Shown: positions 1-64,000 of the stretch, piece after piece
Layout of the letters: the number at the start of each line of letters is the position of its first letter
Position numbering within the stretch: position 1 is the stretch's first letter
Assembly (NCBI GenBank): GCA_000146465.1
Contig: CP001952.1
Length of the DNA: 64,000 nt
Strand: one strand, 5' to 3'
The notes under the pieces: generated by a model
Databases searched by the model: none
What the model was told of the DNA's origin: nothing
The model's input: the letters and a program-made list of their open reading frames with translations, nothing else
Translations under genes and position numbers: made by a program

Positions 1-707
1 CTTTCCCCTATCATTCCCTTTCCAATTGATTCATGTCTATCTTTCTTCGATCCTAATGCCTCTTTACTATCGTTGATATGCATGGCTTTCAAAAAACTTA
101 GTCCAACTATCCTATCAAACCGTTCCATTACCTCCGTGAACTTCTCTTCTGTTGAAATATCAAATCCAGCTCCAAATAAGTGGCAGGTGTCTAAGCATAT
201 GCCTATTCTCTGTTTATCTTCAATGCCTCCTATGATATCCCTGAGCTCTTCAAAGGAACTTCCAAGAACATTTCCTTGCCCTGCCATGTTCTCTATCAAC
301 ACAGTGACACCCTGAACCCTCGAGAGTGCTGTGTTTATGTGGCTACTAACCCCTCTTAGGCACTCTCTTCTGTTTTTTCCCTTGTCACTCCCTGGATGCA
401 TGTTGTACATCTTAATCCCTAAAGACCTACATCTTTCCATATCGTCAACAAGACATTCCATGCTCTTGTCTATCAGACTGGGATTTCCAAAGTTTATAAG
501 ATAGGAACCATGAGGAACTATCAATTCTGGATGTAAAACATGTGCCTGGAACATCTCTGCAGCACCATCCTTCATGGGTGGTGCAAGATACCTCCTCTGG
601 CTCTTCAGAAATATGGCACATGTGTCCAACCCGAGCAATTCCATTTGTGCCTGGATTGTATGAATCCCCTTGCTTATCGATAGATGTGCACCAATTATCT
701 TTGCCAT
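1..707 (-). CDS. APN1: AP endonuclease, Endonuclease IV/Apn1 family. Partial: the C-terminus runs off the window start; start codon at 705-707.
   Basis: This gene is not in the supplied ORF track because it has no in-window stop. Reverse-strand translation from 707 gives MAKIIGAHLSISKG...HGSYLINFGNP...MHPGS...VLIENMAGQGNVLGSSFEEL...IGICLDTCHLFGAGFDI...MHINDSKE...GSKKDRHESIGKG. This aligns motif for motif with E. coli Nfo and yeast Apn1. The plus-strand ORFs 73-315 and 542-733 are antisense artefacts. Confidence 0.85.
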   Translation of the reverse strand, partial: MAKIIGAHLSISKGIHTIQAQMELLGLDTCAIFLKSQRRYLAPPMKDGAAEMFQAHVLHPELIVPHGSYLINFGNPSLIDKSMECLVDDMERCRSLGIKMYNMHPGSDKGKNRRECLRGVSSHINTALSRVQGVTVLIENMAGQGNVLGSSFEELRDIIGGIEDKQRIGICLDTCHLFGAGFDISTEEKFTEVMERFDRIVGLSFLKAMHINDSKEALGSKKDRHESIGKGMIGE

Positions 708-772
708 TCTGCCAAGGACTAGATCCCCACTGAAATGTTTAAAAATAAATCAAGCCATTGCCTTGACTGCAG

Positions 773-1597
773 ATGCAGGACTTTTTGAAGGACTCAAAGA
801 GAATCCTAAACGACATAGAGACACTGAACTCATATACAAATAGTATTGACTACCTAAGTTCACAGAAGAACAGTTCGGTTCTAAGTAAAGAGGAGGAGAA
901 GGGGCTTAATAACCAAATCGATGTGTTGAACGGACGGTTTCGAGTACTTTCAAGAAAGATCAAGGAAAGAATAGATAAGTTCTCCTCTGAAACAGTAGAG
1001 CTTGAGAAGCACAATCAGAAGGATAAGTTCTACCATGAAACAAGGAAGATTCATCTGCATGCCCAATCGAAGAAACTTACCGAGGCCATAAATAGATACA
1101 GAGAGTCACAGATCAAGCATCGAGAGGATGAAGTGGACAAATTCCGTCTCCAGTACATCATTGCAAAGCCAGATGCAACAGAGAAGGAAATAGAGGATTT
1201 CATCGGAGATGACGATGGGACAAAGGTGGCCTCTGCATATGCATTAGGGGCACATTCGGCACAAGGAATTCTCGAGGAGGCTGAGAATAGGAAAAAAAAC
1301 ATCAAGAAAATAGAAGAGATGGTCCAGGAGATCGTAGACTTGTTAAATCTGATCAGCCAGGAAGTCTCCAAACGCACGGAGGTGGTTGAGGCCATAAACG
1401 ATGATCTCATTGCTGGAGAGGAAAACACTGCAGCAGCAAATGCGGACCTTGAGTCTGCTTTGGAATACCAGATAAGAGCAACTAGAATCAAAAGAATATT
1501 TGTGTATGGAATCCTTATTATTGCACTTATATTCTTGATATACTTTGTTTTCAGAACTAACTTTTTCGGAGCTTTTGACAGAGTCCGTTATTACTAG
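773..1597 (+). CDS. Syntaxin-like Qa-SNARE (t-SNARE)
   Basis: 274 aa. A SNARE motif (IKKIEEMVQEIVDLLNLISQEV...ESALEYQIRATRIKRI) is followed directly by a C-terminal TM anchor (IFVYGILIIALIFLIYFVF). The N-terminal region is helical. Confidence 0.65.
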   Translation: MQDFLKDSKRILNDIETLNSYTNSIDYLSSQKNSSVLSKEEEKGLNNQIDVLNGRFRVLSRKIKERIDKFSSETVELEKHNQKDKFYHETRKIHLHAQSKKLTEAINRYRESQIKHREDEVDKFRLQYIIAKPDATEKEIEDFIGDDDGTKVASAYALGAHSAQGILEEAENRKKNIKKIEEMVQEIVDLLNLISQEVSKRTEVVEAINDDLIAGEENTAAANADLESALEYQIRATRIKRIFVYGILIIALIFLIYFVFRTNFFGAFDRVRYY

Positions 1598-1638
1598 CTT
1601 AGGAGTATCTCATCCCCTTTTCCTGCAGAATAATAGAG

Positions 1639-2721
1639 ATGTTAAATAAACTATTCCATTTATCTCCCAAGGTGCCGATGTTAGGGTTGAGCTCCAACAA
1701 GGTTGTGAAAAAGGAAAACATCATATGTATATATTTGAACCAACCGAAAGACTTTATATATGACATAGATGACATAGTGATAGAATATAACGAAGTTAAA
1801 AAAGATGTGGAAGTAGTTAACGACTCAATACCGGCGTTCATAAAGGCCAACATGAAAGGATTCTTTAGAGGAGATCTAGAAGAGTATACGCGATTTCTGG
1901 AGGAAAACTTGGAGATCTTCTTTAAAGGAGAGGTTCCCAAGACAAAAGAGCCAGAGAAAAAGGAGGAGGTGATAAGGCCGTTTGAGCTTCCGTCCGACTA
2001 CAAGTTTCCCATTGGCAGGAAAGGACCGATGAACATAAACATAGAGGTGGAAAAGAGATATGTTTCCATTGTTTCTTGCGAATGTCTTAACTTACAAGTA
2101 GGATGTAACAGATGTGGAAGAGTCCTAAGGATGCCAGGGGCTGGAGAATGCCCAGGGTGTAGATCTGTGCTTGAGATAAGGTACATTCCCTCTGTTGACT
2201 CCGAGTTTCTTGGGTCCTTAAGCTTCCATGGGTGTAGGTTTATCTGCTTCAACCCCTCCAGATACCAGCTTTCTTGCGATGGTTGCCATATGAACTACGA
2301 AACAAACGAACTAAGTATAGGTGATGCTTTTCGCATCAAATGCTATGAATGCCTTTCAAATATCTTTCTGAAGATATCTAGCATAAACCTCATACAAAGA
2401 AAGAGAGAAACACTAAAGCCAGGACAGCCCTTGCCTGAGAAAGGTACTTGCAGGCATTACAAGAAATCCTACAGATGGTTTAGGTTTCCATGCTGCAATT
2501 CTCTTTATCCCTGCGATATATGCCATGACGAAGAGAGTGGACATGTACATCAGATGGCTAACAAAATGGTTTGCGGACTCTGTTCAAAAGAACAGGGTGT
2601 AGGCAAGGAGTGTTCTTGTGGAATGAATTTAAAGAAGTCAACGTCGTTTTGGGAAGGGGGAAAAGGAACACGAAACAAGGCAACAATGAGCAGGAAAGAT
2701 AGGAAGAAATACACAAAGTAA
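1639..2721 (+). CDS. CHY zinc-finger domain protein with no RING domain
   Basis: C-terminal CRHYKKSYRWFRFPCCNSLYPCDICHDEESGHVHQ...VCGLCSKEQ matches the CHY finger of Pirh2/RCHY1 (CxHYxRxC...PCCxxxYxCxxCHDE). Additional CxxC pairs lie upstream. Confidence 0.55.
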   Translation: MLNKLFHLSPKVPMLGLSSNKVVKKENIICIYLNQPKDFIYDIDDIVIEYNEVKKDVEVVNDSIPAFIKANMKGFFRGDLEEYTRFLEENLEIFFKGEVPKTKEPEKKEEVIRPFELPSDYKFPIGRKGPMNINIEVEKRYVSIVSCECLNLQVGCNRCGRVLRMPGAGECPGCRSVLEIRYIPSVDSEFLGSLSFHGCRFICFNPSRYQLSCDGCHMNYETNELSIGDAFRIKCYECLSNIFLKISSINLIQRKRETLKPGQPLPEKGTCRHYKKSYRWFRFPCCNSLYPCDICHDEESGHVHQMANKMVCGLCSKEQGVGKECSCGMNLKKSTSFWEGGKGTRNKATMSRKDRKKYTK

Positions 2722-2744
2722 GACGGAATAATATTAATGTTCTT

Positions 2745-4619
2745 TTAAGAGAAGAAGTACTGGTTGTTTTCCTTTTGCATTCTATCCTTTGCAGACCCTG
2801 GCTTGTTGATACGGGGCCTTAGATTACTTGGATCCCTTCGGAAGGTCACATCCAAGTTCTTAAGGAAGATATTCATGCCTGTCAGAAGGTCCATTGGGGC
2901 CGAGGCCACACTTGAAACCCCGGGCTCTCCCTCAAACACAATCACCTTGTCTGCAAGATATGTCCCAACTATAAGGTCATGCTCGACAATAAATGCTATC
3001 TTGCCATTTGAATATATAAACTTCTTTATGATCTTCGATATTGCTATTCTCTGATCGGAATCGAGAAATGCCGACGGTTCATCAATAAGGTATATGTTTG
3101 CGTCTTTCCCAAGACATATGGCTATTGCAATCCTTTGGAGCTCTCCTCCACTCAAGTTCTGAACCCGCTGATCATAGGTATACTCGATTCCAAGTGGCTT
3201 TATAACCTCATTTACAAACGATTGGTCAAGAAACGACGATCTGATCTTTGACATAAAGAGCTCTCTGACAGTGCCCTTGTACTTGGGAAGTATCTTTTGG
3301 GGCTTCAAGCTATAGCTTAGCTTAGTAAACTCCTCTTCTCCGTCTGGCTTTATGAGACCGGCAATTAGGCCGACAAGAGTAGTCTTTCCCATTCCGTTTT
3401 CCCCTAGAAACACAATGATCTCGGAATCGCTGAAGCTCCCTTCCTTCACCTCCAGTTTAAATGATCCATGGGTCTTTGTCATGCCTCCATACCAGTACTG
3501 GGCCCTTTTCTCCATGTCCTTAGTAGGTCTTTCAGAAATGTCAAACTTGAGCTCAGAAGGTCTAAACCTCATGTTTTCCGTCGGGATGTAGCCATCGAGA
3601 AAGATGTTGATTGCAGACTTTATGGCATATGGCGCAGTAATCACCCCGTAAGCACCAGACTGCCCATATAGTACACATCCAAAGTCACTCATCAAATCCA
3701 GTATTGCAAGATCATGCTCGACAACAATCACATAGCTATTGTCTTCGCAAAGGTCTCTAATCTCCTTTGCAGCAGAAAGCCTCTGCTTGACATCAAGATA
3801 ACTCGAAGGCTCATCAAATATATATACATCGCTCTCTTGCATGCATGCTAATGCTAAGGAGAATCTCTGCAACTCTCCTCCACTTAGCTCTTCAACATCC
3901 CTATCGAGTATATTTCCAAGATACATTTTCTCTATGTAATAGCTCTTCTTCCCTCTTCGGTCCATCTCTTCAAGTACATCTTTGACAAGTAGCTTGTCAC
4001 TTAATGTTTCTCTGCTTTCGTCCAACGATAGGCTCTCCAGCGAACTCTTCAACTTGGCGTTAAATTTCTTCTTCAACAACTTTGGAAGCCTATCAATGTA
4101 CTGTATCTTAGATGTTATCTTCAGGTGTCCTTCAAGGATCTTGGTAAAATATCCTTGGAGCTCAGATCCCCTGAAATACCCCAGGATGTCCTCCCACCCA
4201 GGGGGATCATCATACTTCCCAAGATTAGGCTTTATTTCTCCAGAAAGAATCTTTAGTGCCGTACTCTTTCCAATTCCGTTTGTCCCTACTAGCCCAAGTA
4301 CCTTCCCAGGCCTTGGGATTGGAAGCCTGTGCAGCTTGAATCCATTCATTCCGTATCTGTGCGTTATCTCCTTATTCAGATTTGTTGGAAGATTGATGAT
4401 GGAAATGGCCTTGAAGGGGCATTTCTTCTGGCATGCAGAACACCCAATGCATAGGTTTTCCATTATTATAGACTTCTTCTCTATCTTTATGCATTCCTTT
4501 CCCGTCTTGTTCACAGGGCATGCCTTCCTGCACTCAGACGCACATTGGGATGGCTTACAAAGCTCGAAGTTAACAACAGCTAGTCTTGTAGGATTTGTCT
4601 TTTCCTCTCCTCTTCCCAT
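2745..4619 (-). CDS. RLI1: ABCE1 / RNase L inhibitor (Rli1): Fe-S ABC ATPase acting in ribosome recycling
   Basis: 624 aa. The N-terminus carries two 4Fe-4S ferredoxin cysteine clusters (CKPSQCASECRKACP; CIGCSACQKKCPF). These are followed by two ABC cassettes with Walker A motifs (GTNGIGKST; GENGMGKTT) and signature motifs (LSGGELQR twice). Confidence 0.92.
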   Translation of the reverse strand: MGRGEEKTNPTRLAVVNFELCKPSQCASECRKACPVNKTGKECIKIEKKSIIMENLCIGCSACQKKCPFKAISIINLPTNLNKEITHRYGMNGFKLHRLPIPRPGKVLGLVGTNGIGKSTALKILSGEIKPNLGKYDDPPGWEDILGYFRGSELQGYFTKILEGHLKITSKIQYIDRLPKLLKKKFNAKLKSSLESLSLDESRETLSDKLLVKDVLEEMDRRGKKSYYIEKMYLGNILDRDVEELSGGELQRFSLALACMQESDVYIFDEPSSYLDVKQRLSAAKEIRDLCEDNSYVIVVEHDLAILDLMSDFGCVLYGQSGAYGVITAPYAIKSAINIFLDGYIPTENMRFRPSELKFDISERPTKDMEKRAQYWYGGMTKTHGSFKLEVKEGSFSDSEIIVFLGENGMGKTTLVGLIAGLIKPDGEEEFTKLSYSLKPQKILPKYKGTVRELFMSKIRSSFLDQSFVNEVIKPLGIEYTYDQRVQNLSGGELQRIAIAICLGKDANIYLIDEPSAFLDSDQRIAISKIIKKFIYSNGKIAFIVEHDLIVGTYLADKVIVFEGEPGVSSVASAPMDLLTGMNIFLKNLDVTFRRDPSNLRPRINKPGSAKDRMQKENNQYFFS

Positions 4620-4684
4620 CTGATAGGGGATTCAACCATTTTGACTTCAAATCCGAAAGACCACAAAGATTTTGTCCTAAAGTA

Positions 4685-5521
4685 TTATTTATTACCAAAA
4701 AGATATACTTTATATATGCAGGTGTACTTCTTGTTTCCTCCGTTGCTTCGAACAACAATCTCAACAGAACTGATTGGTGTTTCCTCCCATTCAAAGGTCT
4801 GGAACCCACATGTGCTTGTGTCATATTCAAACCTCCCCAGAAGTAGATTTCCCTCAGGGCTATTAGAAAAAACCTCGAACTCACGAATTGCACTACTTGT
4901 ATCCTTTGTAACAGGGTGGTAGAGCCCAATCTTGCTGATAGCAGCTTCCTTCTCAAGATCGATGGAAAACTTACATCCAGCCCCTTTGAATGCTAGACAT
5001 TCTCCAATACCAACATTCTCATCAAATATAGTTGATGGTTCCTTGTGCTTTCTAAAGCCCAGAAATCCATACGAAAACAGCTGAGACATGCTTTCAATTC
5101 TTATTCTTGCCCCTTCTTCGATCTTCGCATAATTCACTTCCTTTATATGCTTCATCATTTCAATCTGGCTACTTATCCTAGAGTTTTCCTCCCTCAGTAT
5201 ATTTATTTCCTCCATCAGATTTGTCAAAATCATCGAGTCCATTGGCCTCTTTATGGCCATGTAGAAAAACAGAACATATGGAATGGCAATGGCCATGTAA
5301 ATGGGATAGTCTTTTATACCCTTCCTTTCCTGACCATATCCATTTCCCTCCATCGGCTCTACACTCTTGTTAGCCCTCGCCTTTGGAGCCGCCGCTTGAA
5401 GTATGATTGTTTCATCCATCCCCAAGTTCAATGTCGAGTCGGGGGTTCTCTTCACTTGAAGGCGGTCTCTTCTATTCATGTACCCATGGGAAGACGAAAA
5501 TTTAAAACTCTTGGAACACAA
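4685..5521 (-). CDS. SUN-domain (Sad1/UNC-84) inner nuclear membrane protein
   Basis: A TM segment (IYMAIAIPYVLFFYMAI) and coiled coil are followed by a C-terminal SUN-like domain. The domain ends in the family-typical ...FQTFEWEE...VEIVVRSNGGNKKYTCIYKVYLFG (compare ...NWGHxEYTCLYRFRVHG). Confidence 0.55.
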   Translation of the reverse strand: MCSKSFKFSSSHGYMNRRDRLQVKRTPDSTLNLGMDETIILQAAAPKARANKSVEPMEGNGYGQERKGIKDYPIYMAIAIPYVLFFYMAIKRPMDSMILTNLMEEINILREENSRISSQIEMMKHIKEVNYAKIEEGARIRIESMSQLFSYGFLGFRKHKEPSTIFDENVGIGECLAFKGAGCKFSIDLEKEAAISKIGLYHPVTKDTSSAIREFEVFSNSPEGNLLLGRFEYDTSTCGFQTFEWEETPISSVEIVVRSNGGNKKYTCIYKVYLFGNK

Positions 5522-5541
5522 TCAACTTTAATGTATTTTCC

Positions 5542-6867
5542 TCATCCGTCTATAGTTGTGCTCCCCCTACTCAGAAGGTACATGGCAAATGCAGCAGTAA
5601 TAAACAAGGTATTAACATAGAAGTATGACATCAGCTTCGACTTGACGCTTAGATTGTAAGCCTTCGAATAGTGAGTGATTGATATGTGTATAATTGATGA
5701 TACAAATAAATTGAATCCAAGAACAAACTTGTATCCAGATCCTTCGCATACGCTTTGCAGCCCGATATTTGATACTGTTTTGCATAAGGATGAAGACAAC
5801 GAGGCTAGAATATAAAACAGATATGAGTATGGCATAGAATTTGATGCTCCTAAGAGATATGTGAATGCCACTGTGGTTATCGATGTTAAAAATGCTAAGG
5901 AAACACATCTATTTTCTGGTACGAACCTTGATATCTGCAACCCGGCAAAAGAAGAAAGTATCTTTGAGCATCCTTCGATATATCCGTGAATAATGACGGG
6001 CTTGACTGGATTTGAGTGGTAAGATATCGAGTTGTCAAAATTGGAGAATATCTTAATTAATGCATAGGAGACAAGTCGCACAGGCTTTGCCACAAAAAAC
6101 AGCATTTTGTTGACCTTAATGCTGTTTTCCATTCCATTCTTCCTTTTCTCAAGGAATATTCCTGCCGAGTAAAAGGAAAGGCATATGTAAAGAATGCTTG
6201 CAGATGACGAGAGTAAGGACACAAGGACTACGTGGGACTTGTAAGTGTCCTTGATCTTTTTCCATGCATCCATAGGGTTCCACATGTAATCTATGAATTT
6301 CTCTTCTTTTTTACTTGGGGAAGTGGCAGGAAGTAGCAGTACAGTCAACAGAGCAAGAGATAGTCCAAGAAGAGAAATAGATATGTTTACAAAGTGGTTT
6401 CCCCCACACATTATGATATCCTGGCCAATCCATGATGAAATAACACCTACGGATGTTTTGATATTAATTGCCGTTGATAGAATCACTTTTTTGTCTTCTT
6501 TTTCTTCAGCAGTAGAGTTGAGAATCGACTTCATCACAACCCCAAAGGACGTTGTTGCCCCATGAAGCACATAGACAGTTTTTGTCAGAAAGGTATTTTT
6601 GAACGGCATGAACATAAATATCAGGTACACAAGTATCTCGATAAACGTGTCGACAAAGAGGCTCATTTTGTTTCCTAGAAGCTCGATTATCAGAAACGAG
6701 AAGAGAGAAACAACAATGGAGGACATAAAAAAGAGTGGGCTAAAGTTATTATGAAGCTCTCTATTATGGAATCCCTTCTGTTCTACAAGGTATGGAACCA
6801 TGAAAGAAAGAAATGGAGTAAAGGACTTCAAGCCAAAGTATTGATACAGCTTGATTGTCCATGACAT
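5542..6867 (-). CDS. Polytopic membrane transporter, SLC19 reduced-folate-carrier/thiamine-transporter-like
   Basis: 441 aa with about 12 predicted TM segments. The N-terminal block LYQYFGLKSFTPFLSFMVPYLVEQKGFHNRELHNNFSPLFF...LGNKMSLF aligns with the SLC19 block LCxYGFFxNLRPSEPFLTPYLxGPDKNLTxxEVxNEIxPVxTYSYL...LRYKPV. Confidence 0.5.
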   Translation of the reverse strand: MSWTIKLYQYFGLKSFTPFLSFMVPYLVEQKGFHNRELHNNFSPLFFMSSIVVSLFSFLIIELLGNKMSLFVDTFIEILVYLIFMFMPFKNTFLTKTVYVLHGATTSFGVVMKSILNSTAEEKEDKKVILSTAINIKTSVGVISSWIGQDIIMCGGNHFVNISISLLGLSLALLTVLLLPATSPSKKEEKFIDYMWNPMDAWKKIKDTYKSHVVLVSLLSSSASILYICLSFYSAGIFLEKRKNGMENSIKVNKMLFFVAKPVRLVSYALIKIFSNFDNSISYHSNPVKPVIIHGYIEGCSKILSSFAGLQISRFVPENRCVSLAFLTSITTVAFTYLLGASNSMPYSYLFYILASLSSSLCKTVSNIGLQSVCEGSGYKFVLGFNLFVSSIIHISITHYSKAYNLSVKSKLMSYFYVNTLFITAAFAMYLLSRGSTTIDG

Positions 6868-7020
6868 CTATCTTTGAGGGTCTCCAAAGAAATCAACTAA
6901 TAGAGACTCTTGAGAAATTTTTTGCCTGGGTTGATAAAACTATACACAACAATAAGTCCGCAGGAATTTGCCAATGCCGAGAAGTGCCCTCCATAATGGG
7001 AACAGTGAAATAGTCCCGAA

Positions 7021-7974
7021 ATGAAGAGTGGGGTGTGTGAAAACCTCGAGGATTTGGACGCAGAAAACACGGAGAGAAGATCCAAGGAAAAGCAAAGAAA
7101 AACATTCCAATGTCTTTCAAGAAGAACAGTTGCACTGAGAATATCCTACGATGGGCGAAGATATAGTGGAATGGCACCTCAGAGTGGAAAAGAGACTGTG
7201 GGAGGGCATCTTGAAAATGCCTTGAAGTTTACAGGACTAGGAGAAAAACTGGTGTATGCGGGAAGAACAGATGCAGGAGTAAGTGCAATAAGCATGGTGG
7301 TATCTGGAGTGTTTATATCGAGGATTGAAATGCCTAATAGAAGCTATGTTGTAACGGAAAGTGACTACAAAGAGTATAAGTACGACATGATATTAAACAG
7401 TCATCTTCCTTCAGATATACGTGTGATTGGATGGGCTCCTGTGCCAGATACATTTAGTGCTAGATTTACATGTATACAAAGGCAATATCGATACTATTTT
7501 CACAAAGAGGACCTTGATGCAGACAGAATGAGGGAGATGGCATCTAGAATTAAGAAAATGGAAAACTTCTACTATTTTAGCAAGCATTCAGACAAAAACG
7601 CTCGGTACGAAAGGAAGTTAGACGAGTGCAGGATAGTCGACGAGGGAGATGTATATTACCTAGATATAAGGGCCAGGGCATTTCTTCATAACATGGTCCG
7701 AAAGATTGTTTGGGCTATACAGAAAGCCGGAAAGGGAGAGACATATGATGCTGAGAGGGTAGGAACGTCGGAGCCGGATCCACTAGTCTTTTGTGGAGCT
7801 ATATATCCCCATGAGCTTTGTTTCATCAATAACCCTCGCTGCCATGAAGAATTTCGTCGACAAATGGAAAATGACCAGATCAGTTATAAGATATCGCAGG
7901 CTAGACTAGAGAGCCTTAGAAACGAACTTTGCAAAGAAACCAAGCGCAAAGAAGAAGAAGCATCACATAAATAA
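7021..7974 (+). CDS. tRNA pseudouridine synthase, TruA family (Pus3/Deg1-like)
   Basis: 317 aa. Carries the TruA catalytic motif GRTDAGVSA and an N-terminal ISYDGRRYSGMAPQ (YDGTxYxGWQ-like) block. The true start may be an internal Met. Confidence 0.6.
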   Translation: MKSGVCENLEDLDAENTERRSKEKQRKTFQCLSRRTVALRISYDGRRYSGMAPQSGKETVGGHLENALKFTGLGEKLVYAGRTDAGVSAISMVVSGVFISRIEMPNRSYVVTESDYKEYKYDMILNSHLPSDIRVIGWAPVPDTFSARFTCIQRQYRYYFHKEDLDADRMREMASRIKKMENFYYFSKHSDKNARYERKLDECRIVDEGDVYYLDIRARAFLHNMVRKIVWAIQKAGKGETYDAERVGTSEPDPLVFCGAIYPHELCFINNPRCHEEFRRQMENDQISYKISQARLESLRNELCKETKRKEEEASHK

Positions 7975-7980
7975 AAAATT

Positions 7981-8394
7981 TTATTCCCGAACTTTTTCAA
8001 TAATCTCCTTGACAACGGTTTTTCCCTTTTCTGTGAGCATGTCCTGAGGATGATCGTTTATCCACCCCATGTTCTTTAGATTCTCGAGTACAGAGATCCC
8101 TATTTCTGGATAAGCACCAACATACTTGCTGGGACGGCATCCTCTGTTTTTGGAGGAACCATATTTATTTGCAAGATACTCGGGAGTAACTGTGCCCCTT
8201 ATAGATATCTGCCTCACAATAGAGGCCATTCTCGTGAAATACCAGTCTTCATCAATAGGTGCTTGCTCCCGTCCTTCTCCCGTCTTCATGATATCATGGT
8301 CTTTTATAGGAACCACTTTGTTAGTTGATTTAAGATAAGATTTAAGTGCCTCGTTGAACTTTTCTGGCCTGACATCATAGATCTCTTCCATCAT
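7981..8394 (-). CDS. RPS19: 40S ribosomal protein eS19
   Basis: KDHDIMKTGEGREQAPIDEDWYFTRMASIVRQISIRGTVTPEYLANKYGSSKNRG...YPEIGISVLENLKNMGW matches eS19. The start is set at the internal MMEEIY Met. That Met is preceded by AAAATTTTCACCCCAG on the coding strand, which is the C-rich start motif. The ORF track's extension to 8454 is probably read-through. Confidence 0.85.
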   Translation of the reverse strand: MMEEIYDVRPEKFNEALKSYLKSTNKVVPIKDHDIMKTGEGREQAPIDEDWYFTRMASIVRQISIRGTVTPEYLANKYGSSKNRGCRPSKYVGAYPEIGISVLENLKNMGWINDHPQDMLTEKGKTVVKEIIEKVRE

Positions 8395-8464
8395 CTGGGG
8401 TGAAAATTTTGCTGTCGTCAAAACCAAAAGCCTTACAATTAGGGTGCCTACCATGAAACCCTAA

Positions 8465-8947
8465 ATGACGCCTTCATACTTCATATCGACAAAATGTTGC
8501 ATGGTTCCGCATATACCAGATGCCAAGTCTATTTCTTCCACAAACAAAAATATAAAGATATATGTAGACGATATTTTGTACAAAGATTCAGCCTATGACG
8601 GAGGATTCGACCTGCCGATAAGGGAGTTCTGCGCCATTTCCGATATAAAAACATGCCTTGGATTTAGAAACAAGCCTAGTGTTTTGGTCTCGAAGAGAGG
8701 ACACTACAAACTTAACAAAGAGAGATACGAAGGACTTCTTGAGGTTTGGAGACCGGACTACCATGCCGACTTTGAGACTGGGAAAATCATTATAGAAGGA
8801 AATGAATTGATTGAGCCCAAGGATACCAGAGACTTTGTTGAGCTTTTGAATAGCGGCCATTTGCTTTTTGGAACTGAATTCATTAATACTCTCGTGGAGC
8901 AGGGAATGATGCTAGCCCTTGAGGGGTGTAGACTCGATGTTCTCTAA
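8465..8947 (+). CDS. Hypothetical protein (160 aa)
   Basis: An intact ORF sitting tightly between eS19 and the next gene. I recognise no motifs. Confidence 0.35.
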   Translation: MTPSYFISTKCCMVPHIPDAKSISSTNKNIKIYVDDILYKDSAYDGGFDLPIREFCAISDIKTCLGFRNKPSVLVSKRGHYKLNKERYEGLLEVWRPDYHADFETGKIIIEGNELIEPKDTRDFVELLNSGHLLFGTEFINTLVEQGMMLALEGCRLDVL

Positions 8948-9117
8948 ATATTCGATTGCAAGTGCTGCGGAGATTTGTCTCCTGGGTATCTCAAGTATCT
9001 TTGGAGCATTCGAGAGATAAATGCACTAACATATCTTGTAATTCATAATTTTAATGTTCTTGACAGAATATTTGAAGGGATTGGGAACAATAAGTTAGAT
9101 GGTAAGGAAATAAAGAT

Positions 9118-9131
9118 GGGAATTAATTCCC
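9118..9131. promoter_or_regulatory. Perfect 14-bp palindrome GGGAATTAATTCCC in the 286-bp spacer upstream of the Pho88-like gene. A second TTAATTCCC half-site lies at 9176-9184.
   Basis: Read directly from the sequence. Flanked by the inverted 7-mers CCTACGCC at 9134-9141 and GGCGTAG at 9191-9197. Confidence 0.3.
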
Positions 9132-9233
9132 AGCCTACGCCGGCTCAATGATAGATAGAACTTTTAGTAGTGCTTTTAATTCCCGCTTGGGGCGTAGACA
9201 AAGGTTTAATATACTAGAAAATATTTACCCCAA

Positions 9234-9767
9234 ATGAGCTTAAGTGTTGTCTCTGTAGATCAGTTTGTAAACTTTGCTCTATCGATAGTGTCAATGAAGA
9301 TCTCTGGAAAACCAATGTTCCAGACACCAAAGGCAATATGGATACTAAGGGTGACTTATCTATGTTCCAATCTCATCCAGCTTATGTTCTCACTTTACAT
9401 AATGCAGAGAATCAAGAAGACAAATGATACTCGCAAGGTCAAAATCAAAAGAGAAGCCTCTCTGTTCCGAGACAACAATGAAGAGGAGGAGGAGGAAATG
9501 ACTTATGCTAGTTACGATGAATCGGAGCTCACCAAGATCAGTCGGACATCCATAATTCAATTCTTGATCATCACAGTGCTTCATTTGAAGTGGAAGGTAA
9601 TCCAGCCGCTTTTTGTCCAATCGTTCGTGCCGATAAGAAATCTCCTACTCAGCCCTCTCTATGCTGCGTATGTCTGGAACAGACCTGTCCTCCGGCCTTT
9701 TGAATCCAACATGTTGTTCCAGAAGGCCCCCACGCCATCTGAAAAGAAGAGGGTTAAGGAGGACTGA
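9234..9767 (+). CDS. Pho88/Snd3-like ER membrane protein
   Basis: 177 aa. YDESELTKISRTSIIQFLIITVLHLKWKVIQPLFVQSFVPIRNLL...VLRPFESNMLFQ aligns with yeast Pho88 YDLKEIDSAIKSIFTGMAMMGFMHLYLKYTNPLFMQSISPVKSAL...LKRPFKAPSLF. N-terminal TM segments are present. Confidence 0.55.
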   Translation: MSLSVVSVDQFVNFALSIVSMKISGKPMFQTPKAIWILRVTYLCSNLIQLMFSLYIMQRIKKTNDTRKVKIKREASLFRDNNEEEEEEMTYASYDESELTKISRTSIIQFLIITVLHLKWKVIQPLFVQSFVPIRNLLLSPLYAAYVWNRPVLRPFESNMLFQKAPTPSEKKRVKED

Positions 9768-9886
9768 TTAAACAATCCATAAATATCTTGTTCCTTTTGA
9801 GTCTATCTTCCCTCTGGAGAGGCTTGAATCCCAAGCTGTGTGTTCTGAAGAAGAAATAAAAGTTTGGCCTCAGTTTTAATCCCCAT

Positions 9887-10258
9887 ATGGGAAATGATAT
9901 AACCCAAGAAAAGAACGAAGATGCAAATGGAATACAAGAAGAAACAAACACAGTAGAAGGCACGCCAACGAGCCTCTATGGAGAAAGTGACATCATTGAA
10001 GAGGAAAGAAGCATAGTTCGTGTGAAGGTTCAGCAGAAGAAAGGAACAAAGAAGGTAACAATCATTGAAAACATACCAAAAGAGCTTAGGGAAAGTCTTT
10101 TGTCCTCTCTCAAAAAGGAGATGGGTTGTGGAGGAATACTCCTTGACGATAAGTCGTCGATCCAACTCCAGGGAGATAAAACAAATATGGGAATTGCCAC
10201 CTATTTAAAAAGATATATTAAAGGTTGCAAGGTCGAATTGAATGGCCGGATCAGATGA
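9887..10258 (+). CDS. SUI1: Translation initiation factor eIF1 (SUI1 domain)
   Basis: VTIIENIPKELRESLLSSLKKEMGCGGILLDDKSSIQLQGDKTNMGIATYL matches the SUI1 fold core (..TxVxGI...xxKKLxKxFKKxFACNGTV......IQLQGDQR). Confidence 0.75.
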   Translation: MGNDITQEKNEDANGIQEETNTVEGTPTSLYGESDIIEEERSIVRVKVQQKKGTKKVTIIENIPKELRESLLSSLKKEMGCGGILLDDKSSIQLQGDKTNMGIATYLKRYIKGCKVELNGRIR

Positions 10259-10334
10259 TGCAAGAGGAATTCAACTTCCTCCAGAGAAAAGGAGACGATC
10301 GAATTAAACGGAAAAATATTATTCTTTTAATGGG

Positions 10335-10931
10335 TTAGTTTGTGAAGTCTAAGGGTTCAAAAAGAATCCTATCTGGGGCTCGGAAAACTCGAGATGTTTT
10401 GTGCTTGAAAAGCTCGTTGAGAACATCAAAGTCATACCTTTTCCCTATCCTCTTCTTATTTTTGTTTTTAACTTCAAAGTCGTGTAGCTTGTGTTTTGAA
10501 TTGCACATTTCGTCCTTTGTTAGAATGTCTTTCTGCGACCTGTGCTCATGCAAGTACATGCAATCGCTGTTTTGGCACAATGCATTTCTCAGATAGAATG
10601 TACAATACTTTGTCGTTCCATAGGTACATTTTAGAACCTTCCCATCCAAAAGGCTTTCATCAACCTCCTGTATGCAGATCTTTGCCTCTTCGTCCGTGCT
10701 GTATGTAATATAAGCACTTGCTGTCGACTCCAGAGATGATGTTCTTTTATTGACTACTATCTTCCTTATCGCCCCAAATTGCCCAAAAAACTCGTGCCTA
10801 CTCAGTACACCTTCGTCAGCATACTTCTGCGGTATACATATTATGTAAACAAGATTCTTCTGCACCACTCTTACATTCGAGAAGTTTCCCCCCGGCTGCC
10901 CAGAGGCTATCAACATCGGTTCTTTAGGCAT
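10335..10931 (-). CDS. CCR4-NOT subunit NOT4/Mot2-like: RRM plus C3H zinc finger, lacking the N-terminal RING
   Basis: LVYIICIPQKYADEGVLSRHEFFGQFGAIRKIVVNKRTS...ASAYITYSTDEEAKICIQEVDESLLDGKVLKCTYGTTKYCTFYLRNALCQNSDCMYLHE aligns closely with the NOT4 RRM and C3H block (LVYVVGLSPRLADEEVLKRPEYFGKFGKI......GTTKYCSYFLKNMQCPKPDCMYLHE). The ORF begins just upstream of the RRM, and the 243-bp region upstream holds no RING-coding sequence. Confidence 0.6.
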   Translation of the reverse strand: MPKEPMLIASGQPGGNFSNVRVVQKNLVYIICIPQKYADEGVLSRHEFFGQFGAIRKIVVNKRTSSLESTASAYITYSTDEEAKICIQEVDESLLDGKVLKCTYGTTKYCTFYLRNALCQNSDCMYLHEHRSQKDILTKDEMCNSKHKLHDFEVKNKNKKRIGKRYDFDVLNELFKHKTSRVFRAPDRILFEPLDFTN

Positions 10932-11174
10932 CTTTGGGGATTGTCTGCAAAATTTAATATTTATTCGCGGTCTTAATAGACCTAAAGAAACCTATTAGAA
11001 GCCGAGTTTTCCTCCAACCTTCGGGCTTCTAGTTTACTCTAATAATTGCAAAAAAAGATCCTAAGGGTGTACCAATAATCAGCAGTCCCGTCTAATTCCC
11101 AAACACAGAACGGTGTTTTAAACAAGGCAACCTTTTCTAAAATTAAACACAGACCAAAAATTTGTCATATTGCT

Positions 11175-11867
11175 TTAATTCAAAAACATTCCCGCATCCA
11201 TGTTGTATACAACCTTTCCTGCCTCGAGAATCCATATCTCAACGTTCTCTTTGGTCAAAGCATCGTCTTCCGGGTGTGCATTCTTCAGAGCCATAATCCC
11301 AACCCTTACGAGTTCCTCAACATTCATCTTCTCGTACTCCGAGCAGTAGGCCTCCAATACAGTCCTGGACGATTGTGCTCTGCTACCTATGCTCATTCCA
11401 GAAACCTCCTTGGCATACCCCTTTGGGTTGAATTCAACGAGCCTTATTCCTTCATATTCCGCCATGTAAAGCCCCGAGACCCCATAAAGCCTTCTCCCAT
11501 CAACTATCGTTCTTTCAAAAGTATCTCTTAGCAGATCCTCAAAAACATCTAAAAAATGAATAGGTCTCCCTTTGATGACCTCTTCTTGGACGCTTTTGTC
11601 AATCAAGTAATCCACAATCTGTTGCCCATCATTGGTAATGCCAGAAAACGTAAACAGAGACCTTCGGTCAATTGGAAACACCTTTTTCTGGGTATCTGCA
11701 AGCTTCGATCTCTTTTCGTTGTGGGCAATCAATACCCCGGCTCCCTTGTTCCGAAGCCCAACAACTGTGTTTCCAAGCTCTGTTGTCTGTTGGATGAAGT
11801 CAAGCTGCTTCACATATCCCTCAGGATTGAATATCTTGAACATGTTATATCTTGCCTGAGATCCCAT
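11175..11867 (-). CDS. 20S proteasome alpha-type subunit (divergent)
   Basis: 230 aa. The N-terminal [21 protein letters not shown] is a degenerate YDxxxxxFSPEGRLxQVEYA proteasome alpha signature. Length and the G-rich loop GxxGxGVLIA fit. The C-rich motif ACCCCAGTTGAG lies just 5' of the ATG. Confidence 0.6.
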
Positions 11868-11930
11868 CTCAACTGGGGTCAGTCCTTAAAAACATTAAAC
11901 ATCATTGCATTTATTTGGAAATCTTGCTCT

Positions 11931-12389
11931 CTAGGATATGATAAATCTCACATGCTCTTGCAATATGGGGATGTCCATGTCTTCAATAAACTTCCCTAGG
12001 GACTCGGAATATAGTCGAATCACATCATCCATAGGGCTTCTTATGCTTCTTTCCATTGCCGATTCGTTAAGATCCCGGAGTTCCTTGAAGATCCTCTCCA
12101 CAAAATTGAACATTCGGAAGGCCTCGTTGAAGTAGAGGGAATCTGCCGGTGCCGCCTTCAGAATCTCTTGAAAATATCCTTTAATTCTTTCCTCTAGATC
12201 CTCAACAGTCTCCATCCGAGGCGCCTCCTCAAGTCTTTCAAATATCCCATTTCCCGTCCTGCTTGTAAACAGTTTAAATGTGTCCTCCCGGACAATGAGG
12301 TCCATAACCCTATAAAGCATCATTCTAGGGGCTAAAACCAAGCTCAAAATACCAATATACATTACAAGTTTATTTAAAATGACATACAT
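11931..12389 (-). CDS. Hypothetical small acidic protein. The true start is probably an internal Met, because the ORF-track start overlaps the neighbouring Myb gene by 16 nt.
   Basis: ORF only. No motifs recognised. Confidence 0.3.
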   Translation of the reverse strand: MYVILNKLVMYIGILSLVLAPRMMLYRVMDLIVREDTFKLFTSRTGNGIFERLEEAPRMETVEDLEERIKGYFQEILKAAPADSLYFNEAFRMFNFVERIFKELRDLNESAMERSIRSPMDDVIRLYSESLGKFIEDMDIPILQEHVRFIIS

Positions 12390-12988
12390 ATCCGCAGAAG
12401 GGCTTGGCTGGCAATCTCATCCATCTCATCAAAGTCGTCCTCGTCCAAGGACCCTCCATTAGGGACGTATTCCGGAAGATTCTGGACACTGATGCTTCTC
12501 TTGGTTTTCCGGCCCATGTCCCCTTTCTGAAGCCCAAAGCCATACTCACCTTTCTCCTGCGTTATCCCATGAGCCTTCTGAAATTCATCAATCGAACAGA
12601 ACATACTTCTTCTCCTTACCTTCTCGCTTCTCCTTTGTATCGACGAATTCCAATAATTCTTTATTGCATTATCCGTCCTTCCAGGAAGATACTTGGCTAT
12701 CTCCGACCATCTGTTGCCAAATTTCGAATGAAGTTCAATTATCAGTGCCTCCTCCTCTACAGTAAATGGTTTCTTTGTGATTTGTGGGTTAAGATGGTTA
12801 TGCCATCTCTCTCTACATTGCTTTCCAACTCTACTTCCAAGCCTCTTTGCAATAAACGACCAGTTCTTAGGGGAAAACTCCTTTACCAACTTTAATAGCT
12901 TCTCGTCCTCCTCATGCCTCCATGGACCCTTGACTAACTTGATGTTTGCATCCTTCTGATTCTGTGATAACTGATCCAACGAAGCCAT
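12374..12988 (-). CDS. Myb-type (R2R3 SANT/Myb repeats) DNA-binding protein
   Basis: Two Myb repeats with the regularly spaced tryptophans: KGPWRHEEDEKLLKLVKEFSPKNWSFIAKRLGSRVGKQCRERWHNHLNP, then KKPFTVEEEALIIELHSKFGNRWSEIAKYLPGRTDNAIKNYWNS. Confidence 0.8.
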   Translation of the reverse strand: MASLDQLSQNQKDANIKLVKGPWRHEEDEKLLKLVKEFSPKNWSFIAKRLGSRVGKQCRERWHNHLNPQITKKPFTVEEEALIIELHSKFGNRWSEIAKYLPGRTDNAIKNYWNSSIQRRSEKVRRRSMFCSIDEFQKAHGITQEKGEYGFGLQKGDMGRKTKRSISVQNLPEYVPNGGSLDEDDFDEMDEIASQALLRICMSF

Positions 12989-13471
12989 GAAATGGCACAG
13001 GGATTAAGGTTTATATTCTTTTGTTTACAAAATTAAATTTGGTGATATATTTGACACAATTTTGACTCCAAGATTTAATCATTCCCCAAATTACAAATAA
13101 ACTTATATGAGCCTGAACTTTTCAAGGCAGATGGAATAGATTCCACTCCATCCATTTTCTGTTAATCCCTTCAATTCTCCCCAAGGCTTTTCTTCCTATG
13201 TCTGTCTCTTCAATTCCAAAAAGGAACCATGTAATGAATTAGTACCGGGAGATTCTTTAATAAAAATTACTATTACATGGTATATGGGCGCCAAAGCCCA
13301 GTCTTCCTAAGATTCCCACTTTCCCAAACTAGTAAATTTTAATTGTTGCGGGAAAAGCTACAAGCCTGGCACACTGAAGATTGGAAACTGCATTTATTTT
13401 GGATCTTTCTATAATCAGTTTAGAAGGTATCAACCTTCAAGTACTGAAATAAATAGTACAGTCTTCTTACT

Positions 13472-14599
13472 TTAAATTCTATCTCTATAATACTCATATT
13501 CTCCATTTCTAAAGCACTCCACTACATATGAGACAATCCTTTCGACATCCACTTCCTTGGAATCCAAGGCTCCTATAAACTCAATGAGCTGCTCGCCCTG
13601 AAGCTCCAGTATTTTTTTTGCAAAGAACCTGAGGATGGCTGCAGCAAAGAACATAAAAACAGAGAAATCGAAGAACAGGAAAAAATCCCACATTCTTAGA
13701 GCCAACTTGATATCAAACCTTGTAAATAGCGTCAAATACCAGCCCACGGCATAAACCCCGATATCTATGCTCTGATGTAGTAGATGGCCATACACCTCAG
13801 GTATTAAAGCCCGGAAAATCTCATCCTGCACTCTCTGCACCCGAGGAACCTTGCTCAGCTTCTTGTCAAACAAGGCTTCTAGATTGTTGTTCTTGATGAT
13901 GCTGACAAGCATCTCAAAGGCTTCTTCCTCAGGGAAATACATTAAGAGCAATGCTGCAGCACTGGACATTCCTTGGCAGTATCCAACCTCCGGATTGTAA
14001 TTTGAGTATGCTGTAAGGATATTGAACAATTCGCATTGCCCTCTTCCATATTCTCTGCTGAAGAGACAGTGTCTTCGGAAAGTCCTCTGAACATCCACAT
14101 GGATCTGATGCTCATATCCACTCCTTTTTGATATTAGACTTGAGTAACTGAATCCCGAGGCCTTGGGAGTAAACAGTCCCCATAATCTGTACTTCAGGGA
14201 GAGAGGAATTCCTTGGTATATCAATCTTCTCGCAGCCTCGCTTCTTCGCAGCTTTTCTCCATTATTTTTGCATCTTGCTATGAGATCGTACCATTCGTTT
14301 TTGATGGAGACGGGATTGTCTCTGGCCTGGGAGTTGAAGCTATCTACAACGAATCCATACTCGTTTGTGCAAAAAATCTCTTCGGACATACTATTGGCAT
14401 TGTAGAGATCTCTTATGCATCTTTCGTTCTTCATGTTGTTTTCGAGCCGCATTTTTATAAATAGAGGATCTGAAACATCAAGAAAAGGCTGATTGCCCTC
14501 CAGATAGATGTGTTGTAACTCTTTGAAGTCCCTGCCCCGTGACACATGTGTAGAGTCCGGCCTGAAAATCTTGTCTGCTAACGCCTTGGACTGAAACAA
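13472..14599 (-). CDS. TBC-domain Rab GTPase-activating protein
   Basis: 375 aa. Carries the TBC arginine-finger (IHVDVQRTFRRH) and glutamine-finger (YCQGMSSAAALLLMY) motifs. Confidence 0.75.
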   Translation of the reverse strand: MFQSKALADKIFRPDSTHVSRGRDFKELQHIYLEGNQPFLDVSDPLFIKMRLENNMKNERCIRDLYNANSMSEEIFCTNEYGFVVDSFNSQARDNPVSIKNEWYDLIARCKNNGEKLRRSEAARRLIYQGIPLSLKYRLWGLFTPKASGFSYSSLISKRSGYEHQIHVDVQRTFRRHCLFSREYGRGQCELFNILTAYSNYNPEVGYCQGMSSAAALLLMYFPEEEAFEMLVSIIKNNNLEALFDKKLSKVPRVQRVQDEIFRALIPEVYGHLLHQSIDIGVYAVGWYLTLFTRFDIKLALRMWDFFLFFDFSVFMFFAAAILRFFAKKILELQGEQLIEFIGALDSKEVDVERIVSYVVECFRNGEYEYYRDRI

Positions 14600-14641
14600 T
14601 GCAAGAGATCTGTGTAAATTAAGAAAAACTCAATAGAACAT

Positions 14642-15223
14642 ATGCATCATAAGAGCACAGTCAAAAAGACATTCAAAGTCTTGTTTTTCTTTATCCAGGC
14701 ATTAGTGTTTATTTCAGGGGTTGGAGGGTCGATAGTTGGAACAACAGTCTATCTAACTGCACACGAACTCCTTCAGATACCTAAAAAGGCACTTGTGATT
14801 TCGTACACATTGGGAATTCTAGAAGTGACATCGGGGATTCTTGGATACACGGCATTGGTGTCGAGAAGAAAGATTCGAATGCTTGTCTACATCCTAATCA
14901 CACTTATCCTCATGAATGCCCAGGCCATGGCGGTGGTCAAGAACTCAGCTATCTACGAGAAGTCACATTCATGGGCAGATCAAAGATGGAGTTTATTGAG
15001 TGAAGAACAACGAAACTTTATTCAGATGAAGTTTAGATGCTGCGGGTTTTTTAACCCAGCCGACAGAAATGGATCCAGCTGTGGAGGAGAGTATGGATGT
15101 GCAGAAACGATTGATAAGCTTTCCAAGAGTACGGTAAAGCTTCTGCAAAAAATTCTGATGTTTTTGTTCTTCTTGGAGTCGGTTGGAGTTGGAATTTTGA
15201 GTATGCTAAGACTTAGAAAGTGA
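14642..15223 (+). CDS. Tetraspanin-like four-TM protein with a CCG motif
   Basis: 193 aa with four hydrophobic segments. A large loop between TM3 and TM4 contains FRCCGFFNP...SCGGEYGC, which is the tetraspanin CCG signature plus extra cysteines. Confidence 0.5.
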   Translation: MHHKSTVKKTFKVLFFFIQALVFISGVGGSIVGTTVYLTAHELLQIPKKALVISYTLGILEVTSGILGYTALVSRRKIRMLVYILITLILMNAQAMAVVKNSAIYEKSHSWADQRWSLLSEEQRNFIQMKFRCCGFFNPADRNGSSCGGEYGCAETIDKLSKSTVKLLQKILMFLFFLESVGVGILSMLRLRK

Positions 15224-15331
15224 AACTGGGGGAATTCCGAAATAATAAAAGTAGTTAGCTTTTGGTTTGGTCTGGGCTTAGGAGAGTATAACTAGAAGAA
15301 GGATTGAGATGAAAAGGAGTTGTAGTGCTGC

Positions 15332-16537
15332 TTGGAAGGAACTTATAATTTAAAAATTTGCCCCCTTATAATGCACCAGGAAAATAGAAAGAAACGGATT
15401 CCAGGTATTCACTCATACCTAGCAGTTATAGGAGAGCTTCGGCAAGAGCTTGGGAAGGTTAATGAGTCGATAAACGACCTCCGAGATAAGATATCAGCTA
15501 TTTACAAGCAGGAGAGAGAAAACTCCCCAAAGAATAATTTATACAAGAAGCTAGAAGAGCTGGGTAACGAGATAAAGGCATTGAAGGAGGATAGGTCGAA
15601 AGCATTTAACTCTAAAAACGATGTTGTGGGAGTATATGAGAATGTAAAGAGTGAGATCCAGCCGGAAAAGGGAAAGAAAATGATGAGTGCACAGGAAATC
15701 GATGCGCGCATGAAGGAGATAAACCTCAAGCTGATTTCTTCGAAATGTGATTCCAAAACAGAAAAGATATTTGAGATGGAAATGGAAAATCTTAGGAAAC
15801 AGAAGAAGAATATCGGGATGATGGAGCAGAAGAGCAAGCTTGCTGTAGATATGAAAGCCAAGCTTGATTCGTTGAATGCAGAGATTAAGGATCTGAGCCA
15901 GAAGATAGCAGAGAGGCAGTCTGTTGTAGATGGAATAAAGGCTGAGCTTAAAGAGATAAGCGACCAAGGAAAGCCTAAGAATCCGGCTGTTGAGGGGTAT
16001 GAGAAGAACATTCAGATACTCAAAGCCAAGAGAAGCGATCTTTCGGAGAAGATAAAGGCACAACAGGAGAAGATAAGAGAGAAGGAGGTTGAGTACGATA
16101 AATTCCTTGAAGAGATGGCTATTGCACAGGCACTTGAGAAGCAAAAGGAGGAGATTAAACAGAGAATAAATGCTCTTGAGGAGCAAAAGAACATTCTCTC
16201 TAAAGAGGAGTCGAAGCTTAATCCTTCGAAGTTTGATTCTATAATATTTAGAATGGGGTCTCTTAACCTGTCTGGAGAGAAGATCAGCCTTCCTGTCGAT
16301 CTAGCTCTCTATCTAAGTCAGCATAAGATTCCAATTCCAACATCCCCTAGTCAAGTGGAACCTACTATTGAGACACTTAAGTCTCAGAAGGAAAACTTTG
16401 CAAACCAAGTAGTTGAAAAGAGGAAGGAATTTGAAAGCAAGATCTCTGACCTGGAAAGAAAGATATCCGAAGAGAAGAAAACTTTAATGGAGATGCCTCC
16501 TACTGATATAAAGGTGTTGAAGTTCAAGCGGGATTAA
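15332..16537 (+). CDS. K/E-rich coiled-coil protein of unknown function. A likely alternative start lies at 15371.
   Basis: 401 aa of heptad-rich K/E/L sequence. The internal Met at 15371 is preceded by AAAAATTTGCCCCCTTATA, which combines AAATTT and the CCC motif. The antisense ORFs 15502-16011 and 15551-16186 are low-complexity mirror images. Confidence 0.5.
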   Translation: MEGTYNLKICPLIMHQENRKKRIPGIHSYLAVIGELRQELGKVNESINDLRDKISAIYKQERENSPKNNLYKKLEELGNEIKALKEDRSKAFNSKNDVVGVYENVKSEIQPEKGKKMMSAQEIDARMKEINLKLISSKCDSKTEKIFEMEMENLRKQKKNIGMMEQKSKLAVDMKAKLDSLNAEIKDLSQKIAERQSVVDGIKAELKEISDQGKPKNPAVEGYEKNIQILKAKRSDLSEKIKAQQEKIREKEVEYDKFLEEMAIAQALEKQKEEIKQRINALEEQKNILSKEESKLNPSKFDSIIFRMGSLNLSGEKISLPVDLALYLSQHKIPIPTSPSQVEPTIETLKSQKENFANQVVEKRKEFESKISDLERKISEEKKTLMEMPPTDIKVLKFKRD

Positions 16538-17395
16538 ACTTTGGTTGCATTTTGCGGTTTGATTTATTATATTTAGAAGAAACAGAACTTTCTTGGACAC
16601 TTCCAAGTAATCCCTTCTTTCAGGAGATGTTTGCTGGATGTTAATTATCTTTTCCGGAAGGACTTGGCAGTGCACAGCCAATAATCGTCGATTTCATGGC
16701 GGGTGCTGTGAGTATTTTCTTTTTTTGCTTATGTGATAGCCGAACGATGCGGACTGTTTCTAGGGAGGGGAGTTCTGATGGCCTTGGCGAATAGTAAACC
16801 CCTGCATATCTCTCGTTCATCTTATCGAGTGTTATTCTTGTTAACATTTTCTCTTCTTTGTTTTTACTCCCCTTGGGCTTATTTTGTTTTATATAGACAT
16901 ATGCTTCTGGAAAGTTCTATTGGTACAAACTATCTACTAAGGGTTTCATTGGTTAAAAAGAGGGCAGTGAATCTAAAAAAATCATAGGGCTAGGAGTTTT
17001 ACAACCGGTATAAAAAAGTAAAAAAAAGGCACCCCACTTACCACGTGGAGATGAAACAGCCTTCATGCGGTTTTCATCGTGAATGTCCAATTCTCACTAC
17101 ACAAAATGGAGCAATGGGCATTCATCTGGGCAACACCCTCCACACAATTTCTTTCCTGGGAGATTAAGCAAGATCTGCTTTCTCCTTATTATCTAAGGTT
17201 TGTATCTTTTCCAAGGCTGAGCAACTCTGGAATGGAGAGACATCTATAAGAGGCCAGGCCTGTCTTTCAGTTAACCTCCGTCTTTTAGGAGATAAGACAC
17301 AAATAAATATGTCTGATGATCCTTTACAAAAAGGAGATGCCCTTTTCAAACATTTATGAAAACACCCTTCAAATTCACCGGAATAGAAATTAGAA

Positions 17396-18982
17396 ATGAA
17401 GAGAGAAGAAATAGATGATAGTAACGATTGCCGCATCTACCACGATGACTTCCGCGGCGGCAGACATAGGCCCATATCTGCACCGCCAGTGGATAAGTTC
17501 TTCATTGAGGATGAAGTGGAGCTTGGGGATATACAAACAGATTTGAACTACTCTATTTTTTACAGAAGAAATTGTAAGAACGAGCCTCGACTGCAACCAC
17601 CGAGCTTTTTTATAAGGGGGCAAAGCGGATATTGGGCTAGCCAATATGATGACTTGATAACCAAGGCGTTCTCAAACACCGGGTTTTTTGACATAAAGGT
17701 TACTGGAGAGTCCTCTGCGGAGCTGGAAAATAACAGGTCTCTTGCAGAAAGAATTGACGAGGATTACCCGGAATCTGAGAAGAGTAGTGAGTATAAGGGC
17801 ACATCAAGAGCAACAACACCCATAGGGAATATGAATGTATTAGATACCGAGGCATTTAGTGCGATGCTAAATCTCAAGGGGGGAAAAGGAACAGAAACCA
17901 CTTCCCAAGGAAGCCGTCCCTCTCCTCCCGATGGGGGTATTGAAGGAATTCCTATGGACAGCAAGTTTCTGAGAGAGCTCCTAGAAGTATACGAGGAGCA
18001 AAGTGGAAGAGGAAGTAAAAACATATTTGGAGGTAATACCATGAAAGAGATATGTATCAATGTAAGCAAAGACCAGGAGGGAAGCAGATGCATCCAAAGA
18101 AAAATGGACAGCATTTCTAGGGAGGAGATTTCATGGTTCTTCAATAATATTGTAGAAGCGGCATCGGAATTATCTGCTAATCTGTTTGGAAACTACGTCG
18201 TTCAAAAGATTATACCTCTTTTAACCGAAGGAGAGAGAACAATATTAATAACAAAGCTGGTTGGGCAAATTCATCTTCTTTCTGTTCATCCTTATGGATG
18301 CAGAGTGGTACAAAAGCTGGTGGATGTTTCTTCGGATGTTGATTTTATCCTAGAGGAGGTAAAGGGCAACTTACTAGAACTAATAGAGGATCAAAATGGA
18401 AACCATGTTATTCAGAAATGCATAGAGAAGTGTAAAGACAGGAAAATTATCCTACAACAATTTTCCGAGAACTCTCTGTTTCTGGCCACTCACAAGTACG
18501 GGTGTAGAGTCATTCAGAGAATGCTCGAGTTCTGCAAGAAGGACGAAATCAAAGGTATTGTGGAAGTCCTCATAGGAAACATAAAGACACTTGTTGATGA
18601 CCAGTACGGGAATTATGTTATACAACATATTCTGGCAGTTGGAAAAGAAGAAGAAAGGAACCTTGTCATCGAAAGAATAATTGAAAAGAGCTATGAGCTA
18701 AGTAAATGCAAGTTCTCAAGTAACGTTGTTGAGCAATGTGTTAAGCTTTCAAACAATGGCCAAAGAGAGCAGTTTCTGGAGAAATTCTTGGAGCCTGTAG
18801 GTGGTAAGCCTGGGATGTATTCTATGTGCACCGACATGTACGGGAACTATGTTGTGCAGCGTCTGTACGATTCCTCTGGAGAAGGAGTACGGAAAGAGAT
18901 TAAGAACACACTAAGGCCTTTTGTCAAGGACCTCAAAAAATCTCCGTTTGCAAGACATATCCTCTTCAAAATCAACACATGA
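17396..18982 (+). CDS. Pumilio-family (PUF repeat) RNA-binding protein
   Basis: The C-terminal half carries about 8 PUF repeats with the characteristic spacing: FGNYVVQKII...HPYGCRVVQKLV...QNGNHVIQKCIE...HKYGCRVIQRML...QYGNYVIQHIL...KFSSNVVEQCV...MYGNYVVQRLY. Confidence 0.9.
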   Translation: MKREEIDDSNDCRIYHDDFRGGRHRPISAPPVDKFFIEDEVELGDIQTDLNYSIFYRRNCKNEPRLQPPSFFIRGQSGYWASQYDDLITKAFSNTGFFDIKVTGESSAELENNRSLAERIDEDYPESEKSSEYKGTSRATTPIGNMNVLDTEAFSAMLNLKGGKGTETTSQGSRPSPPDGGIEGIPMDSKFLRELLEVYEEQSGRGSKNIFGGNTMKEICINVSKDQEGSRCIQRKMDSISREEISWFFNNIVEAASELSANLFGNYVVQKIIPLLTEGERTILITKLVGQIHLLSVHPYGCRVVQKLVDVSSDVDFILEEVKGNLLELIEDQNGNHVIQKCIEKCKDRKIILQQFSENSLFLATHKYGCRVIQRMLEFCKKDEIKGIVEVLIGNIKTLVDDQYGNYVIQHILAVGKEEERNLVIERIIEKSYELSKCKFSSNVVEQCVKLSNNGQREQFLEKFLEPVGGKPGMYSMCTDMYGNYVVQRLYDSSGEGVRKEIKNTLRPFVKDLKKSPFARHILFKINT

Positions 18983-19075
18983 TCGGCTTCCATGTAAAAT
19001 TTTGAGAATAAAGGTAAAGGTTTAATCGGACTCTTTTTTTACCAATTCCCCTGGGATTCAACCAAGAAAGTAAAG

Positions 19076-20311
19076 TTGGTATGTAGCCCTGGAATGACCA
19101 AGGGTTTAAATAACAGGGATGCAATTATAGCCATGATTCTTGCGATGATGGGGACAGGGATAACCTTTATGCCATATGCATTTAAATCCGCAGGATATCT
19201 TAATGCAATATTTCTTATGATGTTCTTTGGAATGGGGACGGCCGTGTCATGCTATTGCATTTCTTATGCAGCAAAGCGTTCAGGCCAGAACCATCCCACA
19301 TATTCTAGCTTAGCATCCGATATTTCTACAACACTTGGGTATGCAGTAAACATTTCCATCTTCTTCAATGGATATCTTGCAGGTGTTAATTTCTACAGAT
19401 ATCTATCGGATCTAATTGTTAAGAACTCATACTATATCCAAAATCTTACCGGAGACTACGAGAAGTCTCGGAAGGCTGTTGTTCTTGCCCTTTCAATTCC
19501 ATTTCTGTATCTGTCCTTCAAGAAGACACTGTCGGGCCTTGTATTTACGTCTTATCTGAGTATTGCATCTGTATTATATCTGTCGTTTCTTATGATTTAT
19601 CTATTCCTTGTTGTAGGAACCTCGTCTGTGGGCGGAAAGGCAAGACCATTTAACGGATCCTTGGAGGAAGCCGTTCCCTTTTTCATTTCCTCTATGGTGT
19701 GCCAGGCAAATATGGTCAAAATATATACGGAAATGGAGAAGAAAGGCAACAGAAACATTGTGATTGTGTCTCTAGGTGCTGCCGTCGGAGGAATGCTCAT
19801 CAACTGTTTTATTGGACTTTTTGGATATCTCGTGTTTGGAAACGGTGTGTCTGGGGAAATTATAACAGAGCTCTCTGATATGGACAGCCCAATCAACAAA
19901 CGTCTCAGGGAAGGCTGGGATAAGAATAACATCATGTCTGGAATGGCAATCTATGGAATAATGATTACATTGTTTGGAGGGTATCCAGTTCAAGTCAATC
20001 CAGTCGGAGATATGATATTCAAGCTCCTTCCTTTGGAAAGGCGAACAGAACCCAACAGAAAGGCAATGGTTGTCTTACTGTGGTTTGTAGCCGTACTTCT
20101 GAACCTTATGAAAGAGCTTAAGACAAAGATAATTAAGAAATTTCTTGGAGCTACGTTTTCCAATTCTGTGGCATTTGTATATCCGTTTATATACTACTTG
20201 TCGATGAGAAAAACCAGATCTCTTGTGCCAACAATGGTATGTTGTTTTATGATAATAATGAGTATCGTAGTAAGCATCTATACTGTCTTTAGGTTTTCTC
20301 TAGGTGGCTGA
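19076..20311 (+). CDS. Amino acid transporter (AAAP/Aa_trans family)
   Basis: 411 aa with about 10-11 TM segments. The N-terminal AIIAMILAMMGTGITFMPYAFKSAGYLNAIFLMM matches the Aa_trans N-terminal block (NLxNxIIGAGILxLPYAFKxAG). Confidence 0.65.
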   Translation: MVCSPGMTKGLNNRDAIIAMILAMMGTGITFMPYAFKSAGYLNAIFLMMFFGMGTAVSCYCISYAAKRSGQNHPTYSSLASDISTTLGYAVNISIFFNGYLAGVNFYRYLSDLIVKNSYYIQNLTGDYEKSRKAVVLALSIPFLYLSFKKTLSGLVFTSYLSIASVLYLSFLMIYLFLVVGTSSVGGKARPFNGSLEEAVPFFISSMVCQANMVKIYTEMEKKGNRNIVIVSLGAAVGGMLINCFIGLFGYLVFGNGVSGEIITELSDMDSPINKRLREGWDKNNIMSGMAIYGIMITLFGGYPVQVNPVGDMIFKLLPLERRTEPNRKAMVVLLWFVAVLLNLMKELKTKIIKKFLGATFSNSVAFVYPFIYYLSMRKTRSLVPTMVCCFMIIMSIVVSIYTVFRFSLGG

Positions 20312-20349
20312 ATATAGATCAATAAAGCTTTATTTAGCAACAAGTAGGT

Positions 20350-22020
20350 CTAGCTTATAAAGGGACCTGCACACGATATTATGTTTCTATATCCAAACTT
20401 GGCACATAGAAGCGGTGTACTCTTGGTATAATATGTTCCTAAGCAACTTCCTTTGTGATCGGTTCTATCCCAAAGTCTGACGCTATTGTCTGCACCACAG
20501 GATGCAATTACACTTCCATAGAAGCAGAAGGACACAGAAAATACTGTATTTTCATGGCCTGCATACTTTCCTAGGAGCTTCGAGCTTTGAATGTCCCAAA
20601 GAAGAACCGTCCTATCTTTACTCCCACTGACCAGAAATTTACCGCAATGGGAAACATCCATACATGTCACCGTGTCTGTGTGACCACAGAAAATTCTTAC
20701 AACAGATGCCGTACTTATGTCATGCATCCTTATTCTGTGGTCGGAAGACCCTGTAAATAAATAGTTCGAGTTCGGATGGAACTTTACTGCAGTCACATCG
20801 CTTAGAGATGAGATTATAAGCCTTTCAGGCTTGGATGTCGCAACAGACCATATAATGGCTTGCCTGTCTCCTGCTCCGCTTGCAAAAAAGTAATCATTGG
20901 GAGCTGCATCCACACACCAGACTGGAAATGCATGTGCCTTGTAAACAGCAAGTAAGCACAAAAGATCAAGGCTCCATAAACATACTGTGCAGTCTTGGGA
21001 GCCTGAAACGAGAAACTTGTTGGAAGAGAAGAACTTCAGTCCATACACTGGCCCAGAGTGTCCAATAAGCTTGTAGCTGTTTCCAACCTCCTCAAATTTC
21101 TCTTCGTTTAGAGTCTTGATATCCGACTTCGCAAGTTCAGAGCTGCTTTTGAGTTTCTTCAAGGGCTCATTGGTTAGCGAATATACTTCTATGTAACTGT
21201 CTTTAAATCCACATGCTAATAGTTTTAGGTCGTTGCTGATCTCCGCCGCCGTTAGACCTTCGTAGGTGTTATGTATCGTATAACAGCAGATGCTAGGAAG
21301 GTTGTTTTTGTTCACGGCAACTCTCTTGCACAGGTCTTTCAGCTTCTCAATTTCCGCATGAATCTGCGATGCATTGGGCTTGTAAGCTGAATCCTTTGGT
21401 TTCATCTCCCTCTGTTTTCGGAGCTGCAGCACATATGTTTCAAGATGGTCGTACCTGTATTGCTCGTCTCCAAGTATGGCATCTTCACACTCCTTTGAAA
21501 CCAGAAAAGTGGTTAGGTCGATTTCGGCATCAACAACACTTGTCTCAATTCCCTGAGGCCTGTCCTCGCTCTTAGGTCCAATATACACCTTAATATCCAG
21601 GTGTTGGTTAAGTATCTTGAGTATGTATGTCAGATTCCTTTCTTCAAGGAAGTTTATAAGAAGGTCAAATGCATATCTTCCCATCGAAAGATGGTACTTA
21701 GAACTCTTGAAGGTGTAGGCAAAGTTGTTCTCATGGATGTGTTGCACCGTATAGATGCTTTCAAATTGTTTGATCTCTTCAGACTTGTTGTAATGGTCAT
21801 CTCTGTACTTCTCAAAGAACTCTTTTGCTTCGTTGGTCTTGTTCTGTTGTATTAAATCGAAGTAGATGTGAATAAACAGAGGATACAAAAGAGGGAGGAG
21901 ATCATTCTTGAATAAGTCAAGAGAGTCTTCAATCCATGTTTTAAGGCTAACATAAGATGTCTCCATTTGATCTTTGGACAAGGTCTTGCTTGAAGTGCTT
22001 TCTCTAATGCTCTCAGACAT
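20350..22020 (-). CDS. TAF5: TFIID subunit TAF5 (NTD2 plus WD40)
   Basis: The NTD2 block is LLPLLYPLFIHIYFDLIQQNKTNEAKEFFEKYRDDH. Six or seven WD40 repeats follow and align closely with TAF5: GHSGPVYGLKFFSSNKFLVSGSQDCTVCLWSL...YKAHAFPVWCVDAAPNDYFFASGAGDRQAIIWS... Confidence 0.85.
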   Translation of the reverse strand: MSESIRESTSSKTLSKDQMETSYVSLKTWIEDSLDLFKNDLLPLLYPLFIHIYFDLIQQNKTNEAKEFFEKYRDDHYNKSEEIKQFESIYTVQHIHENNFAYTFKSSKYHLSMGRYAFDLLINFLEERNLTYILKILNQHLDIKVYIGPKSEDRPQGIETSVVDAEIDLTTFLVSKECEDAILGDEQYRYDHLETYVLQLRKQREMKPKDSAYKPNASQIHAEIEKLKDLCKRVAVNKNNLPSICCYTIHNTYEGLTAAEISNDLKLLACGFKDSYIEVYSLTNEPLKKLKSSSELAKSDIKTLNEEKFEEVGNSYKLIGHSGPVYGLKFFSSNKFLVSGSQDCTVCLWSLDLLCLLAVYKAHAFPVWCVDAAPNDYFFASGAGDRQAIIWSVATSKPERLIISSLSDVTAVKFHPNSNYLFTGSSDHRIRMHDISTASVVRIFCGHTDTVTCMDVSHCGKFLVSGSKDRTVLLWDIQSSKLLGKYAGHENTVFSVSFCFYGSVIASCGADNSVRLWDRTDHKGSCLGTYYTKSTPLLCAKFGYRNIISCAGPFIS

Positions 22021-22208
22021 ACCAGGGCTTTGACTTGAAAATTTTAGCTTCCGTTACTATAACAGAAGAAGAGGCTGAAAAAAGCTTCAATGAACAACAC
22101 TTCTCTAGAGTGAAAAAATAGAATATAAGCATTAGTGAATATCTCTAAATTTCATTTATTTGTTTAGGAAATTATATGCTTGAGCTTGGCGATTATGATG
22201 AATTCAAG

Positions 22209-22628
22209 TCATGGTGTATAAGGTGGTGGAGGTCCATACGTATAACTCGGCTGAGGAGTTGCATCCGGACCGAACAAACTACTATAAGATGGCGGCGGTG
22301 GAAAGTCTGCGGGTGGATTTCCTTCGAATTGGAAAGGGGGTCTAGGGAATGAATGGGGACCTCCCGAAGACGATATCAGAGTAGGAGAATCTGCTCCTAA
22401 CTCATTTTGCGAAGAGTCTTTAAACACTTTGTAAAAATAAATAACTGCTACTACTATAACAATAATTGCAATCAAGACTAGCAAATCAATAGTTACTTCG
22501 TAAATTGATGGGATATGTTCCTTATTTTTATTGGCTCTCGAACTGTTCAGTATTGTAAGATGTTTCAATGTTTTTTTCTTCTTTTTCCTATTTCCATCGA
22601 GATGTTGAACTTTTGAAGTATTTTCCAT
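22209..22628 (-). CDS. Single-TM protein with a proline-rich tail carrying PPxY (PY) motifs
   Basis: 139 aa. One TM segment (LLVLIAIIVIVVAVIYFY) and a C-terminal ...PPPPSYSSLFGPDATPQPSYTYGPPPPYTP. These are potential WW-domain (Rsp5/Nedd4) ligand motifs. Confidence 0.4.
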   Translation of the reverse strand: MENTSKVQHLDGNRKKKKKTLKHLTILNSSRANKNKEHIPSIYEVTIDLLVLIAIIVIVVAVIYFYKVFKDSSQNELGADSPTLISSSGGPHSFPRPPFQFEGNPPADFPPPPSYSSLFGPDATPQPSYTYGPPPPYTP

Positions 22629-22705
22629 GGATTAAGCACAATTGAAATTTTTAGAATGGGTTTTTAAAAGGGAAAAGATTGTTAATTGGTTATGGTTCCA
22701 AAAAT

Positions 22706-24415
22706 TTAATTATCAATTCCATCAAAAAAGTCAACAATGATGGAATATGCTTTGTCCGAAACAGTTCTGTCGCTACTGTCCTGCAGCCCTTCTATTGCGT
22801 CGACTATATCTGCCTCAACAATCTTCTCATATATGGGATTCTTACCGTATCGGAGCTCCCACTGTCTTCCTCCATTCAAGGCGTATCTAAAGCAATCAAG
22901 TATTTGGCATTGCATTTCAGGAACATTTGGAACTACATCTAAATAGCTTTGCAGGGCATCAATGAAGCTATTGTCCATAAGAGTCTTAAGCCATTCAAAC
23001 TTCGTGTCAGAACTACTAGGGAGATTGTTACAATGATACATTAAGTTCAAAACTGCCCAGCAAGCTTCCTTTCTTATAAACAGCTCGTAGGACGACATCG
23101 AGTCAATGAGAAGAGGAACAAGATCCGCATCTACAACGGATTTTGCATGCTCTGCAGTTCCAGCCGTGATGTTCGAAAGTGTCCAACATATCTCCTTCCT
23201 TAGTCTTGGCTGCTTTTTGTTCTCCAGTCTGTAGAATATAGGTCTGAAGAATTTCATAAACCCCATTTGTATCAGAGCACTTGTCTGGTCATCGGAGCCT
23301 GTTACTATGTTTCCTATCATCCTTATTATTGGAGAAATTGCGCACAGGCATATCTTTGCGTCTTCCGACGAGTAAGATATTCCGATCAGTCGATTGGTAA
23401 GAGCTTCCAGGAGAGAATATGTTCTACTCATTGTTCCACTTCCAATCACTATGTCTCCACACTCCATGCTCACATCTACAATGTAACTAAGAGCCCAATA
23501 GGCATCACTAACAACCTCTGGATCTCTTATGTTAATTAGCTTGAAAAGGACCTCCAATGACTTTTTCATGTTCTGTTCATTTGGCGGTGGATTTCTCCCT
23601 CTGTTGAGATTCGAAAGGAGCCAGGTAAGATTTCTAACTATTTTTATGTGAATCACGCTTTCATGGAGTTTTTGAAGCAGTCCGAGAACAGTATCGATGG
23701 CTCCTGTTTCAAGTATTATATCTCTCATCCCCTCTGAATCTCCGGCAATGTTTCCCAAGGCCCATACACTTTGATCCAGAACTGCGTCATTTGTGTCCAG
23801 AAGCATCTGGATCAGAAGAGGGACTGCCCCGCAATCTATAACTACTTTTGTTTGCTGAGTGGATCCCGATGAGATATTTGTTATGACCCACGCAGCCTCT
23901 ACCCTAATTTTATTTATTATATCCATAGCAACACCAAACTCAGGCATATCCTGCTGTATCCTGGAGATTGGGATTCCGCTCATTGTCATTTCGGATGACA
24001 TTAAAAAGGATATATTCATAAGCTCTATAAACCTGGGAACACATCCAGAGTCTATGACTGGTTGAATCGGGGGAGAATCTTCTACACTCAGCAATGACCT
24101 GAACTCATAAACACCCTGATGAGCTTGCTCTAGATCGTTACTAAATAGCTTTTCCTTCATAGGGATGAAATTGGAAATGGTTGATGCAGAAATGGAAAGA
24201 TTTCTTTTCTTGTTCAAAAGCTCCTCTTTTTTTTGCTGTCGAAGCTCAACCTGCTGCTCCTCCCTCATTTTTCTTCTGTTTTCTGTTGTTTTACTATCAA
24301 ACATATAGGACCTGGCCATTTCGATGGGTTCAAAATTTACTCGCCTAAACACGTTTCTATGAAAGGAAGAGACAAAAGATGGTTGATAAAGGATCTCCGC
24401 AAAATAGAAACCCAT
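22706..24415 (-). CDS. SRP1: Importin-alpha (karyopherin alpha)
   Basis: 569 aa. The N-terminal IBB (RRKMREEQQVELRQQKKEELLNKKRN) is followed by armadillo repeats with conserved W/N positions (AAWVITNISSG...VWALGNIAGDS...CWTLSNITAGT...ACWAVLNLM). Confidence 0.9.
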   Translation of the reverse strand: MGFYFAEILYQPSFVSSFHRNVFRRVNFEPIEMARSYMFDSKTTENRRKMREEQQVELRQQKKEELLNKKRNLSISASTISNFIPMKEKLFSNDLEQAHQGVYEFRSLLSVEDSPPIQPVIDSGCVPRFIELMNISFLMSSEMTMSGIPISRIQQDMPEFGVAMDIINKIRVEAAWVITNISSGSTQQTKVVIDCGAVPLLIQMLLDTNDAVLDQSVWALGNIAGDSEGMRDIILETGAIDTVLGLLQKLHESVIHIKIVRNLTWLLSNLNRGRNPPPNEQNMKKSLEVLFKLINIRDPEVVSDAYWALSYIVDVSMECGDIVIGSGTMSRTYSLLEALTNRLIGISYSSEDAKICLCAISPIIRMIGNIVTGSDDQTSALIQMGFMKFFRPIFYRLENKKQPRLRKEICWTLSNITAGTAEHAKSVVDADLVPLLIDSMSSYELFIRKEACWAVLNLMYHCNNLPSSSDTKFEWLKTLMDNSFIDALQSYLDVVPNVPEMQCQILDCFRYALNGGRQWELRYGKNPIYEKIVEADIVDAIEGLQDSSDRTVSDKAYSIIVDFFDGIDN

Positions 24416-24462
24416 AAGAATGTATTTCCAAAATAAAACAATTCCTTTCCACCCTAGCCATC

Positions 24463-25758
24463 ATGGCAGGAATCTTGAAGAGTCTTGCAGGGCAGTCTCC
24501 TTCTCTCAAGCCTGCTCTTCCACCACAAATCCCTCCCGGCAATCTGGTTCAGAAGAGAATATTTTTTGATGCCCAATCGACTACTCCTGTCGATCCAAGA
24601 GTTCTTGATGCAATGCTCCCATTCTACACAACGGTGTTTGGAAATCCTCATTCAAGAACACATCAATACGGATGGCAAGCCGAAGCTGCAGTAGAGAAGG
24701 CCCGATCTCAAGTGGCTTCTCTCATCGGATGTGATCCGAAAGAAATAATATTTACCAGTGGAGCAACAGAAAGCAACAACTTGGCGCTTAAGGGTGTTGC
24801 TAGCTTTAAGCTCAAGGAAGGAAAACCTGTTCATATAATAACAGTTCAGACCGAACACAAGTGTATTCTTGATACATGCAGGAACCTAGAAGAAGATGGT
24901 GTGGAGGTTACATATCTCCCTGTTGGAAAGGATGGGATAGTTGATATTGAAGACATTAGAAGGAATATAAAAGACAATACAGTCCTTGTATCTATAGGAG
25001 CAGTAAACAGCGAAATAGGAACAATACAACCTCTCAAGGAAATAGGAAGGCTGTGCAAGGAAAAAAAGGTCCTTTTCCACACAGATGCAGCACAGGGGGC
25101 TGGAAAGATTAAAATCGATGTTAATGAAATGAACATAGATCTCCTAAGTATGTGTGCTCATAAAATCTATGGTCCCAAGGGAATAGGGGCTTTGTATGTC
25201 AGGCGACGGCCTCGAGTCCGAATGATGCCAATAATTAACGGAGGAGGGCAAGAAAGAGGACTTCGGAGCGGGACTGTTGCATCTCCTTTGGTTGTAGGGT
25301 TTGGAAAAGCTGCAGAGATATGCTCCAAAGAAATGAAAAGAGATTTTGAATACATTAAGAAGCTTTCAAATAAGTTAAAAAGCATGTTTAAGAAGAACAT
25401 TGAGGGAGTGATCATCAATGGGTCTTCGGAAGGAAACCCTGGATGTGTGAATGTATCGTTTCCATTTGTTGAAGGAGAAAGCCTTCTGATGTATCTGAAG
25501 GACATTGCACTCAGCAGTGGAAGCGCCTGTACATCGGCCTCTTTGGAACCATCTTATGTACTGAGAGCACTTGGCAGAGATGATGAACTTGCACATTCTT
25601 CAATAAGATTTGGAATCGGGAGATTCACCATACCCGAGGAGATCGATATAGTAGCAAGCAAGACTGTTGAAGCTGTCAAAAAGTTGAGAGAAATGTCTCC
25701 TCTTTACGAGATGGTCAAGGAGGGAATAGATCTAAGCAAAATCAATTGGGCTACATGA
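24463..25758 (+). CDS. NFS1: Cysteine desulfurase Nfs1/IscS (Fe-S cluster assembly)
   Basis: 431 aa. Class V aminotransferase fold with the PLP-lysine context [17 protein letters not shown] and the IscS active-site loop [21 protein letters not shown]. Confidence 0.92.
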
Positions 25759-25945
25759 TATTAAATCTAATCAAAGATATCACTCCTTTTTAATTTATAA
25801 AGTATAGTTAGAGACTATTAGAACCCTTTATGTATTTGATAAACTTAATAATCTTAAACGGCCATGAAAAAGCCAATAAGGCCTAAATGAATATAACATT
25901 ATTGGTTCATTTTGATACAAAAAACTATATAATCAAGAAAAAATT

Positions 25946-26971
25946 ATGTGCTTTATTATGGGATATATTAATATGAATAGCAGTAGCCTTATTAAGCCAT
26001 ATGATGGGGTTGAGCTTAATGAGTCGGGGAAAAAGTATAAGAAAATAGGGGAAGACATGCTTAAGCAAAAGAAGCTGGGTGTGGTGATAATGAGCGGAGG
26101 GCAAGGAACCAGGCTCGGCTCAGATGCTCCAAAAGGATTGTTCAAGATAAAGGGTAAGACTCTTTTTGAGTGGCATATGGAGACAATAAAGGAGCTTATA
26201 AGCAAGTACAGTGCAGATATAACTGTATTTGTCATGACGTCTTCATTTACAGATGAAGCAGTTAGAAATTACTTTCAGAAAGAGAAAGGGAACTTCGGCC
26301 TAAAGATTTATTTCTTCAAGCAGAAAAATTCCTTATGTGTGGGAACAGATGGAAAGCCTCTAGAACTCTACGATGGATATGCTGAATCTCCATATGGGAA
26401 CGGAGATATATTCAAGGCAATACAGCAAGTCAATTTTGAAGAGGTAGAGGTCTTGAATGTTATCTCCATAGATAACATCCTTGCAAGGATTCTTGATCCT
26501 GTGTTTGTTGGGGCATTTTACAGCGGAGATTACGACATTCTGAGCAAGTCTGTGACCAAGGAAGAGAAGGAAAGCGTTGGGGCATTTTTAATGAAGGAGA
26601 AACTTATAATCAAGGAGTATGGTGAGAACGACGCGAATGGACAAGGAATACAAGGTAACATCTGTAACCATCTGTTCAGAACATCATTCATAAAAAAAAT
26701 GAAGAATGTGGATCTTCCTGAGCACAAGGCATTCAAAAAAATCCCATACACTGAAAATGGAAAGCTTATAAAACCGGAAAAGCCTAACGGATTCAAGAAG
26801 GAGACATTCATATTTGATAGCTTTGAATACACAGAAAAGAACGGTGTGATGAACGTTCCTAGAGAGAAAGAGTTTTCTCCATTAAAGAATGGAATGGACT
26901 CAACCGTGGACAACCCATTGACATGTGCCTTGGCAGTTGAGAAGCATAGAATTCAAACTTCCATACAATAA
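25946..26971 (+). CDS. UAP1: UDP-N-acetylglucosamine pyrophosphorylase (UAP1-like), shortened
   Basis: Nucleotidyltransferase motif LGVVIMSGGQGTRLGSDAPKGLFKI. 341 aa, shorter than canonical UAP1 of about 480 aa. Confidence 0.7.
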   Translation: MCFIMGYINMNSSSLIKPYDGVELNESGKKYKKIGEDMLKQKKLGVVIMSGGQGTRLGSDAPKGLFKIKGKTLFEWHMETIKELISKYSADITVFVMTSSFTDEAVRNYFQKEKGNFGLKIYFFKQKNSLCVGTDGKPLELYDGYAESPYGNGDIFKAIQQVNFEEVEVLNVISIDNILARILDPVFVGAFYSGDYDILSKSVTKEEKESVGAFLMKEKLIIKEYGENDANGQGIQGNICNHLFRTSFIKKMKNVDLPEHKAFKKIPYTENGKLIKPEKPNGFKKETFIFDSFEYTEKNGVMNVPREKEFSPLKNGMDSTVDNPLTCALAVEKHRIQTSIQ

Positions 26972-27075
26972 ACCCTAACTTAAATGGTCTCCTGTAAGGA
27001 ACTCCAAAGTTAATATTAATTAAGGTCTTCTACCTGATAGAAAAATTCTCGAACAAGAAAAGTCATTGTTAATCA

Positions 27076-28668
27076 CTAAAACAGACTTCCGTTGAACTCT
27101 GGTTTATAAAGAATGGGCCCAACCCATTCCCAAGCCTTCCTACCTTCAACACAAGACTCTCTTATGTTGGAGTTTTTGAAAATGATATCTTCAACCTCCT
27201 TCCATATCTTTTTATCAACCCCGAAGCAATCTCTAAGCTGTTCTATATATACATAACTAGGGAAACTCGTATTCTTTGTAGACACATATATTTGTCTCAC
27301 TAGGACATCTGCAATGTCCTTTACTATTTTCCGTGCTGTCTGTAACCTTTCTTGCTTTTTCCTCCTAAACATTCTAATTACCCTGATTACAACCACTACG
27401 ATTGATAGTGGAATGGATATCATGAGTATTCTTTTGAAGTAATATCTAAAAAAAGTCTTCACAGACACTCTTGAATTTACGGAATAGATCATTTCATTGG
27501 AGATAATTATCCCAACTTCTTTTTTCAGTCTTTCTATTACTTCCGAGTCCTTAGTCAAGAGCTCAATTGGAATAGATTTGGTAGGAGCCATTCTATACAT
27601 GAAATCTCCACTCCTCCTCTCTAATATTTTTCTTAGTTCTTTTACCTTTTTTTCCATTTTCTTCTCCCGTCGGTCGTCTTTTATGCAGTAATCTTTGAAA
27701 ATCCCATGCCTGACCATAAAGCCCTTGTCACATACTAATCTTCCATCTACAATTCTGGAGTGCCTTGGAGGGGGAATGCAAGGGAGTTTATCTCCCGAAC
27801 AGTACGGACACACAAACCTAAAGTATATACCAACTGAAACCATAATCATTAAAAGAGTTGCAAAACACCACTTTCCTTTCCTTCTTTGTGGTCTAGGCCT
27901 ACTAATATTAATCCTTGTAGAGTTGCTGGACATCGACCTGGGAGAAGAATGCTTGGATTGAAAATCAGGTTTGTCCAGGGTTGGATCTGAAGTGAATGCT
28001 CTTTTCTTCATTTTTATATTACCAGTTTCTTTCTCGCTTCTTCTGGAAAGAGACGAACGTTCTTCAGAAGACGAAAGGATGAAAGATGACGAGAGCGAAG
28101 AACCTGAGAAATCAACTGTTGAGTTGTTAAACATGGTTGATCCAGGAGTTTGGTTTGAGGGATCTTGTTCTTCTGTTTCTTTTAAGGTATCTTTCTTTTC
28201 CTGGATAGGGGCATCTCCTGAAAAGCTAAAATCCCTTAAAGAGAAGTTTCTTGAGGGTGTTTCCTTAGAAGCTCTCTCTCCTTTTTTAGGAGTCCCTGGA
28301 CTAGATGATGTTCCACGAGACTTCCTATTTGGGATTCCGTCTTTATTATTCGTTTCTGGAACATCCGGAACTTCTGTAAAGCCATATTTCTTTCTTGGAG
28401 ACGCATTCTGGAACGAATTTTCCAAGGAGATGTTCTTCTTCCTACTTATCAACACATCAATGCGATCATGAATGTTCTCTTTATATGCTCTCAGTAGCTC
28501 CGACTTTTTGGATGTTGCAGGGGGAATAGGCTCAATTCCGTTCTCATACATAATTTTACGCAGCTGAGTCTTTGTTAGTTTGGTATAGTCGAAATCCTTG
28601 TTCAGGTAGTCCTCTAACACTGTGTCCTTCGACATCTTTCTAAGGGTAGTACAAATTTTATTTATCAT
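27076..28668 (-). CDS. HeH/LEM-domain inner nuclear membrane protein (Src1/Heh/MAN1 family)
   Basis: The N-terminal YLNKDFDYTKLTKTQLRKIMYENGIEPIPPATSKKSELLRAYKENI matches the HeH/LEM-like fold of Src1/Heh2. A long S/T-rich linker, TM segments (WCFATLLMIMVSVGIYF; ISIPLSIVVVVIRVI) and a C-terminal globular region follow. Confidence 0.45.
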   Translation of the reverse strand: MINKICTTLRKMSKDTVLEDYLNKDFDYTKLTKTQLRKIMYENGIEPIPPATSKKSELLRAYKENIHDRIDVLISRKKNISLENSFQNASPRKKYGFTEVPDVPETNNKDGIPNRKSRGTSSSPGTPKKGERASKETPSRNFSLRDFSFSGDAPIQEKKDTLKETEEQDPSNQTPGSTMFNNSTVDFSGSSLSSSFILSSSEERSSLSRRSEKETGNIKMKKRAFTSDPTLDKPDFQSKHSSPRSMSSNSTRINISRPRPQRRKGKWCFATLLMIMVSVGIYFRFVCPYCSGDKLPCIPPPRHSRIVDGRLVCDKGFMVRHGIFKDYCIKDDRREKKMEKKVKELRKILERRSGDFMYRMAPTKSIPIELLTKDSEVIERLKKEVGIIISNEMIYSVNSRVSVKTFFRYYFKRILMISIPLSIVVVVIRVIRMFRRKKQERLQTARKIVKDIADVLVRQIYVSTKNTSFPSYVYIEQLRDCFGVDKKIWKEVEDIIFKNSNIRESCVEGRKAWEWVGPILYKPEFNGSLF

Positions 28669-28790
28669 GGAGGACTTCCGAGTATAAGTCGAGTTTGTCT
28701 GAGGGAGTAAATGCCTTCTTCCTTTCTAAACCTCTGTTTGGAATTTTACACACTTGTTGATTTATTTAATCTTTTGGCCCAAAGGTCTCT

Positions 28791-29444
28791 TCAGGAAAGA
28801 ATCAGAAAGAGATTGATGAAGATTTGAATCGCTATTGTTCCAACAAAGACTATAGGTGCTTTTATGCTTGACATAAGCCATATCTTTATCACATCGCCTA
28901 TTATCCAACAAAAATATACTTCTTTCGGTGATCTTTTAGTCTCTTTCTTTGGAGACTCAAAAGTCTTTTCTTCTCTTTCCAGTACAAGCTGAAAAAGATT
29001 AACAGCTATTTCAAGAACCGATGAAAACCTTCCACAATGCTCGTAAGATCCATAGAGAGTCCCGTATAGATTTATGGAGAAAACAAAAACACATATTATT
29101 CCCAAAACACTTCCTTTTGGGCCATATCTTCTGTAGATCACCCTCATAGTTCTATTTCCAAGTATCTTTGCCTCATATGTACTTAAAGGCCTCTTATTTA
29201 TAGCTATAAGGAAGACATGCAGTATGATGGTGAAAACATATTGTGCCAAGAGAAATTGTGAGTATCTCTCAAAGCTGTAATGAAATATCTTGAGTATGTT
29301 TGTCATTATGAAGAATGTCGAAATAAGTGGGGAAAGAAGAATATCCCTTGCAAGTATTTGTGGGACATACCCGACTATTGGGGAGACAACAAAAGCAGCG
29401 TAAAGTGCCGGACAGTCTGTTCTTAGTAATTTTGCCGGGTTCAT
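28791..29444 (-). CDS. PQ-loop repeat membrane protein (MPDU1/Ypq-like)
   Basis: 217 aa, about 7 TM segments. There are two PQ-loop-like segments: GYVPQILARDILLSPLIS and IIGDVIKIWLMSSIKAPIVF. Confidence 0.35.
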   Translation of the reverse strand: MNPAKLLRTDCPALYAAFVVSPIVGYVPQILARDILLSPLISTFFIMTNILKIFHYSFERYSQFLLAQYVFTIILHVFLIAINKRPLSTYEAKILGNRTMRVIYRRYGPKGSVLGIICVFVFSINLYGTLYGSYEHCGRFSSVLEIAVNLFQLVLEREEKTFESPKKETKRSPKEVYFCWIIGDVIKIWLMSSIKAPIVFVGTIAIQIFINLFLILS

Positions 29445-29541
29445 ATTGTTTTTGCAGACAAAACAAATTATGTGAGGAGAAAATCAACAAATCTCCGATT
29501 TCTTCCAGGTGAACCAAACAAATCAATCCAAATGATCCCTA

Positions 29542-30420
29542 ATGATAAAAGAAATAGTAAAAAGGAAGGTTCTTCAACTATCGGATTACTACAACAAGTC
29601 TGAAATTTTGTTTCTTTTGGACTATAACCTAGAGGGTGGCAAGGAATTAAGATACAAGGCGTATATCCATGTTCTGAATGCACTGAATGGAGAGATGAAT
29701 GAAAAGAATCTTACGGTGGGATATACTATTGAATTACTCCAGGCAGCTCTACTTATTACAGACGACCTAATGGACAATTCGGAGGTGAGAAGAGAGAAGC
29801 CTTGCTACTATCTTAAGAGAGGAACAAAAGTGATTAAAGACGCTTTTTTTCTTTTAGGAGTTATAAGAAAGATGATAGACAAAAGGATGAAAAGGCCCTA
29901 TTCATACTCAATATTCAAGACCTGTATTGGACAAACACATGATACAATCCGAAAGACAAGGGCGGAATACAACATTGAAGCATATACTGCCATTGCGGAA
30001 AGTAAGACAGGTGCCTATACCTTTTACTTACCTGCCATCTTTGGGTATATATCTGCCAAAAAGAAGGAGCCAGAGTATCTTTGGGATTTCTGTAACCTCG
30101 GGGCTTTAATCTTTCAAATGCAGGACGATTATCTGAATTTCTTCCCCGAAAAATCCGGAAAATCGATGAATGATCTTGAGGAGATGAAGTGTACCTGGTT
30201 TACCTCAAAAATATCACAGATGAAAAATCCCGCTGTTGAAAGGTATTTTTCGAAGGGAGAAGTATCCTCGGATTTGCTCTCTATAGTAAAAGATCTTTTT
30301 AAGGAGTATTCCTTTACTCTTGATAAACTACTGGCAAGGCTTACCTTTGTGGTAGATGAAAATGGGAAGAAAGTACTTGGTGTTTTCATTTCATTTCTTG
30401 AAAAGAGAGCTCTGGTGTAA
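29542..30420 (+). CDS. ERG20: Farnesyl diphosphate synthase (polyprenyl synthetase)
   Basis: First DDxxD motif LLITDDLMDNSEVRR and second IFQMQDDYLNFF. Shortened to 292 aa. Confidence 0.8.
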   Translation: MIKEIVKRKVLQLSDYYNKSEILFLLDYNLEGGKELRYKAYIHVLNALNGEMNEKNLTVGYTIELLQAALLITDDLMDNSEVRREKPCYYLKRGTKVIKDAFFLLGVIRKMIDKRMKRPYSYSIFKTCIGQTHDTIRKTRAEYNIEAYTAIAESKTGAYTFYLPAIFGYISAKKKEPEYLWDFCNLGALIFQMQDDYLNFFPEKSGKSMNDLEEMKCTWFTSKISQMKNPAVERYFSKGEVSSDLLSIVKDLFKEYSFTLDKLLARLTFVVDENGKKVLGVFISFLEKRALV

Positions 30421-30535
30421 GCCTGGAACTTAGAGTATGGCAAGAGGATCGAAAAGGAAACAGATCTGAAATGCTCCCGTCCTTTTTCCGGCTAGAGATG
30501 GAATTATATTTATTGGAAGCGAACAACCCCTTGGC

Positions 30536-31918
30536 ATGAACTCCAATTTTTTCAATCAGCAAAACAGAGATGATAATAATCAGAAGAACCCATTTTTGAA
30601 CACACCTTTTGGATCTCAGCAAAATACATTTGGAAGCCAAATGAACAAGCCGAACATCTTTGGGAGCCAGCCTCAGCAGGGAGCCTTTGGGGCACAGCAA
30701 CCGGGAGGAATGTTTAATCCTTCATCATCTACAGGATTCGGAGGAAATGGACAGGGCTTTGGCTCACAAGGATTTCCTAATAAGCAAGACCAAAGTATTG
30801 GGTTTGGTTCACAGCAACCACAGGCTCAACCAACCTCTTTGTTTGGGAAGCCCGCAAGCATTCAGCCTAGTGGAAACACCTCAATATTTGGAGGCCAGAG
30901 CACTCTTCAACCATCAACAGACCTATTCAAGCCACAGACTGCCGTTCCTCCTTCTTCTGGGGTGTTTGGATCACACCAAGCAAGCAATACATTTGGGACA
31001 CAGTTTCAACCACAAACAAGTAACATCTTTGGAGCACAGGGAGCTGGAGTTGGGCAAGTTACTAACCCATTTACTACATCTGCACAGAATTCCCTTTCTG
31101 TTGGAACACAGTCTGCACCGAGTCAAGGGACGGAGTCTTCGGGAATAGGATCAATTAGCGGGGTAGGAACTTCACAGCCCCTTGGAGGAATTCCAGGCCT
31201 AAAACCCCAGGCAACACAGGCAGGAGGAAACAATCTCCAAGCTTCAAACCCATTTGCTAATACAACATCAAGCATGGCACCAGCTACGGGAATACAAAAT
31301 AATTCGCCTTCGTTTGCTGCACCAATGCAAGCTCCACATATTGGGAGTAACGAAACATTCAATTCACAAGCATCTCCCTCTACACCAGACACCTTGGGCC
31401 AGGCACTTGAGACAAAGGACTCAAGCTCTTCTGGCAGAAAGGCCAGAACACCTGCTTCTGTTTTCAATCAGCCTGTAGGAGAGAAGGGTGTGAGCTTCAT
31501 ACAAATGACACTTGGAGAGATTATACAACAGCAGACAAGAAAGCTCGAAGAAAACATAAGGGTCTTCAAAGAGAAGGCAAAGGAGGTTTTCGAGCAGGAC
31601 GAAAGAATAATCAGATCATTGAACAACTATAAGTTAATAAGAAACAAAATTGAAGAGGAAGAGCGTGTAATTGCAGAAACAGAAGAGAATGTGGACTTTT
31701 TTGAAAAGTGGCTGTGCAGCTTCCAGGAAGAGGTTCCTGAGGGGACTGGAGACGAGCTTCTAACATGTATTCGAGAATTCGAAAGAGTGTGCGACAAATA
31801 TAACAAGACTATTGAAACTCTCAAGGACGAAGAAGATGAAGTTATGTGTCTAGTTAACGAAAATTATAATCTCATAACCACTATCGAGGAGAAGCTTGAA
31901 CTTCTTGAGAAGTACTAA
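30536..31918 (+). CDS. NSP1: FG-repeat nucleoporin, Nsp1/Nup62-like
   Basis: The N-terminal ~330 aa contain more than 15 FG repeats (FGSQ, FGAQ, FGGN, IFGGQ, VFGS...) separated by polar Q/N/S/T spacers. The C-terminal ~120 aa form a coiled coil (IQQQTRKLEENIRVFKEKAKEVFEQDERII...) as in the Nsp1_C domain. Confidence 0.75.
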   Translation: MNSNFFNQQNRDDNNQKNPFLNTPFGSQQNTFGSQMNKPNIFGSQPQQGAFGAQQPGGMFNPSSSTGFGGNGQGFGSQGFPNKQDQSIGFGSQQPQAQPTSLFGKPASIQPSGNTSIFGGQSTLQPSTDLFKPQTAVPPSSGVFGSHQASNTFGTQFQPQTSNIFGAQGAGVGQVTNPFTTSAQNSLSVGTQSAPSQGTESSGIGSISGVGTSQPLGGIPGLKPQATQAGGNNLQASNPFANTTSSMAPATGIQNNSPSFAAPMQAPHIGSNETFNSQASPSTPDTLGQALETKDSSSSGRKARTPASVFNQPVGEKGVSFIQMTLGEIIQQQTRKLEENIRVFKEKAKEVFEQDERIIRSLNNYKLIRNKIEEEERVIAETEENVDFFEKWLCSFQEEVPEGTGDELLTCIREFERVCDKYNKTIETLKDEEDEVMCLVNENYNLITTIEEKLELLEKY

Positions 31919-32049
31919 GTAAAGGTATTTATTTCCTCTTCGAAAGAACTTCCATAAATCAATAAAATGCAGGCTCAGGTATGAACCCTTCTTTTTAACC
32001 GATTTTTCTAGAACTTTCAAAAGATAAAACAGGGCCTAGTGGTGTCCCC

Positions 32050-34044
32050 ATGGAGTTTGTTGGAGTTGACGTTGGAAACTATAAAACAGTAATAGCATCC
32101 TCCAAGGACAACGGAAAGGTGTATGGGGACGAGCAAGGAAAGAGGTCTATAAAGACCATAATGGAGCTTAGCATGCCGATACGACGGTTTGGAAATAGTG
32201 TGACCAATGACACAGAAAACTCGCTTGAAGTAAGAAGCAGAAGCTTCAGGGACTCTCTGTCGGACAAGAAGGATTGGGGGAATTTCGGGATGTTTATGAA
32301 GTATATTGATAGGGTAGTGAAAAGGAATACACCTACCCATCCTCCTGTGTGTATGACTATTCCGGTTTATTTTAAGGAAAAAGAAAGAAGAACCCTAGTG
32401 GATATTGCAAATGCTATGGGCTTCAAGCTTGAGGGGCTTGTCGCAGACATATCTGGAATGGGAATGTTTGCATGTGTCAGGAGAGAGGGTATGCCTAGCC
32501 AGTTCCTTCTTTTTGATTTCGGATATTCTAAGTCTACTGCTGGGATCTTTAGTTTTGAAAAGAACGTGTTCAAGCCTCTATATACCAAGGCTGTGAAGAT
32601 AGGATCTATGCAGTTTGATGAGAAGCTGATTGACATCATCATCGAAAAGCATTCTCTGGAAAAAAGCCAACTGATTCGAGAGAGAGTTAAAAGAAACCTT
32701 GACAAAATCAAAACAACACTGAACTCCACCAAGTGCTGCAGTATCCAACTGTTTATTACTGAAAACCCTTTGGAGGTGGTTGTTACACAGGATGAATACA
32801 AGGAAGCAGTTGAGACTTATCTAAATGATCTAGGTTCTTTTGTTGATTCTGTTATGGAAGAAACAAAGTTTGATGGGCTGATCGAGGTTGTTGGGGGAAA
32901 TTCAATTTCGTTTCTTATTAAGAATATGCTGAAAGATAAGATCAAATACCAGTCTACATTGGATGTTTCGGATGCCTCTGCCATCGGAGCAGCCCTCGGA
33001 CTTGCATGCAGATCCTTACGGGCAAGATATCTACTCCATGACATTGTTGGAAGAGAAATTTCCATAAAGATTGAAGGAGAGGATGTTAACCCCACAGTTA
33101 TTTTCAGTCCCACCGAACTGATTGAAGGAAATCCAAAGAAGATTACATACAATAGAAAGGGAAGCTTTGGAATAGAAATTCTAGAGGATGGGGAAGTTAT
33201 TTCGACTCTTGAAATCCAGAAGATGGAGACAGAGGAGCCAAAGGCAATCCATGTGTCTTTTTCGATAGGAAAGTTTGGAACAGTATGTGTAACCTCTGTG
33301 GAATGTGAAGATTCTGTAGATTACAAATACAAGCCTTTCGGGCTGTCGGAGATTGACATGGACGATATTAAGGCACTAGAGATAAAGTATCGAGACGAGG
33401 AGTTGGGCCTTGAAAGAATAGGAGCAATGAGAAATGAGCTAGAAACTATGGCAGTAGGGCTTGGGGATGTTTTATATAGTAGATTTGGAGATATAATAAG
33501 TGAAGACGAGCTAAATACTGTCAAGGAAGTGGCCATGGACTTGTTTGACATGGCACAATCCGAGACTGTAGCCCAAGAAGAGGAGGTTAGGAATTCCATC
33601 TTATCGAGGTTTGAATTTGTGTCGAAGAAGCTTAGCGACTATGAGGATGCGGTGTCTGAGGACCTTAGGAAGCACAAGGAAGCCATCGAAGAGTTCAAAA
33701 GAGAAAACTCCAAGGTTTTTACACCTAGTTTCTACAAGTTGCAGGGGCTTCTTTACAAACTAGACGAGTATCTCAAGACCTTTGATCTGAATTTATTTAA
33801 TGTAGAATCGTTTGATGGAAACTTTATAACCGAGGTCAAAAGTGACATCCAGAAGTATCTAGAAAAGGCTAAAGCGGAGGTTGAAGAGAAGAAAAGAGAG
33901 GCCGAGAAGGAAAAGGAGAAAGAAGATGAAAAGACCAAAGAAAAATCCGAAGAAGATACTAGTGATGACTCAAAGAATAAGAAAGAGTCTGAAAGTAAAG
34001 ATAATAGCCATGAGGAATCTGATGTTGCAAGCATCGATGAATAA
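32050..34044 (+). CDS. Hsp70-superfamily chaperone, Hsp110/Sse-like
   Basis: 664 aa. The N-terminal actin-like ATPase (FVGVDVGNYKTVIA, then DFGYSKSTAGIFSF) resembles Hsp110 more than canonical Hsp70. An acidic K/E-rich C-terminal tail is present. CCCC lies immediately 5' of the ATG. Confidence 0.7.
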   Translation: MEFVGVDVGNYKTVIASSKDNGKVYGDEQGKRSIKTIMELSMPIRRFGNSVTNDTENSLEVRSRSFRDSLSDKKDWGNFGMFMKYIDRVVKRNTPTHPPVCMTIPVYFKEKERRTLVDIANAMGFKLEGLVADISGMGMFACVRREGMPSQFLLFDFGYSKSTAGIFSFEKNVFKPLYTKAVKIGSMQFDEKLIDIIIEKHSLEKSQLIRERVKRNLDKIKTTLNSTKCCSIQLFITENPLEVVVTQDEYKEAVETYLNDLGSFVDSVMEETKFDGLIEVVGGNSISFLIKNMLKDKIKYQSTLDVSDASAIGAALGLACRSLRARYLLHDIVGREISIKIEGEDVNPTVIFSPTELIEGNPKKITYNRKGSFGIEILEDGEVISTLEIQKMETEEPKAIHVSFSIGKFGTVCVTSVECEDSVDYKYKPFGLSEIDMDDIKALEIKYRDEELGLERIGAMRNELETMAVGLGDVLYSRFGDIISEDELNTVKEVAMDLFDMAQSETVAQEEEVRNSILSRFEFVSKKLSDYEDAVSEDLRKHKEAIEEFKRENSKVFTPSFYKLQGLLYKLDEYLKTFDLNLFNVESFDGNFITEVKSDIQKYLEKAKAEVEEKKREAEKEKEKEDEKTKEKSEEDTSDDSKNKKESESKDNSHEESDVASIDE

Positions 34045-34105
34045 AGTATGACATAATTTGCTTTTATTAGGCTTTTTTTGCAAAATCCTTCTTTGGATCT
34101 CTTTG

Positions 34106-34801
34106 TTAGGAGGTCTGCTTGGTCTCTGGGAACATTTCTCCCTTTTCCTCAAAGCCAAAGTAGTTCTTTTGTATGAGACTTTGGTACATCTTCAGGGTTG
34201 TTGTAAATACCAGTCCAGCCAGTAAGAACAGAATTCCTCCAAGCAGTGCCCTTGTCCCGAAGTCTCTAGTAACTGGAAGATTCTCCTCCCCATCCTTTGG
34301 AATGATTTTTTCCTTGATATTGAAGTTGATTATTTTCCTTCTACCATCATCAATGACTCTTTTCTTTATGAGAAAAAGGTCTCTGTATCTTCTGTGGTCA
34401 ACATTGTTACGTTCCAGGGTGTTTACAATCTTGTTGTGAAGGTCAGGACTCATGTCTGCCATCTCACGGTGGATCAGGTCGTTAATACTCTCGGGATTAA
34501 TCTTAAACTTTCCTATTCTCAGAGATTTGATGGCTCCAGCAGGAGATTCAGCTTTACTTGAGTCTAAGGTAGAAAAGTCAAGATCTTTGCTCTTTTCGCC
34601 AACAATGGTCTCTTTTGAGGCGTTGTTTTCCCCAGCCTCAAGCAAGTTGGACTCACTCACGGATATCATCGAGGATTCTCCATTGTAGTCGGAATAGGCC
34701 TCCCTGTTACTTATTCTGTCTATGTATGGGATAAGATTTTGGTTGTAGTACTCTGCAATTGCAGTAACCGAGCCAAGTATTAAGAATGTATTGAATAACA
34801 T
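34106..34801 (-). CDS. Hypothetical protein with an N-terminal signal peptide and a C-terminal TM anchor
   Basis: The N-terminal MLFNTFLILGSVTAIA is hydrophobic and the C-terminal LLGGILFLLAGLVFTTTL is a TM segment. No recognisable domain. Confidence 0.4.
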   Translation of the reverse strand: MLFNTFLILGSVTAIAEYYNQNLIPYIDRISNREAYSDYNGESSMISVSESNLLEAGENNASKETIVGEKSKDLDFSTLDSSKAESPAGAIKSLRIGKFKINPESINDLIHREMADMSPDLHNKIVNTLERNNVDHRRYRDLFLIKKRVIDDGRRKIINFNIKEKIIPKDGEENLPVTRDFGTRALLGGILFLLAGLVFTTTLKMYQSLIQKNYFGFEEKGEMFPETKQTS

Positions 34802-34898
34802 TTTCGATTCATTTCATCGATATTTTAAGCACTGTTGAAACACGGGGCTAACGCGGTTTCACATCAGAGAAAAAGTTACAGTTGTATCAAAGAATATT

Positions 34899-35213
34899 TT
34901 AATTCCTGTTTTTCAATCCAGAAATTGGACCCTTAGATGCTAAACCTGAGTGTCTTCCCCTCAAGAAATGGTTGGCCGATATTTTAAAAGGACTTAAACC
35001 GCTTCTAGACACTAGGCTACTCCCTTGTTGGTCTAGGACTTCTCCTGTGTTATTGTCGTCAGATCCGCTTTCCGACGGCATAGCCATCTCGCTTCCTCCT
35101 GTGCCTTTCGTATGAGGTATATCAATGGTCTTGTTCTGATTGTTCATTAAGGACACCACAAGTGTCATGGTGGAGACAATCAGAGTTAGCAGACTTATTA
35201 TAAATTTTAACAT
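34899..35213 (-). CDS. Small hypothetical protein with a signal-anchor sequence (104 aa)
   Basis: The N-terminal IISLLTLIVSTMTLVVSLM is followed by a G/S-rich polar tail. Confidence 0.3.
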   Translation of the reverse strand: MLKFIISLLTLIVSTMTLVVSLMNNQNKTIDIPHTKGTGGSEMAMPSESGSDDNNTGEVLDQQGSSLVSRSGLSPFKISANHFLRGRHSGLASKGPISGLKNRN

Positions 35214-35259
35214 AAACTTTGCATCTTTCCAAATTAAATACTACGAATGAAACAAAGCC

Positions 35260-35784
35260 TCATCTACCTGAGACAAACTTGTCAAACAGTATCAAGATGC
35301 ATACAAGTATAAAGACAAGGAGGGCCGCTAAGACTAGAAATCCTTCGATTTTTTCCTGTCTTTGGCTCTCCTTGAGTTTTTTTCTTGTGTCCATTAGAGC
35401 TTTTTCGATGTCAGTGTTCGTATAGTTCAATCCCATGAGCTTTAAGGTACTTTTCCCTAATATTTGTTGATTGGAATCGGCCTTTCCTATTTGTCTGTGA
35501 ACAAGCTTTATTGTATTCTCTAGTTCATCGATGTTCTCCATACTTTCAGAAGTTTCCTTGTGCTCTTGAATGATCCTGTATACTTTATTTCTCCAATCTT
35601 TAACTTTGTTCTTAGACAGGTCATCGTATTCTCCTCTCTCGTAGAGATCCTTCTCATAATCTCTTATCATTGTCTGTATAAGCGACACATGGTTTCGAAG
35701 GTCTTCTTGAGAAGCAAACTCTTTTTTCAAGAGCTCTTCGTTTATCTTCTTCTCCATTCCTTGGGGCAAGGTAAGGAATGACAC
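35260..35784 (-). CDS. Tail-anchored coiled-coil membrane protein (possible SNARE-like)
   Basis: 174 aa. Helical heptads lead directly into a C-terminal TM segment (GFLVLAALLVFILVCILILF). Confidence 0.35.
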   Translation of the reverse strand: MSFLTLPQGMEKKINEELLKKEFASQEDLRNHVSLIQTMIRDYEKDLYERGEYDDLSKNKVKDWRNKVYRIIQEHKETSESMENIDELENTIKLVHRQIGKADSNQQILGKSTLKLMGLNYTNTDIEKALMDTRKKLKESQRQEKIEGFLVLAALLVFILVCILILFDKFVSGR

Positions 35785-35844
35785 TCTAAGGGAGATGCTG
35801 AAAAAAGCAGTTTAGATAGAAAATTAAAATCTACAAGAAAGCTT

Positions 35845-37251
35845 CTATTTATTTGCCACTCCCTCTTCTTGGGATTCTATTATTGCTTTCTTTTCTTGAT
35901 CTGTGCTATGCCTGGATATCCGGTCCAGAATGAAGTATTTGTAGACAAATAATCCCGTGGTTACAGACGCAAAGCAGATATTTACAAAGAAGAACAACTT
36001 ATAGTTTGCAGCTCTATCTTCTATAGGAATGTCCTTTCCTTTCATCTTGTCTTCGGAGAAAAGATTTCCAAATACAAGAGAGGTAGCAAGAGATCCAAGA
36101 GCCGTGAAGGTTCCGTGGTAGATCATCTGAGAAGTGGATTTGAGATGTGGAGGGCAAAGGTTCATGGCTAGTTGAACTGCAGATGGCTGAAGAAGCCCAA
36201 AGTATACACCCCTTGTAAGTTCAATAAGGCAACAGTACAAAAACACATTAGGATCGTCGTAGTCTAATACGAAATAGCATCCGACCCTGAGTATCTGGAA
36301 AAGTTGAGCAATGAAAAAGGGCCAGACTAGCCCAATTCTTTTGCTTATAGCAGGGAAATTATAAAGCATTATAACTTCAAAAACCATTCCACACATGGTT
36401 GTTGTGGCTACTGGAGATTCATTAAAAAAGCCAACTAAAGATTGAAGCCAGGAGGGCCATGTGTCAGGGAGATCGTATCCTTTGATCTGTAACACATCTG
36501 TTAGATATACTGTATGGTATATAGACAATGCCTGTCTTGTTATTCCGTTCAAAAGTATCATGAGTATGAAGAACAGATAAGATCTGTTTCTCATTAGTTC
36601 CTTGCAGTTTGCAGTTATATCTCTCCTAACAGCCCTTCCCTCGCTTGCAGGAGATTTGAGCAAGAGAAACACTAAGGATGCCGATATAGCAGTGGTCACT
36701 AAAGAGTAGTATCTCAGATTCTCAAATTTGAAATCATCTCCAAACTTGATGCATTTTTCTATTACCTTACAAGACAAACCGTATCCTGCCGTTCCCCACA
36801 ATTTCTGCTTTCCGTAGGCTCGGGCCCCCGCCTCAGGAATCCCATTCAGGTAATCTAATACAGCCTTGTCGAGCAATGGAGGAATCCCATTATTAAAAGC
36901 CATGTAAAGGAGAAAGTTGATCCAGAACATCCCCGGAAAGATACCTACATACAAATCCACATAGAACAGCTGAAGAAGAGCGCAGGTAAGAAGAAGAGCA
37001 CCAACTATAAATAGATGGGATCTTCCGAATTTGTCATTCATCGTACCAATGAAAATATTGGTAAAGAATATTGTCCCAAGCATCGGGCCCATGTATTTTG
37101 CAAGATCCCCGTCCGAGGCTCCAAACTTCTTTTTTGCAAATACCCCTCTGAACTGATGAAGAGTGTAGTACTGGAGATTCACAAAAAAGTACAAAATTTT
37201 TGGCGTAATTAGAAACTTCCTGTTTAGTTTTTTTATAGACTCTATCATCAT
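35845..37251 (-). CDS. MFS transporter, paralogue 1 of a tandem pair
   Basis: 468 aa, about 12 TM segments. Shares blocks with the adjacent gene (QYYTLHQFRGVFAKKKFG / TMNDKFGRSHLFIVGALLLTC / KQKLWGTAGYGLS). Confidence 0.7.
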   Translation of the reverse strand: MMIESIKKLNRKFLITPKILYFFVNLQYYTLHQFRGVFAKKKFGASDGDLAKYMGPMLGTIFFTNIFIGTMNDKFGRSHLFIVGALLLTCALLQLFYVDLYVGIFPGMFWINFLLYMAFNNGIPPLLDKAVLDYLNGIPEAGARAYGKQKLWGTAGYGLSCKVIEKCIKFGDDFKFENLRYYSLVTTAISASLVFLLLKSPASEGRAVRRDITANCKELMRNRSYLFFILMILLNGITRQALSIYHTVYLTDVLQIKGYDLPDTWPSWLQSLVGFFNESPVATTTMCGMVFEVIMLYNFPAISKRIGLVWPFFIAQLFQILRVGCYFVLDYDDPNVFLYCCLIELTRGVYFGLLQPSAVQLAMNLCPPHLKSTSQMIYHGTFTALGSLATSLVFGNLFSEDKMKGKDIPIEDRAANYKLFFFVNICFASVTTGLFVYKYFILDRISRHSTDQEKKAIIESQEEGVANK

Positions 37252-37495
37252 TCTCCAAACATGAACTTTTATTTATAGATTTCTAGTAAATTAAATTTAA
37301 TATATTTAAGGAGTACATCAACTTTATATTTAGAGTCAAAAATCTTTCCCATCAAATTAATTTTTGATATTCATTGGACGGCGCGGAATTATTGCCAAGA
37401 TAGCCTTGGTTAGGTTCTTTTCTCGCTTTTTTTTCGGCTTTGGGTAGTACCAAATGGCGCTTTGATATTTTACTTCAAAGGCGGTTTGATTTCAT

Positions 37496-38962
37496 TTATG
37501 CTTTTTGAGATATTCTTCTACAGAAAAAAAGAACATTGAGTGGCTTCTTATCTCTAACTCCATACTTAATAAGGAAAAGAAAGATTGAGATGGTAGTGAC
37601 AAGGATGTTTGACATAAAAAATATCCTAAATGACTCGATTCTCCTGGCAATAATCTCTTCTGGGTCTAAGGTTTCATTGTTTCTGAATACATACCGGAAA
37701 TAGAGCCCCGCTGTTACTGAACTAATAGCGGTAAATGCACCGTTGTATATCATCTGAGATGTAGCCTTTAGATGAGGGGGACATAATTTCTCGGCCAGTT
37801 GCACTCCAGCCCCATGGGAGAGGCCGAAATTTATTCCCTTAAATATCTCAAACATACAACAAAAGGCGAACACATGTGGATTAGTAGGAGGGAGAATAAG
37901 ATACAGTACAAATCGGATCGTCTGGGATATCTGAGAAAGAAGTAGTGGCCAGAGAAGACCTGTTTTCTTGGAGACTATATCGAAATAAAACAGAATTCCT
38001 ATTTCGAGGGAGATTTCAAACATGGTGATAGTCCCAAATGGAAAGTTGTTAAGAGCCCATAAACTGCTTCTTACCCATGCAGGCCAAGATGCAGGGAGTA
38101 TGTATGGTTTCACTTTAAGTACATACTTAACATAGATCGGAAGGTAAAGTGTCATTGCAGCACGCGTGAATCCATTCAGGAAAATTATAAGTATGAAAAA
38201 CAAATACTCTCTATTTCTCAGTAATTCCTTCCATTCAGACATAATGTTGTAACTGGGTCCTCTGCACTCGCTTTTTGAATCCTCTAAAAGTGTAGCCACC
38301 AGAATGACTGCGATTATTGTTGTCGCAAGAGAATAGTATCTGAGACCTGAGAAATCAATTCCACTTTTGGAATTCGTTGTTCTTATGATTCCCTCAAGAG
38401 CAAAGATGCTGATCAAATACCCGGCTGTCCCCCAGATTCTCTGCTTTCCATAGGCCTTGGTGTTTTCATCTGAAAACTTGTTTAGATAGTCCAGCACAAT
38501 CTTGTCCAGTAAGGCCATGATTGGCGTATTAGTTCCTAGATAAGCAAATAGATTTATCCAGAACATAGAGCGGACTCCTTTGAAATATCTTTCTATATAG
38601 AACAGCTGGAAAAAAATACAGGATAGAGACAACAGGGCAACCATGAAGATCTTTGGCCTTCCAAACTTATCGTTCATTGTTGCGAGAAGTATGTTGGTGA
38701 AGAAAGTCACAAACAATAAGATCCCCATTGCACCCAACTCGCTTTCTCCAATTCCAAACATTTCTTTAGCAAACAGAGGCCTGAACTTGTGCAATGTGTA
38801 GTACTGCATGCTAATCGCAACATATAAGGCCTTTGGACCTAGTAGATATTTCTTGTTTAACCTTGAAAGTAGATCCATCCTAGAGATTGAAGGGGGCCTT
38901 TTATTATTTTGATTCACCAATTTTGAAAAATTTTGATGAACTTTGACTCTTGGGATTTCCAT
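37496..38962 (-). CDS. MFS transporter, paralogue 2 of a tandem pair
   Basis: 488 aa. Blocks QYYTLHKFRPLFAKEMFG / TMNDKFGRPKIFMVALLSLSC / KQRIWGTAGYLIS are collinear with 35845-37251, at roughly 35-40% identity by eye. Confidence 0.7.
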   Translation of the reverse strand: MEIPRVKVHQNFSKLVNQNNKRPPSISRMDLLSRLNKKYLLGPKALYVAISMQYYTLHKFRPLFAKEMFGIGESELGAMGILLFVTFFTNILLATMNDKFGRPKIFMVALLSLSCIFFQLFYIERYFKGVRSMFWINLFAYLGTNTPIMALLDKIVLDYLNKFSDENTKAYGKQRIWGTAGYLISIFALEGIIRTTNSKSGIDFSGLRYYSLATTIIAVILVATLLEDSKSECRGPSYNIMSEWKELLRNREYLFFILIIFLNGFTRAAMTLYLPIYVKYVLKVKPYILPASWPAWVRSSLWALNNFPFGTITMFEISLEIGILFYFDIVSKKTGLLWPLLLSQISQTIRFVLYLILPPTNPHVFAFCCMFEIFKGINFGLSHGAGVQLAEKLCPPHLKATSQMIYNGAFTAISSVTAGLYFRYVFRNNETLDPEEIIARRIESFRIFFMSNILVTTISIFLFLIKYGVRDKKPLNVLFFCRRISQKA

Positions 38963-39063
38963 TAGATGTTCTATGTGCTCCTTTATATTAAGTTAATTGG
39001 TTAATTCCAGAGTGAAGAGGGGTAGCTTAGAAGTACAAAAACTACAGCCCATAGATAGAGGGC

Positions 39064-39660
39064 ATGGAGAAGAAGGTTAAGGCAGGTTTAGTGAATAGTG
39101 TTTTAATTTCCATAATTATTATTCTCGGGATCATAATCACGCATCTTTCGTTTTACAATAGCCTCCGGGATATGATTTTCAAGAATCCAGAGAATATAAT
39201 TCTAATGAACAAAAGGGACATAGAAAAAAATATCTATGGAGATAGAATGAAAATCCAGATTCCTCCCGAGAGCCTATCTGAGGAAATGTGGGCGGGGTTT
39301 GAAAGCTTGTGCACAAATGCAATTATAATTGTCTCCCAGGGAGACTATGTTAAGGTCTTCAATATTATCTCTAGAAAGATGAACCAGTATAAACATAACG
39401 AATACATTAAGCATCTAGAAAGTATTGGAAATTATCTGTTTTTCTTGAACAACTCCAATTATAGCATTCGCAACTTTCTAAGAGATTCATTGGGATATGA
39501 CGGGCGAAACGTAATTGAGGATTCCCCCATGATATATGGATGTCTAATACTTCCTAACACAGATGGAGGACTCAAATTCATGTCGAAGTCAAAGATAATG
39601 GATGTCAACTGCAATTGGGAAAATATTATGGGATATATATATCTCGACCAGAATATGTGA
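39064..39660 (+). CDS. Hypothetical protein with an N-terminal signal-anchor sequence
   Basis: 198 aa. N-terminal hydrophobic segment LVNSVLISIIIILGIIITHL. No recognisable domain. Confidence 0.35.
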   Translation: MEKKVKAGLVNSVLISIIIILGIIITHLSFYNSLRDMIFKNPENIILMNKRDIEKNIYGDRMKIQIPPESLSEEMWAGFESLCTNAIIIVSQGDYVKVFNIISRKMNQYKHNEYIKHLESIGNYLFFLNNSNYSIRNFLRDSLGYDGRNVIEDSPMIYGCLILPNTDGGLKFMSKSKIMDVNCNWENIMGYIYLDQNM

Positions 39661-39755
39661 GTACGAAATAAATTATATCGGCACATATGGTTTTATTAGT
39701 CTGGGATTAGTCTCTGTGGAGACCTAAGAATAAATAAAAATTACCTGGGAAGGGC

Positions 39756-42700
39756 ATGGAGAAAGCGGAAATGAATATAGAGGCAGGACTTATGGAAAGA
39801 CTGAGCTCGAAGAATTGGAAGGATAGACAAGAAGCATATAACATGCTTGGTTCCTTCTGGAAAGAGGGAAGGGCTGTAGAGCCGGAGGTTGTCCAGATGC
39901 TCCAAAGTGAGGGAAATATTCCTGCATTGGAGGCAGCAATAGATGCTCTTTTAAATGTAAATAATCTCAAAGTCGGCGATGTCAAAAAGATTTTTGGCAA
40001 CATTGGGAACTCCAAGACTAGTATCAAAACAAGGATCGATGCATTGATTGGCAGACTGGAAGATACCGAAGAACTTATGGATGCTTTGTGTGAAATTTTG
40101 GATTCTAAGTCTCCTAGAAATGTATCTGGGGCATTATCGGCCATCTGCAACGTTGTTAGAAGTAGAGGATGTGGCTTGAAGCCCATTGGTGAAAGGATAG
40201 GGGAAGTAATGGGGCATGCGGACAAGGGAGTCAGAAATGAAGGATTCAAGCTATGTATAGAGCTTTACAAAAGGAATGGAGAATTGCTCTTGCCATACCT
40301 AAGTAATTTGAAGCCAATACAGCAGAAAGAGTTAATGGAAGAGTTCGGGAAGTGTAATCTTGTTGAAGAGAAGGAGGATAAAAAGGAGCTTGTGGGTCTA
40401 TCTGGAGACCTTCTTAAAGGAGCTTCCGATGATAACTGGAAGGTCCGATTAGAAGCCATGCGTGGGATCAAAAAAATAGCTAGATGTGTTGAGTACAATA
40501 GTGAGCTGAATAGTCTTCTTTGTAGAAGAATAGGGGATGTTAACAATCAAGTATTTTATACAACTTTGGAGGTTCTTGGAGAACTAAAGCCTAGGAACAT
40601 TGAAATTATAAAGGGGCTTGTTGAGAGGCTCAAGGAGAAGAAAGATGTAACCTCGGAGAAGATAAAGGAAATCCTTTTTAAGGTTGGGGTTAGGATAAGT
40701 GGGAGCAATGCCGAGTTTCTAGGGCATAAAAATCCCCAGGTTAGACTAAATTTGTTAGACTACTCATTGAGAGATTTGCAGAATGACAAGGAATTCATCA
40801 AGATGGTAGGAAACTGCCTTCTTGATCCGGTTGGAGAGGTCAGAAACAAGGCAATGGAAGTAGTTTCTGAAATCCACAAGAAGTACGGAAACATATTTGA
40901 AGGCACGGTCACTCATAATGCTCTTCCTCGAATCAATAAAATAATAGGAAACAATAGCAAAAAAGAAGCAGGAGATGGAAATTCTTCCGGCCTGGAAAAA
41001 AAGACTACACCAGAAAGACGAATGAAGATAGAAGACCCCGATACTAGGGATAGCAAAGTCTTGAGGGGAAAAAAGAGTACACCTTCTAACCACACAAGAG
41101 AGAATTCTAAAGATGTGGCTTTGTCTTCCCGAGAAGACGACTCTGCAAGCAAGAAGAAGCATTCGAAGGTGGGAATGGATGTTTTACTCAATAACATCAG
41201 TAGGCAAAGGGCCAAGGGAAGTGGAAATAGAGAAGAGATTTTCACTCCTCAGTTTATCCAAATGATGGACAAAGGGCCTTTTCATCAAGTCTACGACCTA
41301 TTCGACAGTATAGATAAGACGATTGTCAGCGATTTTCTCATAGATTTTCTTATTCAATCGAATGCTTCAGAAGCATTTATCAACTCGACACTCTTATCGT
41401 TTATTTCTAATAAGTATATTCTGAAGGAGTTTGAATGCAAAAAGCTTGTGGAGTATCTTCTATCTAACGGAATGAGCGAGGAGTTGGGGATGATGGACAG
41501 GGTCTATCCTGTTACAAAGCTTTTTCTGGTCTACCAAAAGATAGGCAATAAGGAGGCCAATAATGAGATACTAAAGCTAGTAAGGAAGTACAGAATGTTC
41601 CGAGGGGACAAGAAGCAATTTATTGAAGGGATTAAGAAAAGAGGAAAAACAGAGGTTGAAGATGCGATAAAGGGATGCCCAGACTTCCTAAGCTTTGTAG
41701 ATGAGCTTGAGGGAAGTTTTATGTCTACAGGAAATGAAGATTGTGATGATGTAAAAATAGAAAAGAATTTTGAAAAAACATCCGATGAGGTAGGCTCTCA
41801 GAAATCGGAATACATAGAAAAGGTAATTGATGGAGAGGAAATAGACATGGAGGTTCCATCCATTCACGATGACTCCTTTGTGGTTGGAGATGCCGACATT
41901 GAAGCTTCTTTTGAGGCCTTGAGCATACATTCTGTCTCCGGAGTTTTCACACCAAACTCGAAGAAAGTTAGAAAGGAAGTTATTCCCCCTGAAAAGCAAA
42001 GAAGGGAGGTAAGCGGTTTGGAGCTTGTACTAGATCATCTTATTGACTCCAATCCTGGGGTCAGCGAAGTAGCCTTTAAAAGACTCATGAACATCATAGA
42101 TTCAGAGATTGGATCTCTTTTGTCTTTTTCAAACTCCATTGTTAGTTCTATTTCAATTCAGCTTTTTGATGTACTCCACAATCCTTCTTTTTCGGACTTG
42201 ATTCTTCAAGTTTTCTTCAAACTCAGCCAGAACAAGCTCTTCTGTGGGCAGCTAAGAAAAGAGACCCTGCTCAGTGCCAACACAGATCTCGTAAAGATAA
42301 TGAAAAGACAGAATACCAAGGATTATAATGCAAAGGTATCTTCTCCAGGCTTTTTTTCTCGAGATACCTCGCTTATAGGAGAAATTCTGATTAATCTTTG
42401 CCTCAATTCCAGGCCCAGTCTTGTCTTAGAAGTATATTTAGAAATGCTGGTCTCTTCTAAGGAAGAAATTCTGTTAAAACTTATATGGAGACATTCCAAG
42501 TCGCTAAAAATGGATGATAGAGAGGAGCTGTCGAAGGTTCTGGATGTATTAATGCGCTTTTATGATAGCAACTATCATTCTATTCTTTCAGAAGACAATG
42601 TCACCCTGAAGATATTACAGCTTCATTTGAAAGAGATGGTTAAATTTTATAGAAAAGATATATACGAGTTTGGAATTCGTGGTCTCGCCAAAGTATTTGT

Positions 42701-42767
42701 GGGATCTATGATAGGAAACACAGAATCCATACATCGGCGAGAGACCAAGAAGGTTGATTCCAACTAA
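39756..42767 (+). CDS. TOG/HEAT-repeat microtubule-associated protein (Stu2/XMAP215/Dis1 family)
   Basis: 1003 aa. The N-terminal LMERLSSKNWKDRQEAYNMLGSFWKEG is the hallmark opening of a TOG domain (LxHKNWKxRxEALExL). A second HEAT block begins SDDNWKVRLEAMRGIKKI. The remainder is helical repeat. Confidence 0.6.
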   Translation: MEKAEMNIEAGLMERLSSKNWKDRQEAYNMLGSFWKEGRAVEPEVVQMLQSEGNIPALEAAIDALLNVNNLKVGDVKKIFGNIGNSKTSIKTRIDALIGRLEDTEELMDALCEILDSKSPRNVSGALSAICNVVRSRGCGLKPIGERIGEVMGHADKGVRNEGFKLCIELYKRNGELLLPYLSNLKPIQQKELMEEFGKCNLVEEKEDKKELVGLSGDLLKGASDDNWKVRLEAMRGIKKIARCVEYNSELNSLLCRRIGDVNNQVFYTTLEVLGELKPRNIEIIKGLVERLKEKKDVTSEKIKEILFKVGVRISGSNAEFLGHKNPQVRLNLLDYSLRDLQNDKEFIKMVGNCLLDPVGEVRNKAMEVVSEIHKKYGNIFEGTVTHNALPRINKIIGNNSKKEAGDGNSSGLEKKTTPERRMKIEDPDTRDSKVLRGKKSTPSNHTRENSKDVALSSREDDSASKKKHSKVGMDVLLNNISRQRAKGSGNREEIFTPQFIQMMDKGPFHQVYDLFDSIDKTIVSDFLIDFLIQSNASEAFINSTLLSFISNKYILKEFECKKLVEYLLSNGMSEELGMMDRVYPVTKLFLVYQKIGNKEANNEILKLVRKYRMFRGDKKQFIEGIKKRGKTEVEDAIKGCPDFLSFVDELEGSFMSTGNEDCDDVKIEKNFEKTSDEVGSQKSEYIEKVIDGEEIDMEVPSIHDDSFVVGDADIEASFEALSIHSVSGVFTPNSKKVRKEVIPPEKQRREVSGLELVLDHLIDSNPGVSEVAFKRLMNIIDSEIGSLLSFSNSIVSSISIQLFDVLHNPSFSDLILQVFFKLSQNKLFCGQLRKETLLSANTDLVKIMKRQNTKDYNAKVSSPGFFSRDTSLIGEILINLCLNSRPSLVLEVYLEMLVSSKEEILLKLIWRHSKSLKMDDREELSKVLDVLMRFYDSNYHSILSEDNVTLKILQLHLKEMVKFYRKDIYEFGIRGLAKVFVGSMIGNTESIHRRETKKVDSN

Positions 42768-42852
42768 GATTGGCAATAAAAGAGCAGTTTGATATATTTT
42801 TGGCATCCAAGATCTTGAAGGACTGATTTCTTTTCTTAGGAGCCCATTCCCA

Positions 42853-43674
42853 ATGAATAGAAGAAAGAGAGAGAGAAGAGAATATTTGCTCCAAAAAGAA
42901 AGAGAAAGGTTTGACAAAGAAATGGAGGGAAAAAAGCAAAAGCTAGACGAAGCATTGGAGTCCAACACAAAAATCCCTCACGACATTAAAAAAGACGCAG
43001 CTACATTGCTGAACGAAATGATTTACGAAGGGAAAATTGAGGAAGAGCATAGACTTCCAAAGATAATGGTCACTACATCGAGAAGTCCGAGCTCGCAACT
43101 TCTGCATTTCTCAAAGCATCTATCTCTAGTATTGAACGGTGAAAATGTCATTCGTGGACAACTATGCGAGGAAGAAATAAGTGACTTGGCACACAAACAT
43201 GAATACACATGTGTTATCATTATACATGAGAATAGGGGGAGGCCGTCTGCTCTTGCGGTTTCCTACTTTCCGTTTGGGCCTACGATGAGATTCACAATAA
43301 TAGATCACTTCTTGACAAGGAGATCCCATCCTCTTTCCCCTAAGATGTACTTTGTGTGCGACAATATGGAGGGACCCGTCGGGATAAAAATCAAAGAGAA
43401 AATGGCGCTACTATTTCCCCGATGCGATGGAGCAAAAAGAATAGTTAGTTTAGTAAACAGAAACGACACTATTGCATTCCGGCACTATTTAATAGAGAAG
43501 GGAGATAAAACCACTTTAAGCAAGAGTCTTGGAATGGACCTTAGAGCATATGAAATAAGAAAAGGAACTTTCGAGGTGGATGGGGAGTTTGAATGGGCTT
43601 ATAAGCCATATATGAACTCAAGAAGGACCCGGGAGGAAATAGGACGTGCACCCAAGGAACAATTAAAGTTATGA
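42853..43674 (+). CDS. IMP4: Brix-domain U3 snoRNP protein Imp4
   Basis: KIMVTTSRSPSSQLLHFSKHLSLVLNG...CVIIIHENRGRPSALAVSYFPFGPTMRFTIIDHFLTRR...RIVSLVNRNDTIAFRHY...FEWAYKPYMNSRR is collinear with Imp4 (KIxITTSRDPS...LIIvHExRGxPxGLxISHLPxGPTAxF...RVITFANQxDYISFRHH...EWxxRPYMNT). Confidence 0.8.
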   Translation: MNRRKRERREYLLQKERERFDKEMEGKKQKLDEALESNTKIPHDIKKDAATLLNEMIYEGKIEEEHRLPKIMVTTSRSPSSQLLHFSKHLSLVLNGENVIRGQLCEEEISDLAHKHEYTCVIIIHENRGRPSALAVSYFPFGPTMRFTIIDHFLTRRSHPLSPKMYFVCDNMEGPVGIKIKEKMALLFPRCDGAKRIVSLVNRNDTIAFRHYLIEKGDKTTLSKSLGMDLRAYEIRKGTFEVDGEFEWAYKPYMNSRRTREEIGRAPKEQLKL

Positions 43675-43731
43675 TTATTTGTTGATTTTGGTATGGCATC
43701 CTCATAAATTTGCATTCTCTTATATCCCTAA

Positions 43732-44775
43732 ATGAACAATGATCTTCTTCTTGGACAGATACTCCGGGTTCCTCCTATCACAAGATGCATGGTTTTACTT
43801 ATAACAATGGTATCTCTTCTTGTGTATGTGGATGCTGTATCTCCATACAGCCTTTATTATTCTCCCTTGTTTCTTAGGAAGTTCGAAGTATGGAGAATAT
43901 TCACATCGTTCCTTTATTTTGGAAAACCAACATTGGACATGTTCATGCATGTGGTTTTTTTGTACCGCTATTCTAGGATGCTCGAGGAGGGATGCATTAA
44001 CACTTCCGAATATTTCTGGTTGGTATTGGTAATATCATCTACTCTTTTTGCCATATCGAACATCTACGGTATATCGGCACTAGGAACATCATTTTCTTCA
44101 ACTATAACATACATTTGGACAAAGAGAAATCCAAGAGCCATTGTTCAGATATTTGGATTTATTTCGTTTCCTGCATTCTATCTTCCATTTATTCTTCCTG
44201 GATTCATGCTATTAACAAGGAGATCAATATCTATAGATGATGTGCTAGGAATAGTTGTTGGGCATTTGTTTCATTATTTCAAGGATATTTATCCAAGATG
44301 GGGACGCGATATTCTGAAGACTCCGTGTTGGGTTAAGAAACTTTTCAAAGAACATCCTTCTGGCTGCTGCAAGACTCAGAAGGGAATCACCATAAGAGAA
44401 GGGAGAGAAAAGTACAAGAGAAACATTGAAAACGGAAATTTTGCTAAAACCGATGAGAACAATGAAGTGGGACTCATAGATGCAACAGATCCTGAAATCA
44501 ATAAAGTAGATGATGAATATGTAGGAGAGGAGAGCCCAAGCCAGAGTTGCACAGAATCTTTAAGGGAAAAGGATTTATCCATTGCATTCTCTCAAAGACC
44601 TTCAATAGTCTCTTCTACAGTGATGACTTCCTCGATAGGACCTGAAGAAAATTGCTTGGGCGTTGTGGAGGCTTGCAGTAGCAAAGAGCCGGTGGCAGGA
44701 AATGACCCCGAGAGTCGGTCTAACGAAGAATGGGATGAGAAATGGGGAGAGAGCGATAATGAAAGTACCGGATAG
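43732..44775 (+). CDS. Derlin (Der1-like ERAD component) with a long acidic C-terminal extension
   Basis: The N-terminal PPITRCMVLLITMVSLL...LYYSPLFLRKFEVWRIFTSFLYFG...DMFMHVVFLYRYSRMLEEG matches the derlin TM1-TM3 blocks. Total length is 347 aa against about 210-250 aa typical. Confidence 0.75.
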   Translation: MNNDLLLGQILRVPPITRCMVLLITMVSLLVYVDAVSPYSLYYSPLFLRKFEVWRIFTSFLYFGKPTLDMFMHVVFLYRYSRMLEEGCINTSEYFWLVLVISSTLFAISNIYGISALGTSFSSTITYIWTKRNPRAIVQIFGFISFPAFYLPFILPGFMLLTRRSISIDDVLGIVVGHLFHYFKDIYPRWGRDILKTPCWVKKLFKEHPSGCCKTQKGITIREGREKYKRNIENGNFAKTDENNEVGLIDATDPEINKVDDEYVGEESPSQSCTESLREKDLSIAFSQRPSIVSSTVMTSSIGPEENCLGVVEACSSKEPVAGNDPESRSNEEWDEKWGESDNESTG

Positions 44776-44864
44776 GGAATTAACTCTTTGCCCTGGGGAA
44801 AGCCGTACATGTACTTGGCTACCAAGGAATCCTTGATGGTTATCATCCTCATCAAAAAACCCTG

Positions 44865-46604
44865 TTAATAAATTTTTCTGGAAAGTTGATCCATAGGAAG
44901 ATGTACCACAGGGCCTTTAGTAGATCTTACAACTCCAAAGTCTCCATTGATAGCTATTAGAATCCCACATGTTCCTTTCTTTTCTCCGTCTAGCACACAG
45001 ACAAGGTCATTTTTTTGAGGCTGAACAAACGAAACCTCAGAAAAAGAAAAGGTCTTTTCCTTTGTAATAAACAAAGCATCTTTGTAATCTTCAAGGATTA
45101 ACTCTTTTTCTGAAACCCGGATCAGAGTACCTCTGTATGGATTATTTTCTTCTCCGAGCCAGTCCATTCCAACATCTTCAGAAGCATAAATACTAGGTGT
45201 CTTGTACCCCGGAGTCTTGTATCCAGGTGTTCTGTATCCAGGTGTTTTATATCCTGGAGTTCTGGATACAATCGATTCATTGTACCTTAATGGCCTGCTT
45301 GATATTTCTCGGCTTGGCGTAATTATATGATCCTTTTCTACAAGCACAAACTTCATATTAGAATTTAACTGAATCCTGCATATGCTTCTATCTACTTCCT
45401 TGACTATACCGCTATGACCTTTATACTCTCCAGACAATATTTGTACTTCTTTGTTAATTAATGGGTCTCTTCGGACCTTTTTTCGTTCAATCCCACTAGG
45501 CCTTTCCTTTTTTGGGCTAGCTGTAACCGGGCCTTTCAGATCATCAATGTTGACCTTTAACTCCTCGGTAAAGTCCCTTATAGCAATTATACAGCTCTTT
45601 TTGTCTATTTTTACAACCACTCCATTCTCTCCCTTATAGGATACCATCTCGCCTACATCAAAATTCTTGACGAGCCCCGTACTCTGAATCTCAAACTTCC
45701 CGTCTTTACCCTCAACAACAGCAATACTCCCATTGATGCTTCGAACAATTCCTTTTACTCCTATAAGCTCTCCTCTGGTTACTCGAACCTTGTCTCCTAC
45801 AGATATAGGGCAGATTTGCTGAAACTCCTCAAGCTCCTCGAAAGTCGGCTCCACATCAAAGTCAACACTACTCTTTAAAACATCCTTTTCCAAGAATCCA
45901 TCTACATATGTGTCTCGCTTGTACACATAGTATCCCCTAGACTTTATGACACTTCCGCTTTTAAAGTTATCGGGGTTGAAAAGCTTTTTTTCTCCGTCAA
46001 TCCTCGGAACTGCTCTTATCCTTACCATTTCCTCATCATACTCAATGATCTTAACAAGATCGTTCTTGTATTTTCCTTTTCTTATCCTTCCCCATTCCCC
46101 ACATATCTTCTGTTCATGGTACGTCATCGCTTCAATCATCTCCTTCGGAGGAACAACAGATACACGGTTTCTGCTAACTCCCCGGAGTGACTCTAGTGCA
46201 TCAATAATATGTTGCTTTTGGAAGGCTTCTACGTATAGATATCCTTTCAACCCATCTTTACAGACTATACTGAATATATTCTTAGGATCGTTCTCTACAA
46301 TTTTCATCAGAATCTCTCTTTCAGATCCTCTCTTGACTCTTACAATAAACAATCTTGGGGATGTGTTTCTAGGAACTAAATTTGCCTGCTTAATGCCATG
46401 CTCAACAGTTTCCTCTTCTTCCTCGTCAATCTCCTCGTCTTCGGGTATGGATCCATATTTTTCTTCAAGCTCCTTTGTAAGCTTGGTCCAATCTCTACGA
46501 GGCACCACAGACTCTTGAACCTCATCTAAATCCTCATGGCTAAGCTCAGAGTCTTCTTCGGATGCTTCTATGCTTATGTACTTACTTCCAGGCCTCTTTG
46601 CCAT
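44865..46604 (-). CDS. SPT5: Transcription elongation factor Spt5
   Basis: 579 aa. An acidic N-terminus and an NGN domain are followed by multiple KOW motifs (VGDKVRVTRGELIGVKGIV; EMVSYKGENGVVVKI; QILSGEYKGHSGIVKEV). The C-terminal repeat region is SRTPGYKTPGYRTPGYKTPGYKTPS. Confidence 0.9.
   Translation of the reverse strand: MAKRPGSKYISIEASEEDSELSHEDLDEVQESVVPRRDWTKLTKELEEKYGSIPEDEEIDEEEEETVEHGIKQANLVPRNTSPRLFIVRVKRGSEREILMKIVENDPKNIFSIVCKDGLKGYLYVEAFQKQHIIDALESLRGVSRNRVSVVPPKEMIEAMTYHEQKICGEWGRIRKGKYKNDLVKIIEYDEEMVRIRAVPRIDGEKKLFNPDNFKSGSVIKSRGYYVYKRDTYVDGFLEKDVLKSSVDFDVEPTFEELEEFQQICPISVGDKVRVTRGELIGVKGIVRSINGSIAVVEGKDGKFEIQSTGLVKNFDVGEMVSYKGENGVVVKIDKKSCIIAIRDFTEELKVNIDDLKGPVTASPKKERPSGIERKKVRRDPLINKEVQILSGEYKGHSGIVKEVDRSICRIQLNSNMKFVLVEKDHIITPSREISSRPLRYNESIVSRTPGYKTPGYRTPGYKTPGYKTPSIYASEDVGMDWLGEENNPYRGTLIRVSEKELILEDYKDALFITKEKTFSFSEVSFVQPQKNDLVCVLDGEKKGTCGILIAINGDFGVVRSTKGPVVHLPMDQLSRKIY
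45196..45270 (-). repeat. Five tandem 15-nt units encoding the Spt5 C-terminal TPGYK/R repeats
   Basis: The plus strand reads ggtgtcttgtacccc / ggagtcttgtatcca / ggtgttctgtatcca / ggtgttttatatcct / ggagttctggataca. Confidence 0.8.
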
Positions 46605-46656
46605 TCAATGAGGGTTGAACACTTAAGACGATTAACTAACAGAATCTTCAGCCCCA

Positions 46657-46917
46657 ATGGAATTGAAGAAGTTGAAGAAGGCAGCAAAACTTAGAAACAT
46701 CGATCAGATGATTTCTCTTATAGAAAAAATACCATCGAAGAACGCAGCGGATGCAGAAAAATTTTTGTCTGATTTCTACAATCATGAGGTATCTGTAGCC
46801 AATGCTGTCTTCGAATTAACATCATACTCAAAAATACATAAGACAAAGGTAAAACTTCCTCTCAAAGGCTGTTTCACCCTTATTATTCCAAATCCAAAGG
46901 AACGATCTGCTTTTTGA
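46657..46917 (+). CDS. Small hypothetical protein (86 aa)
   Basis: An intact ORF that fills the spacer between Spt5 and the Brix gene. No motif recognised, so it could be spurious. Confidence 0.25.
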   Translation: MELKKLKKAAKLRNIDQMISLIEKIPSKNAADAEKFLSDFYNHEVSVANAVFELTSYSKIHKTKVKLPLKGCFTLIIPNPKERSAF

Positions 46918-46967
46918 TAATAAAACCATATTCCGTTAATTCGTAGATAAAAGCTATCCCCGGAAGA

Positions 46968-47516
46968 ATGAGAGTGTCTATATCGATTCCGCATAATCCT
47001 CATAAAGATACAACGGCACTACAAAAGGAACTCTTAGATATAATTCCAAACTCTTATGGTGGAGATCCCGATGAGAGGTCCGAGGTGATCATAAGAATAG
47101 TTGAAGATGTGGGGCCTCAGTGGATAGTTTTTAAGGATGAGAAGATACAGCTGGTTCTAAAGATAGTCCAGTACAAATCCAGAGACTATCTAAGGGTGTC
47201 CAAGCCCATTTCAAAAGATCATCCACCTCAACTCATTGTAAATAACTTCACAACAGATATAGGAATGCAGGTAGTTGAATTTCTAGCTGGTATGTTCCCA
47301 TTCCATCCAAGCTCTAGACAAGTTGTAAACTTCACCGTCCAGGGTGATTTCATCTACTTCAGATTATATAGATACTGTTTTGGGGAAAAGAGTCCTATTA
47401 TGGAGAATGTTGGGCCGCATCTGACTCTTAGGCTCTGGAAAATAATAGAATACAGTGGAAATGAGAAGAAAGTCATGAATTTCAAGAAGTTTATCAAAAA
47501 CTCAAGCATACTATGA
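46968..47516 (+). CDS. Compact Brix-domain ribosome biogenesis protein
   Basis: 182 aa. PQLIVNNFTTDIGMQVVEFLAGMFP and GPHLTLRLWKI match the Brix-domain C-terminal blocks (PLLVLNNF....F...FP; GPRFxLKLxKI). TCCCCGGAAGA lies just 5' of the ATG. Confidence 0.5.
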   Translation: MRVSISIPHNPHKDTTALQKELLDIIPNSYGGDPDERSEVIIRIVEDVGPQWIVFKDEKIQLVLKIVQYKSRDYLRVSKPISKDHPPQLIVNNFTTDIGMQVVEFLAGMFPFHPSSRQVVNFTVQGDFIYFRLYRYCFGEKSPIMENVGPHLTLRLWKIIEYSGNEKKVMNFKKFIKNSSIL

Positions 47517-47563
47517 GGTGGAAAAGATCCAGCCAATTTTGACAGAGTGGATATTCATAGAAT

Positions 47564-48652
47564 CTATTCTACCTGGAGGGATTTTTCTACCTGCTTGCCG
47601 AGATCATTTATCTCATGGCCTCCTTCACTTAGCTTTTCATTATAAAATCTTTCCATCTCTATTTCTTCCTCCCTTAGAGCTTTTATCCTGCTCTCATACT
47701 TATCGTTGAGGATCCTTATGGTTTCGGTCCTGAGCTTGAGATATCTAGCTTCTTTCATTGCTCCACAGTCTTTTTCAATGTCGAAAATCTTCTTCCTATA
47801 GGTATTGTAGAACATGTGGTTTGTCTTTGTTACTAGCTCGTCAAGATTTGTATATATAAGAAGGCGTTGGAGTCTCTTAAAGTCATTACTCTCCTCAAGA
47901 TCTATATTAATGAATCCCCAAATATATTTTCTTCCTCGTACAATCTCTCCCCCGTGTTCATACATGGTTTCGCTTGCAATTACTGCAAAAGGCATGTTTT
48001 CAACTATGTCTGTAATCTCTTCCGTGAGATCTCCATCGTTCTCGTTGAAGTATGGTACAAAGAAAAATATGTTGTTTTCTGATAAGATTTGCTTTACAGA
48101 CTCCTTAACGCAAGCCAACTCGTCAGGAGTGTACATGTCCGCCTTTGGTATTATTGGTACGAGATTACAGCACTGAGAAAGCTCGTACATGTTTTTTATC
48201 TCTTGGTCTGTAAGCGTGTCGGATGGAAGAAGATAAAGACAGACATGGATTCTGTTGTCCTTAAATGTTTTGTAGAGGCCTTGCTCATTGTCAAAATATT
48301 CTCTGTTCATGGCATTTATGTAATCTAGGACTGGGCTTATGTCTAGCTCGTGGTATGTCACAATAGAGATGTCTAAAGAAATATCGTTTTCAACAATCTC
48401 GTTTCTTGTTACTGTGATTGTGTTCGGCCTTTTCTTATCAACCAAAGGCGCAGCAAATATCGAGTTGATTAGTGTGGATGTGCCAAGTCCTCTTCTTCCA
48501 ACAGCCAATACATTTAGCTCAAATCCCCTAGCCATCGAACTTTCCCTTACTTGGTCTGGAACAGAAGAAAATCCCACACGGTTCTTGATGTTAATTGTCC
48601 CGAGATTTCTAACTATAGTTGGTATGTTTTTCATGTTTGTTTGTTGTGACAT
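47564..48652 (-). CDS. Septin GTPase
   Basis: 362 aa. G1 motif GRRGLGTSTLINSIF (compare GESGLGKSTLINTLF). The septin fold is collinear and a C-terminal coiled coil follows. Confidence 0.75.
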   Translation of the reverse strand: MSQQTNMKNIPTIVRNLGTINIKNRVGFSSVPDQVRESSMARGFELNVLAVGRRGLGTSTLINSIFAAPLVDKKRPNTITVTRNEIVENDISLDISIVTYHELDISPVLDYINAMNREYFDNEQGLYKTFKDNRIHVCLYLLPSDTLTDQEIKNMYELSQCCNLVPIIPKADMYTPDELACVKESVKQILSENNIFFFVPYFNENDGDLTEEITDIVENMPFAVIASETMYEHGGEIVRGRKYIWGFINIDLEESNDFKRLQRLLIYTNLDELVTKTNHMFYNTYRKKIFDIEKDCGAMKEARYLKLRTETIRILNDKYESRIKALREEEIEMERFYNEKLSEGGHEINDLGKQVEKSLQVE

Positions 48653-48868
48653 CTTTATTTATCGCTTGGATTGATATGGAGAAAGAACATCCCTGAAAAG
48701 AGAGAAAACTTCGCAAGGTACAAAGAAAGAGAAACCAAATGGAAACTCTTCAGCAACTATTTGGCCAGAAGATGGTAAGAAACTGTAAGAAGACGTATTA
48801 CAAAAGTAAGGTTTAACCAAAGAGAAGTAAAGGTCATTAAAATAAAAGTTTGTTTATGGAATGCCCCA

Positions 48869-49858
48869 ATGGAATTGAATAGGATAAAGGAACTTCAGAA
48901 GGAAAGGAAATGGATGCAATTTTGTAATGCAATAATCGATTCCATGGATTCTTTTCCTTTAAACGAGCTCTTGGACGCTTTTCTAGAAAGCGCAGGGCAA
49001 ATTCATCCTAGATCTTCATACGAAGTCTTTCTCGCGTTTTCGGAGAGATTGAATCCGGAAGAAGGCATAAGAGTCTTAGCACTTGGAGAAGAAACTATAA
49101 GAAACTCTGTTCTGTATTCTGAAACCTTCGAAGTAGAGAAGATGTTTCTGGAAATGAAAAGATGCCTACTTCTAATTGAGATAGGTGAACTCAGGGGGAT
49201 TGAAAAGAAGCTATTTGAGTGGAAAGGTTTTAGAATGCCAAAGAACGTGAGAATTATGTATAATTTTTTTGGGTTTAAATTGTACCAAAAGATTCAGAAT
49301 GTTGAAGAAGCTTTTTCTCATCTCCTAAGATATGTAAACTTATCGGGGTCTGAGGAATTGATGGATTGTCTTGTGGAGTATGCTTTACTTAGCAAAGAAT
49401 TTTTCAACTTTACCTTAATAACATCACTGCCTGGGTTCGATAAAATGAATAATAGGGATCTGAAGGAAATATTCTTAATGTTTAGAGAAGGAAATGTAGA
49501 GAGACTGGAAGAAAAGTATGGGAAATTTACTGAGATCTTTGGAAGTAACGCCGACGTAGTCAAAGAAAAGGCCTATATGATAGCCCTAATAAATATATGC
49601 TTTTCGGAGGCCGAAAAGAAAGTATCGATCAAGAAGGTTGAAGAGTTGTTGAAGATACCAAACAAGATGGTTATCTACATCATCTTAAAGTCCTTTGGCC
49701 TGGGGCTTATAAGCGGATGGATTGACGGAGAGAAGGGAATTCTTTACTTCGACAGCCTTATTCCAAGAGCGCTACAGAAAGAAGAAATTCAGAAGCTCAA
49801 GGAAAAATACGAGATCTGGGAAGGAAAAGTGCAGGAAATCGTTGCTATGCTAAAATAA
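48869..49858 (+). CDS. PCI-domain protein (26S proteasome lid / CSN / eIF3 family subunit)
   Basis: 329 aa. Helical TPR-like repeats precede a C-terminal winged-helix PCI segment (KVSIKKVEELLKIPNKMVIYIILKSFGLGLISGWIDGEKGILYFD). Confidence 0.5.
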   Translation: MELNRIKELQKERKWMQFCNAIIDSMDSFPLNELLDAFLESAGQIHPRSSYEVFLAFSERLNPEEGIRVLALGEETIRNSVLYSETFEVEKMFLEMKRCLLLIEIGELRGIEKKLFEWKGFRMPKNVRIMYNFFGFKLYQKIQNVEEAFSHLLRYVNLSGSEELMDCLVEYALLSKEFFNFTLITSLPGFDKMNNRDLKEIFLMFREGNVERLEEKYGKFTEIFGSNADVVKEKAYMIALINICFSEAEKKVSIKKVEELLKIPNKMVIYIILKSFGLGLISGWIDGEKGILYFDSLIPRALQKEEIQKLKEKYEIWEGKVQEIVAMLK

Positions 49859-50701
49859 CTAAATATGTTGATCTTTTTCCAAAAACTCTATGTTTTTGTC
49901 TACTCCTCCACTAATTATTTTCTCCTTGTTAGCCGTAGTCTTTAGAACATTGGCTGGTCCTGCTGTTTCAAGCTGGTAGTCTGGTCCTCCCTTCATTCTA
50001 GATTTTATAAAAATACACTTCTCACTCCCGACTAAATAGTGACTGTCGCTATAGCTCCCCAATGACAGGGCGTTTAGCCCCAATCCGATTTCATAGGAAC
50101 CATCTTTGCATTCAAATACTTTCTTCCCAGTCGAAACAAATAACGAACCTCCACATGTACACATAGAAGTAACACTTGAAGGAAAAGCAGCGATAGCAGT
50201 GCTGTTGCTTCTCTCATCCCAGAGACGTACGCTCCCATCCATAGAACAACTGTAGATAAACCCGTTGTCGAACATGACATGAGTAACTGGAAGACTATGT
50301 CCTTTCATGACAGATACATCGTTTCTGGCTCTAATGTCCCAAACTCGCACAGTACAATCGGAAGATCCACTGAAGATCCTTCTATCGTATGTATCTAGAC
50401 ATAGAACAGAAGACATGTGCCCGTAATACTCTCTTATAAATTCCCTGTCGACAAGATCATAACACTTAATCAATCCATCGAGTAAGGCGCAAAAAGTATA
50501 CGGATGAATCTTGCTGAACTTGATCTCCTCACAGACACTTTTCAGAGGAATAGTGGCTAAAAGCTGCTTTGTCCCTATGTCCACGATTCTTGTTGTTCCG
50601 TCCATAGACGAAGATGCAAGGAGAGCATCATAAGGATCTATATCTAATGATTTTATCCAACTGTTATGAATTTTTAATATTGCTGTGAGTTTATATTTCA
50701 T
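49859..50701 (-). CDS. WD40-repeat protein, Prp46/PLRG1-like (NineTeen complex splicing factor)
   Basis: 280 aa. WD repeats HNSWIKSLDIDPYDALLASSSMDGTTRIVDI and GHMSSVLCLDTYDRRIFSGSSDCTVRVWDIR...GHSLPVTHVMFDNGFIYSCSMDGSVRLWD align with the PLRG1 core ([45 protein letters not shown]..). Confidence 0.45.
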   Translation of the reverse strand: MKYKLTAILKIHNSWIKSLDIDPYDALLASSSMDGTTRIVDIGTKQLLATIPLKSVCEEIKFSKIHPYTFCALLDGLIKCYDLVDREFIREYYGHMSSVLCLDTYDRRIFSGSSDCTVRVWDIRARNDVSVMKGHSLPVTHVMFDNGFIYSCSMDGSVRLWDERSNSTAIAAFPSSVTSMCTCGGSLFVSTGKKVFECKDGSYEIGLGLNALSLGSYSDSHYLVGSEKCIFIKSRMKGGPDYQLETAGPANVLKTTANKEKIISGGVDKNIEFLEKDQHI

Positions 50702-50758
50702 AACAAGGAGATTAACAAAAGGCCGTTTTTTCTTCAGTTTTGTAACAAGTATTGTATT

Positions 50759-51775
50759 CTATTCAATGGAAAAAGGACAGAGAATGGATATAAGTTTATA
50801 CCACAAAGAAACCGCAATAAGTCCGGTGCTTTCTTTGATTTCTCCACTATCTGTTTCTTTATAATTCCAAAATTCTTTTTTGTAGCAGAGAACTTTGTCC
50901 AAAAGACTGTTCAGGTATCGATAGTCAGGTTTCTCTAGGAATTCCAGACGTCGGACATATTCGAAGAATTTTATAAGATGCTCCTTTCCGCTTATCCCAT
51001 CGCATAACTCATGAATGGATAGACTTTCTTTTACCTTTTGAGTTTTCGTTTTCTGTCTTTTTGACATGGAAATTCCAACTTCAACCCATGGCAATTCTGA
51101 CTTATAGAGAAGGATCAAAAGATAAAACAAACTTTCAATATCGTCTCTTCTGGATTGCTCCACTCCTTTATGAGTGTTTATCGACATATACCAGAGAGTT
51201 CCCGAAATACTTCTTCCCCTTAGCTCAGGGATGTGATCTCCATTGTCCTCGAGGTAGGGCATAGACATGCCAAAATCTATGAGATATATCTTATTATTGT
51301 GATCAAACATGATGTTCTCAGGCTTGATATCCCTATATAGTCTTCCTCTCCCGTGTATCAACTCGATGATGCTAAGAAGCTTCTTTCCAAGGATTGTGGC
51401 TGATTTCCTTGTGAAGAATTTTGGATTTCTTTCTAGGACGTCCTTCAATGAATATCTAAAGAGAGGGAGGACAAGAAAAGCCAGGCCCTTATAAAAACCA
51501 TAGTCCACAAGATGCGGGATTCCATCACAACCCTGAAGCTCCCTATAGGCCTGTATTTCGTCGACCATGGCTCTCCTTCGGGTTCTCGCTGTATTGTTTT
51601 CTATTTTTAGTGCATAAGTTTTATAGTCCACTTTTTTTCTTACCTTATACACTGTTCCAAAACCTCCTCTTCCAACTTCGTAGTGTATGTCGTAGCCCAT
51701 TACTTCACCCCTCATATTCTGATACAGAGTATTATTTTCAGATGTCTTTTTATTCCTTATTTTTGTTGAAAACAC
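50759..51775 (-). CDS. Casein kinase I-like Ser/Thr protein kinase
   Basis: Glycine loop VGRGGFGTVY, the ALKIE lysine, catalytic loop YRDIKPENIM, then DFGMS. The overall CK1 architecture is present. Confidence 0.75.
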   Translation of the reverse strand: MFSTKIRNKKTSENNTLYQNMRGEVMGYDIHYEVGRGGFGTVYKVRKKVDYKTYALKIENNTARTRRRAMVDEIQAYRELQGCDGIPHLVDYGFYKGLAFLVLPLFRYSLKDVLERNPKFFTRKSATILGKKLLSIIELIHGRGRLYRDIKPENIMFDHNNKIYLIDFGMSMPYLEDNGDHIPELRGRSISGTLWYMSINTHKGVEQSRRDDIESLFYLLILLYKSELPWVEVGISMSKRQKTKTQKVKESLSIHELCDGISGKEHLIKFFEYVRRLEFLEKPDYRYLNSLLDKVLCYKKEFWNYKETDSGEIKESTGLIAVSLWYKLISILCPFSIE

Positions 51776-51911
51776 GCTGCCTTGGTTGCAGAAGATACTG
51801 GAATGGAGAACATTTCAAAAATATCCCTAGGCTTGCCATCTCGGTATGTATGCACGGTTGGAGAAATTGAAACAAGATCCTGATTTCTCAAGATATTTGT
51901 TTTTATGAAAA

Positions 51912-52439
51912 ATGAAACCCACAAACCTCGTAATGGGTGAAGCTGGTTCTGATAGTGCTGCAATTAAAAGGATAAAAAAAGAATATGCATTGCTTGAAAA
52001 TGATAAGAGCGATGAGAAAAAGAAGGATTCAACATCCAAGTACATCAAGATCATTCCCTTTGTTTCAGGGGACTTGTTTACCTGGGAAGCATACCTTACG
52101 GCTCCAGAAGAAAGTGTCTACAAAGGAGGGATTTTCAAGCTTCTTATAACATTTTCAAACGAATATCCTTTCAAGCCTCCCAAGATAACATTCCAGACAC
52201 CTATCTACCATCCAAATATAAATTCTTCAGGAATGATTTGCATAGACATTCTCGGAAAAGAATGGTCTCCTGCACTTACGTTGAATAGTGTATTGTTATC
52301 TCTTCTCACCCTTCTTGATGATCCAAATGCCGATGATCCCTTGATGCCCGAGGTTGCAGATATATATAAAACGAATAAAGAAGAATACCGACTGAGATGT
52401 CAGGAATCTGCCCGAAAGGCCATGGAGAACCGAAAATAA
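51912..52439 (+). CDS. Ubiquitin-conjugating enzyme E2 (Ubc4/5-like core)
   Basis: HPNINSSGMICIDILGKEWSPALTLNSVLLSLLTLLDDPNADDPL is the UBC active site (HPNI...GxICLDIL..xWSPAL). An N-terminal extension of about 30 aa is present. Confidence 0.85.
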   Translation: MKPTNLVMGEAGSDSAAIKRIKKEYALLENDKSDEKKKDSTSKYIKIIPFVSGDLFTWEAYLTAPEESVYKGGIFKLLITFSNEYPFKPPKITFQTPIYHPNINSSGMICIDILGKEWSPALTLNSVLLSLLTLLDDPNADDPLMPEVADIYKTNKEEYRLRCQESARKAMENRK

Positions 52440-52498
52440 ATACTTTTGAAATTTGCCTTACCGTCTTTCATCGAAGATTGGGAGTATGGAGTGTATGA

Positions 52499-55400
52499 AT
52501 GGAAATTAGATTTCGTTTTCGATCCCTAATGCCGGGGTTTAAGGATGGAAATGTTGTATCAATGGAGCTGGAGAACTTTCAAACATTTAGGAAGATATCT
52601 CTTAAGTTCTGTCCGTCTTTTAATTTTATAGCGGGACCCAACGGATCTGGAAAGAGTAGTATAGCGAATGCAATGGTCCTTGCGTTTGGGGGAACACCTC
52701 GGATAATAGGTAGAGGAAAAAGCATAGGAGAGTATGTGAAGTTTGGAGAGAATGAAGCAAGAATAAAAGTGGTTGTATGGATTGAGGGGAGAGAAACCAA
52801 GATTAGTAGACATATATCCAAGGATAATCAAAGCAAATATTTTATTGATGGAAAGGCATGCAGAAAAATGGAGTACGAAGAACTTATAGGAAGACTTAAG
52901 GAGAACATAGGAAATTTATGTCAATTTCTTCCCCAAGAGAAGGTTTCAGAGTTTACAAGGCTTTCCCCAGAAGATCTTTTAGTAGAATTACTGCGGGCAG
53001 TGGGGGAGGAAGAGATTGTGGAGAAATTGGGAAGGTTAGAGGAGTTAGAAACAGGAAGAAACAAGTTGATAGATATGCTTGACTCATGCGTCCGAAAAAA
53101 AGAATGCGTGAAAAGAGCAATAGAAGTGCTAGAAAAAGACGTTGAAAAGGCCAGTGAAAAGAAAAGAAAGGAGGAAAGGATAAGAATGATGTATGAAAAG
53201 CAGGACTGGATTCGCTATAAGTTTTATACGGATGAATATGCCAGCATTAAGAAAGATATAAGTTCATTGAAGAAGCAAGTTGAAGAGAAAAAAGAAGAGA
53301 GTTTGAAGATTGAAAATAAAATAATGGAGCTAAGATCGTCAGAAATTTACAGTGAAAGCGATAGGTTATGCAACATTCTTGGAGAGTACGATGAAAATTT
53401 AGTTCATCTGGTTGAAAGACTTCGAAGTGTTCAGCAGGAAACTGAAATACTGAAGGTAGACGAAGAATCGCTCAAAAACAAAAAGGAGAAAAGAACAGTA
53501 AATGCAGAAAGGCTGGAAAAGGAGATTTTAGGTCTTCAAGATGAAATTTCCAAGGTGGAAGTTCCTCCACAGCCTCCAAAACTGGACGAGGCTAGAATTG
53601 GGGTTCTAGAAGAGAAAATGTCCAACCTAATGAGAATAAGAGGGAAAATCCAGCACGAGTCTTCTGAGCTGAAGAAACTGGTGGATGACCTTAGTCTAAA
53701 AAAGAAGAAGTTCCACGAGATGGATGAAATGAGGCTTCAAATGCTTAGAAGATATCATGATGACACATACAAGGCTGTATGCTGGCTTCGAGAAAACAAA
53801 CATCTATTCAAGGATGAAATAATAGAGCCACCATTTGTTCAACTAAGGATAAAGGATGCTAGATACTCTCTTGAAGTTGAAAACTTTCTAGGGTTCCAGT
53901 CGCTGTCACCGTTTATTTGCAAGTCAGGAAAGGACTTTGAAACCTTTGTTCGAATTATGAAGGATGAAAAGAAGTGGATGATTAATGCCATTGAAGCTAT
54001 CAAGATGAATGAAGGACTTCATAAAGGAGAAGAAAGTGTTCCTAGGGAGACATTGAAAGAGTTAGGCTTTGAAGGAGTGCTAAGTGATTTTATAGAATGT
54101 AGAGAGGAAATTATGAATTACTTGATAGTGGCTGGGCATTTTGATCAGATCCCTGTTTCAAAGGAAAATGTTGATGAGGGCCTAGTATTCAGAAAAACGA
54201 ATGTAAAAAAGATGGCAGCAGGAGGAAGATACATTGAAATCAAGAAGAGTAGATATGGTTCAGAGCATGCCATTATTTACAATCCTCTAAAGCCACGGAA
54301 TTTGTTCTCGGAGAGCCTGTCTCTCCAAGAGCTGGAGACTATTGAAGAAGAATTGTCAAAAAAGAACTCGACAAGACGAGAGAACGAAGAAAAGCTAAGG
54401 GAGATTTTGAAAGATGGGGAAGTCATTGACAAGGAACTTCAGGGACTTTATAAAGAAAGAAGTTGGTACAATTCTCAAATGATGGAAATAAAAAGAAAGG
54501 AGACACAAATTCGGGTCTTAAAGGGATCAATAGACAGAAAAGGGCTTGAGCTAAAAATGCTTTTGGATGCAAAGGGCCTGGACGAGGAAGAGGACCGAAT
54601 AAAGGAGGCTAGAAGAGTGTTAGAAGTTAAATGGAAAAAGGAATGTGATAAGCTTAGCGAATATCTTTCAGAGAAGGAATATTTCGATGTGTTTCGTACT
54701 GCAGCCAAGCTGTTTAGAGAGATTACGAACATTAAGAAGGATATTGAACTTTTCTCGGAATCCAAGAAGACGCTAGAGGAAATAAGTGAAGAATTAGAAA
54801 AGAAAATAATCGAAAAAAAGAAAGAGAACTTTAAACTTAAAAAAGCAATAGGGGAGAAGAAGGAACGGCTCGAAAAGATAGAGAAAACAGAGGAATATGA
54901 TAAAGCTCTGAGCCTACTTCCAAGTACAATGGATGAGCTTGATGAGGAAATAATTAAGGAAAAGGCCCAGCTAAGGTTTTATAATATTGATCATAAAGCT
55001 CTGGGAGAATTTGAGATCAGAGAACAGGATGTAAAAGATCTTGAGGAAAATATCTCCGAGTATTCTAAGGAGTTGGAACGTACTGAAAAAGAAGGGACAA
55101 ATATAAGGAGCATTCTTGTTAGCAGGATTGAGGAAATGGTATCCAGAATAGATGAACAGTTCAAAAATTTATTTAGAAAGGCCGGAGGAGATGGGAAGAT
55201 TGTATTTGTTCACGAAGGACTTGATGCTTGCAAGTGGAGGCTCAACATAATGGTCAAATTCCGTGAAAGTGACGATTTTGAAGTCTTAAACTCCCACAGA
55301 CAGAGTGGGGGTGAAAGGTCGGTTTCCATCATCTTGTTTTTGCTAGCCATTCAGAATTATAGACCTTCCCCATTTCGTCTTGTAGATGAAATAAACCAAG

Positions 55401-55606
55401 GAATGGACAAGGAGAATGAAAAATTAGTCCATGACATTTTGGTTGCACTTAGTAAAGAAGGTAAAGAGCAATTTTTTATGATTACACCAAAAATAGCACC
55501 CAACCTGAGCTATAGTCGAAATATGAAGGTGATTGTGCTTTATTCTTCCCCAGGCTGCGGAGACCAAGAAGACTTTGTAAAATACAGGTTAAAAGTACTT
55601 ACATAG
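52499..55606 (+). CDS. SMC5: SMC5 (Smc5/6 complex ATPase)
   Basis: 1035 aa. N-terminal Walker A FIAGPNGSGKSSIANAMVLAFGG. About 700 aa of coiled coil with a central hinge. C-terminal signature and D-loop QSGGERSVSIILFLLAIQNYRPSPFRLVDEINQGMD. The DEINQGMD block is typical of Smc5. Confidence 0.8.
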   Translation: MEIRFRFRSLMPGFKDGNVVSMELENFQTFRKISLKFCPSFNFIAGPNGSGKSSIANAMVLAFGGTPRIIGRGKSIGEYVKFGENEARIKVVVWIEGRETKISRHISKDNQSKYFIDGKACRKMEYEELIGRLKENIGNLCQFLPQEKVSEFTRLSPEDLLVELLRAVGEEEIVEKLGRLEELETGRNKLIDMLDSCVRKKECVKRAIEVLEKDVEKASEKKRKEERIRMMYEKQDWIRYKFYTDEYASIKKDISSLKKQVEEKKEESLKIENKIMELRSSEIYSESDRLCNILGEYDENLVHLVERLRSVQQETEILKVDEESLKNKKEKRTVNAERLEKEILGLQDEISKVEVPPQPPKLDEARIGVLEEKMSNLMRIRGKIQHESSELKKLVDDLSLKKKKFHEMDEMRLQMLRRYHDDTYKAVCWLRENKHLFKDEIIEPPFVQLRIKDARYSLEVENFLGFQSLSPFICKSGKDFETFVRIMKDEKKWMINAIEAIKMNEGLHKGEESVPRETLKELGFEGVLSDFIECREEIMNYLIVAGHFDQIPVSKENVDEGLVFRKTNVKKMAAGGRYIEIKKSRYGSEHAIIYNPLKPRNLFSESLSLQELETIEEELSKKNSTRRENEEKLREILKDGEVIDKELQGLYKERSWYNSQMMEIKRKETQIRVLKGSIDRKGLELKMLLDAKGLDEEEDRIKEARRVLEVKWKKECDKLSEYLSEKEYFDVFRTAAKLFREITNIKKDIELFSESKKTLEEISEELEKKIIEKKKENFKLKKAIGEKKERLEKIEKTEEYDKALSLLPSTMDELDEEIIKEKAQLRFYNIDHKALGEFEIREQDVKDLEENISEYSKELERTEKEGTNIRSILVSRIEEMVSRIDEQFKNLFRKAGGDGKIVFVHEGLDACKWRLNIMVKFRESDDFEVLNSHRQSGGERSVSIILFLLAIQNYRPSPFRLVDEINQGMDKENEKLVHDILVALSKEGKEQFFMITPKIAPNLSYSRNMKVIVLYSSPGCGDQEDFVKYRLKVLT

Positions 55607-55676
55607 GAGATTGGTATGGTAATGGAGTTTATATCAATAAAGAGTAAATAAAAACATGTTTATCTGGGCTTAACAC

Positions 55677-56087
55677 TTATAGTTTGGTTATGTGCTTTTT
55701 AAGTATGCCGTTAATTTCCTCAACCATTCCCTTATACTCCTTTCCATTCCATGGCCCAACAACCTTAAGGCCATCACCGTCAAATATAAATGATTGATCT
55801 TCGACCTGCAACATTACAGAAGGCCTCTTCTTCACGTCTTTAGGAGTCCTCCTGGAGACTATCCCTTCATTTTTCTTAAGGATCACTGCTTTACCCGTGT
55901 AGTTTCTTTCAAGCCCCTCAATAAGAGATAGAAATGGCAACCCTTTCACTTCCGTCGGAATTAGGTCAAATGCCTCTCTCAGCCTTTGCCTCATCTTCTC
56001 AAGAGTGGCTCTCTTTATTTCGGTTAGCTCTGCGGTGACTTTTTTTCGAATATCTTGCAGATGTTCTTCTTTCATGAAGGGATTCAT
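55677..56087 (-). CDS. Hypothetical protein (136 aa)
   Basis: Intact ORF with no recognisable motif. Confidence 0.3.
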   Translation of the reverse strand: MNPFMKEEHLQDIRKKVTAELTEIKRATLEKMRQRLREAFDLIPTEVKGLPFLSLIEGLERNYTGKAVILKKNEGIVSRRTPKDVKKRPSVMLQVEDQSFIFDGDGLKVVGPWNGKEYKGMVEEINGILKKHITKL

Positions 56088-56169
56088 GGAAGGTATCTAA
56101 TAAACATCTCTAGGCAGAACATTCTAATATTGATAGCAGATTGTTTTCACCACCCTCAAAAAGAAGGTT

Positions 56170-57825
56170 ATGGAAAAGGCACCCATCCAAGCCTACATAC
56201 GTATAAAGCCTGGGAAAAGTATTCTGAAATACACAGACCGGACTGTTTTGGTATCGAAAGAATGTGGAGAGACTGTAAAATATGAGTTTGACGGAGTTTT
56301 TGGGCCTAGCTCCACTCAAGACCAGGTATTTGAGAGGTTCAGATGTATTGTTCCAAAACTTATAAAGGGGCATAACCAAACATTATTCTGCTATGGTAGC
56401 ACAGGAGCAGGAAAAACACACACCATGGTTGGCCATAGTAAATCCCATGGACTGATGTACAACCTGGTGAAGGATGTACTAACACATGGAGGATTTCTCG
56501 TTTCCTATATGGAAATATACAATGAGAAAATTTACGACTTATTGGATCCCAAGGAGCTAGTTCTAAGGGAGTGTAATGGAACAATAGTGATTCCAGGCCT
56601 CTTCACCAAGCGTGTTGAAAGTATAGAGGAATTTGAAGAGATGTTTAGGCGAGGAACCAAAAACAGAACTACGGCAGAAACAAGGCTCAATAAGAGTAGT
56701 AGTAGAAGCCATGGAATATTAAGAATAGGAGTTGGAGAGCACAAGCTCAATCTAATTGACCTAGCAGGGTCGGAAAATAATAGGAAAACGGGAAACGAAG
56801 GAATTAGGCTTACAGAATCAAATAGCATCAATAGAAGCCTTTTTGTTCTAGGAAAAGTCGTAAATGCCATTCTTAAAGGGGAGAAAAGAATACCTTATAG
56901 AGACAGCAAGCTGACAAGACTACTGCAAGACTCCCTTGGGGGAAATAGTCTCTGTTATATAATTGCCAATGTTGTCGGAGATCTGTCCAGTCTGGGAGAC
57001 TCGATAAACACTCTTAGCTTTGCATCGAAATCTAGAAGTATTGTAAACGTACTTGAAACTATACCTAGAAATAAGAGCTTGAAGAATAAAGGGAAAGGCT
57101 CTTCCAATGCTGCTGAAAGGAGACCTTTATCTTTAAAGACAAATATGAAGTTCAACATTCAAAGAGAGAATGATATGATTGTGCGAAAGAGGGAAAAAGA
57201 GAATAGCTCTAATCAAGAATCTTTACTTTTTGGGCTTTTTCCAAGAGAAGCCCCGGGAGAAAACGGGAAGAAAAGAAAAAAGGCCCAGTCTACCGATAAA
57301 AAACAGGAGGAAGATAGCAGGAAATGCATTTCTAAAACAGATAAAAGCAAACATCCAAAAAGTTCAGGACAAACTACCAATGGGAGCTCATTGATTCTAA
57401 AAACTCTTCTTGAAAAGCCCGATATTGTATTATCTCCACGCACGAAAGAAAAAAGCTATAGGGCATTTCTAAAAAGAGCTCAGGAGCTTGAACTAGCCCA
57501 AAAGTATCGATTGGCTCTTGAGGATTACAAAACTATGCAAAAGTTCTGTGATAATGACTTCATCAGACAGAAAATAGAAAAGATAGGGATTCTTCTTAAG
57601 AAATCTCGAAAAAAACCTGAAGTTCCAAAGGAAGATGTCTTGGAAATTCTTAATAGGGGAAATTTCTTCGACATAAAAAAGCTACCGAAAGTTGGAGATA
57701 AGAGAGCTCAAGCAATTGTAGATTTTGTAAGCGGGGGGAATTTCTTTGAAACACTGAGCGACTTGAAACTGCTGTTCAGCGAAAAGATTGTAAATTCTAT
57801 TCTTCTTTCTATAGATGGCAGATAA
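56170..57825 (+). CDS. Kinesin motor protein with a C-terminal helix-hairpin-helix-like segment (kinesin-10/Kid-like?)
   Basis: N-terminal motor domain with P-loop GYNQTLFCYGSTGAGKTHTM, switch I NKSSSRSHGIL and switch II LIDLAGSE. The C-terminal tail is basic and ends in ...KLPKVGDKRAQAIVDFVSGG.., which is HhH-like. Confidence 0.75.
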   Translation: MEKAPIQAYIRIKPGKSILKYTDRTVLVSKECGETVKYEFDGVFGPSSTQDQVFERFRCIVPKLIKGHNQTLFCYGSTGAGKTHTMVGHSKSHGLMYNLVKDVLTHGGFLVSYMEIYNEKIYDLLDPKELVLRECNGTIVIPGLFTKRVESIEEFEEMFRRGTKNRTTAETRLNKSSSRSHGILRIGVGEHKLNLIDLAGSENNRKTGNEGIRLTESNSINRSLFVLGKVVNAILKGEKRIPYRDSKLTRLLQDSLGGNSLCYIIANVVGDLSSLGDSINTLSFASKSRSIVNVLETIPRNKSLKNKGKGSSNAAERRPLSLKTNMKFNIQRENDMIVRKREKENSSNQESLLFGLFPREAPGENGKKRKKAQSTDKKQEEDSRKCISKTDKSKHPKSSGQTTNGSSLILKTLLEKPDIVLSPRTKEKSYRAFLKRAQELELAQKYRLALEDYKTMQKFCDNDFIRQKIEKIGILLKKSRKKPEVPKEDVLEILNRGNFFDIKKLPKVGDKRAQAIVDFVSGGNFFETLSDLKLLFSEKIVNSILLSIDGR

Positions 57826-57924
57826 CCTTATTATTGGAAACCATACTTCAGAATTTTATGGGCATCACCTCTCATATCGATTTCTTAAGATTCCAGTCAA
57901 TATAAATGGTCTTTTAAGTTTATT

Positions 57925-59094
57925 CTATTTTTGGAGACTACCTTTCGCGTTTGGAATCAAAGTGACGCCATCATGGGGAATCCTTTGGTTAGCTCCTTCC
58001 TTGAGAGAACTTCTAGTTTCGTCCTCTCTTCCTCTCTTTTCCGCCCGATTCTTGAGGAAGTCAAAGTCGTCAAGCGAAAATCCATCAGGAAGGTCTTCAA
58101 GGAATGAAGATGGTGCTATGTTATAGTCTTTACTCCGCTTAGGAGAAGCTGCATCTAGGTTTACTGAAGGCTTTTCTATTATTGCAGTGCTGAATAAATC
58201 ATTACATAGGCCATCTGTTCGATGGAGATCATACTCCAGCTGTTGATCTCCTGATGAAAACAATTTATCCTTAATGTTGAATGCGGGAAAAGCCTGTTCC
58301 AAAAATCCATTTTTCTGTATTTCCTCGAATTGCTTGTCATATATATTTGGAGATGATTTTGGAACAGATGGTGCAGTAGGTGTTTTTTTCTGCATTTGCT
58401 GGTCGAAAAGGATATCCTGCTGTGGCATCGTCCTTCCCTGGCTGTACATCATCCCCATTGGCAGGACTTTATTTTCTATCCCCCTTAAATATCGCGGGTC
58501 CACATCTCCTCCCATTCTTTTGCTATTCTGCCTTGTATGGCTTACAAATCCAACCATTCCATGAGGCAACATGCTATTTCTTGTGAGATTATTAATATAC
58601 TTATTATACGTAAATAGGTTTGTTTCCCGTCTCAAATCCCTTTCTAATGCATCACAAAACAAAGCGTCGTGTGGGACACTATACCAGTAAAAAACCTTCT
58701 GCTTCTTTTGAGTTCTTATGCAACCGTTCTTGTATAGAAACTCCAAAAACTCGCTTCTAGGACCCTCAAGCGTTGCATCTATCCCCGGTTTCAAGTTTCT
58801 CAGATCAGAAAACACTCCCTCCTCAAATTTTTTTAGACTTGTAAGGCATCTTCCAGCATTTTGGAACCTCCAAACTAGTATTTTCACTATGTCTGTCCCT
58901 GTAATGAAGAAATGCATGTTCCATAATACACAATGAATATAATCTCCATTCTTCAGCTGAAACTTCTTGATTCTTTCACCGTCCCGAAACTCCTTTGGGG
59001 CATTGGATAGAAACTCAAACAGTTCCTTATCACTTTGGGCATTCATCTTTATTTGTTTATTACCATTTGTTTTTATATCCAAGACACAAAACAA
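57925..59094 (-). CDS. STE12: STE12-like transcription factor (STE homeodomain-like DNA-binding domain)
   Basis: The N-terminus matches the fungal STE domain almost block for block: FQLKNGDYIHCVLWNMHFFITGTDIVKILVWRFQNAGRCLTSLKKFEEGVFSDLRNLKPGIDATLEGPRSEFLEFLYKNGCIRTQKKQKVFYWYSVPHDALFCDALERDLRRE. Yeast Ste12 reads ...FVSCVFWNNLYYITGTDIVKCCLYRMQKFGREVVQKKKFEEGIFSDLRNLKCGIDATLEQPKSEFLSFLFRNMCLKTQKKQKVFFWFSVAHDKLFADALERDLKRE. Confidence 0.85.
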   Translation of the reverse strand: MFCVLDIKTNGNKQIKMNAQSDKELFEFLSNAPKEFRDGERIKKFQLKNGDYIHCVLWNMHFFITGTDIVKILVWRFQNAGRCLTSLKKFEEGVFSDLRNLKPGIDATLEGPRSEFLEFLYKNGCIRTQKKQKVFYWYSVPHDALFCDALERDLRRETNLFTYNKYINNLTRNSMLPHGMVGFVSHTRQNSKRMGGDVDPRYLRGIENKVLPMGMMYSQGRTMPQQDILFDQQMQKKTPTAPSVPKSSPNIYDKQFEEIQKNGFLEQAFPAFNIKDKLFSSGDQQLEYDLHRTDGLCNDLFSTAIIEKPSVNLDAASPKRSKDYNIAPSSFLEDLPDGFSLDDFDFLKNRAEKRGREDETRSSLKEGANQRIPHDGVTLIPNAKGSLQK

Positions 59095-59522
59095 AGAATT
59101 GTTTATCTTGTTTCATATCAATATCTCCTTATGTCACTGTCCTACGCCTTCTTTCTGCCTCATCTTCCATTTCTCCCGTTTTCTAACAACGTTATAATTA
59201 AAACCTCTAAAATCAAGGGTTATATTGAAAATAAGCCCTTAATACTAACAATGCCAAAATGCTTAAAGCAAAATCTCAATCATTAAATTTTCTGAAAAGG
59301 ATACTTCTACTAGGCGTTGGATATAAAAGATGGCCTTTAGCCTAATCCATTGGCGTTAAGGGATCATCATATTCTCCTTAAGAGTTTCCATAATCGGTTA
59401 TAATTATCCCGCCTTTGCTAATTGTTTAAAAAGGACATAGCTCCTTTCAGTTTCCTTTAACCAACCAACAAAAAATGCCCGTAAATTTGAGGAGTATATA
59501 CTTGAATTTTTAGCAGTAAAGT

Positions 59523-60134
59523 ATGAGAGCTCTCAAATGTACATGTATTCTTTCGATCAAGACTATTTTGTGCATACGAGGGGGCTTTGCGCTTTTTGAG
59601 TTTGAGGATCCGCCTGAGGACAATCTAGAGAGATTTAATGGTATGACCAGCATGAAGATTTTAGAATTTATAAAAGAACAGATGGAAGATATAGAGCAAG
59701 CTGTTGATGATATCATAAATAAAAGTGAGGAAAGGAATGAAGAGGAGGAAGACGAAGATGAAGAGGTAGATGAAATGATGGAAGACGAAGATGGTTTTGA
59801 AAGCTCAAAACAAAAATCCATACTTTGTGAAAATTGTTCATGGGCTACACAAACCCTAGAACCTTGCGATATTTGTAAAGAGAAAAGAACACTAAAAGAA
59901 CTTGCATACGGACTAGTTTGTATAGGTGAAACTTTAGTAAGCGGGGAAGTTCAAGTGTGGGAAGTCAATGAAAAAATTCAATTTTTGATAGAGTCAATTC
60001 TTGTAAAAGCCATTGAAGAAGAAAAACAAGAAGATACCGTGTCTATAATGAACATAAGAACTTCACAAGCAGCGGTAGTTCAAGCCATAGTTTTTCTTGA
60101 GTCATTAGTTGGGTCTCTTGATATTTACAGTTAA
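59523..60134 (+). CDS. Hypothetical acidic protein (203 aa)
   Basis: An E/D-rich stretch (EERNEEEEDEDEEVDEMMEDEDG) and a CENCSW...CDIC pair. No recognisable domain. Confidence 0.35.
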   Translation: MRALKCTCILSIKTILCIRGGFALFEFEDPPEDNLERFNGMTSMKILEFIKEQMEDIEQAVDDIINKSEERNEEEEDEDEEVDEMMEDEDGFESSKQKSILCENCSWATQTLEPCDICKEKRTLKELAYGLVCIGETLVSGEVQVWEVNEKIQFLIESILVKAIEEEKQEDTVSIMNIRTSQAAVVQAIVFLESLVGSLDIYS

Positions 60135-60169
60135 AATTAAAGGGATACATACTATGTGTAAGTAGATGT

Positions 60170-60775
60170 ATGTATCCTCCAAACTACCCCTTTCCGAATC
60201 GAACGATGAAAACAAAAATCAAATCTCTTGTAATAGAAAATCTTAAATACAAAGTGTCTAAAGACCAGGTAATAAAAATCCTCAAGAGTGAAAACATATC
60301 TTTAAAAGCATATAATAGCTTCCTTTTCAAGATATTGTTAGAACTTAGGAATCAGTTCGAAGTTATTGGACCTACAAAAAAGTTCAACGTTGGTACTTTC
60401 TTGGATAAAGAATTCCTTCAGGGAGACTTATTGTTAGAAAATAGAAGGAAAAGGGAAGAAGCTCAAAGAAACGACACTTTGTTCGAGAAAGAAAATATCC
60501 CAACAAAATATTATGCCAATACAATGCATCTGTCATATAGATTACTCGGTAAAATGATAACAAAAGACGAGGTTCTAGAACGGTTTAAAGAATGTTCTAC
60601 CATATTGGGGTTGAACAGAGATATTGGAGAAAAATGCGCAGAGCACTTAGAGGAAGGGCTGCAGACGTACATTCTAAGAACCGTGAGTAAGTGCAATGGA
60701 AGAACGACCGTCCCAAATCTTAAAACCAGTTTGGAAAAATATCTACGTTTATTTAACGGATTAGATATGTTTTAG
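60170..60775 (+). CDS. Hypothetical protein (201 aa)
   Basis: Intact ORF. Its 3' end overlaps the convergent exosome-subunit gene by about 23 nt. Confidence 0.35.
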   Translation: MYPPNYPFPNRTMKTKIKSLVIENLKYKVSKDQVIKILKSENISLKAYNSFLFKILLELRNQFEVIGPTKKFNVGTFLDKEFLQGDLLLENRRKREEAQRNDTLFEKENIPTKYYANTMHLSYRLLGKMITKDEVLERFKECSTILGLNRDIGEKCAEHLEEGLQTYILRTVSKCNGRTTVPNLKTSLEKYLRLFNGLDMF

Positions 60776-61451
60776 ATATAATCTCCTGTATAATACTTGA
60801 AAGTGTTTTTTCTTCAAAATTACAAATTCCTTCGCAAAAACAGCCCATCAATATACCTTCATTGTTACTAAATATATGTATTAGTCCACAAGACGCTTCT
60901 TCCTCAATTCTTGTTGGATCCATCACAAAATGGCCATTGTCAAACAAAGCAACTGTTTTCGAGGTTGGGATGCTTATTTTTTGTTTTTCCGTTTCTTTCA
61001 GATTACCTACTATAGGAATATCAAGATTTTCGAGCAAAGCACCAAGACTGATAAAAAATAAATCAAAAATGTTTCCATCATTACTTAGTATGCTGAACTC
61101 TATTCTTATGCCTATTTTATATGGAGCTAGCAAATCCAAAATTATAGAGGAAATGGTATTTGGAATTGCAATTTTAGAAAATTCTATAGACTCAGCAGAG
61201 AATTCGTTTCCATCAAAGTTTTCTTTGAGTATCCCGGAAGCTTCCAGGGTTTCGGCAGTCTCCTTGAACTGTACAGATACTTCTATCTCAGATAGCCCAC
61301 GTCTAATCTTGATGCTTCCATCACTTTGTGCTATGTCTGTATGGACTACGTTTGTCCTTCTTGCTTCTCCATTCTTCCTCAGATCCGCCCGGAGTCCGTT
61401 TGCTATCCCATTTCTCACAAGCGCCAGCTCGTCCAGCCCAAAGGCTTCCAT
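60753..61451 (-). CDS. Exosome complex RNase PH-like subunit (Rrp41/42/45 family)
   Basis: 232 aa. The N-terminal LVRNGIANGLRADLRKNGEARRTNVVHTDIAQSDGSIKIRRGLSEIEVSVQ resembles the RNase PH domain-1 opening of exosome ring subunits. Length fits. Confidence 0.45.
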   Translation of the reverse strand: MEAFGLDELALVRNGIANGLRADLRKNGEARRTNVVHTDIAQSDGSIKIRRGLSEIEVSVQFKETAETLEASGILKENFDGNEFSAESIEFSKIAIPNTISSIILDLLAPYKIGIRIEFSILSNDGNIFDLFFISLGALLENLDIPIVGNLKETEKQKISIPTSKTVALFDNGHFVMDPTRIEEEASCGLIHIFSNNEGILMGCFCEGICNFEEKTLSSIIQEIISKTYLIR

Positions 61452-61868
61452 GGGCTTTCTTGCCAGGGCTTATTTCTTCCCAGACTCCCTCCTACAATCT
61501 AGCTTCTCTTGATTTTCGACTCTGTCTTTGCAAACGACTTGTCTATTCTCTTCCCAACCATCCCTCTGCTCTTGCTCTTCCTTCCACTAATCATCCGAGG
61601 AAGTGTTTTTATAACTGTAATGGCAATCACAAAAACCAGAAGGACAATGGAGAATGTGTGGAGAACTGCAATTACACTACTTCCTTCAACCCCGGGGAAA
61701 AAAGCCATTTTGAAAGGAAGTGTTTTGGATGTATTTAATAGTTTTTGATGTGTCTGGCAGAGGCCTATTGGTCACTTCTGTGCATGGGCGACCACTCATC
61801 CCGCAGAGGTGCCTTCATCCGCCGCCAGGTTGTCTGGGATGTAATCCCTTGGTGCAGAAGCCCTGGAA

Positions 61869-62669
61869 ATGGGACACCTGTGGAAGACAGCCTTGGACTG
61901 GGCAGGGGTGCTTGGACAGAATCTCAGGAAGGAGTTTGATGGCAACGCCAGGCTCAAGGATGCATGCTCGCGGATTGCAAGGGAGTGGAGCGAGTGGAGA
62001 GAAGGGGTGGAGAAGACCGGTGTGTTCTGGCTCGGACAGAGGGCTGGGGAGATATCGGGGAGAGTAATGAGGCTTTCGGATGCCTCGATGGGACTTGCAC
62101 TGGAGGCAGCAGGGATTGGGAGAGTGTGGCGGGGACAGAGGGAGTTCCAGAAGAGACTGAACAGGATGTTCAGGATTCCGCAGTACTACGGAGGGATCCG
62201 GAAGAGTGAGGGGGAAAGCGGCAGAGACAGGAGGGCCGGGGGACTGGTCCAGTTCAGGCCCAGCCTCATGGGAATGGGATGGAGAGTTTACTCTTGGATC
62301 AGGCGGGGATTTGGAGTGGGGTGGAATGACCTGGACATAGAAGAGATCGAGAATGAGCAGCTGAGCAGGATATTTGAAGGGATGGAAGGACAGGGGGAGT
62401 CTGGGCCATGGACGGAGGAGGGGGCGGCAGACATTCACAGCCTGTGGAAGGAGATAGGGGGTTCTGGGATGTCTGTTGTAGACATCAGGAATGTCTCGAC
62501 GGTGGGGAGTATTGGGAGACGGAGGCTTGAGTCTGGATTTGAAGTGGAGATTGCAGGACAGAAGGGGGGGAAATGGACCAGACATGTGTTTGTGATGCAG
62601 GCGGTGTTTGAGCGCGGGGCAGACGGGAGATGGAGTCTCGGCAGACTCAGATGGACAAGGGTAGGATAG
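61869..62669 (+). CDS. ORF of uncertain coding status in the GC-rich, purine-skewed segment. The predicted protein is G/R/E/W-rich and low in complexity.
   Basis: 266 codons. It is divergent from the exosome gene and convergent with eL35 at a 22-nt spacing, which fits the local packing. However, the antisense strand also carries a 256-codon P-rich ORF (61815-62585), so the open frame may be compositional. Confidence 0.25.
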   Translation: MGHLWKTALDWAGVLGQNLRKEFDGNARLKDACSRIAREWSEWREGVEKTGVFWLGQRAGEISGRVMRLSDASMGLALEAAGIGRVWRGQREFQKRLNRMFRIPQYYGGIRKSEGESGRDRRAGGLVQFRPSLMGMGWRVYSWIRRGFGVGWNDLDIEEIENEQLSRIFEGMEGQGESGPWTEEGAADIHSLWKEIGGSGMSVVDIRNVSTVGSIGRRRLESGFEVEIAGQKGGKWTRHVFVMQAVFERGADGRWSLGRLRWTRVG

Positions 62670-62690
62670 GACAAGATGGAAGAATGCAGT

Positions 62691-63059
62691 TTATTCATTA
62701 TAGGCAAATATGACTTTCGGGAATTTACGCTCTTTGGCTCTCTGTCTTGCTGTTTTCCTCCTGAGCTGGTGCTTTGTGAGGGCCTGTCTCTTTGCCCTGT
62801 TGAGCCTGGGCCTGAGGATGTTTGGGAGCTTGTGGACAGGAATCCCCTTGTACTCGTCGACCAGCTTCTCAAGAATCTTCTCGCGGCGGATGGTGAGCAG
62901 ACGAGCCAGATTCTTCCTGGTTGTCTTGATGTCGTCCTCTCCGACATCTCCACTGTTCTTCTTCTGGCGGAGGGCTGCCAGGTCGGCCTTGATCTCCCTG
63001 GCCTTCTCCTCGAGCTGCTCAACACTCAGCTGCCTGAGCTCGGATGCCTCGATCTTCAT
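62691..63059 (-). CDS. RPL35: 60S ribosomal protein eL35 (uL29 family)
   Basis: MKIEASELRQLSVEQLEEKAREIKADLAALRQKK...IKTTRKNLARLLTIRREKILEKL...KYKGIPVHKLPNILRPRLNRAKRQALTKHQLRRKTARQRAKERKFPK is collinear with eL35 (MAKIKAxELRxKSKEELLKQLxDLKxEL..LRVAK...IRVVRKSIARVLTV..). The start is set at the internal MKIEAS Met, which is preceded by GCCCTA. Confidence 0.8.
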   Translation of the reverse strand: MKIEASELRQLSVEQLEEKAREIKADLAALRQKKNSGDVGEDDIKTTRKNLARLLTIRREKILEKLVDEYKGIPVHKLPNILRPRLNRAKRQALTKHQLRRKTARQRAKERKFPKVIFAYNE

Positions 63060-63142
63060 TAGGGCTTCTGGAATGCAAAGATTTGAAGCAAAATCTGCAG
63101 GGGACAAAAACGGACAGGGAGGGCGGCAAGGAACAGGCGTGG

Positions 63143-63355
63143 TCAGAGGGTCGGGGACATGGCGACAAAGAGAATGTTCTCGCCCCTCAGAAACAGGACG
63201 CGGCCTGCAGAGTTCTGGACATCGTGGCTTTGCAGCATCAGGTTGATGTGCTCGTCAAACCCCTCCAGAGTGCCTGTATAGACATCGCCGGTCTTTGTTT
63301 TTATCTCGACCCTCTCGTTTAAGTACATCTTGAGAAAGCAGAACGGATCCAGCAT
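63143..63355 (-). CDS. Sm/LSm-fold protein
   Basis: MLDPFCFLKMYLNERVEIKTKTGDVYTGTLEGFDEHINLMLQSHDVQNSAGRVLFLRGENILFV carries the Sm1 and Sm2 motifs: V.IKTKTG..Y.G.L..FD.HMNLVL in Sm1 and RGENI in Sm2. The 273-codon ORF in the track extends upstream as read-through. The start is set at MLDP, preceded by GCCCTGCACTTCTG. Confidence 0.65.
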   Translation of the reverse strand: MLDPFCFLKMYLNERVEIKTKTGDVYTGTLEGFDEHINLMLQSHDVQNSAGRVLFLRGENILFVAMSPTL

Positions 63356-63448
63356 CAGAAGTGCAGGGCACGGTAAAATTTTCTTATGGACGGCAGAGCA
63401 CACGGGCGGAGCAGAGGCAGGATTTATGGCCGGGGCAGGCAGCCCTTG

Positions 63449-63943
63449 ATGAGATATTTGGAGATGAGCTGCATATCGAAAACAAACAAACTGTTCCAGA
63501 AGCTCCAGGACATCAATCCGCAGCTCAACATCGAGGTGGAGGCATACTCCTGCAAGTCGAGCAGGAAGCAGAGGGGACAGAGGGATGTGGAGAAGCCTCT
63601 CCGGTACCTGCAGTCTGCGCTGGGGCTGCGGTTTCCAGACTACGACTTCCATGGGGAGCCGTGGAGGTCGTTTGAAAGGAAGACGCTGGAGGAGGTGCTT
63701 CGGGAGGTGGCATATTCGATCAGCACAACACACAAGAACAGCGAGGATGTAAAGGAGTTTGTGGGGTTTCTGGAGATGATTCTGGACAGGTCGATCAACA
63801 CGGGGTCGTGCTTGATATTTTCGTACAAGAACCGGATGGGGCCTTTTGAGGACTGCTTCTGGTACTTTTCGTTCCTGCTGTTTAGCAAGAGGCAGAAGAG
63901 AGTGGTGATGCTCAATGCATTTATGAGCAGAAGCGATGTGTAA
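63449..63943 (+). CDS. MAF1: Maf1, RNA polymerase III repressor
   Basis: MRYLEM...IEVEAYSCKSSRK (Maf1 box A, ..RIEAYSCK..), then PDYDFHGEPWRSF (box B, SDYDFS), then the C-terminal GPFEDCFWYFSFLLFSKRQKRVVMLNAF (box C, LWSFNYFFYNKKLKRIV). The start is set at the Met preceded by GCCCTTG. Confidence 0.8.
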   Translation: MRYLEMSCISKTNKLFQKLQDINPQLNIEVEAYSCKSSRKQRGQRDVEKPLRYLQSALGLRFPDYDFHGEPWRSFERKTLEEVLREVAYSISTTHKNSEDVKEFVGFLEMILDRSINTGSCLIFSYKNRMGPFEDCFWYFSFLLFSKRQKRVVMLNAFMSRSDV

Positions 63944-64000
63944 ATACCTGCGGGAGCAGGACATTAAAGTTCTTAATTGAGATTGAGTGTTGTGTGGTTT

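Follow-up and report, generated by a model that had tools for sequence, protein, structure and literature searches.

Coding-strand C-runs before start codons in part of Encephalitozoon intestinalis chromosome XI, a probable case of the microsporidian CCC-like promoter signal

Upstream of many start codons in a 64,000-nucleotide stretch of microsporidian DNA (the window) is a short run of cytosines on the coding strand, which is probably the known CCC-like proximal promoter signal of these organisms. The window is the right part of chromosome XI of Encephalitozoon intestinalis ATCC 50506, to which eight of its ORFs were assigned by exact protein identity (ADM12646–ADM12683); look-ups also matched Eint_111570, 111615, 111690, 111950 and 111970. 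It carries ~60 protein genes per 64 kb at ~40% GC, with 54% GC in the final 2 kb. All strings quoted in the initial annotation, made from the letters alone, were found where it had placed them, and its attribution of the C-run to a reported microsporidian arrangement of CCC-like and AAATTT-like elements agrees with the literature, which describes the same arrangement for the genus (PMC2803860, PMC5499648, PMC10815200).

Enrichment and conservation of the C-run

A motif-blind set of starts was obtained by taking the first ATG of each of 55 non-overlapping, greedily chosen long ORFs. CCC lies within positions −15 to −1 at 26 of these 55 starts (binomial p = 1e-12 to 1e-13), as expected from the claim that many starts are preceded by a C-run. 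The corresponding rates are 9.9% at random positions within the window, 8.8% at other ATGs (211/2411), 7.3% at in-frame internal ATGs (34/468) and 4/55 downstream of stop codons. No other 3-mer comes near CCC in enrichment at the motif-blind starts, and the start positions of CCC peak at −11 to −3. GGG is found at only 4/55 starts; the C-run is therefore specific to the coding strand, and a GGG alternative is rare. Among starts supported by orthologues or annotation, a set that draws in part on annotations made with the help of the motif, CCC is present at 37/60 within −15 to −1 and at 41/60 within −20 to −1. Against real-sequence controls, p is ~1e-12 to 1e-22 over the motif-blind and supported sets.

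The distance from the end of the C-run to the ATG ranges from 0 to 15 nt (median ~4, modal 2–5 nt), with no fixed register. Most examples are located in the part of the window with 38–43% GC (Table 1). The motif is real, as the initial annotation held, but not universal: that annotation listed positives only, whereas 19 of 60 genes (about one third) have no CCC within 20 nt, so the C-run is not obligatory. Its gene labels stood by Pfam or NCBI names for eS19, Hsp110-type, ABCE1, Spt5, proteasome alpha, NFS1, Brix, Imp4, Pho88, eL35, LSm and Maf1, while the Nsp1-like (FG-Nup) and PCI labels have weak Pfam matches only.

Table 1 Signals, the U1 snRNA gene and selected start codons in the window.
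Feature	Position	Strand	Remarks
ABCE1 CCCC	4626–4629	−	ATG 4619
eS19 CCCC	8397–8400	−	2 nt upstream of ATG 8394; ATGATG at 8394/8391
eS19 AAATTT-like box AAAATTTT	8403–8410	−	upstream of CCCC
Pho88 CCCC	9228–9231	+	ATG 9234
Proteasome alpha CCCC	11875–11878	−	ATG 11867; accccag conserved in 5 species
Coiled-coil gene AAATTT then CCCCC	15354–15365	+	ATG 15371; conserved in 5 species
TATAAAA (17009–17015) and CCCC (17032–17035)	17009–17035	+	immediately upstream of U1 5′ end
U1 snRNA gene	~17036–17185	+	ACUUACC 5′ end, four-way junction, Sm site AAUUUCUUU at 17146, terminal stem-loop
Importin-alpha AAATTT and CCC	24326–24338	−	internal start 24319
NFS1 CCC	24452–24454	+	ATG 24463
Nsp1-like nucleoporin gene CCCC	30527–30530	+	ATG 30536
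Hsp110-type gene CCCC	32046–32049	+	abuts ATG 32050, spacing 0
TOG-domain gene, two GGG triplets below ATAAATAAAAA box	39747–39754	+	ATG 39756
Imp4 CCC	42849–42851	+	ATG 42853
Spt5 CCC	46612–46614	−	ATG 46604
86-aa ORF CCCC	46651–46654	+	ORF 46657–46917, divergent from Spt5
Brix-domain gene CCCC	46958–46961	+	ATG 46968
PCI-like gene CCCC	48864–48867	+	ATG 48869
Eint_111970 CCC	61861–61863	+	ATG 61869; GC-rich block
eL35 CCC	63062–63064	−	ATG 63059; GC-rich block
LSm AAATTT (63376–63381) and CCC (63366–63368)	63366–63381	−	ATG 63355
Maf1 CCC	63443–63445	+	conserved start ATG 63449
zf-CHY	start 1678		matches public record exactly
Eint_111570	start 12323		matches public record exactly
Importin-alpha	start 24319		matches public record exactly
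Eint_111690	start 28635		matches public record exactly
MFS2	start 38878		same motif and orthologue logic; predicted
UBC	start 51933		matches public record exactly
SMC5	start 52529		matches public record exactly
hyp131	start 56075		matches public record exactly
Eint_111950	start 60206		matches public record exactly

Conservation was followed at syntenic loci around three anchors (proteasome alpha, Maf1 and the Hsp110-type gene) in E. cuniculi, E. hellem, E. romaleae and Ordospora colligata, at which gene order is identical. The offset of the C-run is nearly constant across species while the flanking bases diverge; within Encephalitozoon, identity is 75–85% at C-run positions compared with 51–64% at the other bases of −20 to −1. 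Anchored on the ATG, the cross-species identity profile has two peaks, at about −28 to −20 and −9 to −3. The C-run of eS19 is conserved as aaaattttcacccca[ga] in four Encephalitozoon species and as aaaaaattaccccaat in Ordospora, and upstream of importin-alpha the three Encephalitozoon species compared have aaattttgaacccatc[ga]aaATG in common, with the one-base-shorter aaaatttgacccatcaaaATG in Ordospora. The 27 nucleotides upstream of the TOG gene, which is without CCC, do not differ between E. intestinalis, E. hellem and E. cuniculi.

Presence or absence of CCC is concordant with E. cuniculi in 41 of 45 genes (30 both, 11 neither, 4 discordant; p = 4e-7), with E. hellem in 42 of 45 (31 both, 11 neither, 3 discordant), with E. 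romaleae in 15 of 18, and with Ordospora, in which the background CCC rate is 0.077, in 29 of 34 (20 both, 9 neither, 5 discordant; p = 1e-4). Judged by these alignments, having or lacking CCC is a stable property of each gene.

At the GC-rich end (61.8–64 kb) the chance rate of CCC per 15-nt window reaches 0.19. The motif was said to occur inside this GC island too, and all four genes there have CCC, conserved in E. cuniculi and E. hellem. The block itself (~61500–64000) comprises a small CDS, Eint_111970, eL35, LSm and Maf1; E. cuniculi and E. hellem carry a second copy of it at a different chromosome end, and in these species the subtelomeric DUF3654, DUF1609 and DUF2463 families come after it. 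Its E. intestinalis proteins have two accession series; together with the duplication, this indicates that the 'GC island' is the beginning of a shared subtelomeric segment.

The U1 snRNA gene and the upstream A/T-rich boxes

In the gap between the PUF gene and a small CDS is a highly conserved 160-nt block, in which the U1 snRNA gene was found. The fold predicted by RNAalifold from five species is the U1 cloverleaf, with the Sm site unpaired and a terminal stem-loop, and 13 of its 45 pairs have compensatory changes. In all five species TATAAAA is located ~27 nt upstream of U1, and no nucleotide separates CCC(C) from ACUUACC. Belkorchia et al. (PMC5499648) described Encephalitozoon U1 as having a conserved ACUUACC at its 5′ end and an Sm site that departs from the human one at positions 6, 8 and 9, and the ACUUACC 5′ end and the Sm site AAUUUCUUU of the window agree with this. 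A minus-strand reading of the block, with an Sm-like site AUUUUGUG and a T-run, was dropped for the plus strand, which offers ACUUACC, AAUUUCUUU and the cloverleaf. Rfam gave no match in the whole window at the gathering threshold, nor in 16840–17400 at E ≤ 10; U1 was recognized only from cross-species conservation, ACUUACC and the RNAalifold fold. No tRNA was predicted by ARAGORN in the window.

U1, the product of a non-coding Pol II gene, is untranslated, and its 5′ end is set by ACUUACC, which pairs with the 5′ splice site. As this untranslated RNA must begin within a few nucleotides of ACUUACC, the C-run before it would be a transcription element close to the start site, and the arrangement favours a role in transcription initiation, not translation.

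The AAATTT element, which the initial annotation had also placed near starts, is present within −45 to −8 of 9 of 58 genes, compared with 1.5 expected (p = 1.7e-5), and is conserved. Of the only two ribosomal-protein genes in the window, eS19 has AAATTT and eL35 is without an exact copy. The element is also found at importin-alpha, TAF5, Sad1, Der1, an RRM protein and a coiled-coil gene, and in the window it is not confined to ribosomal-protein genes. In eS19, the coiled-coil gene and importin-alpha it lies only 15–19 nt from the ATG, which is too close for the canonical TATA-to-TSS spacing of 25–30 nt.

TATAWA or ATAAATA is located at −25 to −32 of U1, STE, UDPGP, MFS1, Myb, RabGAP and TOG. 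Genes without CCC are A/T-rich upstream and usually have a conserved TATA-like box at −25 to −32 (for example, UDPGP, MFS1, STE, hyp231 and hyp104), and membership of a class, 'C-run plus A/T box' or 'TATA-like box only', is conserved from E. intestinalis to Ordospora. That these are two evolutionarily stable promoter classes with different initiation routes, which could underlie stage-specific expression with few transcription factors, is a tentative idea that we consider rather unlikely. As an example, a putative C-run-binding factor serving several polymerases could give rise to near-leaderless mRNAs, and a TBP route to mRNAs with longer leaders.

The top enriched 6-mers in −45 to −1 are AAATAA, AATAAA and ATAAAA (11–12 of 58 genes, compared with ~1.7 expected); they may represent TATA-like boxes or polyadenylation signals belonging to the preceding gene or, in so compact a genome, serve as both. 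Two unusually conserved non-coding stretches, 59047–59125 and 12989–13090, are located upstream of two transcription-factor genes. One, in front of the STE-like gene and in the longest intergenic gap of the window, is ~95% identical in three species; the other, in front of the Myb gene, is conserved as far as Ordospora. A regulatory function is probable for both. The Myb upstream region also contains an E2F-like site, TTTCCCGC on the minus strand at 13348–13355 (GCGGGAAA on the plus strand), inside a block cttttcccgcaa[ct]aattaa conserved in four Encephalitozoon species, and a second copy of the site is found at 58283.

Start codons and gene models

The C-run had been put forward as a practical tool for choosing start codons, and the rule 'first ATG preceded by CCC' recovers 51 of 58 supported starts, compared with 43 of 58 for 'first ATG'; the comparison is in part circular, since the signal had itself served in making the annotations. 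The internal methionine proposed for eS19 (8394) is correct: position 2 of the Pfam S19e profile falls at residue 25 of the long form, and this start also fits the orthologues, all of 137–139 aa. For LSm, the start at 63355 is supported by Pfam, exact look-ups and the conserved C-run. The Maf1 start at 63449 is likewise right, with an MRYLE start conserved in four species and gcagccctt upstream; a 185-aa form from ATG 63386 (Pfam offset of residue 53 to profile position 47) was rejected, this ATG being GTG or GGG in other species. The eL35 start at 63059 also holds, but the choice of an internal methionine is moot, as the ORF has a single ATG. The first ATG of importin-alpha (24415) was rejected as the start, the Pfam IBB offset fitting the 537-aa form from 24319, and Pfam and exact look-ups overruled two greedy longest-ORF picks at the GC-rich end, 62676–63062 on the plus strand and a 273-aa LSm extension.

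Public E. intestinalis models are already consistent with the motif, including the revised ADM12656.2 and ADM12694.2 and the added small CDS Eint_111615. The 86-aa ORF likewise appears to have been added by newer annotations, to judge from a gap in accession numbering; it and Spt5 are divergent and 52 nt apart (46605–46656), each with its own strand-specific C-run. The use of the C-run is in annotation, where it helps to find true starts as well as small and ncRNA genes in the highly compact genomes of microsporidia.

In the gene at 8465–9130 (+), which resembles queuine tRNA-ribosyltransferase (TGT), an in-frame TAA is found at 8945–8947, where orthologues of 220–231 aa have a Gly codon; the reading frame is conserved past the stop (IFDCKCCGDLSPGYL...). 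The truncated 160-aa product is encoded on five contigs, including one from an independent read-set assembly, and the nonsense codon is therefore real rather than a sequencing error. It marks a pseudogene, a truncated protein or read-through.

Proposed mechanism, alternatives and known systems

Owing to tight gene packing, the core promoter would occupy the ~30 nt that immediately precede the coding sequence. An AAATTT-like or TATA-like box, rich in A/T, would be located at about −32 to −15, and the short coding-strand C-run, ending 0–15 nt before the ATG, would mark or adjoin the RNA polymerase start site. Initiation at the C-run would yield mRNAs almost without a 5′ leader, in which the first AUG of the transcript is the start codon, and for this reason the motif would identify true start codons. 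We infer the position of transcript 5′ ends relative to the C-run from the literature: 5′RACE in E. cuniculi gave 5′ UTRs of 1–7 nt, with a CCC-like sequence upstream of the mapped starts (PMC2803860), and CCC or GGG adjoins the RACE-mapped starts of 18 ncRNAs (PMC5499648). Where the spacing to the ATG is 0, as in the Hsp110-type and RNase PH-like genes, the transcript would either lack a leader altogether or have its first nucleotide in the C-run or 5′ of it.

Out-of-frame ATGs upstream of the C-run occur at background (18, compared with 20.2 expected), and those between the C-run and the start are rare (1, compared with 4.3 expected, a weak difference with Poisson p ~0.07); this distribution agrees weakly with the C-run as a transcription element. 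Conserved out-of-frame ATGs are found directly upstream of or overlapping the C-run in Sad1 (5480–5492), Maf1 (63422–63448) and the TGT-like gene (8448–8464), in contexts kept across species (cccATGggtacATG; ggatttATGg...), and would be tolerable only if transcripts start downstream of them.

The C-run could instead act in the mRNA, as a cap-proximal or Kozak-like context by which a reduced ribosome selects the AUG on short leaders. Its place immediately 5′ of the AUG, with a modal spacing of 2–5 nt, and its power to predict the correct start codon would suit such a role, and with reported UTRs of 1–7 nt (PMC2803860) some of the Cs could be transcribed. We nevertheless consider a translational role very unlikely, as the spacing varies over 0–15 nt with no fixed register to the AUG, a TATA-like box and CCC also precede the untranslated U1 snRNA in five species, the motif is reported for ncRNAs made by other polymerases (PMC5499648), and genes without CCC are stably so and presumably still translated. 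Much the same low probability attaches to an RNA 5′-processing signal, beside which long overlapping or polycistronic transcripts would be cut into monocistronic, near-leaderless mRNAs. Transcripts that read through or span several genes have been recorded in E. cuniculi and Antonospora (PMC2803860), and the motif can sit in the ORF of the upstream gene, as it does for Eint_111570, or, for importin-alpha, in the upstream ORF extension; but a conserved TATA-like or AAATTT box accompanies the C-run at a promoter-like distance, and divergent pairs (Spt5 and the 86-aa ORF; LSm and Maf1) have their own strand-specific copies. We also know of no cleavage machinery of this kind.

Chance or composition, in the form of C-rich intergenic DNA or the GC-rich subtelomeric block, has a negligible probability. 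The chance rate at the GC-rich end is the one point in its favour, and it is opposed by the p values, the strand and position specificity, the gene-by-gene conservation out to Ordospora with its low background, and the location of most examples at 38–43% GC; the comparison within the window already refutes it.

The promoter signal that we take the C-run to represent has been described by Cornman et al. 2009 (as cited in PMC2803860), Peyretaillade et al. 2009 (PMC2803860) and Belkorchia et al. 2017 (PMC5499648), the last reporting it at genes of all three polymerases, and is used by the 2024 annotation tool MicroAnnot (PMC10815200). E. intestinalis itself is covered by published work (PMC2803860, PMC4589312, PMC5499648, PMC10815200). 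All of this is already published: the C-run and the range of species in which it occurs, GGG as its alternative, AAATTT, the copies at ncRNA genes and the use in re-annotation. A literature search for recent work on leaderless translation or genome-wide TSS maps in Encephalitozoon found nothing relevant.

The elements of the window resemble the published signal in being a triplet within ~15 nt of the ATG, on the coding strand, in the same genus and species, with a rare GGG (TOG gene), AAATTT at some genes and a copy before U1. No essential difference separates the two. AAATTT here extends beyond ribosomal-protein genes, and exact CCC is present at 62–68% of starts, compared with ~80% CCC-or-GGG-like in E. 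cuniculi, a lower figure that is expected from the exact triplet required and the lower GC of the genome. With the canonical TATA box and Inr they share the two-part layout of an upstream A/T-rich box and a short element at the start site; TATAAAA is located ~27 nt before the U1 5′ end and 25–32 nt before ATGs of genes without CCC. The start-site element differs from the canonical Inr (YYANWYY) in being a C-run; A/T boxes only 15–19 nt from the ATG, as in several genes, are unlike canonical TATA; and, unlike either, the microsporidian element is reported at genes of all three polymerases (PMC5499648). The C-run is similar to a Kozak context in lying just 5′ of the AUG and in helping to predict starts, and unlike it in having no fixed register and in preceding a non-coding RNA gene; the MicroAnnot authors regard only a +4 A/G bias as the true translational context in microsporidia (PMC10815200).

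Follow-up and report, generated by a model that had tools for sequence, protein, structure and literature searches.

Introduction

In the animal tetraspanins CD81, CD9 and CD53, four transmembrane (TM) helices form a cone-shaped bundle that is capped by EC2, the loop between TM3 and TM4, and palmitoylated juxtamembrane cysteines of the animal proteins support tetraspanin webs. Three tetraspanin families, Pls1, Tsp2 and Tsp3, were distinguished in fungi by Lambou et al. 2008 (PMC2278132), in a study that does not mention Microsporidia. García-España and colleagues state that an earlier tetraspanin survey of their own covered Microsporidia. Heinz et al. 2012 (PMC3486916) identified orf_2915 in purified spores of T. 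hominis, a protein of 226 aa with four TM segments that is described as a "Tetraspanin family integral membrane protein"; its mean spectral count, 6.4, is low. They described the tetraspanin as conserved in other microsporidian genomes and drew an analogy with Pls1, which acts in spore germination and host penetration (Magnaporthe, Podospora), to suggest a role in physiology and infection; the corresponding cluster in their Table S19 holds 33 human genes, none from yeast, and a single gene from each of N. ceranae, E. bieneusi, E. cuniculi and E. intestinalis. Usmani et al. 2025 (PMC11929483) pointed out that polaroplast lamellae resemble photoreceptor discs, the stacks of which are organised by tetraspanins, though this is a visual analogy only.

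Here we describe the tetraspanin gene of Encephalitozoon intestinalis within a window of 64,000 nucleotides, by which we mean the whole stretch of DNA that was analysed and to which all coordinates refer. The identification is correct but already known, as the gene is annotated and published mentions of microsporidian tetraspanins go back to 2008–2012. A sequence-only reading of this locus had been aware of no characterised tetraspanin in parasites of this type, which holds for functional characterization (the literature searched gives neither the localisation of any microsporidian tetraspanin nor its partners or a phenotype) but not for existence or annotation, as the gene and its orthologs already carry the name tetraspanin. 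In the same literature, the locus tags (ECU11_1600, Eint_111600 and others) gave no match, and we found no description of the minimal EC2, the missing palmitoylation cysteines, the invariant tails or the linkage to a RabGAP gene that are set out below. The identification itself adds nothing new, and its value is as a lead: although gene loss in Microsporidia has been extreme, all the genomes sampled retain one tetraspanin, which is under strong purifying selection and has been detected in the spores of one species.

Identification of Eint_111600 as a tetraspanin

The tetraspanin coding sequence, an ATG-to-stop open reading frame in a program-made list, occupies 14642..15223 (+) and encodes 193 aa plus stop, in agreement with the protein length given in the sequence-only reading. 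The product is 100% identical to Eint_111600 of E. intestinalis ATCC 50506 (UniRef name "Tetraspanin"), which also confirms the earlier impression of a microsporidian-type genome. In a Pfam-A search, the protein matched PF00335 (Tetraspanin) with E = 5.6e-11 and 43 bits, exceeding the curated cutoff of 32.1 bits. Residues 11-185 are aligned to positions 1-218 of the 225 in the profile, and a second Pfam-A family was not matched even at E <= 10. When 1.84 billion representative proteins were searched exhaustively with HMMER, 121 matches were obtained at E <= 1e-3 in a graded series, with proteins of ~186-199 aa first and longer ones of 205-300 aa following, and the non-microsporidian representatives were mostly metagenome or Logan proteins. 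Thirty-one short (~190-aa) family members were aligned (alignment A2), and this set is the basis of all conservation counts out of 31 given here. PF00335 was matched individually by 26 of its members, and a further homologue search with the A2 alignment added just two distant members.

Comparison with solved structures led to the same family. When the Eint_111600 sequence alone was searched against PDB sequences with phmmer there was no match, but the A2 profile searched against all PDB sequences recovered Tspan15 (8esv, 2e-5), CD53 (6wvg, 2.5e-4) and CD9 (6k4j, 1.5e-3), along with Tspan15 EC2, Sm-TSP-2 EC2 and Tspan7 below E = 1, and no non-tetraspanin entry below that value. The AlphaFold2 model of Eint_111600, built with A2 as the alignment, has a mean pLDDT of 90.9 and a pTM of 0.79 and places helices at residues 2-44, 48-73, 77-118, 121-130 and 153-191. 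The top eight Foldseek matches to this model in the PDB are all tetraspanins (CD53, CD81, uroplakins Ia/Ib, PRPH2-ROM1 and Tspan15), with probabilities of 0.85-1.00, query-normalised TM-scores of 0.43-0.65 and sequence identities of 11-18%.

The CCG tripeptide could in principle have arisen by chance in a member of another four-TM family, such as the MS4A/CD20-like, claudin/PMP22, MARVEL or L6 proteins, and structural matches to MS4A proteins were indeed obtained. These are confined to the TM bundle, with 149 aligned residues against 174-188 for the tetraspanins, and in Pfam the protein exceeds the curated cutoff of PF00335 and matches no other family at E <= 10. The A2 profile matched five different solved tetraspanins while other four-TM families were absent at E < 1, and the CCG and two more cysteines are kept at canonical positions; we regard a chance CCG in another family as extremely improbable. 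Membership of the MS4A/CD20 family in particular was rejected, there being no CD20-like Pfam match at E <= 10 and the structural match to FcεRIβ/CD20 covering the TM bundle only (128-149 residues). Based on the sequence profile, the motif positions and the fold, tetraspanin membership is secure, and there is very little doubt in our minds that Eint_111600 is the single tetraspanin of E. intestinalis, a reduced but canonical representative of the superfamily.

Topology and conserved features

The topology of Eint_111600 was judged by hydropathy, by the AlphaFold2 helices and by the positive-inside rule. Kyte-Doolittle peaks (19-residue window) at ~13-33, 50-70, 80-100 and 169-189, with residues 101-168 hydrophilic, agree with the model helices and bear out the four hydrophobic segments of the sequence-only reading. 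Of the 22 residues in segments 1-12, 74-79 and 190-193, 11 are K/R and none is D/E, whereas EC1 (residues 40-50) has 2 K/R and 1 D/E, and across the 31-member family the median K/R count is 9 on the cytosolic segments versus 2 in EC1. Four TM helices are thus present, the two termini and the TM2-TM3 loop lie in the cytosol, and an EC2 of ~68 aa is predicted to face the lumen or the exterior; the invariant or near-invariant EC2 cysteines are consistent with an oxidising, extracytosolic environment for the loop. Neither a topology with fewer than four TM segments, nor a cytosolic loop, nor a similarity limited to the CCG tripeptide was seen, and the tetraspanin layout that had been read from the sequence is upheld by Pfam, topology, profile and fold together.

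The features are as follows, all on the (+) strand. The N-terminal cytoplasmic tail, residues 1-12 (MHHKSTVKKTFK; 14642..14677), is basic (4 K/R, 0 D/E) and near-invariant. TM1, residues 13-39 (14678..14758), is supported by hydropathy and by model helix 2-44, and contains a polar Q19 that is present in 28 of the 31 family members and aligned with the conserved TM1 Asn of CD53. EC1 is ~11 aa long (14759..14791), is marked by a break in the model helices at 45-47, and is poor in basic residues. TM2, residues 51-73 (14792..14860), rests on hydropathy and model helix 48-73 and holds G68, conserved in 30/31; it is followed by the cytoplasmic TM2-TM3 loop, residues 74-79 (SRRKIR; 14861..14878), where four of six residues are K/R, in accordance with the positive-inside rule. 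TM3, residues 80-100 (14879..14941), was assigned from hydropathy and model helix 77-118 and bears the conserved polar residues N92 (30/31) and Q94 (25/31). TM4, residues 169-189 (15146..15208; hydropathy and model helix 153-191), contains a conserved E179-S180 pair, with E179 in 25/31 and aligned with the conserved TM4 Glu of CD53, and S/T at position 180 in 31/31. The C-terminal cytoplasmic tail, residues 190-193 (RLRK; 15209..15220), has 3 K/R and is invariant among close orthologs (pN = 0). The RLRK sequence was considered as a KKXX-type ER-retrieval signal and rejected, as its lysines are not at -3 and -4/-5.

EC2, residues 101-168 (14942..15145), was delimited from the model secondary structure, with W116 and Q123 conserved. 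In the model, helix A extends TM3, helix B follows at residues 121-130, and a short Cys-rich subloop leads to a helix E that runs into TM4. The FRCCGFFNP stretch noticed in the sequence-only reading is encoded at 15032..15058, in the TM3-TM4 loop as claimed. Its CCG motif, C133 C134 G135 (15038..15046; TGCTGCGGG, verified), has C133 in 31/31 and C134 and G135 each in 30/31. The third EC2 cysteine, C147 (15080..15082; 31/31), occupies the position of the animal 'PxSC' and is aligned with the 'ASC' of CD53, and the fourth, C153 (the 'GC' at the start of helix E, 15098..15100; 31/31), is aligned with the CD53 'EGC'. These are the only cysteines of the protein and every one lies inside EC2, so the earlier count of four further cysteines beyond the CCG was mistaken: the loop has the CC pair plus two, four in all. 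The miscount does not weaken the identification, as four EC2 cysteines, enough for two disulfides, are the smallest set that is canonical for tetraspanins. The subloop reads CCG-x11-C-x5-C, ~19 residues from the CCG to the last cysteine, and includes a conserved D141-R142. In Eint_111600 there are no cysteines outside EC2, juxtamembrane or otherwise available for palmitoylation, nor does the 31-member family conserve any outside the loop. The sequon N143-G-S was rejected as a conserved glycosylation site, the Asn not being conserved among orthologs.

Comparison with other tetraspanins

Eint_111600 belongs to a family of microsporidian tetraspanins, including those of E. hellem, V. ceranae, Pseudoloma, T. 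hominis, Hepatospora and Spraguea, with which it shares a length of ~190 aa, the four EC2 cysteines, Q19/N92/E179 and a RabGAP-TBC neighbour; nothing in its sequence sets it apart from this family. With the solved animal tetraspanins (CD81, CD9, CD53, Tspan15, uroplakin Ia/Ib, PRPH2/ROM1) it has in common the cone-shaped four-TM bundle predicted by homology, EC2 helices A, B and E, the CCG and PxSC/EGC cysteines, and a polar TM1 Asn/Gln and TM4 Glu. The animal chains matched are longer, however, at 220-317 aa versus 193 aa, and the microsporidian protein differs from them in its 19-residue CCG-to-last-cysteine subloop devoid of C/D helices, in its short EC1, in the absence of the palmitoylation juxtamembrane cysteines, and in the absence of a conserved N-glycosylation sequon. 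As the juxtamembrane cysteines are absent, the mechanism of microdomain formation may differ in the microsporidian tetraspanin. The minimal size also makes the protein a possible model of the core tetraspanin fold.

The fungal Pls1, Tsp2 and Tsp3 proteins (PMC2278132) share the four-cysteine EC2 pattern. When the published spacing patterns are compared, Tsp2 (CCG[YF]-x12-C[YF]-x6-GCK-x13-TM4) has the layout nearest to the CCG-x11-C-x5-C-x15-TM4 of Eint_111600, and Tsp2 likewise has an EC2 of similar size (72 aa) with a short inner loop. The fungal families differ in their C-terminal tails, which are long or charged, and in a TM4 that ends with a putative palmitoyl-cysteine; Eint_111600 has a 4-aa tail and no such cysteine.

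Distribution and selection

Full-length orthologs of 193-194 aa occur in E. romaleae (76% identity), E. hellem (76%, "tetraspanin-like protein") and E. cuniculi (70%), and four further assemblies contain full-length orthologs down to 56% identity. Members of the short family were also found in Nosema granulosis, Conglomerata obtusa, Hepatospora eriocheir and Spraguea lophii (the latter two named "Tetraspanin"), and in Vairimorpha (Nosema) ceranae and Pseudoloma neurophilia (both named "tetraspanin family integral membrane protein"), so that ~190-aa orthologs are found throughout Microsporidia. No tetraspanin paralog is present within the 64-kb window.

Selection on these orthologs is strongly purifying, with dN/dS of 0.07-0.13 where dS is unsaturated (Nei-Gojobori, six syntenic orthologs). 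Among the same six, the tails are the most constrained part of the protein (residues 1-12: pN/pS 0.05, 83% of columns invariant), followed by TM4 (pN/pS 0.16), while the EC2 stalk and CCG subloop are average at 0.26-0.31 (CCG subloop 0.31) and EC2 helix E (residues 154-168) is the most variable region at 0.59.

These values bear on the suggestion of the sequence-only reading that the protein is a candidate surface factor for host interaction. EC2 would then bind a molecule of the host as the parasite adheres or invades, or where the parasite borders the parasitophorous vacuole. Such a role would have precedents, since some tetraspanins of other parasites are surface exposed, such as the schistosome Sm-TSP-2 matched by the A2 profile, and fungal Pls1 is required for host penetration (cited in PMC3486916); the presence of the T. 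hominis homolog in the infective spore also speaks for it. EC2 shows no diversifying selection, however, with pN/pS of 0.26-0.31 over most of its length and the raised value in helix E only, and the subloop that confers partner specificity in animal EC2 domains is cut to ~19 residues here. The DR motif is kept across parasites of mammals, insects, crustaceans and fish, which argues for a conserved role internal to the parasite. The suggestion is thus unsupported, the loop not being fast-evolving and the protein being conserved among microsporidia of very different hosts, and we consider a host-interaction function unlikely. The conserved tails, the slow EC2 and the retention in mammal, insect, crustacean and fish parasites together favour a conserved cell-biological role over a host-specific one, and a host-specific ligand-binding role is the less likely.

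Proposed mechanism and function

No catalytic motifs are present in Eint_111600, and by homology the protein would act as a membrane organiser, not as an enzyme or receptor, associating laterally with itself and with partner membrane proteins to form microdomains or to shape membranes. The mechanism is most probably the one general to tetraspanins, in which membrane proteins and lipids are organised laterally or membranes are shaped. Based on the alignment, two predicted disulfides, C133-C153 and C134-C147, would staple the small EC2 cap onto the cone-shaped four-helix bundle; we take C156-C190 and C157-C175 to be their respective counterparts in CD81. In CD81, the pair N18/E219 reportedly coordinates cholesterol in an intramembrane cavity, a finding of Zimmerman et al. 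in 2016. Q19 and E179 presumably sit at the positions of this pair, and it is plausible from the alignment that they line a putative intramembrane lipid (sterol) pocket. The near-invariant basic tails, MHHKSTVKKTFK and RLRK, may contact cytosolic or lipid partners. Our confidence in any one biological setting is moderate to low; we favor a housekeeping function in the organisation of the plasma membrane or endomembranes of the parasite, with the protein present in spores too. By analogy with fungal Pls1, it may also take part in membrane remodelling at germination or in the sporoplasm. Few conserved multi-pass membrane proteins of Microsporidia could organise membranes that are related to invasion or rich in transporters, and it is one of them.

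A more specialised form of membrane organisation can be envisaged, in which the protein would organise the stacked or curved membranes of the spore (the polaroplast or membranes associated with the polar tube), much as peripherin-2/ROM1 do in photoreceptor discs and uroplakins in urothelial plaques. The T. hominis homolog was detected in spores, the gene is kept phylum-wide, and the likeness of the polaroplast to photoreceptor discs has been noted (PMC11929483), though that remark is a visual analogy and implicates no microsporidian tetraspanin. PRPH2/ROM1, moreover, shape membranes through a dimerising EC2 of ~140 aa, against ~68 aa in Eint_111600, the spore spectral count of 6.4 is low and comes from a distant species, and the structural similarity reflects the shared fold and points to no specific subfamily. 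We give this specialised function a small probability, and the general housekeeping role in membrane organisation is still preferred.

Gene order and the RabGAP-TBC neighbour

The genes around the tetraspanin are, in order, those for a proteasome subunit, a hypothetical protein, a Myb protein, a RabGAP-TBC protein (-), the tetraspanin (+), a coiled-coil protein of ~390 aa and a PUF protein. The gene order of the window is identical in E. cuniculi, E. hellem and two Encephalitozoon-like assemblies, and the shorter E. romaleae locus has the same two flanking genes. Encephalitozoon gene order is seen in Logan contigs from the public sequencing runs DRR353006 (L004) and SRR21023573 (L005), whose tetraspanins are only 56% and 62% identical to Eint_111600, respectively, and which presumably derive from Encephalitozoon/Ordospora-like microsporidia that have yet to be described or sequenced.

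The RabGAP-TBC gene (13472..14434 (-)) lies directly upstream of the tetraspanin gene in all Encephalitozoon loci. In V. ceranae a RabGAP-TBC gene adjoins the tetraspanin divergently (50% identity), and in the distant Spraguea lophii it adjoins in tandem (43% identity over the TBC domain); the neighbouring loci compared for RabGAP-TBC were L007:3922-4902 (-) and L006:82-1722 (+). The adjacency has outlasted deep divergence and an inversion, and it may merely be an instance of the known conservation of synteny in microsporidia or may hint that the tetraspanin is functionally connected with membrane trafficking. The RabGAP-TBC reading frame as called mechanically, 13472..14599 (-), starts at TTG and is longer than its orthologs; the start is most likely the ATG at 14434, which gives 320 aa, the length of the orthologs in E. 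cuniculi, E. hellem and E. romaleae.

The adjacency, which spans Encephalitozoon to Spraguea, enters into a bolder reading, namely that microsporidian tetraspanins form a distinct, ancient, minimal lineage of ~190 aa that is kept in one copy, even where eukaryotic genomes are smallest, because it is essential for a membrane event particular to the phylum, with possible functional coupling to RabGAP-TBC. The traits of such a lineage would be the four-cysteine EC2, the conserved DR subloop, the lack of palmitoylation sites and the invariant basic tails, and the event could be the organisation of polaroplast or sporoplasm membranes during germination of the polar tube. This reading strikes us as rather improbable as a whole.

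Intergenic and downstream sequences

The divergent intergenic region between the RabGAP-TBC and tetraspanin genes is 207 bp long (14435..14641), and alignment of the upstream sequences of six orthologs revealed two blocks that are conserved in six species. The first, at ~14445..14480, is TTTTTATAAATAGAGGATCTGAAACA and lies beside the RabGAP start; the second, at 14591..14620, reads CTGAAAC...TGTAAATT (CTGAAACAATGCAAGAGATCTG-TGTAAATT) and lies between 22 and 51 nt ahead of the tetraspanin start codon. Both contain the heptamer CTGAAAC. The blocks are probably TATA-like core promoter elements together with a shared motif.

On the other side of the tetraspanin, the mechanically called frame 15332..16537 (+) also starts at TTG and is longer than its orthologs, and the start is most likely the ATG at 15371. 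The resulting gene, 15371..16537 (+), encodes a Lys/Glu-rich coiled-coil protein of ~388 aa whose position is conserved in all Encephalitozoon-like loci and for which no Pfam family scored above threshold. It was considered as a conserved partner of the tetraspanin and rejected, because the V. ceranae neighbour of similar size proved to be unrelated. In T. hominis, the gene adjoining the tetraspanin, orf_2916, encodes a protein of 387 aa that is abundant in spores.

What the first reader, a model, noticed from the sequence alone, without database searches (positions are those of the whole stretch)
57925..59522. Fungal-type STE12-like transcription factor with an unusually long 428-bp upstream region containing a TGAAACA pheromone-response-element-like heptamer
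The STE domain alignment to yeast Ste12 is nearly block-identical, which places this lineage with or near the fungi. The upstream interval 59095-59522 is 4-5 times longer than typical spacers in this window. It contains TGTTTCA at 59109-59115, which is the reverse complement of TGAAACA, the Ste12 PRE consensus. This hints at autoregulation. A single 7-mer has roughly a 5% chance of occurring in 428 bp, so this is suggestive only.
Basis: partly seen in the sequence, partly recalled or inferred. Interest (0 to 1): 0.5.

Follow-up and report, generated by a model that had tools for sequence, protein, structure and literature searches.

The report
Conserved self-binding site before microsporidian STE12
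The gene is the already annotated Ste12 transcription factor of the parasite Encephalitozoon intestinalis. The TGAAACA motif in front of it is not a chance match: it sits in a 79-bp promoter block kept almost unchanged across microsporidia, which points to Ste12 switching on its own gene.

Summary
The window is E. intestinalis ATCC 50506 chromosome XI. The ORF is the annotated 'Ste12 transcription factor' (ADM12692.1, 373 aa), with a full STE domain.

- **Start codon and spacer.** The start is ATG 59046, not TTG 59094, so the upstream spacer is 476 bp. That is 5 times the median of 95 bp and second longest of 51.
- **Conserved block.** TGAAACA (59109-59115, minus strand, -69 from the ATG) lies in a 79-bp block. 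The block is 96-99% identical to E. hellem and E. romaleae, against about 60% for ordinary spacers.
- **Orthologues.** The motif and a TATA-like box about 38 bp downstream occupy the same place in 8 of 10 orthologous promoters, as far as Nosema. One has TAAAACA, and a Nematocida-like contig has TGAAACTGTTTCA.
- **Other promoters.** The window has 6 intergenic copies against 1.3 expected, each 34-62 nt before an ATG. All 4 testable copies are conserved in E. cuniculi.
- **Fungal STE12 loci.** The motif ranks first of 210 control 7-mers upstream of 41 such loci.
- **Rest of the spacer.** The other ~400 bp show ordinary conservation, with no ORF, Rfam hit or RNA structure.

Best reading: an ancestral Ste12 autoregulatory promoter, kept in a lineage without MAP kinase cascades. 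Binding is inferred, not shown. The gene is known; the motif evidence appears unreported in the papers searched.

The parts
57925..59046 (-). STE12 coding sequence (373 aa, ATG 59046, stop included). It is identical to ADM12692.1 'Ste12 transcription factor' of E. intestinalis ATCC 50506.
58651..58974 (-). STE DNA-binding domain (residues 25-132). It is nearly invariant across 32 microsporidian proteins and Basidiobolus. The invariant stretch includes RTQKKQKVF, which holds the residues aligned to yeast K150 and K152.
   Evidence: PMC7017024 for the yeast lysines
59047..59125 (-). Ultra-conserved proximal promoter block (-1 to -79). It is 96-99% identical to E. romaleae and E. hellem and 86% to a more distant Encephalitozoon-like contig. 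It is largely kept in Ordospora and partly in Nosema granulosis.
59109..59115 (-). TGAAACA, the Ste12 binding consensus, at -69 to -63. It is extended as GATATGAAACA (59109-59119).
   Evidence: consensus from PMC7017024 and PMC12187013
59087..59105 (-). Palindromic element TAAACAATTCTTTGTTTTG (AAACAA / TTGTTT arms).
- It contains TTCTTTGTTT (59089-59098), which from my own knowledge equals the S. pombe Ste11 HMG 'TR box' TTCTTTGTTY.
- It also contains an inverted PRE-like TGTTTTG, 15 nt from the TGAAACA.
- The binding factor is unknown.
   Evidence: The core TTTGTTTTG is kept in 8 of 9 orthologues; the TR-box match is from my own knowledge.
59070..59077 (-). TATA-like box TATAAAAA at -31 to -24. 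A TATA-like box sits at -26 to -34 in all ten orthologous promoters.
59060..59116 (-). Upstream ORF of 18 codons (MKQDKQFFVLCLGYKNKW*) that starts at the ATG overlapping the motif. It is present in Encephalitozoon only, so it is probably incidental.
   Evidence: Its ATG is CTG in L008 and Nosema, it is 5 codons long in Ordospora, and L005 has a different frame.
59126..59522 (.). Distal spacer. Its conservation is at the ordinary intergenic level (49-69% to E. hellem and E. romaleae), with patchy short conserved islands. It holds no ORF, no Rfam match and no tRNA.
59523..60134 (+). Divergent neighbour gene (203 aa, no Pfam family). It is syntenic in Encephalitozoon and Ordospora. The neighbour is a different gene in three other STE12 loci.
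14467..14477 (+). GATCTGAAACA, 36 nt before the RabGAP-TBC start and followed by TATTTATAAAAA. It is conserved in E. hellem and E. cuniculi.
14592..14598 (+). TGAAACA 43 nt before the tetraspanin gene start. It is conserved in E. hellem and E. cuniculi; Ordospora has TGAAACG.
34836..34862 (+). TGAAACA-N13-GTTTCAC inverted pair, 34 nt before Eint_111740. Both halves are conserved in E. cuniculi.
35248..35254 (+). TGAAACA 34 nt before the 104-aa gene at 34899-35213. It is conserved in E. cuniculi.
51868..51874 (+). TGAAACA 37 nt before a ubiquitin-conjugating enzyme gene (51912-52439). Its conservation was not tested.

Best explanation
The 79 bp directly upstream of the E. intestinalis STE12 start codon form its proximal promoter. 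The block holds three elements: a Ste12 binding site (GATATGAAACA, -69), an AAACAA/TTGTTT palindrome (-59 to -41), and a TATA-like box (-31). The rest of the block, down to the ATG, would then be a very short leader.

Proposed mechanism: Ste12 protein, whose DNA-binding domain is almost unchanged from that of other fungi, binds the TGAAACA and activates its own gene. This positive feedback would lock in a developmental state. The same site, placed 34-43 nt before the ATG and just upstream of the TATA/AAATTT-like signal, would mark a small set of co-regulated genes. In this window those are a RabGAP, a tetraspanin, an E2 enzyme and two unknown genes.

What is shown:
- the gene identity;
- the conservation, position and enrichment of the motif;
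- the absence of any hidden gene or RNA structure in the spacer.

What is inferred:
- that Ste12 is the factor that binds the motif;
- the sign of the regulation;
- the transcription start;
- the biological role.

The long distal spacer is a conserved property of the locus in the Encephalitozoon, Ordospora and Nosema group. It is not explained by the motif.
For: **Gene**
- Full STE domain, 182 bits.
- Exact match to the annotated Ste12.
- The domain is invariant at 68 positions across 33 sequences, including RTQKKQKVF.

**Footprint**
- The block 59047-59125 is 96-99% identical to E. romaleae and E. hellem. The other E. intestinalis versus E. hellem spacers measured average about 60%, and the rest of this spacer is 49-69%.

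**Depth of conservation**
- TGAAACA sits at -64 to -72, with a TATA-like box at -26 to -34, in Encephalitozoon (4), Ordospora (2), an unnamed JGI contig and Nosema granulosis, whose protein is only 54% identical.
- The one exception, L005, has TAAAACA. TaAAAC is reported to lose only about 20% of affinity for yeast Ste12 (PMC12187013).
- A Nematocida-like contig with only a 111-bp spacer has the palindrome TGAAACTGTTTCA at -46/-39 and a TATA-like box at -26.

**Other promoters in the window**
- 6 intergenic TGAAACA against 1.29 +/- 1.12 in shuffles (P about 0.001). The motif is among the top 4 of 210 same-composition 7-mers.
- All six lie 34-62 nt before an ATG, in both orientations. Four are in divergent spacers that hold no 3' ends.
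- 4 of 4 testable sites are perfectly conserved in E. cuniculi, where only 10.2% of intergenic 7-mers are (0.102^4 is about 1e-4). Only 2 of the 6 copies inside protein-coding sequence are conserved.

**Fungal loci**
- In 41 non-redundant fungal STE12-homologue loci, the 1 kb upstream holds 20 TGAAACA against 3.9 +/- 2.0 expected. That ranks first of 210.

**Literature**
- TGAAACA is the Ste12 consensus in vivo and in HT-SELEX (PMC7017024).
- The yeast STE12 promoters contain Ste12 response elements (bioRxiv 10.64898/2026.09.17.752268).
Against: - No binding or expression data exist for any microsporidian Ste12, so specificity is inferred from domain conservation only.
- There is no solved Ste12 structure to check DNA contacts.
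- Yeast Ste12 normally needs two sites or a partner. Here there is one consensus site plus only a degenerate inverted TGTTTTG 15 nt away.
- 79 contiguous conserved bases are more than one binding site needs, so other factors or an RNA-level role must contribute.
- The transcription start is unknown. If it lies upstream of -79, the block is a 5' leader.
- Ordospora does not keep exact TGAAACA at the RabGAP/tetraspanin spacer (TGAAACG).
- The enrichment rests on one 64-kb window, on my own crude gene models, and on six sites.
- Three other same-composition 7-mers are as frequent in spacers.
Confidence: 0.6

Rival explanations
1. The block is a real promoter and TGAAACA a real cis-element, but another factor binds it, or Ste12 binds only with a partner on the adjacent AAACAA/TTGTTT palindrome. 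Candidate factors are forkhead- or HMG-type proteins that recognise the AAACA-rich context. On this reading there is no simple autoregulation.
For: - The block is rich in AAACAA repeats: GTAAACAAT, TTCTTTGTTT, AAAAACAAA and ATAAACAAAT.
- From my own knowledge these resemble the forkhead site (GTAAACA) and the HMG/TR-box site (TTCTTTGTTY).
- AAACAAA and AAAACAA are also among the most often conserved intergenic 7-mers.
- Conservation extends over 79 bp, far beyond one site.
Against: - TGAAACA itself is not a forkhead or HMG consensus (my own knowledge).
- It is exactly the Ste12 consensus (PMC7017024).
- It recurs upstream of STE12 genes across fungi with unrelated flanking sequence.
- It recurs in other Encephalitozoon promoters without the AAACAA context.
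Confidence: 0.2
2. The conserved block is a transcribed 5' leader that controls translation, for example through the 18-codon upstream ORF or an RNA hairpin. It would then not be a DNA-level binding platform.
For: - An upstream ORF (59116-59060) is present in all four close Encephalitozoon sequences.
- The single-sequence fold pairs AUGAAACAAG with CUUUGUUUUG (-12.3 kcal/mol).
- Contiguous conservation is typical of transcribed elements.
Against: - The upstream ATG is not conserved: it is CTG in L008 and Nosema. The ORF has 5 codons in Ordospora and another frame in L005.
- The consensus fold energy is -0.28 kcal/mol with no compensatory pairs.
- The fold z-score is only -1.65.
- A canonical TATAAAAA at -31 in all ten species implies a start near the ATG. 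This agrees with the short leaders and near-ATG signals reported for E. cuniculi (PMC2803860).
- The motif occurs in both orientations at other genes.
Confidence: 0.1
3. The long spacer hides an unannotated small gene or non-coding RNA, and the motif is incidental.
For: Another long 'gap' in this window (16538-17395) does hide a probable U1 snRNA and a small conserved ORF.
Against: - No ATG ORF longer than 28 aa lies in 59047-59522.
- No tRNA was found.
- No Rfam match was found, even at E <= 1.
- The distal 400 bp are no more conserved than ordinary spacers.
- The only strongly conserved part abuts the ATG.
- Caveat: Rfam also missed the probable U1, so absence of a hit is weak evidence by itself.
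Confidence: 0.04
4. It is a chance 7-mer in a neutral spacer.
For: Window-wide counts are unremarkable: 20 against 14.7 +/- 3.8, with 12 of 100 shuffles reaching 20.
Against: - The motif is at the same position, and in the same orientation apart from the Nematocida-like palindrome, in 9 of 10 orthologous promoters that span protein identities down to 54%.
- 4 of 4 other intergenic copies are conserved against a 10% background.
Confidence: 0.01

Closest known systems
S. cerevisiae Ste12 and its pheromone response element (TGAAACA), including response elements in the STE12 promoter itself
   Same: - The DNA-binding domain family is the same (Pfam STE, 182 bits).
- Identity is 58% to the yeast domain as I recalled it.
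- The residues aligned to yeast K150 and K152 are invariant (PMC7017024).
- The consensus heptamer is identical.
- The motif is present upstream of the factor's own gene, as reported for the S. cerevisiae and N. glabratus STE12 promoters (bioRxiv 10.64898/2026.09.17.752268).
   Different: - No MAP kinase cascade exists in E. cuniculi to activate it (PMC2078597), so the input is unknown and 'pheromone response' does not apply.
- The protein is 373 aa, and nothing outside the STE domain is recognisable by Pfam.
- The promoter is compressed, with the site at -69 and only about 38 bp from the TATA box.
- There is a single consensus site rather than clustered sites.
SteA/Mst12-type Ste12 proteins of filamentous fungi and early-diverging fungi (for example Basidiobolus P0119)
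   Same: - The STE domain is 70% identical.
- TGAAACA is over-represented upstream of the STE12 homologues found in metagenomic contigs, most of which look fungal.
   Different: The source names P0119 a 'C2H2-type domain-containing protein', and from my own knowledge this group carries C-terminal C2H2 zinc fingers. The microsporidian protein has no zinc-finger hit. It has instead a clade-specific C-terminal tail, IPNxKGxxQK.
Microsporidian core-promoter signals (AAATTT-like / TATA-like plus CCC/GGG near the start; Peyretaillade 2009, PMC2803860)
   Same: - Regulatory information is packed within a few tens of bases of the ATG.
- A TATA-like box lies about 25-35 nt upstream of the ATG.
   Different: - Those signals are general. 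TGAAACA is a gene-specific upstream element and is not mentioned in that paper (no 'GAAAC' in its text).
- I see no CCC/GGG triplet between the TATA box and the ATG here (sequence).
S. pombe Ste11 (HMG) TR box TTCTTTGTTY with autoregulation
   Same: There is a perfect TTCTTTGTTT at 59089-59098, inside the conserved block. The comparison with the TR box rests on my own knowledge.
   Different: - The full 10-mer is kept only in E. intestinalis, E. romaleae and E. hellem.
- Only TTTGTTTTG is widely conserved.
- No HMG-box factor was linked to it here.

Membership tests
STE-like transcription factors (Pfam PF02200) | Full-length STE domain scoring above the curated threshold | tested here: met
   182.3 bits against a cut-off of 25, covering profile positions 2-109 of 109. 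The protein is named Ste12 in NCBI.
STE-like transcription factors (Pfam PF02200) | Conservation of the lysine-rich segment needed for DNA binding in yeast (K146, K150, K152) | tested here: met
   - RTQKKQKVF is invariant in 33 sequences.
- It aligns to yeast KTQKKQKVF, so K150 and K152 are kept and K146 is R.
Its numbering agrees with the residues named in PMC7017024.
SteA/Mst12 subtype (filamentous fungi) | Two C-terminal C2H2 zinc fingers | tested here: not met
   Pfam finds only the STE domain. The alignment shows no zinc-finger region.
Ste12-autoregulated promoter (PRE-bearing) | Consensus TGAAACA in the gene's own upstream region | tested here: met
   59109-59115 on the minus strand, -69 from the ATG.
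Ste12-autoregulated promoter (PRE-bearing) | The site is under purifying selection (kept in orthologous promoters) | tested here: met
   - 8 of 10 orthologues have the exact site at the same position.
- One has TAAAACA, and one has a palindromic pair.
- The block is 96-99% identical, against about 60% background.
Ste12-autoregulated promoter (PRE-bearing) | Two sites arranged for a Ste12 dimer, or a partner site | tested here: inconclusive
   - Here there is one consensus site plus a degenerate inverted TGTTTTG 15 nt away.
- Clear inverted pairs occur in the Nematocida-like promoter and at 34836-34862.
Ste12-autoregulated promoter (PRE-bearing) | Physical binding by Ste12 and Ste12-dependent transcription | not testable with these tools
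   This needs EMSA, DAP-seq or ChIP, plus expression data.
Pheromone/MAPK response pathway | An upstream Ste11-Ste7-Fus3/Kss1 kinase cascade | not tested
   Not examined here. The literature reports no STE-family kinases or MAP kinases in E. cuniculi (PMC2078597). So this is not filed as a pheromone-response system.
Hidden gene or structured RNA in the spacer | A conserved ORF, an Rfam or tRNA match, or a covarying structure | tested here: not met

The most novel reading that the evidence does not exclude
Ste12 plus its own TGAAACA site is an ancient self-sustaining switch that predates the split of microsporidia from other fungi. In microsporidia it has survived the complete loss of MAP kinase signalling. 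It now runs as an input-poor positive-feedback module that drives a small, positionally stereotyped regulon, with the site 34-43 nt before the ATG. The regulon would act during parasite development, for example commitment to spore formation. If so, this would be the first transcription factor-motif-target assignment in the smallest eukaryotic genomes.
Probability: 0.3. Interest if true: 0.65.

Novelty: new member of a known kind. Interest (0 to 1): 0.45.

Why it matters
Microsporidia have tiny genomes, short spacers and very few transcription factors. Almost nothing is known about how they time gene expression through their life cycle.

In the library searches run here I found no paper linking a specific cis-element to a microsporidian factor. 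The published promoter work describes only general TATA/AAATTT and CCC/GGG signals (PMC2803860, PMC5499648).

Linking TGAAACA to the Ste12 domain gives three things:
- a directly testable regulatory circuit;
- a short list of candidate targets;
- an example of a terminal transcription factor kept after its signalling pathway was lost.

The gene itself and Ste12 self-regulation are well known elsewhere, so this extends known biology. It is not a new kind of system.

Tried and rejected
- **Hidden features in the spacer.** tRNA scan, Rfam at gathering threshold on the whole window, Rfam at E <= 1 on 58950-59650, and ORF listing down to 20 aa. Nothing was found.
- **RNA structure of the block.** The consensus fold has no covariation, and the single-sequence z-score is -1.65. 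Rejected.
- **Upstream ORF as the conserved unit.** Its start and frame are not conserved outside Encephalitozoon. Rejected.
- **Mini-intron reading of ATG|GTAAT...AAAG|ATG.** It would be 17 nt and is absent in L004. Rejected from the sequence.
- **Bacterial-type promoter/terminator scan.** Irrelevant for a eukaryote and not used.
- **Solved structure of a Ste12 domain.** None was found by sequence.
- **Repeat or mobile element.** The block is unique in the window.
- **Site 17052.** First counted as intergenic. It lies inside a strongly conserved block that reads as U1 snRNA, so it was removed.
- **Site 46870.** It lies in an 85-aa ORF of unknown status, so it was removed.
- **Brix gene.** I first guessed that the gene at 46968 was mis-started. 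The E. cuniculi gene I compared is not its orthologue, so the idea was dropped.
- **Metagenome scan for more microsporidian STE12 loci.** It returned mostly loci that look fungal and only one microsporidian contig. The rest were reused as a test set.
- **E. intestinalis single-cell RNA paper.** Its supplementary tables are not held, so STE12 expression could not be read.
- **Look-ups ran out.** The E. cuniculi STE12 promoter and the orthologues of site 51868 could not be fetched.
Full report
**What is there**

The window is compact, intron-poor eukaryotic DNA of about 40% G+C. One window protein (34106-34801) is 100% identical to Eint_111740 of Encephalitozoon intestinalis ATCC 50506.

The protein of the finding is in the public collection, residue for residue, as 'Ste12 transcription factor [E. 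intestinalis ATCC 50506]', ADM12692.1, 373 aa. So the gene is already annotated.
- It carries a complete STE domain: PF02200, 182 bits, profile positions 2-109 of 109.
- The real start is ATG 59046. An in-frame TGA lies just upstream; it is the TGA of the TGAAACA itself (sequence).

**The observation**

The spacer to the divergently transcribed neighbour (ATG 59523) is 476 bp.
- I refined my crude ORF-based gene models using orthologue annotation.
- With those models the 51 spacers between 773 and 61451 have a median of 95 bp.
- This spacer is second longest. The longest (483 bp) lies upstream of a Myb-type transcription factor gene.
- TGTTTCA is at 59109-59115, which is TGAAACA on the gene's strand, -69 to -63 from the ATG.

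By count alone the motif is unremarkable: 20 in the window against 14.7 +/- 3.8 expected.

**Comparative evidence at the STE12 locus**

I fetched the locus from ten genomes or contigs:
- E. romaleae and E. hellem;
- two unnamed Encephalitozoon-like contigs (L004, L005);
- Ordospora colligata and O. pajunii;
- an unnamed JGI contig (L008);
- Nosema granulosis;
- a Nematocida-like metagenome contig (L010).

The upstream spacer is long in nine of them (376-953 bp). That includes L005, L008 and Nosema, where the upstream neighbour is a different gene. It is only 111 bp in the Nematocida-like contig.

Alignment shows that conservation is concentrated in the 79 bp next to the ATG.

| Segment | Identity to E. 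romaleae / E. hellem |
|---|---|
| 59047-59125 (proximal 79 bp) | 96% / 99% |
| Rest of the spacer | 49-69% |
| Other E. intestinalis vs E. hellem spacers measured | about 60% |

The block reads, 5' to 3' on the gene strand: GAT[A/C]TGAAACA, then (G)TAAAYAAT-n-TTTGTTTTG, then GATATAAAAAYAAA, then ATAAAYAAATAAAG-ATG.
- TGAAACA sits at -64 to -72 in eight of ten promoters, including Nosema, whose Ste12 is only 54% identical overall.
- A TATA-like box sits at -26 to -34 in all ten.
- L005 has TAAAACA. The TaAAAC variant is reported to lose only about 20% of affinity for yeast Ste12, whereas other single changes lose more than 95% (PMC12187013).
- The Nematocida-like promoter has a perfect palindrome, TGAAACTGTTTCA, at -46/-39.

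**Is the motif used elsewhere?**

Of the 20 copies in the window, eight fell outside my first gene models.
- One (17052) lies inside a strongly conserved block that reads as the U1 snRNA.
- One (46870) lies inside an 85-aa ORF of uncertain status.

Six remain, against 1.29 +/- 1.12 in shuffled spacers (P about 0.001). TGAAACA is among the top four of 210 7-mers of the same base composition.

| Site | Distance to ATG | Downstream gene |
|---|---|---|
| 14471 | 36 nt | RabGAP-TBC |
| 14592 | 43 nt | tetraspanin |
| 34836 | 34 nt | Eint_111740 |
| 35248 | 34 nt | 104-aa gene |
| 51868 | 37 nt | ubiquitin-conjugating enzyme |
| 59109 | 62 nt | STE12 |

The sites occur in both orientations, and four lie in divergent spacers that contain no 3' ends.

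I aligned about 40 kb of the window with the syntenic E. cuniculi DNA.
- Only 10.2% of intergenic 7-mers are perfectly conserved.
- All four testable TGAAACA sites are conserved (0.102^4 is about 1e-4).
- Only two of the six copies inside protein-coding sequence are conserved.
- The local alignments show islands of identity around the motif in otherwise diverged spacers.
- TGAAACA is the only frequently conserved intergenic 7-mer containing G, apart from the A-rich AATAAAG and ATAAAGG. The other frequent ones are made of A, T and occasionally C, and look like TATA or AAATTT signals.
- The extended form GATMTGAAACA occurs twice in the window, at STE12 and at the RabGAP promoter.

**Is self-regulation plausible?**

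- TGAAACA is the Ste12 consensus in vivo and in HT-SELEX (PMC7017024).
- The STE domain is extremely conserved. 68 positions are invariant across 32 microsporidian proteins plus Basidiobolus.
- Identity is 70% to Basidiobolus.
- Identity is 58% to the yeast domain, with the lysine-rich RTQKKQKVF segment intact.
- In 41 non-redundant STE12-homologue loci from metagenomes, most of which look fungal, the 1 kb upstream holds 20 TGAAACA. About 3.9 are expected, and the motif ranks first of 210 control 7-mers.
- A recent preprint notes Ste12 response elements in both the S. cerevisiae and N. glabratus STE12 promoters.

Together these suggest that a Ste12 site in front of STE12 is ancestral.

**What the rest of the spacer is**

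- No tRNA.
- No Rfam hit, even at E <= 1.
- No ATG ORF longer than 28 aa.
- Ordinary conservation.
- The conserved block has no supported RNA structure: consensus energy -0.28 kcal/mol, no compensatory pairs, z-score -1.65.
- An 18-codon upstream ORF exists in Encephalitozoon, but its start and frame are not conserved elsewhere.

I therefore read the block as DNA-level promoter information. I leave the length of the distal spacer unexplained. It is a conserved property of the locus in the Encephalitozoon, Ordospora and Nosema group, and it is shared in this window by the Myb gene.

**How this differs from the yeast paradigm**

- E. cuniculi has no STE-family kinases or MAP kinases (PMC2078597). 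Ste12 here has lost its canonical input, and 'pheromone response element' is only a historical name.
- The protein lacks the C2H2 fingers of the SteA type. It carries a clade-specific C-terminal tail.
- No HMG-box gene was seen in the window. This rests on the proteins scanned and on the Pfam labels of the syntenic genes; a few ORFs were not scanned directly.

**Limits**

- Binding, the direction of regulation and the transcription start are not shown.
- The regulon evidence rests on six sites in one 64-kb window and on my own gene models.
- Ordospora keeps only a one-base variant at the tetraspanin site.

**Literature**

Searches for a paper linking Ste12 or TGAAACA to microsporidian promoters found none. 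The E. cuniculi promoter study contains no 'GAAAC'. Absence from this library does not prove absence from the literature.

**Verdict**

The gene is known. The added value is that the heptamer belongs to a deeply conserved promoter module and appears to be a real, reused cis-element. I file it as a new member of a known kind (Ste12 self-regulation), of moderate interest.

Noticed in passing
window 17030-17290 (+): This block is conserved with E. hellem, E. cuniculi and Ordospora more strongly than the flanking coding sequence. It begins ccccACTTACCacg..., which looks like the Encephalitozoon U1 snRNA with its ACUUACC 5' end, described by Belkorchia et al. 2017 (PMC5499648). Rfam 15 gives no hit, even at E <= 10. 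One TGAAACA (17052) lies inside it.
   Followed up: partly
window 16641-16847 (-): A small conserved ORF (68 aa here, MLTRITLDKMNERYAGVYY...; called as 55-56 aa in E. hellem and E. cuniculi). It lies in the 858-bp 'gap' upstream of the Pumilio-family gene at 17396-18982.
   Followed up: partly
window 12989-13471, upstream of the Myb gene 12374-12988 (-): This is the longest true spacer in the window (483 bp), and it also precedes a transcription factor gene (two Myb repeats). The E. hellem counterpart (474 bp) holds a TGAAACA (L090 11205) that the window lacks. Long spacers may mark regulatory genes in this genome.
   Followed up: no
window ~61200-64000; L002 1-2000: G+C rises abruptly from about 0.33-0.39 to 0.50-0.58 and stays high across syntenic genes (a 266-aa gene, ribosomal protein L29/L35, an LSM protein). 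The same jump occurs at the same syntenic point in E. hellem. It looks like a conserved compositional domain towards the chromosome end.
   Followed up: partly
window 57925-57966 (C-terminus of Ste12): Microsporidian Ste12 proteins diverge almost completely after the STE domain. Many nevertheless end in a conserved tail, IPNxKGxxQK (Encephalitozoon, Ordospora, Hamiltosporidium, Edhazardia, Trachipleistophora and others). It is possibly a short interaction or localisation motif.
   Followed up: no
window 46657-46914 (+): An 85-aa ATG ORF with no Pfam hit lies in the 363-bp gap between the Spt5 gene and a Brix-like gene. It contains a TGAAACA (46870). Whether it is a real gene is unknown.
   Followed up: no
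window 14434-14452: The RabGAP-TBC ORF is 326 aa from the first ATG, but its orthologues are annotated at 320-321 aa. The true start is probably ATG 14434.
   Followed up: partly
window spacers generally: Three other 7-mers with the base composition of TGAAACA are as frequent in spacers (6-7 copies against a mean of 1.4): AGAAATC, AGAACAT and CTGAAAA. They may be further cis-elements.
   Followed up: no
window 59126-59522 and A1 alignment: Short islands in the distal STE12 spacer are conserved among the four Encephalitozoon sequences. Examples are TTTTAATTACAACGTTG, an AAGGGY...RCCCTT inverted repeat, and ATTGGTTGACT near the neighbour's start. Their function is unknown.
   Followed up: no

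What the first reader, a model, noticed from the sequence alone, without database searches (positions are those of the whole stretch)
61740..63960. Abrupt GC-rich island (about 55-60% GC) carrying eL35, LSm and Maf1 inside an otherwise 36-38% GC genome
Base composition and third-codon-position usage change within a few hundred bp at about 61.7 kb. This is not a chimeric join or contaminant. The three genes in the island have the same extreme divergence and short length as the rest of the window, and each start codon is preceded by the same C-rich motif seen throughout (GCCCTA-ATG, GCCCTGCACTTCTG-ATG, GCCCTTG-ATG). Two ribosomal protein genes in one 64-kb window, eS19 at 8 kb and eL35 at 62.9 kb, therefore use opposite codon GC3 preferences. 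Candidate explanations are a subtelomeric or recombination-associated isochore (GC-biased gene conversion), a recently relocated block, or an expression-linked compositional domain.
Basis: seen in the sequence. Interest (0 to 1): 0.75.

Follow-up and report, generated by a model that had tools for sequence, protein, structure and literature searches.

The report
Subtelomere boundary of Encephalitozoon chromosome XI
The GC-rich patch is real, but it is the already described point where the single-copy core of an Encephalitozoon intestinalis chromosome meets a block of genes kept nearly identical on three chromosome ends, so it is ordinary for this genus.

Summary
The composition jump is real. 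Positions 61740-63960 are 54.6% GC against 39.7% for the rest of the window, about 9.7 SD above same-size windows. GC3 is 0.67-0.76 in the island against 0.42±0.05 in 52 core genes.

The window is Encephalitozoon intestinalis, right arm of chromosome XI. The jump starts at about 61324, which is 128 nt inside an RNase-PH-like gene. That is exactly where a repeat shared with two other chromosome ends begins. The rDNA unit lies about 11 kb further out and the chromosome end about 19.5 kb.

The same block (69-aa ORF, 266-aa ORF, eL35, LSm, Maf1) sits at the same three ends in E. cuniculi (its EXT6 repeat) and E. hellem. Copies are 99.5-100% identical within a species and 67-70% between species, which is concerted evolution.

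The shift affects silent and intergenic sites, not GC2, which argues against codon selection. It is not a chimera, because it is reproduced in independent assemblies and species. GC-biased repair during ectopic gene conversion is the best mechanism but is not shown. The equally homogenised distal repeat is not GC-rich.

Abrupt GC shifts at core-subtelomere boundaries are published (Dia 2016; Mascarenhas dos Santos 2023). The feature is already known and of low interest.

The parts
59000..61250 (.). AT-rich edge of the single-copy chromosome core (GC minimum before the subtelomere)
   Evidence: 200-bp windows are 0.30-0.39 GC. GC3 of core genes falls toward this edge, Spearman -0.61, p=1.6e-6. 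This matches the published bell-shaped core GC profile with a minimum at the transition (PMC4704409).
60753..61451 (-). RNase-PH-like (exosome-type) gene, 232 aa. It is the last core gene and its first 42 codons lie inside the interchromosomal repeat.
   Evidence: Pfam gives weak matches to RNase_PH and RNase_PH_C. The gene is conserved at this position in E. cuniculi, E. hellem and loci L023-L025. GC3 is 0.50 in the 42 codons inside the repeat and 0.27 in the other 190 codons, Fisher p=0.006.
61324..64000 (.). Start of the subtelomeric interchromosomal repeat shared by three chromosome ends. It runs off the window and continues at least 11 kb to the rDNA unit. The GC-rich island is its first ~2.6 kb.
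   Evidence: blastn of the window against CP075164 and CP075165 starts at 61324, with 99.85% identity over 2677 bp. The repeat continues for at least 10.1 kb at 99.5-99.6% identity. The microsporidian SSU rRNA gene starts 11,047 bp beyond the boundary in L004. The boundary lies 19,451 bp from the end of CP075168.1.
61499..61708 (-). Conserved 69-aa ORF with a hydrophobic central segment. It is the first complete gene of the repeat and is less GC-rich (0.43; GC3 0.46).
   Evidence: It is annotated in all assemblies. It is 38-61% identical to orthologues at the same position in five relatives.
61869..62669 (+). Conserved hypothetical protein, 266 aa, with no Pfam domain. It is the most GC-rich gene of the island (57% GC; GC3 0.67; GC2 0.50).
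   Evidence: No Pfam match was found. Orthologues in the same position in E. cuniculi, E. hellem, L025, L023 and L024 are 30-47% identical, with 34 invariant columns.
62691..63059 (-). Ribosomal protein eL35 (uL29 family), 122 aa
   Evidence: Pfam Ribosomal_L29, E=1.6e-11. GC3 0.72, GC2 0.34. The ATG is at 63059, preceded by GCCCTA.
63143..63355 (-). LSm/Sm-like protein, 70 aa
   Evidence: Pfam LSM, E=1e-14. GC3 0.74, GC2 0.30.
63449..63943 (+). Maf1 (RNA polymerase III repressor), 164 aa. It is the last gene of the GC-rich island.
   Evidence: Pfam Maf1, E=4.5e-16. GC3 0.76, GC2 0.35. It is 98% identical to E. intestinalis Maf1, 80% to E. cuniculi ECU07_1840 and 78% to E. hellem Maf1. GC falls to 0.44 and then 0.38 after its stop codon in L004.

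Best explanation
What is shown. The window is the right arm of Encephalitozoon intestinalis chromosome XI. The GC-rich island is the innermost ~2.6 kb of that chromosome's subtelomere. It is the first part of a block of at least 11 kb that is present almost identically on three chromosome ends (chr XI, VII and VIII in E. intestinalis). [quoted passage not shown] It lies between the single-copy core and the terminal rDNA unit.

[quoted passage not shown] The chr XI end is the source, because the other two ends carry only a truncated 5' stub of the chr XI RNase-PH-like gene. The copies have since been homogenised within each species by ectopic recombination, which is concerted evolution.

What is inferred. 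The high GC is a neutral, regional effect on weakly constrained sites (third codon positions and spacers). The most likely cause is GC-biased repair of heteroduplex mismatches during interchromosomal gene conversion. This acts against the AT-biased drift that has lowered GC in the adjacent non-exchanging core edge. It is neither codon selection nor foreign DNA.
For: (1) Identity and location. Exact-protein look-ups place the window in E. intestinalis assemblies. The boundary is 19.45 kb from the end of the telomere-to-telomere contig CP075168.1, and the SSU rRNA gene starts 11.0 kb distal of it.

(2) The composition step coincides with the repeat boundary. Homology to the other two ends starts at 61324. 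The likelihood change points are at 61.23-61.35 kb and 61.75 kb. The step falls inside one coding sequence, with GC3 0.50 against 0.27, p=0.006.

(3) Concerted evolution. The same block is at the same three ends in three species. Copies are 99.5-100% identical within a species and 67-70% between species.

(4) Site classes. Island GC3 is 0.67-0.76 against 0.42±0.05 in the core. Spacers are 0.53 against 0.35. GC2 of eL35, LSm and Maf1 is 0.30-0.35 against 0.34 in the core.

(5) Active maintenance. Fourfold sites are only 45-59% identical between species. GC4 is nevertheless 0.56-0.91 in island genes and 0.22-0.42 in flank genes (excluding the 203-aa ORF with only 14-24 fourfold sites) in all three species.

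(6) An independent replicate. A second duplicated housekeeping segment (PRS6B-kinase-371aa-Arf, 4369 bp, 99.93% identical, CP075165 and CP075167) is 0.49-0.55 GC over most of its length, between flanks of 0.29-0.45. The GC drop at its right-hand end falls within about 100 bp of the end of the repeat. Its Arf end is only 0.44-0.45.

(7) Controls. Three relatives with the homologous junction show no step there (L023, L024, L025). L023 has ordinary core genes beyond Maf1, and in L025 the short-read contig runs straight through the junction.

(8) Literature. [quoted passage not shown] GC shifts are used to delimit cores in PMC10158259.
Against: The mechanism (gBGC) is not demonstrated.

- The distal 8 kb of the same repeat is at least as well homogenised, with 0 substitutions among the three copies, yet in E. 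intestinalis it is only 0.37-0.48 GC. It has an extreme GC skew of +0.5 to +0.94.
- All 35 substitutions among the copies lie in the first 3.5 kb. The GC-rich part is therefore the part less recently homogenised.
- The differences between copies show no weak-to-strong excess (14 against 17, and 8 against 5).
- CpG observed/expected does not differ between core, island and distal repeat, so methylation-driven decay of the distal part has no support here.
- The relative L025 is about 50% GC throughout. Part of the contrast could therefore be AT decay of the core edge rather than GC gain in the block.
- I could not examine the chromosome centres of E. intestinalis. In E. cuniculi, core apexes reach 54-59% GC, so the island's composition may not be unique genome-wide.
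Confidence: 0.6

Rival explanations
1. Regional mutation bias of the subtelomeric chromatin domain. Replication asymmetry, late replication, or heterochromatin and cytosine methylation would give a different mutation spectrum distal to the core boundary. Recombination would play no part in setting the composition.
For: The island and the whole repeat have positive GC skew on the strand read toward the telomere: +0.15 to +0.33 in the island and up to +0.94 distally. Dia et al. attribute the skew to replication or transcription asymmetry (PMC4704409). Mascarenhas dos Santos et al. report intermediate 5mC/5hmC in subtelomeres that coincides with the nucleotide-bias shifts (PMC10158259).
Against: GC is high only in the first 2.6 kb and not across the subtelomeric domain. 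The second GC-rich segment on CP075167 is flanked on both sides by AT-rich unique DNA, and its right-hand GC edge matches the end of the duplication within about 100 bp. CpG observed/expected is the same in core, island and distal repeat.
Confidence: 0.2
2. Relic composition. The block keeps an ancestral GC-rich codon usage like that of the relatives L023 and L025, while the unique core edges decayed toward AT. No force would actively raise GC in the block.
For: L025 has the same gene order and is 50% GC throughout. L023 is 54% GC. Both have GC3 of 0.6-0.8 in the orthologues. Core GC3 declines steadily toward the edge.
Against: Fourfold sites have turned over by about half between the three species, yet GC4 of the island stays at 0.56-0.91 in all three while the flanks stay at 0.22-0.42. 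Unbiased gene conversion does not protect neutral sites from a genome-wide AT mutation bias, so some bias is still required. This last point follows from population-genetic theory, not from a test made here. The relative L024 is 40% GC throughout, so the ancestral state is ambiguous.
Confidence: 0.12
3. Translational or expression-linked selection for GC-ending codons in highly expressed housekeeping genes.
For: eL35 is a ribosomal protein gene. The island is confined to conserved housekeeping-type genes and stops where the subtelomeric gene families begin.
Against: Intergenic spacers in the island are 0.53 GC against 0.35 in the core. eS19, also a ribosomal protein gene, has GC3 0.43. The uncharacterised 266-aa ORF shares the bias. 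GC3 changes within the RNase-PH-like coding sequence at the repeat boundary. The orthologues show no contrast with their neighbours in L023, L024 or L025.
Confidence: 0.04
4. Assembly chimera, contaminant, or recently transferred or relocated DNA.
For: The region is a three-copy repeat. The window's island sequence equals the chr VII/VIII copies and differs at 13 transitions, one further mismatch at 61491 and one indel from the telomere-to-telomere chr XI copy, while the 10.7 kb of adjacent core is identical. The distal side of the join in this assembly may therefore be a paralogue consensus.
Against: The junction is reproduced in CP075168.1 (long-read, telomere-to-telomere), in CM119896.1, in E. 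cuniculi (two assemblies), in E. hellem (three assemblies) and in L025. The genes have microsporidian orthologues and the same CCC-type upstream motif. Linkage of the RNase-PH-like gene to Maf1 is ancestral.
Confidence: 0.02

Closest known systems
EXT6 (EXT6-1) subtelomeric repeat of Encephalitozoon cuniculi GB-M1 (Dia et al. 2016, BMC Genomics 17:34, PMC4704409)
   Same: [quoted passage not shown] There is the same sharp GC rise after a GC minimum at the EXT-to-core transition. The boundary is in or next to the RNase-PH-like gene in both species.
   Different: In E. intestinalis the GC-rich part is confined to ~2.6 kb and the rest of the repeat is 0.37-0.48 GC. In E. cuniculi the whole repeat stays at 0.47-0.58. 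The sequences are only 67.5% identical. The end that is X-alpha in E. cuniculi is on chromosome VIII in E. intestinalis (Eint_081910).
Core/subtelomere architecture of Encephalitozoon chromosomes (Mascarenhas dos Santos et al. 2023, BMC Genomics 24:237, PMC10158259)
   Same: The order is telomere, TAREs, rDNA, subtelomere, core. The subtelomeres are duplicated across chromosomes at 96.5% identity or more. Abrupt shifts in GC/AT, GT/AC and GA/CT content at the core edge are used to delimit the cores. The window shows exactly this at 61.3 kb.
   Different: That paper states that repeated segments other than the rRNA locus are not conserved between species. Here the inner eL35-LSm-Maf1 block is positionally conserved at the same three ends in all three species. 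Methylation could not be examined here.
GC-biased gene conversion domains and GC-rich subtelomeres in other eukaryotes (for example high subtelomeric GC in Cryptosporidium canis, PMC10438818; recombination-associated GC3 in yeast and mammals, from general knowledge)
   Same: GC enrichment is concentrated at silent and noncoding sites. It is tied to a region that exchanges sequence between chromosomes, and it is independent of gene function.
   Different: No weak-to-strong fixation bias was measurable here. The best-homogenised part of the repeat is not GC-rich. Meiotic recombination has not been observed directly in Encephalitozoon (from general knowledge).

Membership tests
Encephalitozoon subtelomeric EXT-type interchromosomal repeat | Lies between the single-copy chromosome core and the terminal rDNA unit | tested here: met
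   Microsporidian SSU rRNA (Rfam RF02542, 233 bits) starts 11,047 bp distal of the boundary in L004. The boundary is 19.45 kb from the end of the telomere-to-telomere contig CP075168.1.
Encephalitozoon subtelomeric EXT-type interchromosomal repeat | Repeated on several chromosome ends at very high identity (96.5% or more in PMC10158259) | tested here: met
   Three ends in one telomere-to-telomere assembly (CP075164, CP075165, CP075168) share 99.5-99.6% identity over at least 10.1 kb, starting at window 61324.
Encephalitozoon subtelomeric EXT-type interchromosomal repeat | Sharp GC increase at the EXT-to-core transition, preceded by a GC minimum in the core edge | tested here: met
   GC is 0.30-0.37 at 60.1-61.2 kb and rises to 0.55-0.59 by 61.8 kb. 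The same step is seen at all three ends in three species.
Encephalitozoon subtelomeric EXT-type interchromosomal repeat | Carries interAE, interB, interC or interD multigene families (DUF1609, DUF3654, DUF2463) | tested here: met
   DUF2463 and DUF3654+DUF1609 genes lie 3-8 kb distal of the boundary in L001, L004 and L005. None lies within the GC-rich island itself or inside the window.
Encephalitozoon subtelomeric EXT-type interchromosomal repeat | Positional homology with E. cuniculi EXT6 (VII-beta, X-alpha, XI-beta) | tested here: met
   The E. cuniculi Maf1 copies lie on AL590447 (end), AL590449 (start) and AL590450 (end), with the same neighbouring core genes as the three E. intestinalis ends. 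The EXT6 ends are named in PMC4704409.
Encephalitozoon subtelomeric EXT-type interchromosomal repeat | Intermediate 5mC/5hmC methylation or heterochromatin state | not testable with these tools
   This needs nanopore or PacBio signal data. CpG observed/expected is 0.53, 0.54 and 0.43-0.64 in core, island and distal repeat, which is uninformative.
GC-biased gene conversion (gBGC) domain | GC excess at silent and noncoding sites irrespective of gene, strand or expression, with little change at second codon positions | tested here: met
   GC3 is 0.67-0.76 against 0.42. Spacers are 0.53 against 0.35. GC2 is 0.30-0.35 against 0.34. The step falls within one coding sequence.
GC-biased gene conversion (gBGC) domain | The region demonstrably undergoes gene conversion or recombination | tested here: met
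   Concerted evolution is shown by copies that are 99.5-100% identical within species and 67-70% between species, at the same three ends.
GC-biased gene conversion (gBGC) domain | Excess of AT-to-GC over GC-to-AT changes among segregating or fixed differences | tested here: inconclusive
   Of the 35 differences among the three copies, 14 have the weak base and 17 the strong base in the chr XI copy. Outgroups are too diverged to polarise them.
GC-biased gene conversion (gBGC) domain | GC scales with the intensity of exchange along the region | tested here: not met
   The distal 6.5 kb has 0 substitutions among copies but is only 0.37-0.48 GC. The GC-rich first 3 kb holds 33 of the 35 substitutions.
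Translational-selection codon bias | Bias confined to the coding third positions of highly expressed genes | tested here: not met
   Spacers are also GC-rich. eS19 has GC3 0.43. Hypothetical ORFs share the bias.
Assembly chimera or foreign DNA | The junction is not reproducible in independent assemblies or relatives | tested here: not met
   The junction is present in three E. intestinalis assemblies and, at syntenic positions, in E. cuniculi, E. hellem and L025.

The most novel reading that the evidence does not exclude
The GC-rich state marks only those duplicated segments that can be homogenised solely by heteroduplex-forming gene conversion. These are the ancient inner eL35-LSm-Maf1 block and the internal PRS6B-Arf block. 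The distal subtelomere would instead be replaced wholesale by break-induced-replication-like copying, so it stays GC-poor while being perfectly identical between ends. If this is true, Encephalitozoon chromosome ends would be a compact natural experiment that separates GC-biased mismatch repair from recombination as such, in a parasite with no observed sexual cycle. It would also explain why the only copies of essential genes (eL35, an LSm protein, Maf1) have been kept in triplicate in subtelomeres across the genus.
Probability: 0.2. Interest if true: 0.5.

Novelty: already known. Interest (0 to 1): 0.2.

Why it matters
It matters little as a discovery. Abrupt GC shifts at the core-subtelomere boundary of Encephalitozoon chromosomes, and the EXT6 repeat that carries these genes, are published and are even used to define chromosome cores.

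Three details go modestly beyond what I found in those papers:
- The composition step coincides, to within about 100 bp, with a repeat boundary that lies inside a coding sequence.
- The triplicated eL35-LSm-Maf1 block is positionally conserved and concertedly evolving in three species.
- In E. intestinalis the GC-rich zone is restricted to the old housekeeping part of the repeat.

Only one 90%-identity Maf1 cluster per species turned up in the homology search. The only Maf1 genes found are therefore the subtelomeric copies. The same is probably true of eL35 and LSm, but I did not test that.

For annotation, the finding is a reminder that sequence distal of 61324 in this assembly may be a consensus of paralogous copies.

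Tried and rejected
- An exact-protein look-up with eL35 read from 63062 found nothing. The true ATG is at 63059, so the query carried one extra codon. Look-ups with the RNase-PH-like and 266-aa proteins worked.
- Greedy longest-ORF gene calling failed inside the island, because GC-rich DNA gives long antisense ORFs such as 63143-63964(-). I replaced it with the annotated and Pfam-supported genes.
- I tried to polarise the differences between copies using E. hellem, E. cuniculi and L025 as outgroups. The outgroups disagree with one another, and fourfold sites are about 50% diverged, so no direction could be assigned.
- I tested CpG depletion as a signature of methylation-driven decay of the distal subtelomere. 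It showed no contrast between regions.
- I did not walk out to the telomere repeats themselves. Look-ups are limited to 10-kb flanks around window-encoded proteins, so the loci stop 8-9 kb short of the chromosome ends. I relied instead on the contig lengths of the telomere-to-telomere assembly, the SSU rRNA hit and the published architecture.
- I rejected three readings as set out under the rival explanations: codon-usage selection, assembly chimera or contaminant, and recent relocation.


Full report
**Observation**

Per-kilobase GC across the window is 0.34-0.44 up to 61 kb, then 0.556 (62001-63000) and 0.521 (63001-64000). Same-length windows elsewhere have mean 0.3975, SD 0.0154 and maximum 0.434, so the interval lies about 9.7 SD out.

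At 200-bp resolution the rise begins at about 61.2-61.3 kb (0.46-0.51). It dips to 0.41-0.43 at 61.5-61.75 kb and reaches a plateau of 0.55-0.59 from 61.8 kb. It falls to 0.455 in the last 200 bp of the window. The likelihood change-point profile has two near-equal optima, at 61.23-61.35 kb and at 61.75 kb.

**Genes**

Pfam confirms eL35/uL29 (62691-63059, minus strand), LSm (63143-63355, minus) and Maf1 (63449-63943, plus). It also confirms eS19 at 7981-8454 (minus).

Both are real genes. Orthologues sit at the same position in five relatives, at 30-47% and 38-61% identity respectively.

Composition by site class:
- GC3 is 0.67 (266-aa ORF), 0.72 (eL35), 0.74 (LSm) and 0.76 (Maf1), against 0.422±0.054 (range 0.28-0.54) in 52 core genes.
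- GC2 of eL35, LSm and Maf1 is 0.30-0.35, which equals the core mean of 0.337.
- Spacers in the island are 0.528 GC, against 0.353 for core non-ORF sequence.

The change therefore sits at weakly constrained sites, coding and noncoding alike. The quoted GCCC-type motifs upstream of the ATGs are present. CCC within 30 nt of the start occurs in 28 of 52 core genes, against 19% of random 30-mers. From general knowledge, this is the CCC-like microsporidian promoter signal.

**What the region is**

Exact-protein look-ups place the window in Encephalitozoon intestinalis. The RNase-PH-like gene (60753-61451, minus) is unique to one contig per assembly. In the telomere-to-telomere assembly that contig is CP075168.1, 270,484 bp.

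The 266-aa protein is encoded on CP075164.1 and CP075165.1. A slightly different copy is on CP075168.1. Each copy is followed by eL35, LSm, Maf1, a 270-aa ORF, DUF2463 genes and a DUF3654/DUF1609 gene.

blastn shows that homology between the window and the other two chromosome ends begins at window position 61324, with 99.85% identity over 2677 bp. It continues for at least 10.1 kb at 99.5-99.6%. Position 61324 is 128 nt inside the RNase-PH-like coding sequence. The other two ends carry only that truncated 5' stub, a 56-aa ORF in L004. The chr XI end is therefore the source of the block.

The boundary maps to about 251,033 of 270,484 in CP075168.1, which is 19.45 kb from the chromosome end. 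In L004 the microsporidian SSU rRNA gene starts 11,047 bp beyond the boundary.

This is the published Encephalitozoon architecture of telomere, TAREs, rDNA, subtelomere and core. That work delimits the cores by abrupt GC shifts (PMC10158259).

**Coincidence of the composition step and the repeat boundary**

The GC rise starts within about 100 bp of 61324. Within the RNase-PH-like gene, the 42 codons inside the repeat have GC3 0.50 and the other 190 have 0.27 (Fisher p=0.006). The sample is small, but the same pattern is seen in E. cuniculi, where the boundary is 100 nt inside the gene. In E. hellem the boundary lies just outside the gene and the contrast is weaker.

**Other species**

In E. 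cuniculi (GB-M1 and ATCC 50602) and E. hellem (three assemblies), the same block sits at the same three chromosome ends. The flanking core genes are also the same: DUF1686/MYG1 at one end, Arf/PRS6B at the second, and RNase-PH/STE/kinesin at the third.

[quoted passage not shown] Those are exactly the ends that Dia et al. assign to repeat EXT6-1 (PMC4704409).

Block copies are 99.5-100% identical within each species but only 67-70% identical between species. This is an ancestral triplication followed by concerted evolution.

The GC step is present at all ends in all three species. Core flanks are 0.32-0.43 GC. The first 2 kb of the repeat are 0.53-0.59 and the third kb 0.47-0.56. GC3 is 0.29-0.46 in flank genes and 0.65-0.80 in the four main island genes.

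Fourfold-degenerate sites are only 45-59% identical between species. GC4 nevertheless stays at 0.56-0.91 in island genes and at 0.22-0.42 in the flank genes with at least 50 fourfold sites, in every species. The contrast is therefore actively maintained. It is not a relic of a recent move.

**Controls from relatives**

Three Logan contigs from unnamed relatives carry the homologous junction:
- L023 (uniformly 0.54 GC) has RNase-PH, a 70-aa ORF, a 224-aa MRG-like ORF, a 287-aa ORF, eL31 and Maf1, followed by ordinary core genes.
- L024 is uniformly 0.40 GC.
- L025 has the Encephalitozoon gene order, including eL35 and LSm, and is uniformly about 0.50 GC.

None shows a step at the junction. In L025 the short-read contig runs straight through the junction. 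This suggests the block is single-copy there, but that is an inference.

**A second, independent case**

The chr VIII end also has a GC-rich stretch on the core side of the block. Its 371-aa ORF (Eint_081910) is encoded on both CP075165.1 and CP075167.1. The duplicated segment (PRS6B, kinase, 371-aa ORF, Arf) is 4369 bp long and 99.93% identical between the two. It is 0.49-0.55 GC over most of its length, and only 0.44-0.45 at its Arf end.

On CP075167 it lies between unique flanks of 0.29-0.45 GC. The GC drop at its right-hand edge matches the end of the repeat within about 100 bp. This segment corresponds to EXT6-2 of E. cuniculi, which Dia et al. noted as GC-rich although it contains no inter genes.

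**Mechanism**

Codon selection is disfavoured for four reasons. Spacers share the bias. eS19 is GC3-poor. Hypothetical ORFs share the bias. The step occurs within a single coding sequence.

Chimera, contaminant and horizontal transfer are excluded by the reproducibility of the junction and by synteny.

A neutral regional process tied to interchromosomal exchange fits best. GC-biased gene conversion is the standard candidate, and Dia et al. already raised it.

It is not demonstrated, and there are real difficulties:
- In E. intestinalis only the first ~2.6 kb of the repeat is GC-rich.
- Beyond Maf1, GC drops to 0.37-0.48 while GC skew rises to +0.5 to +0.94.
- All 35 substitutions among the three copies lie in the first 3.5 kb, and none in the next 6.5 kb. 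The GC-rich part is the part less recently homogenised.
- The differences show no weak/strong asymmetry (14 against 17).
- CpG observed/expected is flat across regions.

Two reconciliations are possible, and both are inferences. First, the inner block is ancient and shared by three species, so it has had time to reach a gBGC equilibrium, while the distal gene-family region turns over quickly. Second, the distal region is replaced wholesale by BIR-like copying without heteroduplex, while the inner block (and the internal PRS6B-Arf block) can only be homogenised by heteroduplex-forming conversion.

Part of the contrast may also come from AT decay of the core edge. Core GC3 falls toward the chromosome end, Spearman -0.61.

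**Caveat on the window itself**

The 10.7 kb of core adjoining the island is identical to CP075168.1. In 61491-63943 the window differs from CP075168.1 at one mismatch (61491), 13 transitions and one indel. Over the aligned 61499-63943 it equals the chr VII/VIII copies. The join is real. The window's distal sequence may nevertheless be a majority consensus of paralogues, or it may reflect a strain-level conversion event.

**Comparison with what is known, and verdict**

The feature is a member of the Encephalitozoon EXT-type subtelomeric repeats and is the homologue of E. cuniculi EXT6. It shows the abrupt core-to-subtelomere GC shift described in 2016 and 2023. Every defining feature that could be tested was met. 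Methylation could not be tested.

The modest additions are these:
- The base-level coincidence of the GC step with a repeat boundary that lies inside a coding sequence.
- The conservation of the triplicated housekeeping block at the same three ends across three species. The 2023 paper states that repeated segments other than rDNA are not conserved between species.
- The restriction of high GC to the inner housekeeping part of the repeat.

Novelty: already known. Interest: low.

Noticed in passing
window 61491-63943 compared with L001 (CP075168.1), L004 and L005: In 61491-63943 the window differs from the telomere-to-telomere chr XI copy at one mismatch (61491), 13 transitions and one indel. 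Over the aligned 61499-63943 it is identical to the chr VII and VIII copies. The adjoining 10.7 kb of core is identical to chr XI. This suggests either a paralogue-consensus assembly or a strain-level conversion event.
   Followed up: partly
L004 9413-9583 (E. intestinalis chr VII end); L011 7823-7921 (E. cuniculi): Truncated 5' stubs of the RNase-PH-like gene (56-aa and 33-aa ORFs) were carried to the other chromosome ends with the repeat. This marks the chr XI end as the donor of the triplication.
   Followed up: partly
L026 and L027 9197-13565 (CP075167.1 and CP075165.1): A second duplicated housekeeping segment (PRS6B, kinase, 371-aa ORF Eint_081910, Arf) is 4369 bp long and 99.93% identical between the two chromosomes. 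It is 0.49-0.55 GC between flanks of 0.29-0.45 and is the homologue of E. cuniculi EXT6-2. A 487-bp inverted copy around the uL23 gene (L026 7665-8151 against L027 15974-15489, 99.4%) lies nearby.
   Followed up: partly
L004 12500-20500 (distal subtelomere, beyond the window end): GC skew is extreme, +0.5 to +0.94 on the strand read toward the telomere, at only 0.37-0.48 GC. The strand is purine-rich. A perfect 25-bp tandem repeat, GGAGGAGATGGAGTTGGGATGTGGG x3.9, lies at 19832-19929, about 570 bp upstream of the SSU rRNA gene. The three copies have zero substitutions in this part.
   Followed up: partly
window 1-61300: GC3 of core genes declines steadily toward the chromosome end, from about 0.47-0.50 at 1-15 kb to 0.29-0.37 at 59-61 kb (Spearman -0.61, p=1.6e-6). 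This is the outer flank of the published bell-shaped core GC profile.
   Followed up: partly
window-wide, 30 nt upstream of start codons: A CCC-containing motif, often GCCC, is found upstream of 28 of 52 core genes, against 19% of random 30-mers. It is also upstream of four of the five island genes, but not of the 69-aa ORF.
   Followed up: partly
L023 9585-9920 and L024 9586-9924: In two more distant relatives an eL31 gene occupies the slot between the ~290-aa ORF and Maf1 that holds eL35 and LSm in Encephalitozoon. L024 also joins genes that lie on different Encephalitozoon chromosome ends (KIX_2/SRF-TF next to RNase-PH), which indicates rearrangement at these ends.
   Followed up: no
L025 (Logan SRR21633403, 49-kb contig): An unnamed Encephalitozoon-like organism has Maf1 75% identical to the window's, the same gene order as the window from SMC to Maf1, and about 50% GC throughout. 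Its contig ends 360 bp after Maf1. It may be an undescribed or unsequenced species and would be a useful outgroup.
   Followed up: no
window 60753-60775: The 3' ends of the convergent 201-aa ORF (60170-60775, plus; annotated as 189 aa) and the RNase-PH-like gene (60753-61451, minus) overlap by 23 nt. This is typical of microsporidian genome compaction.
   Followed up: no
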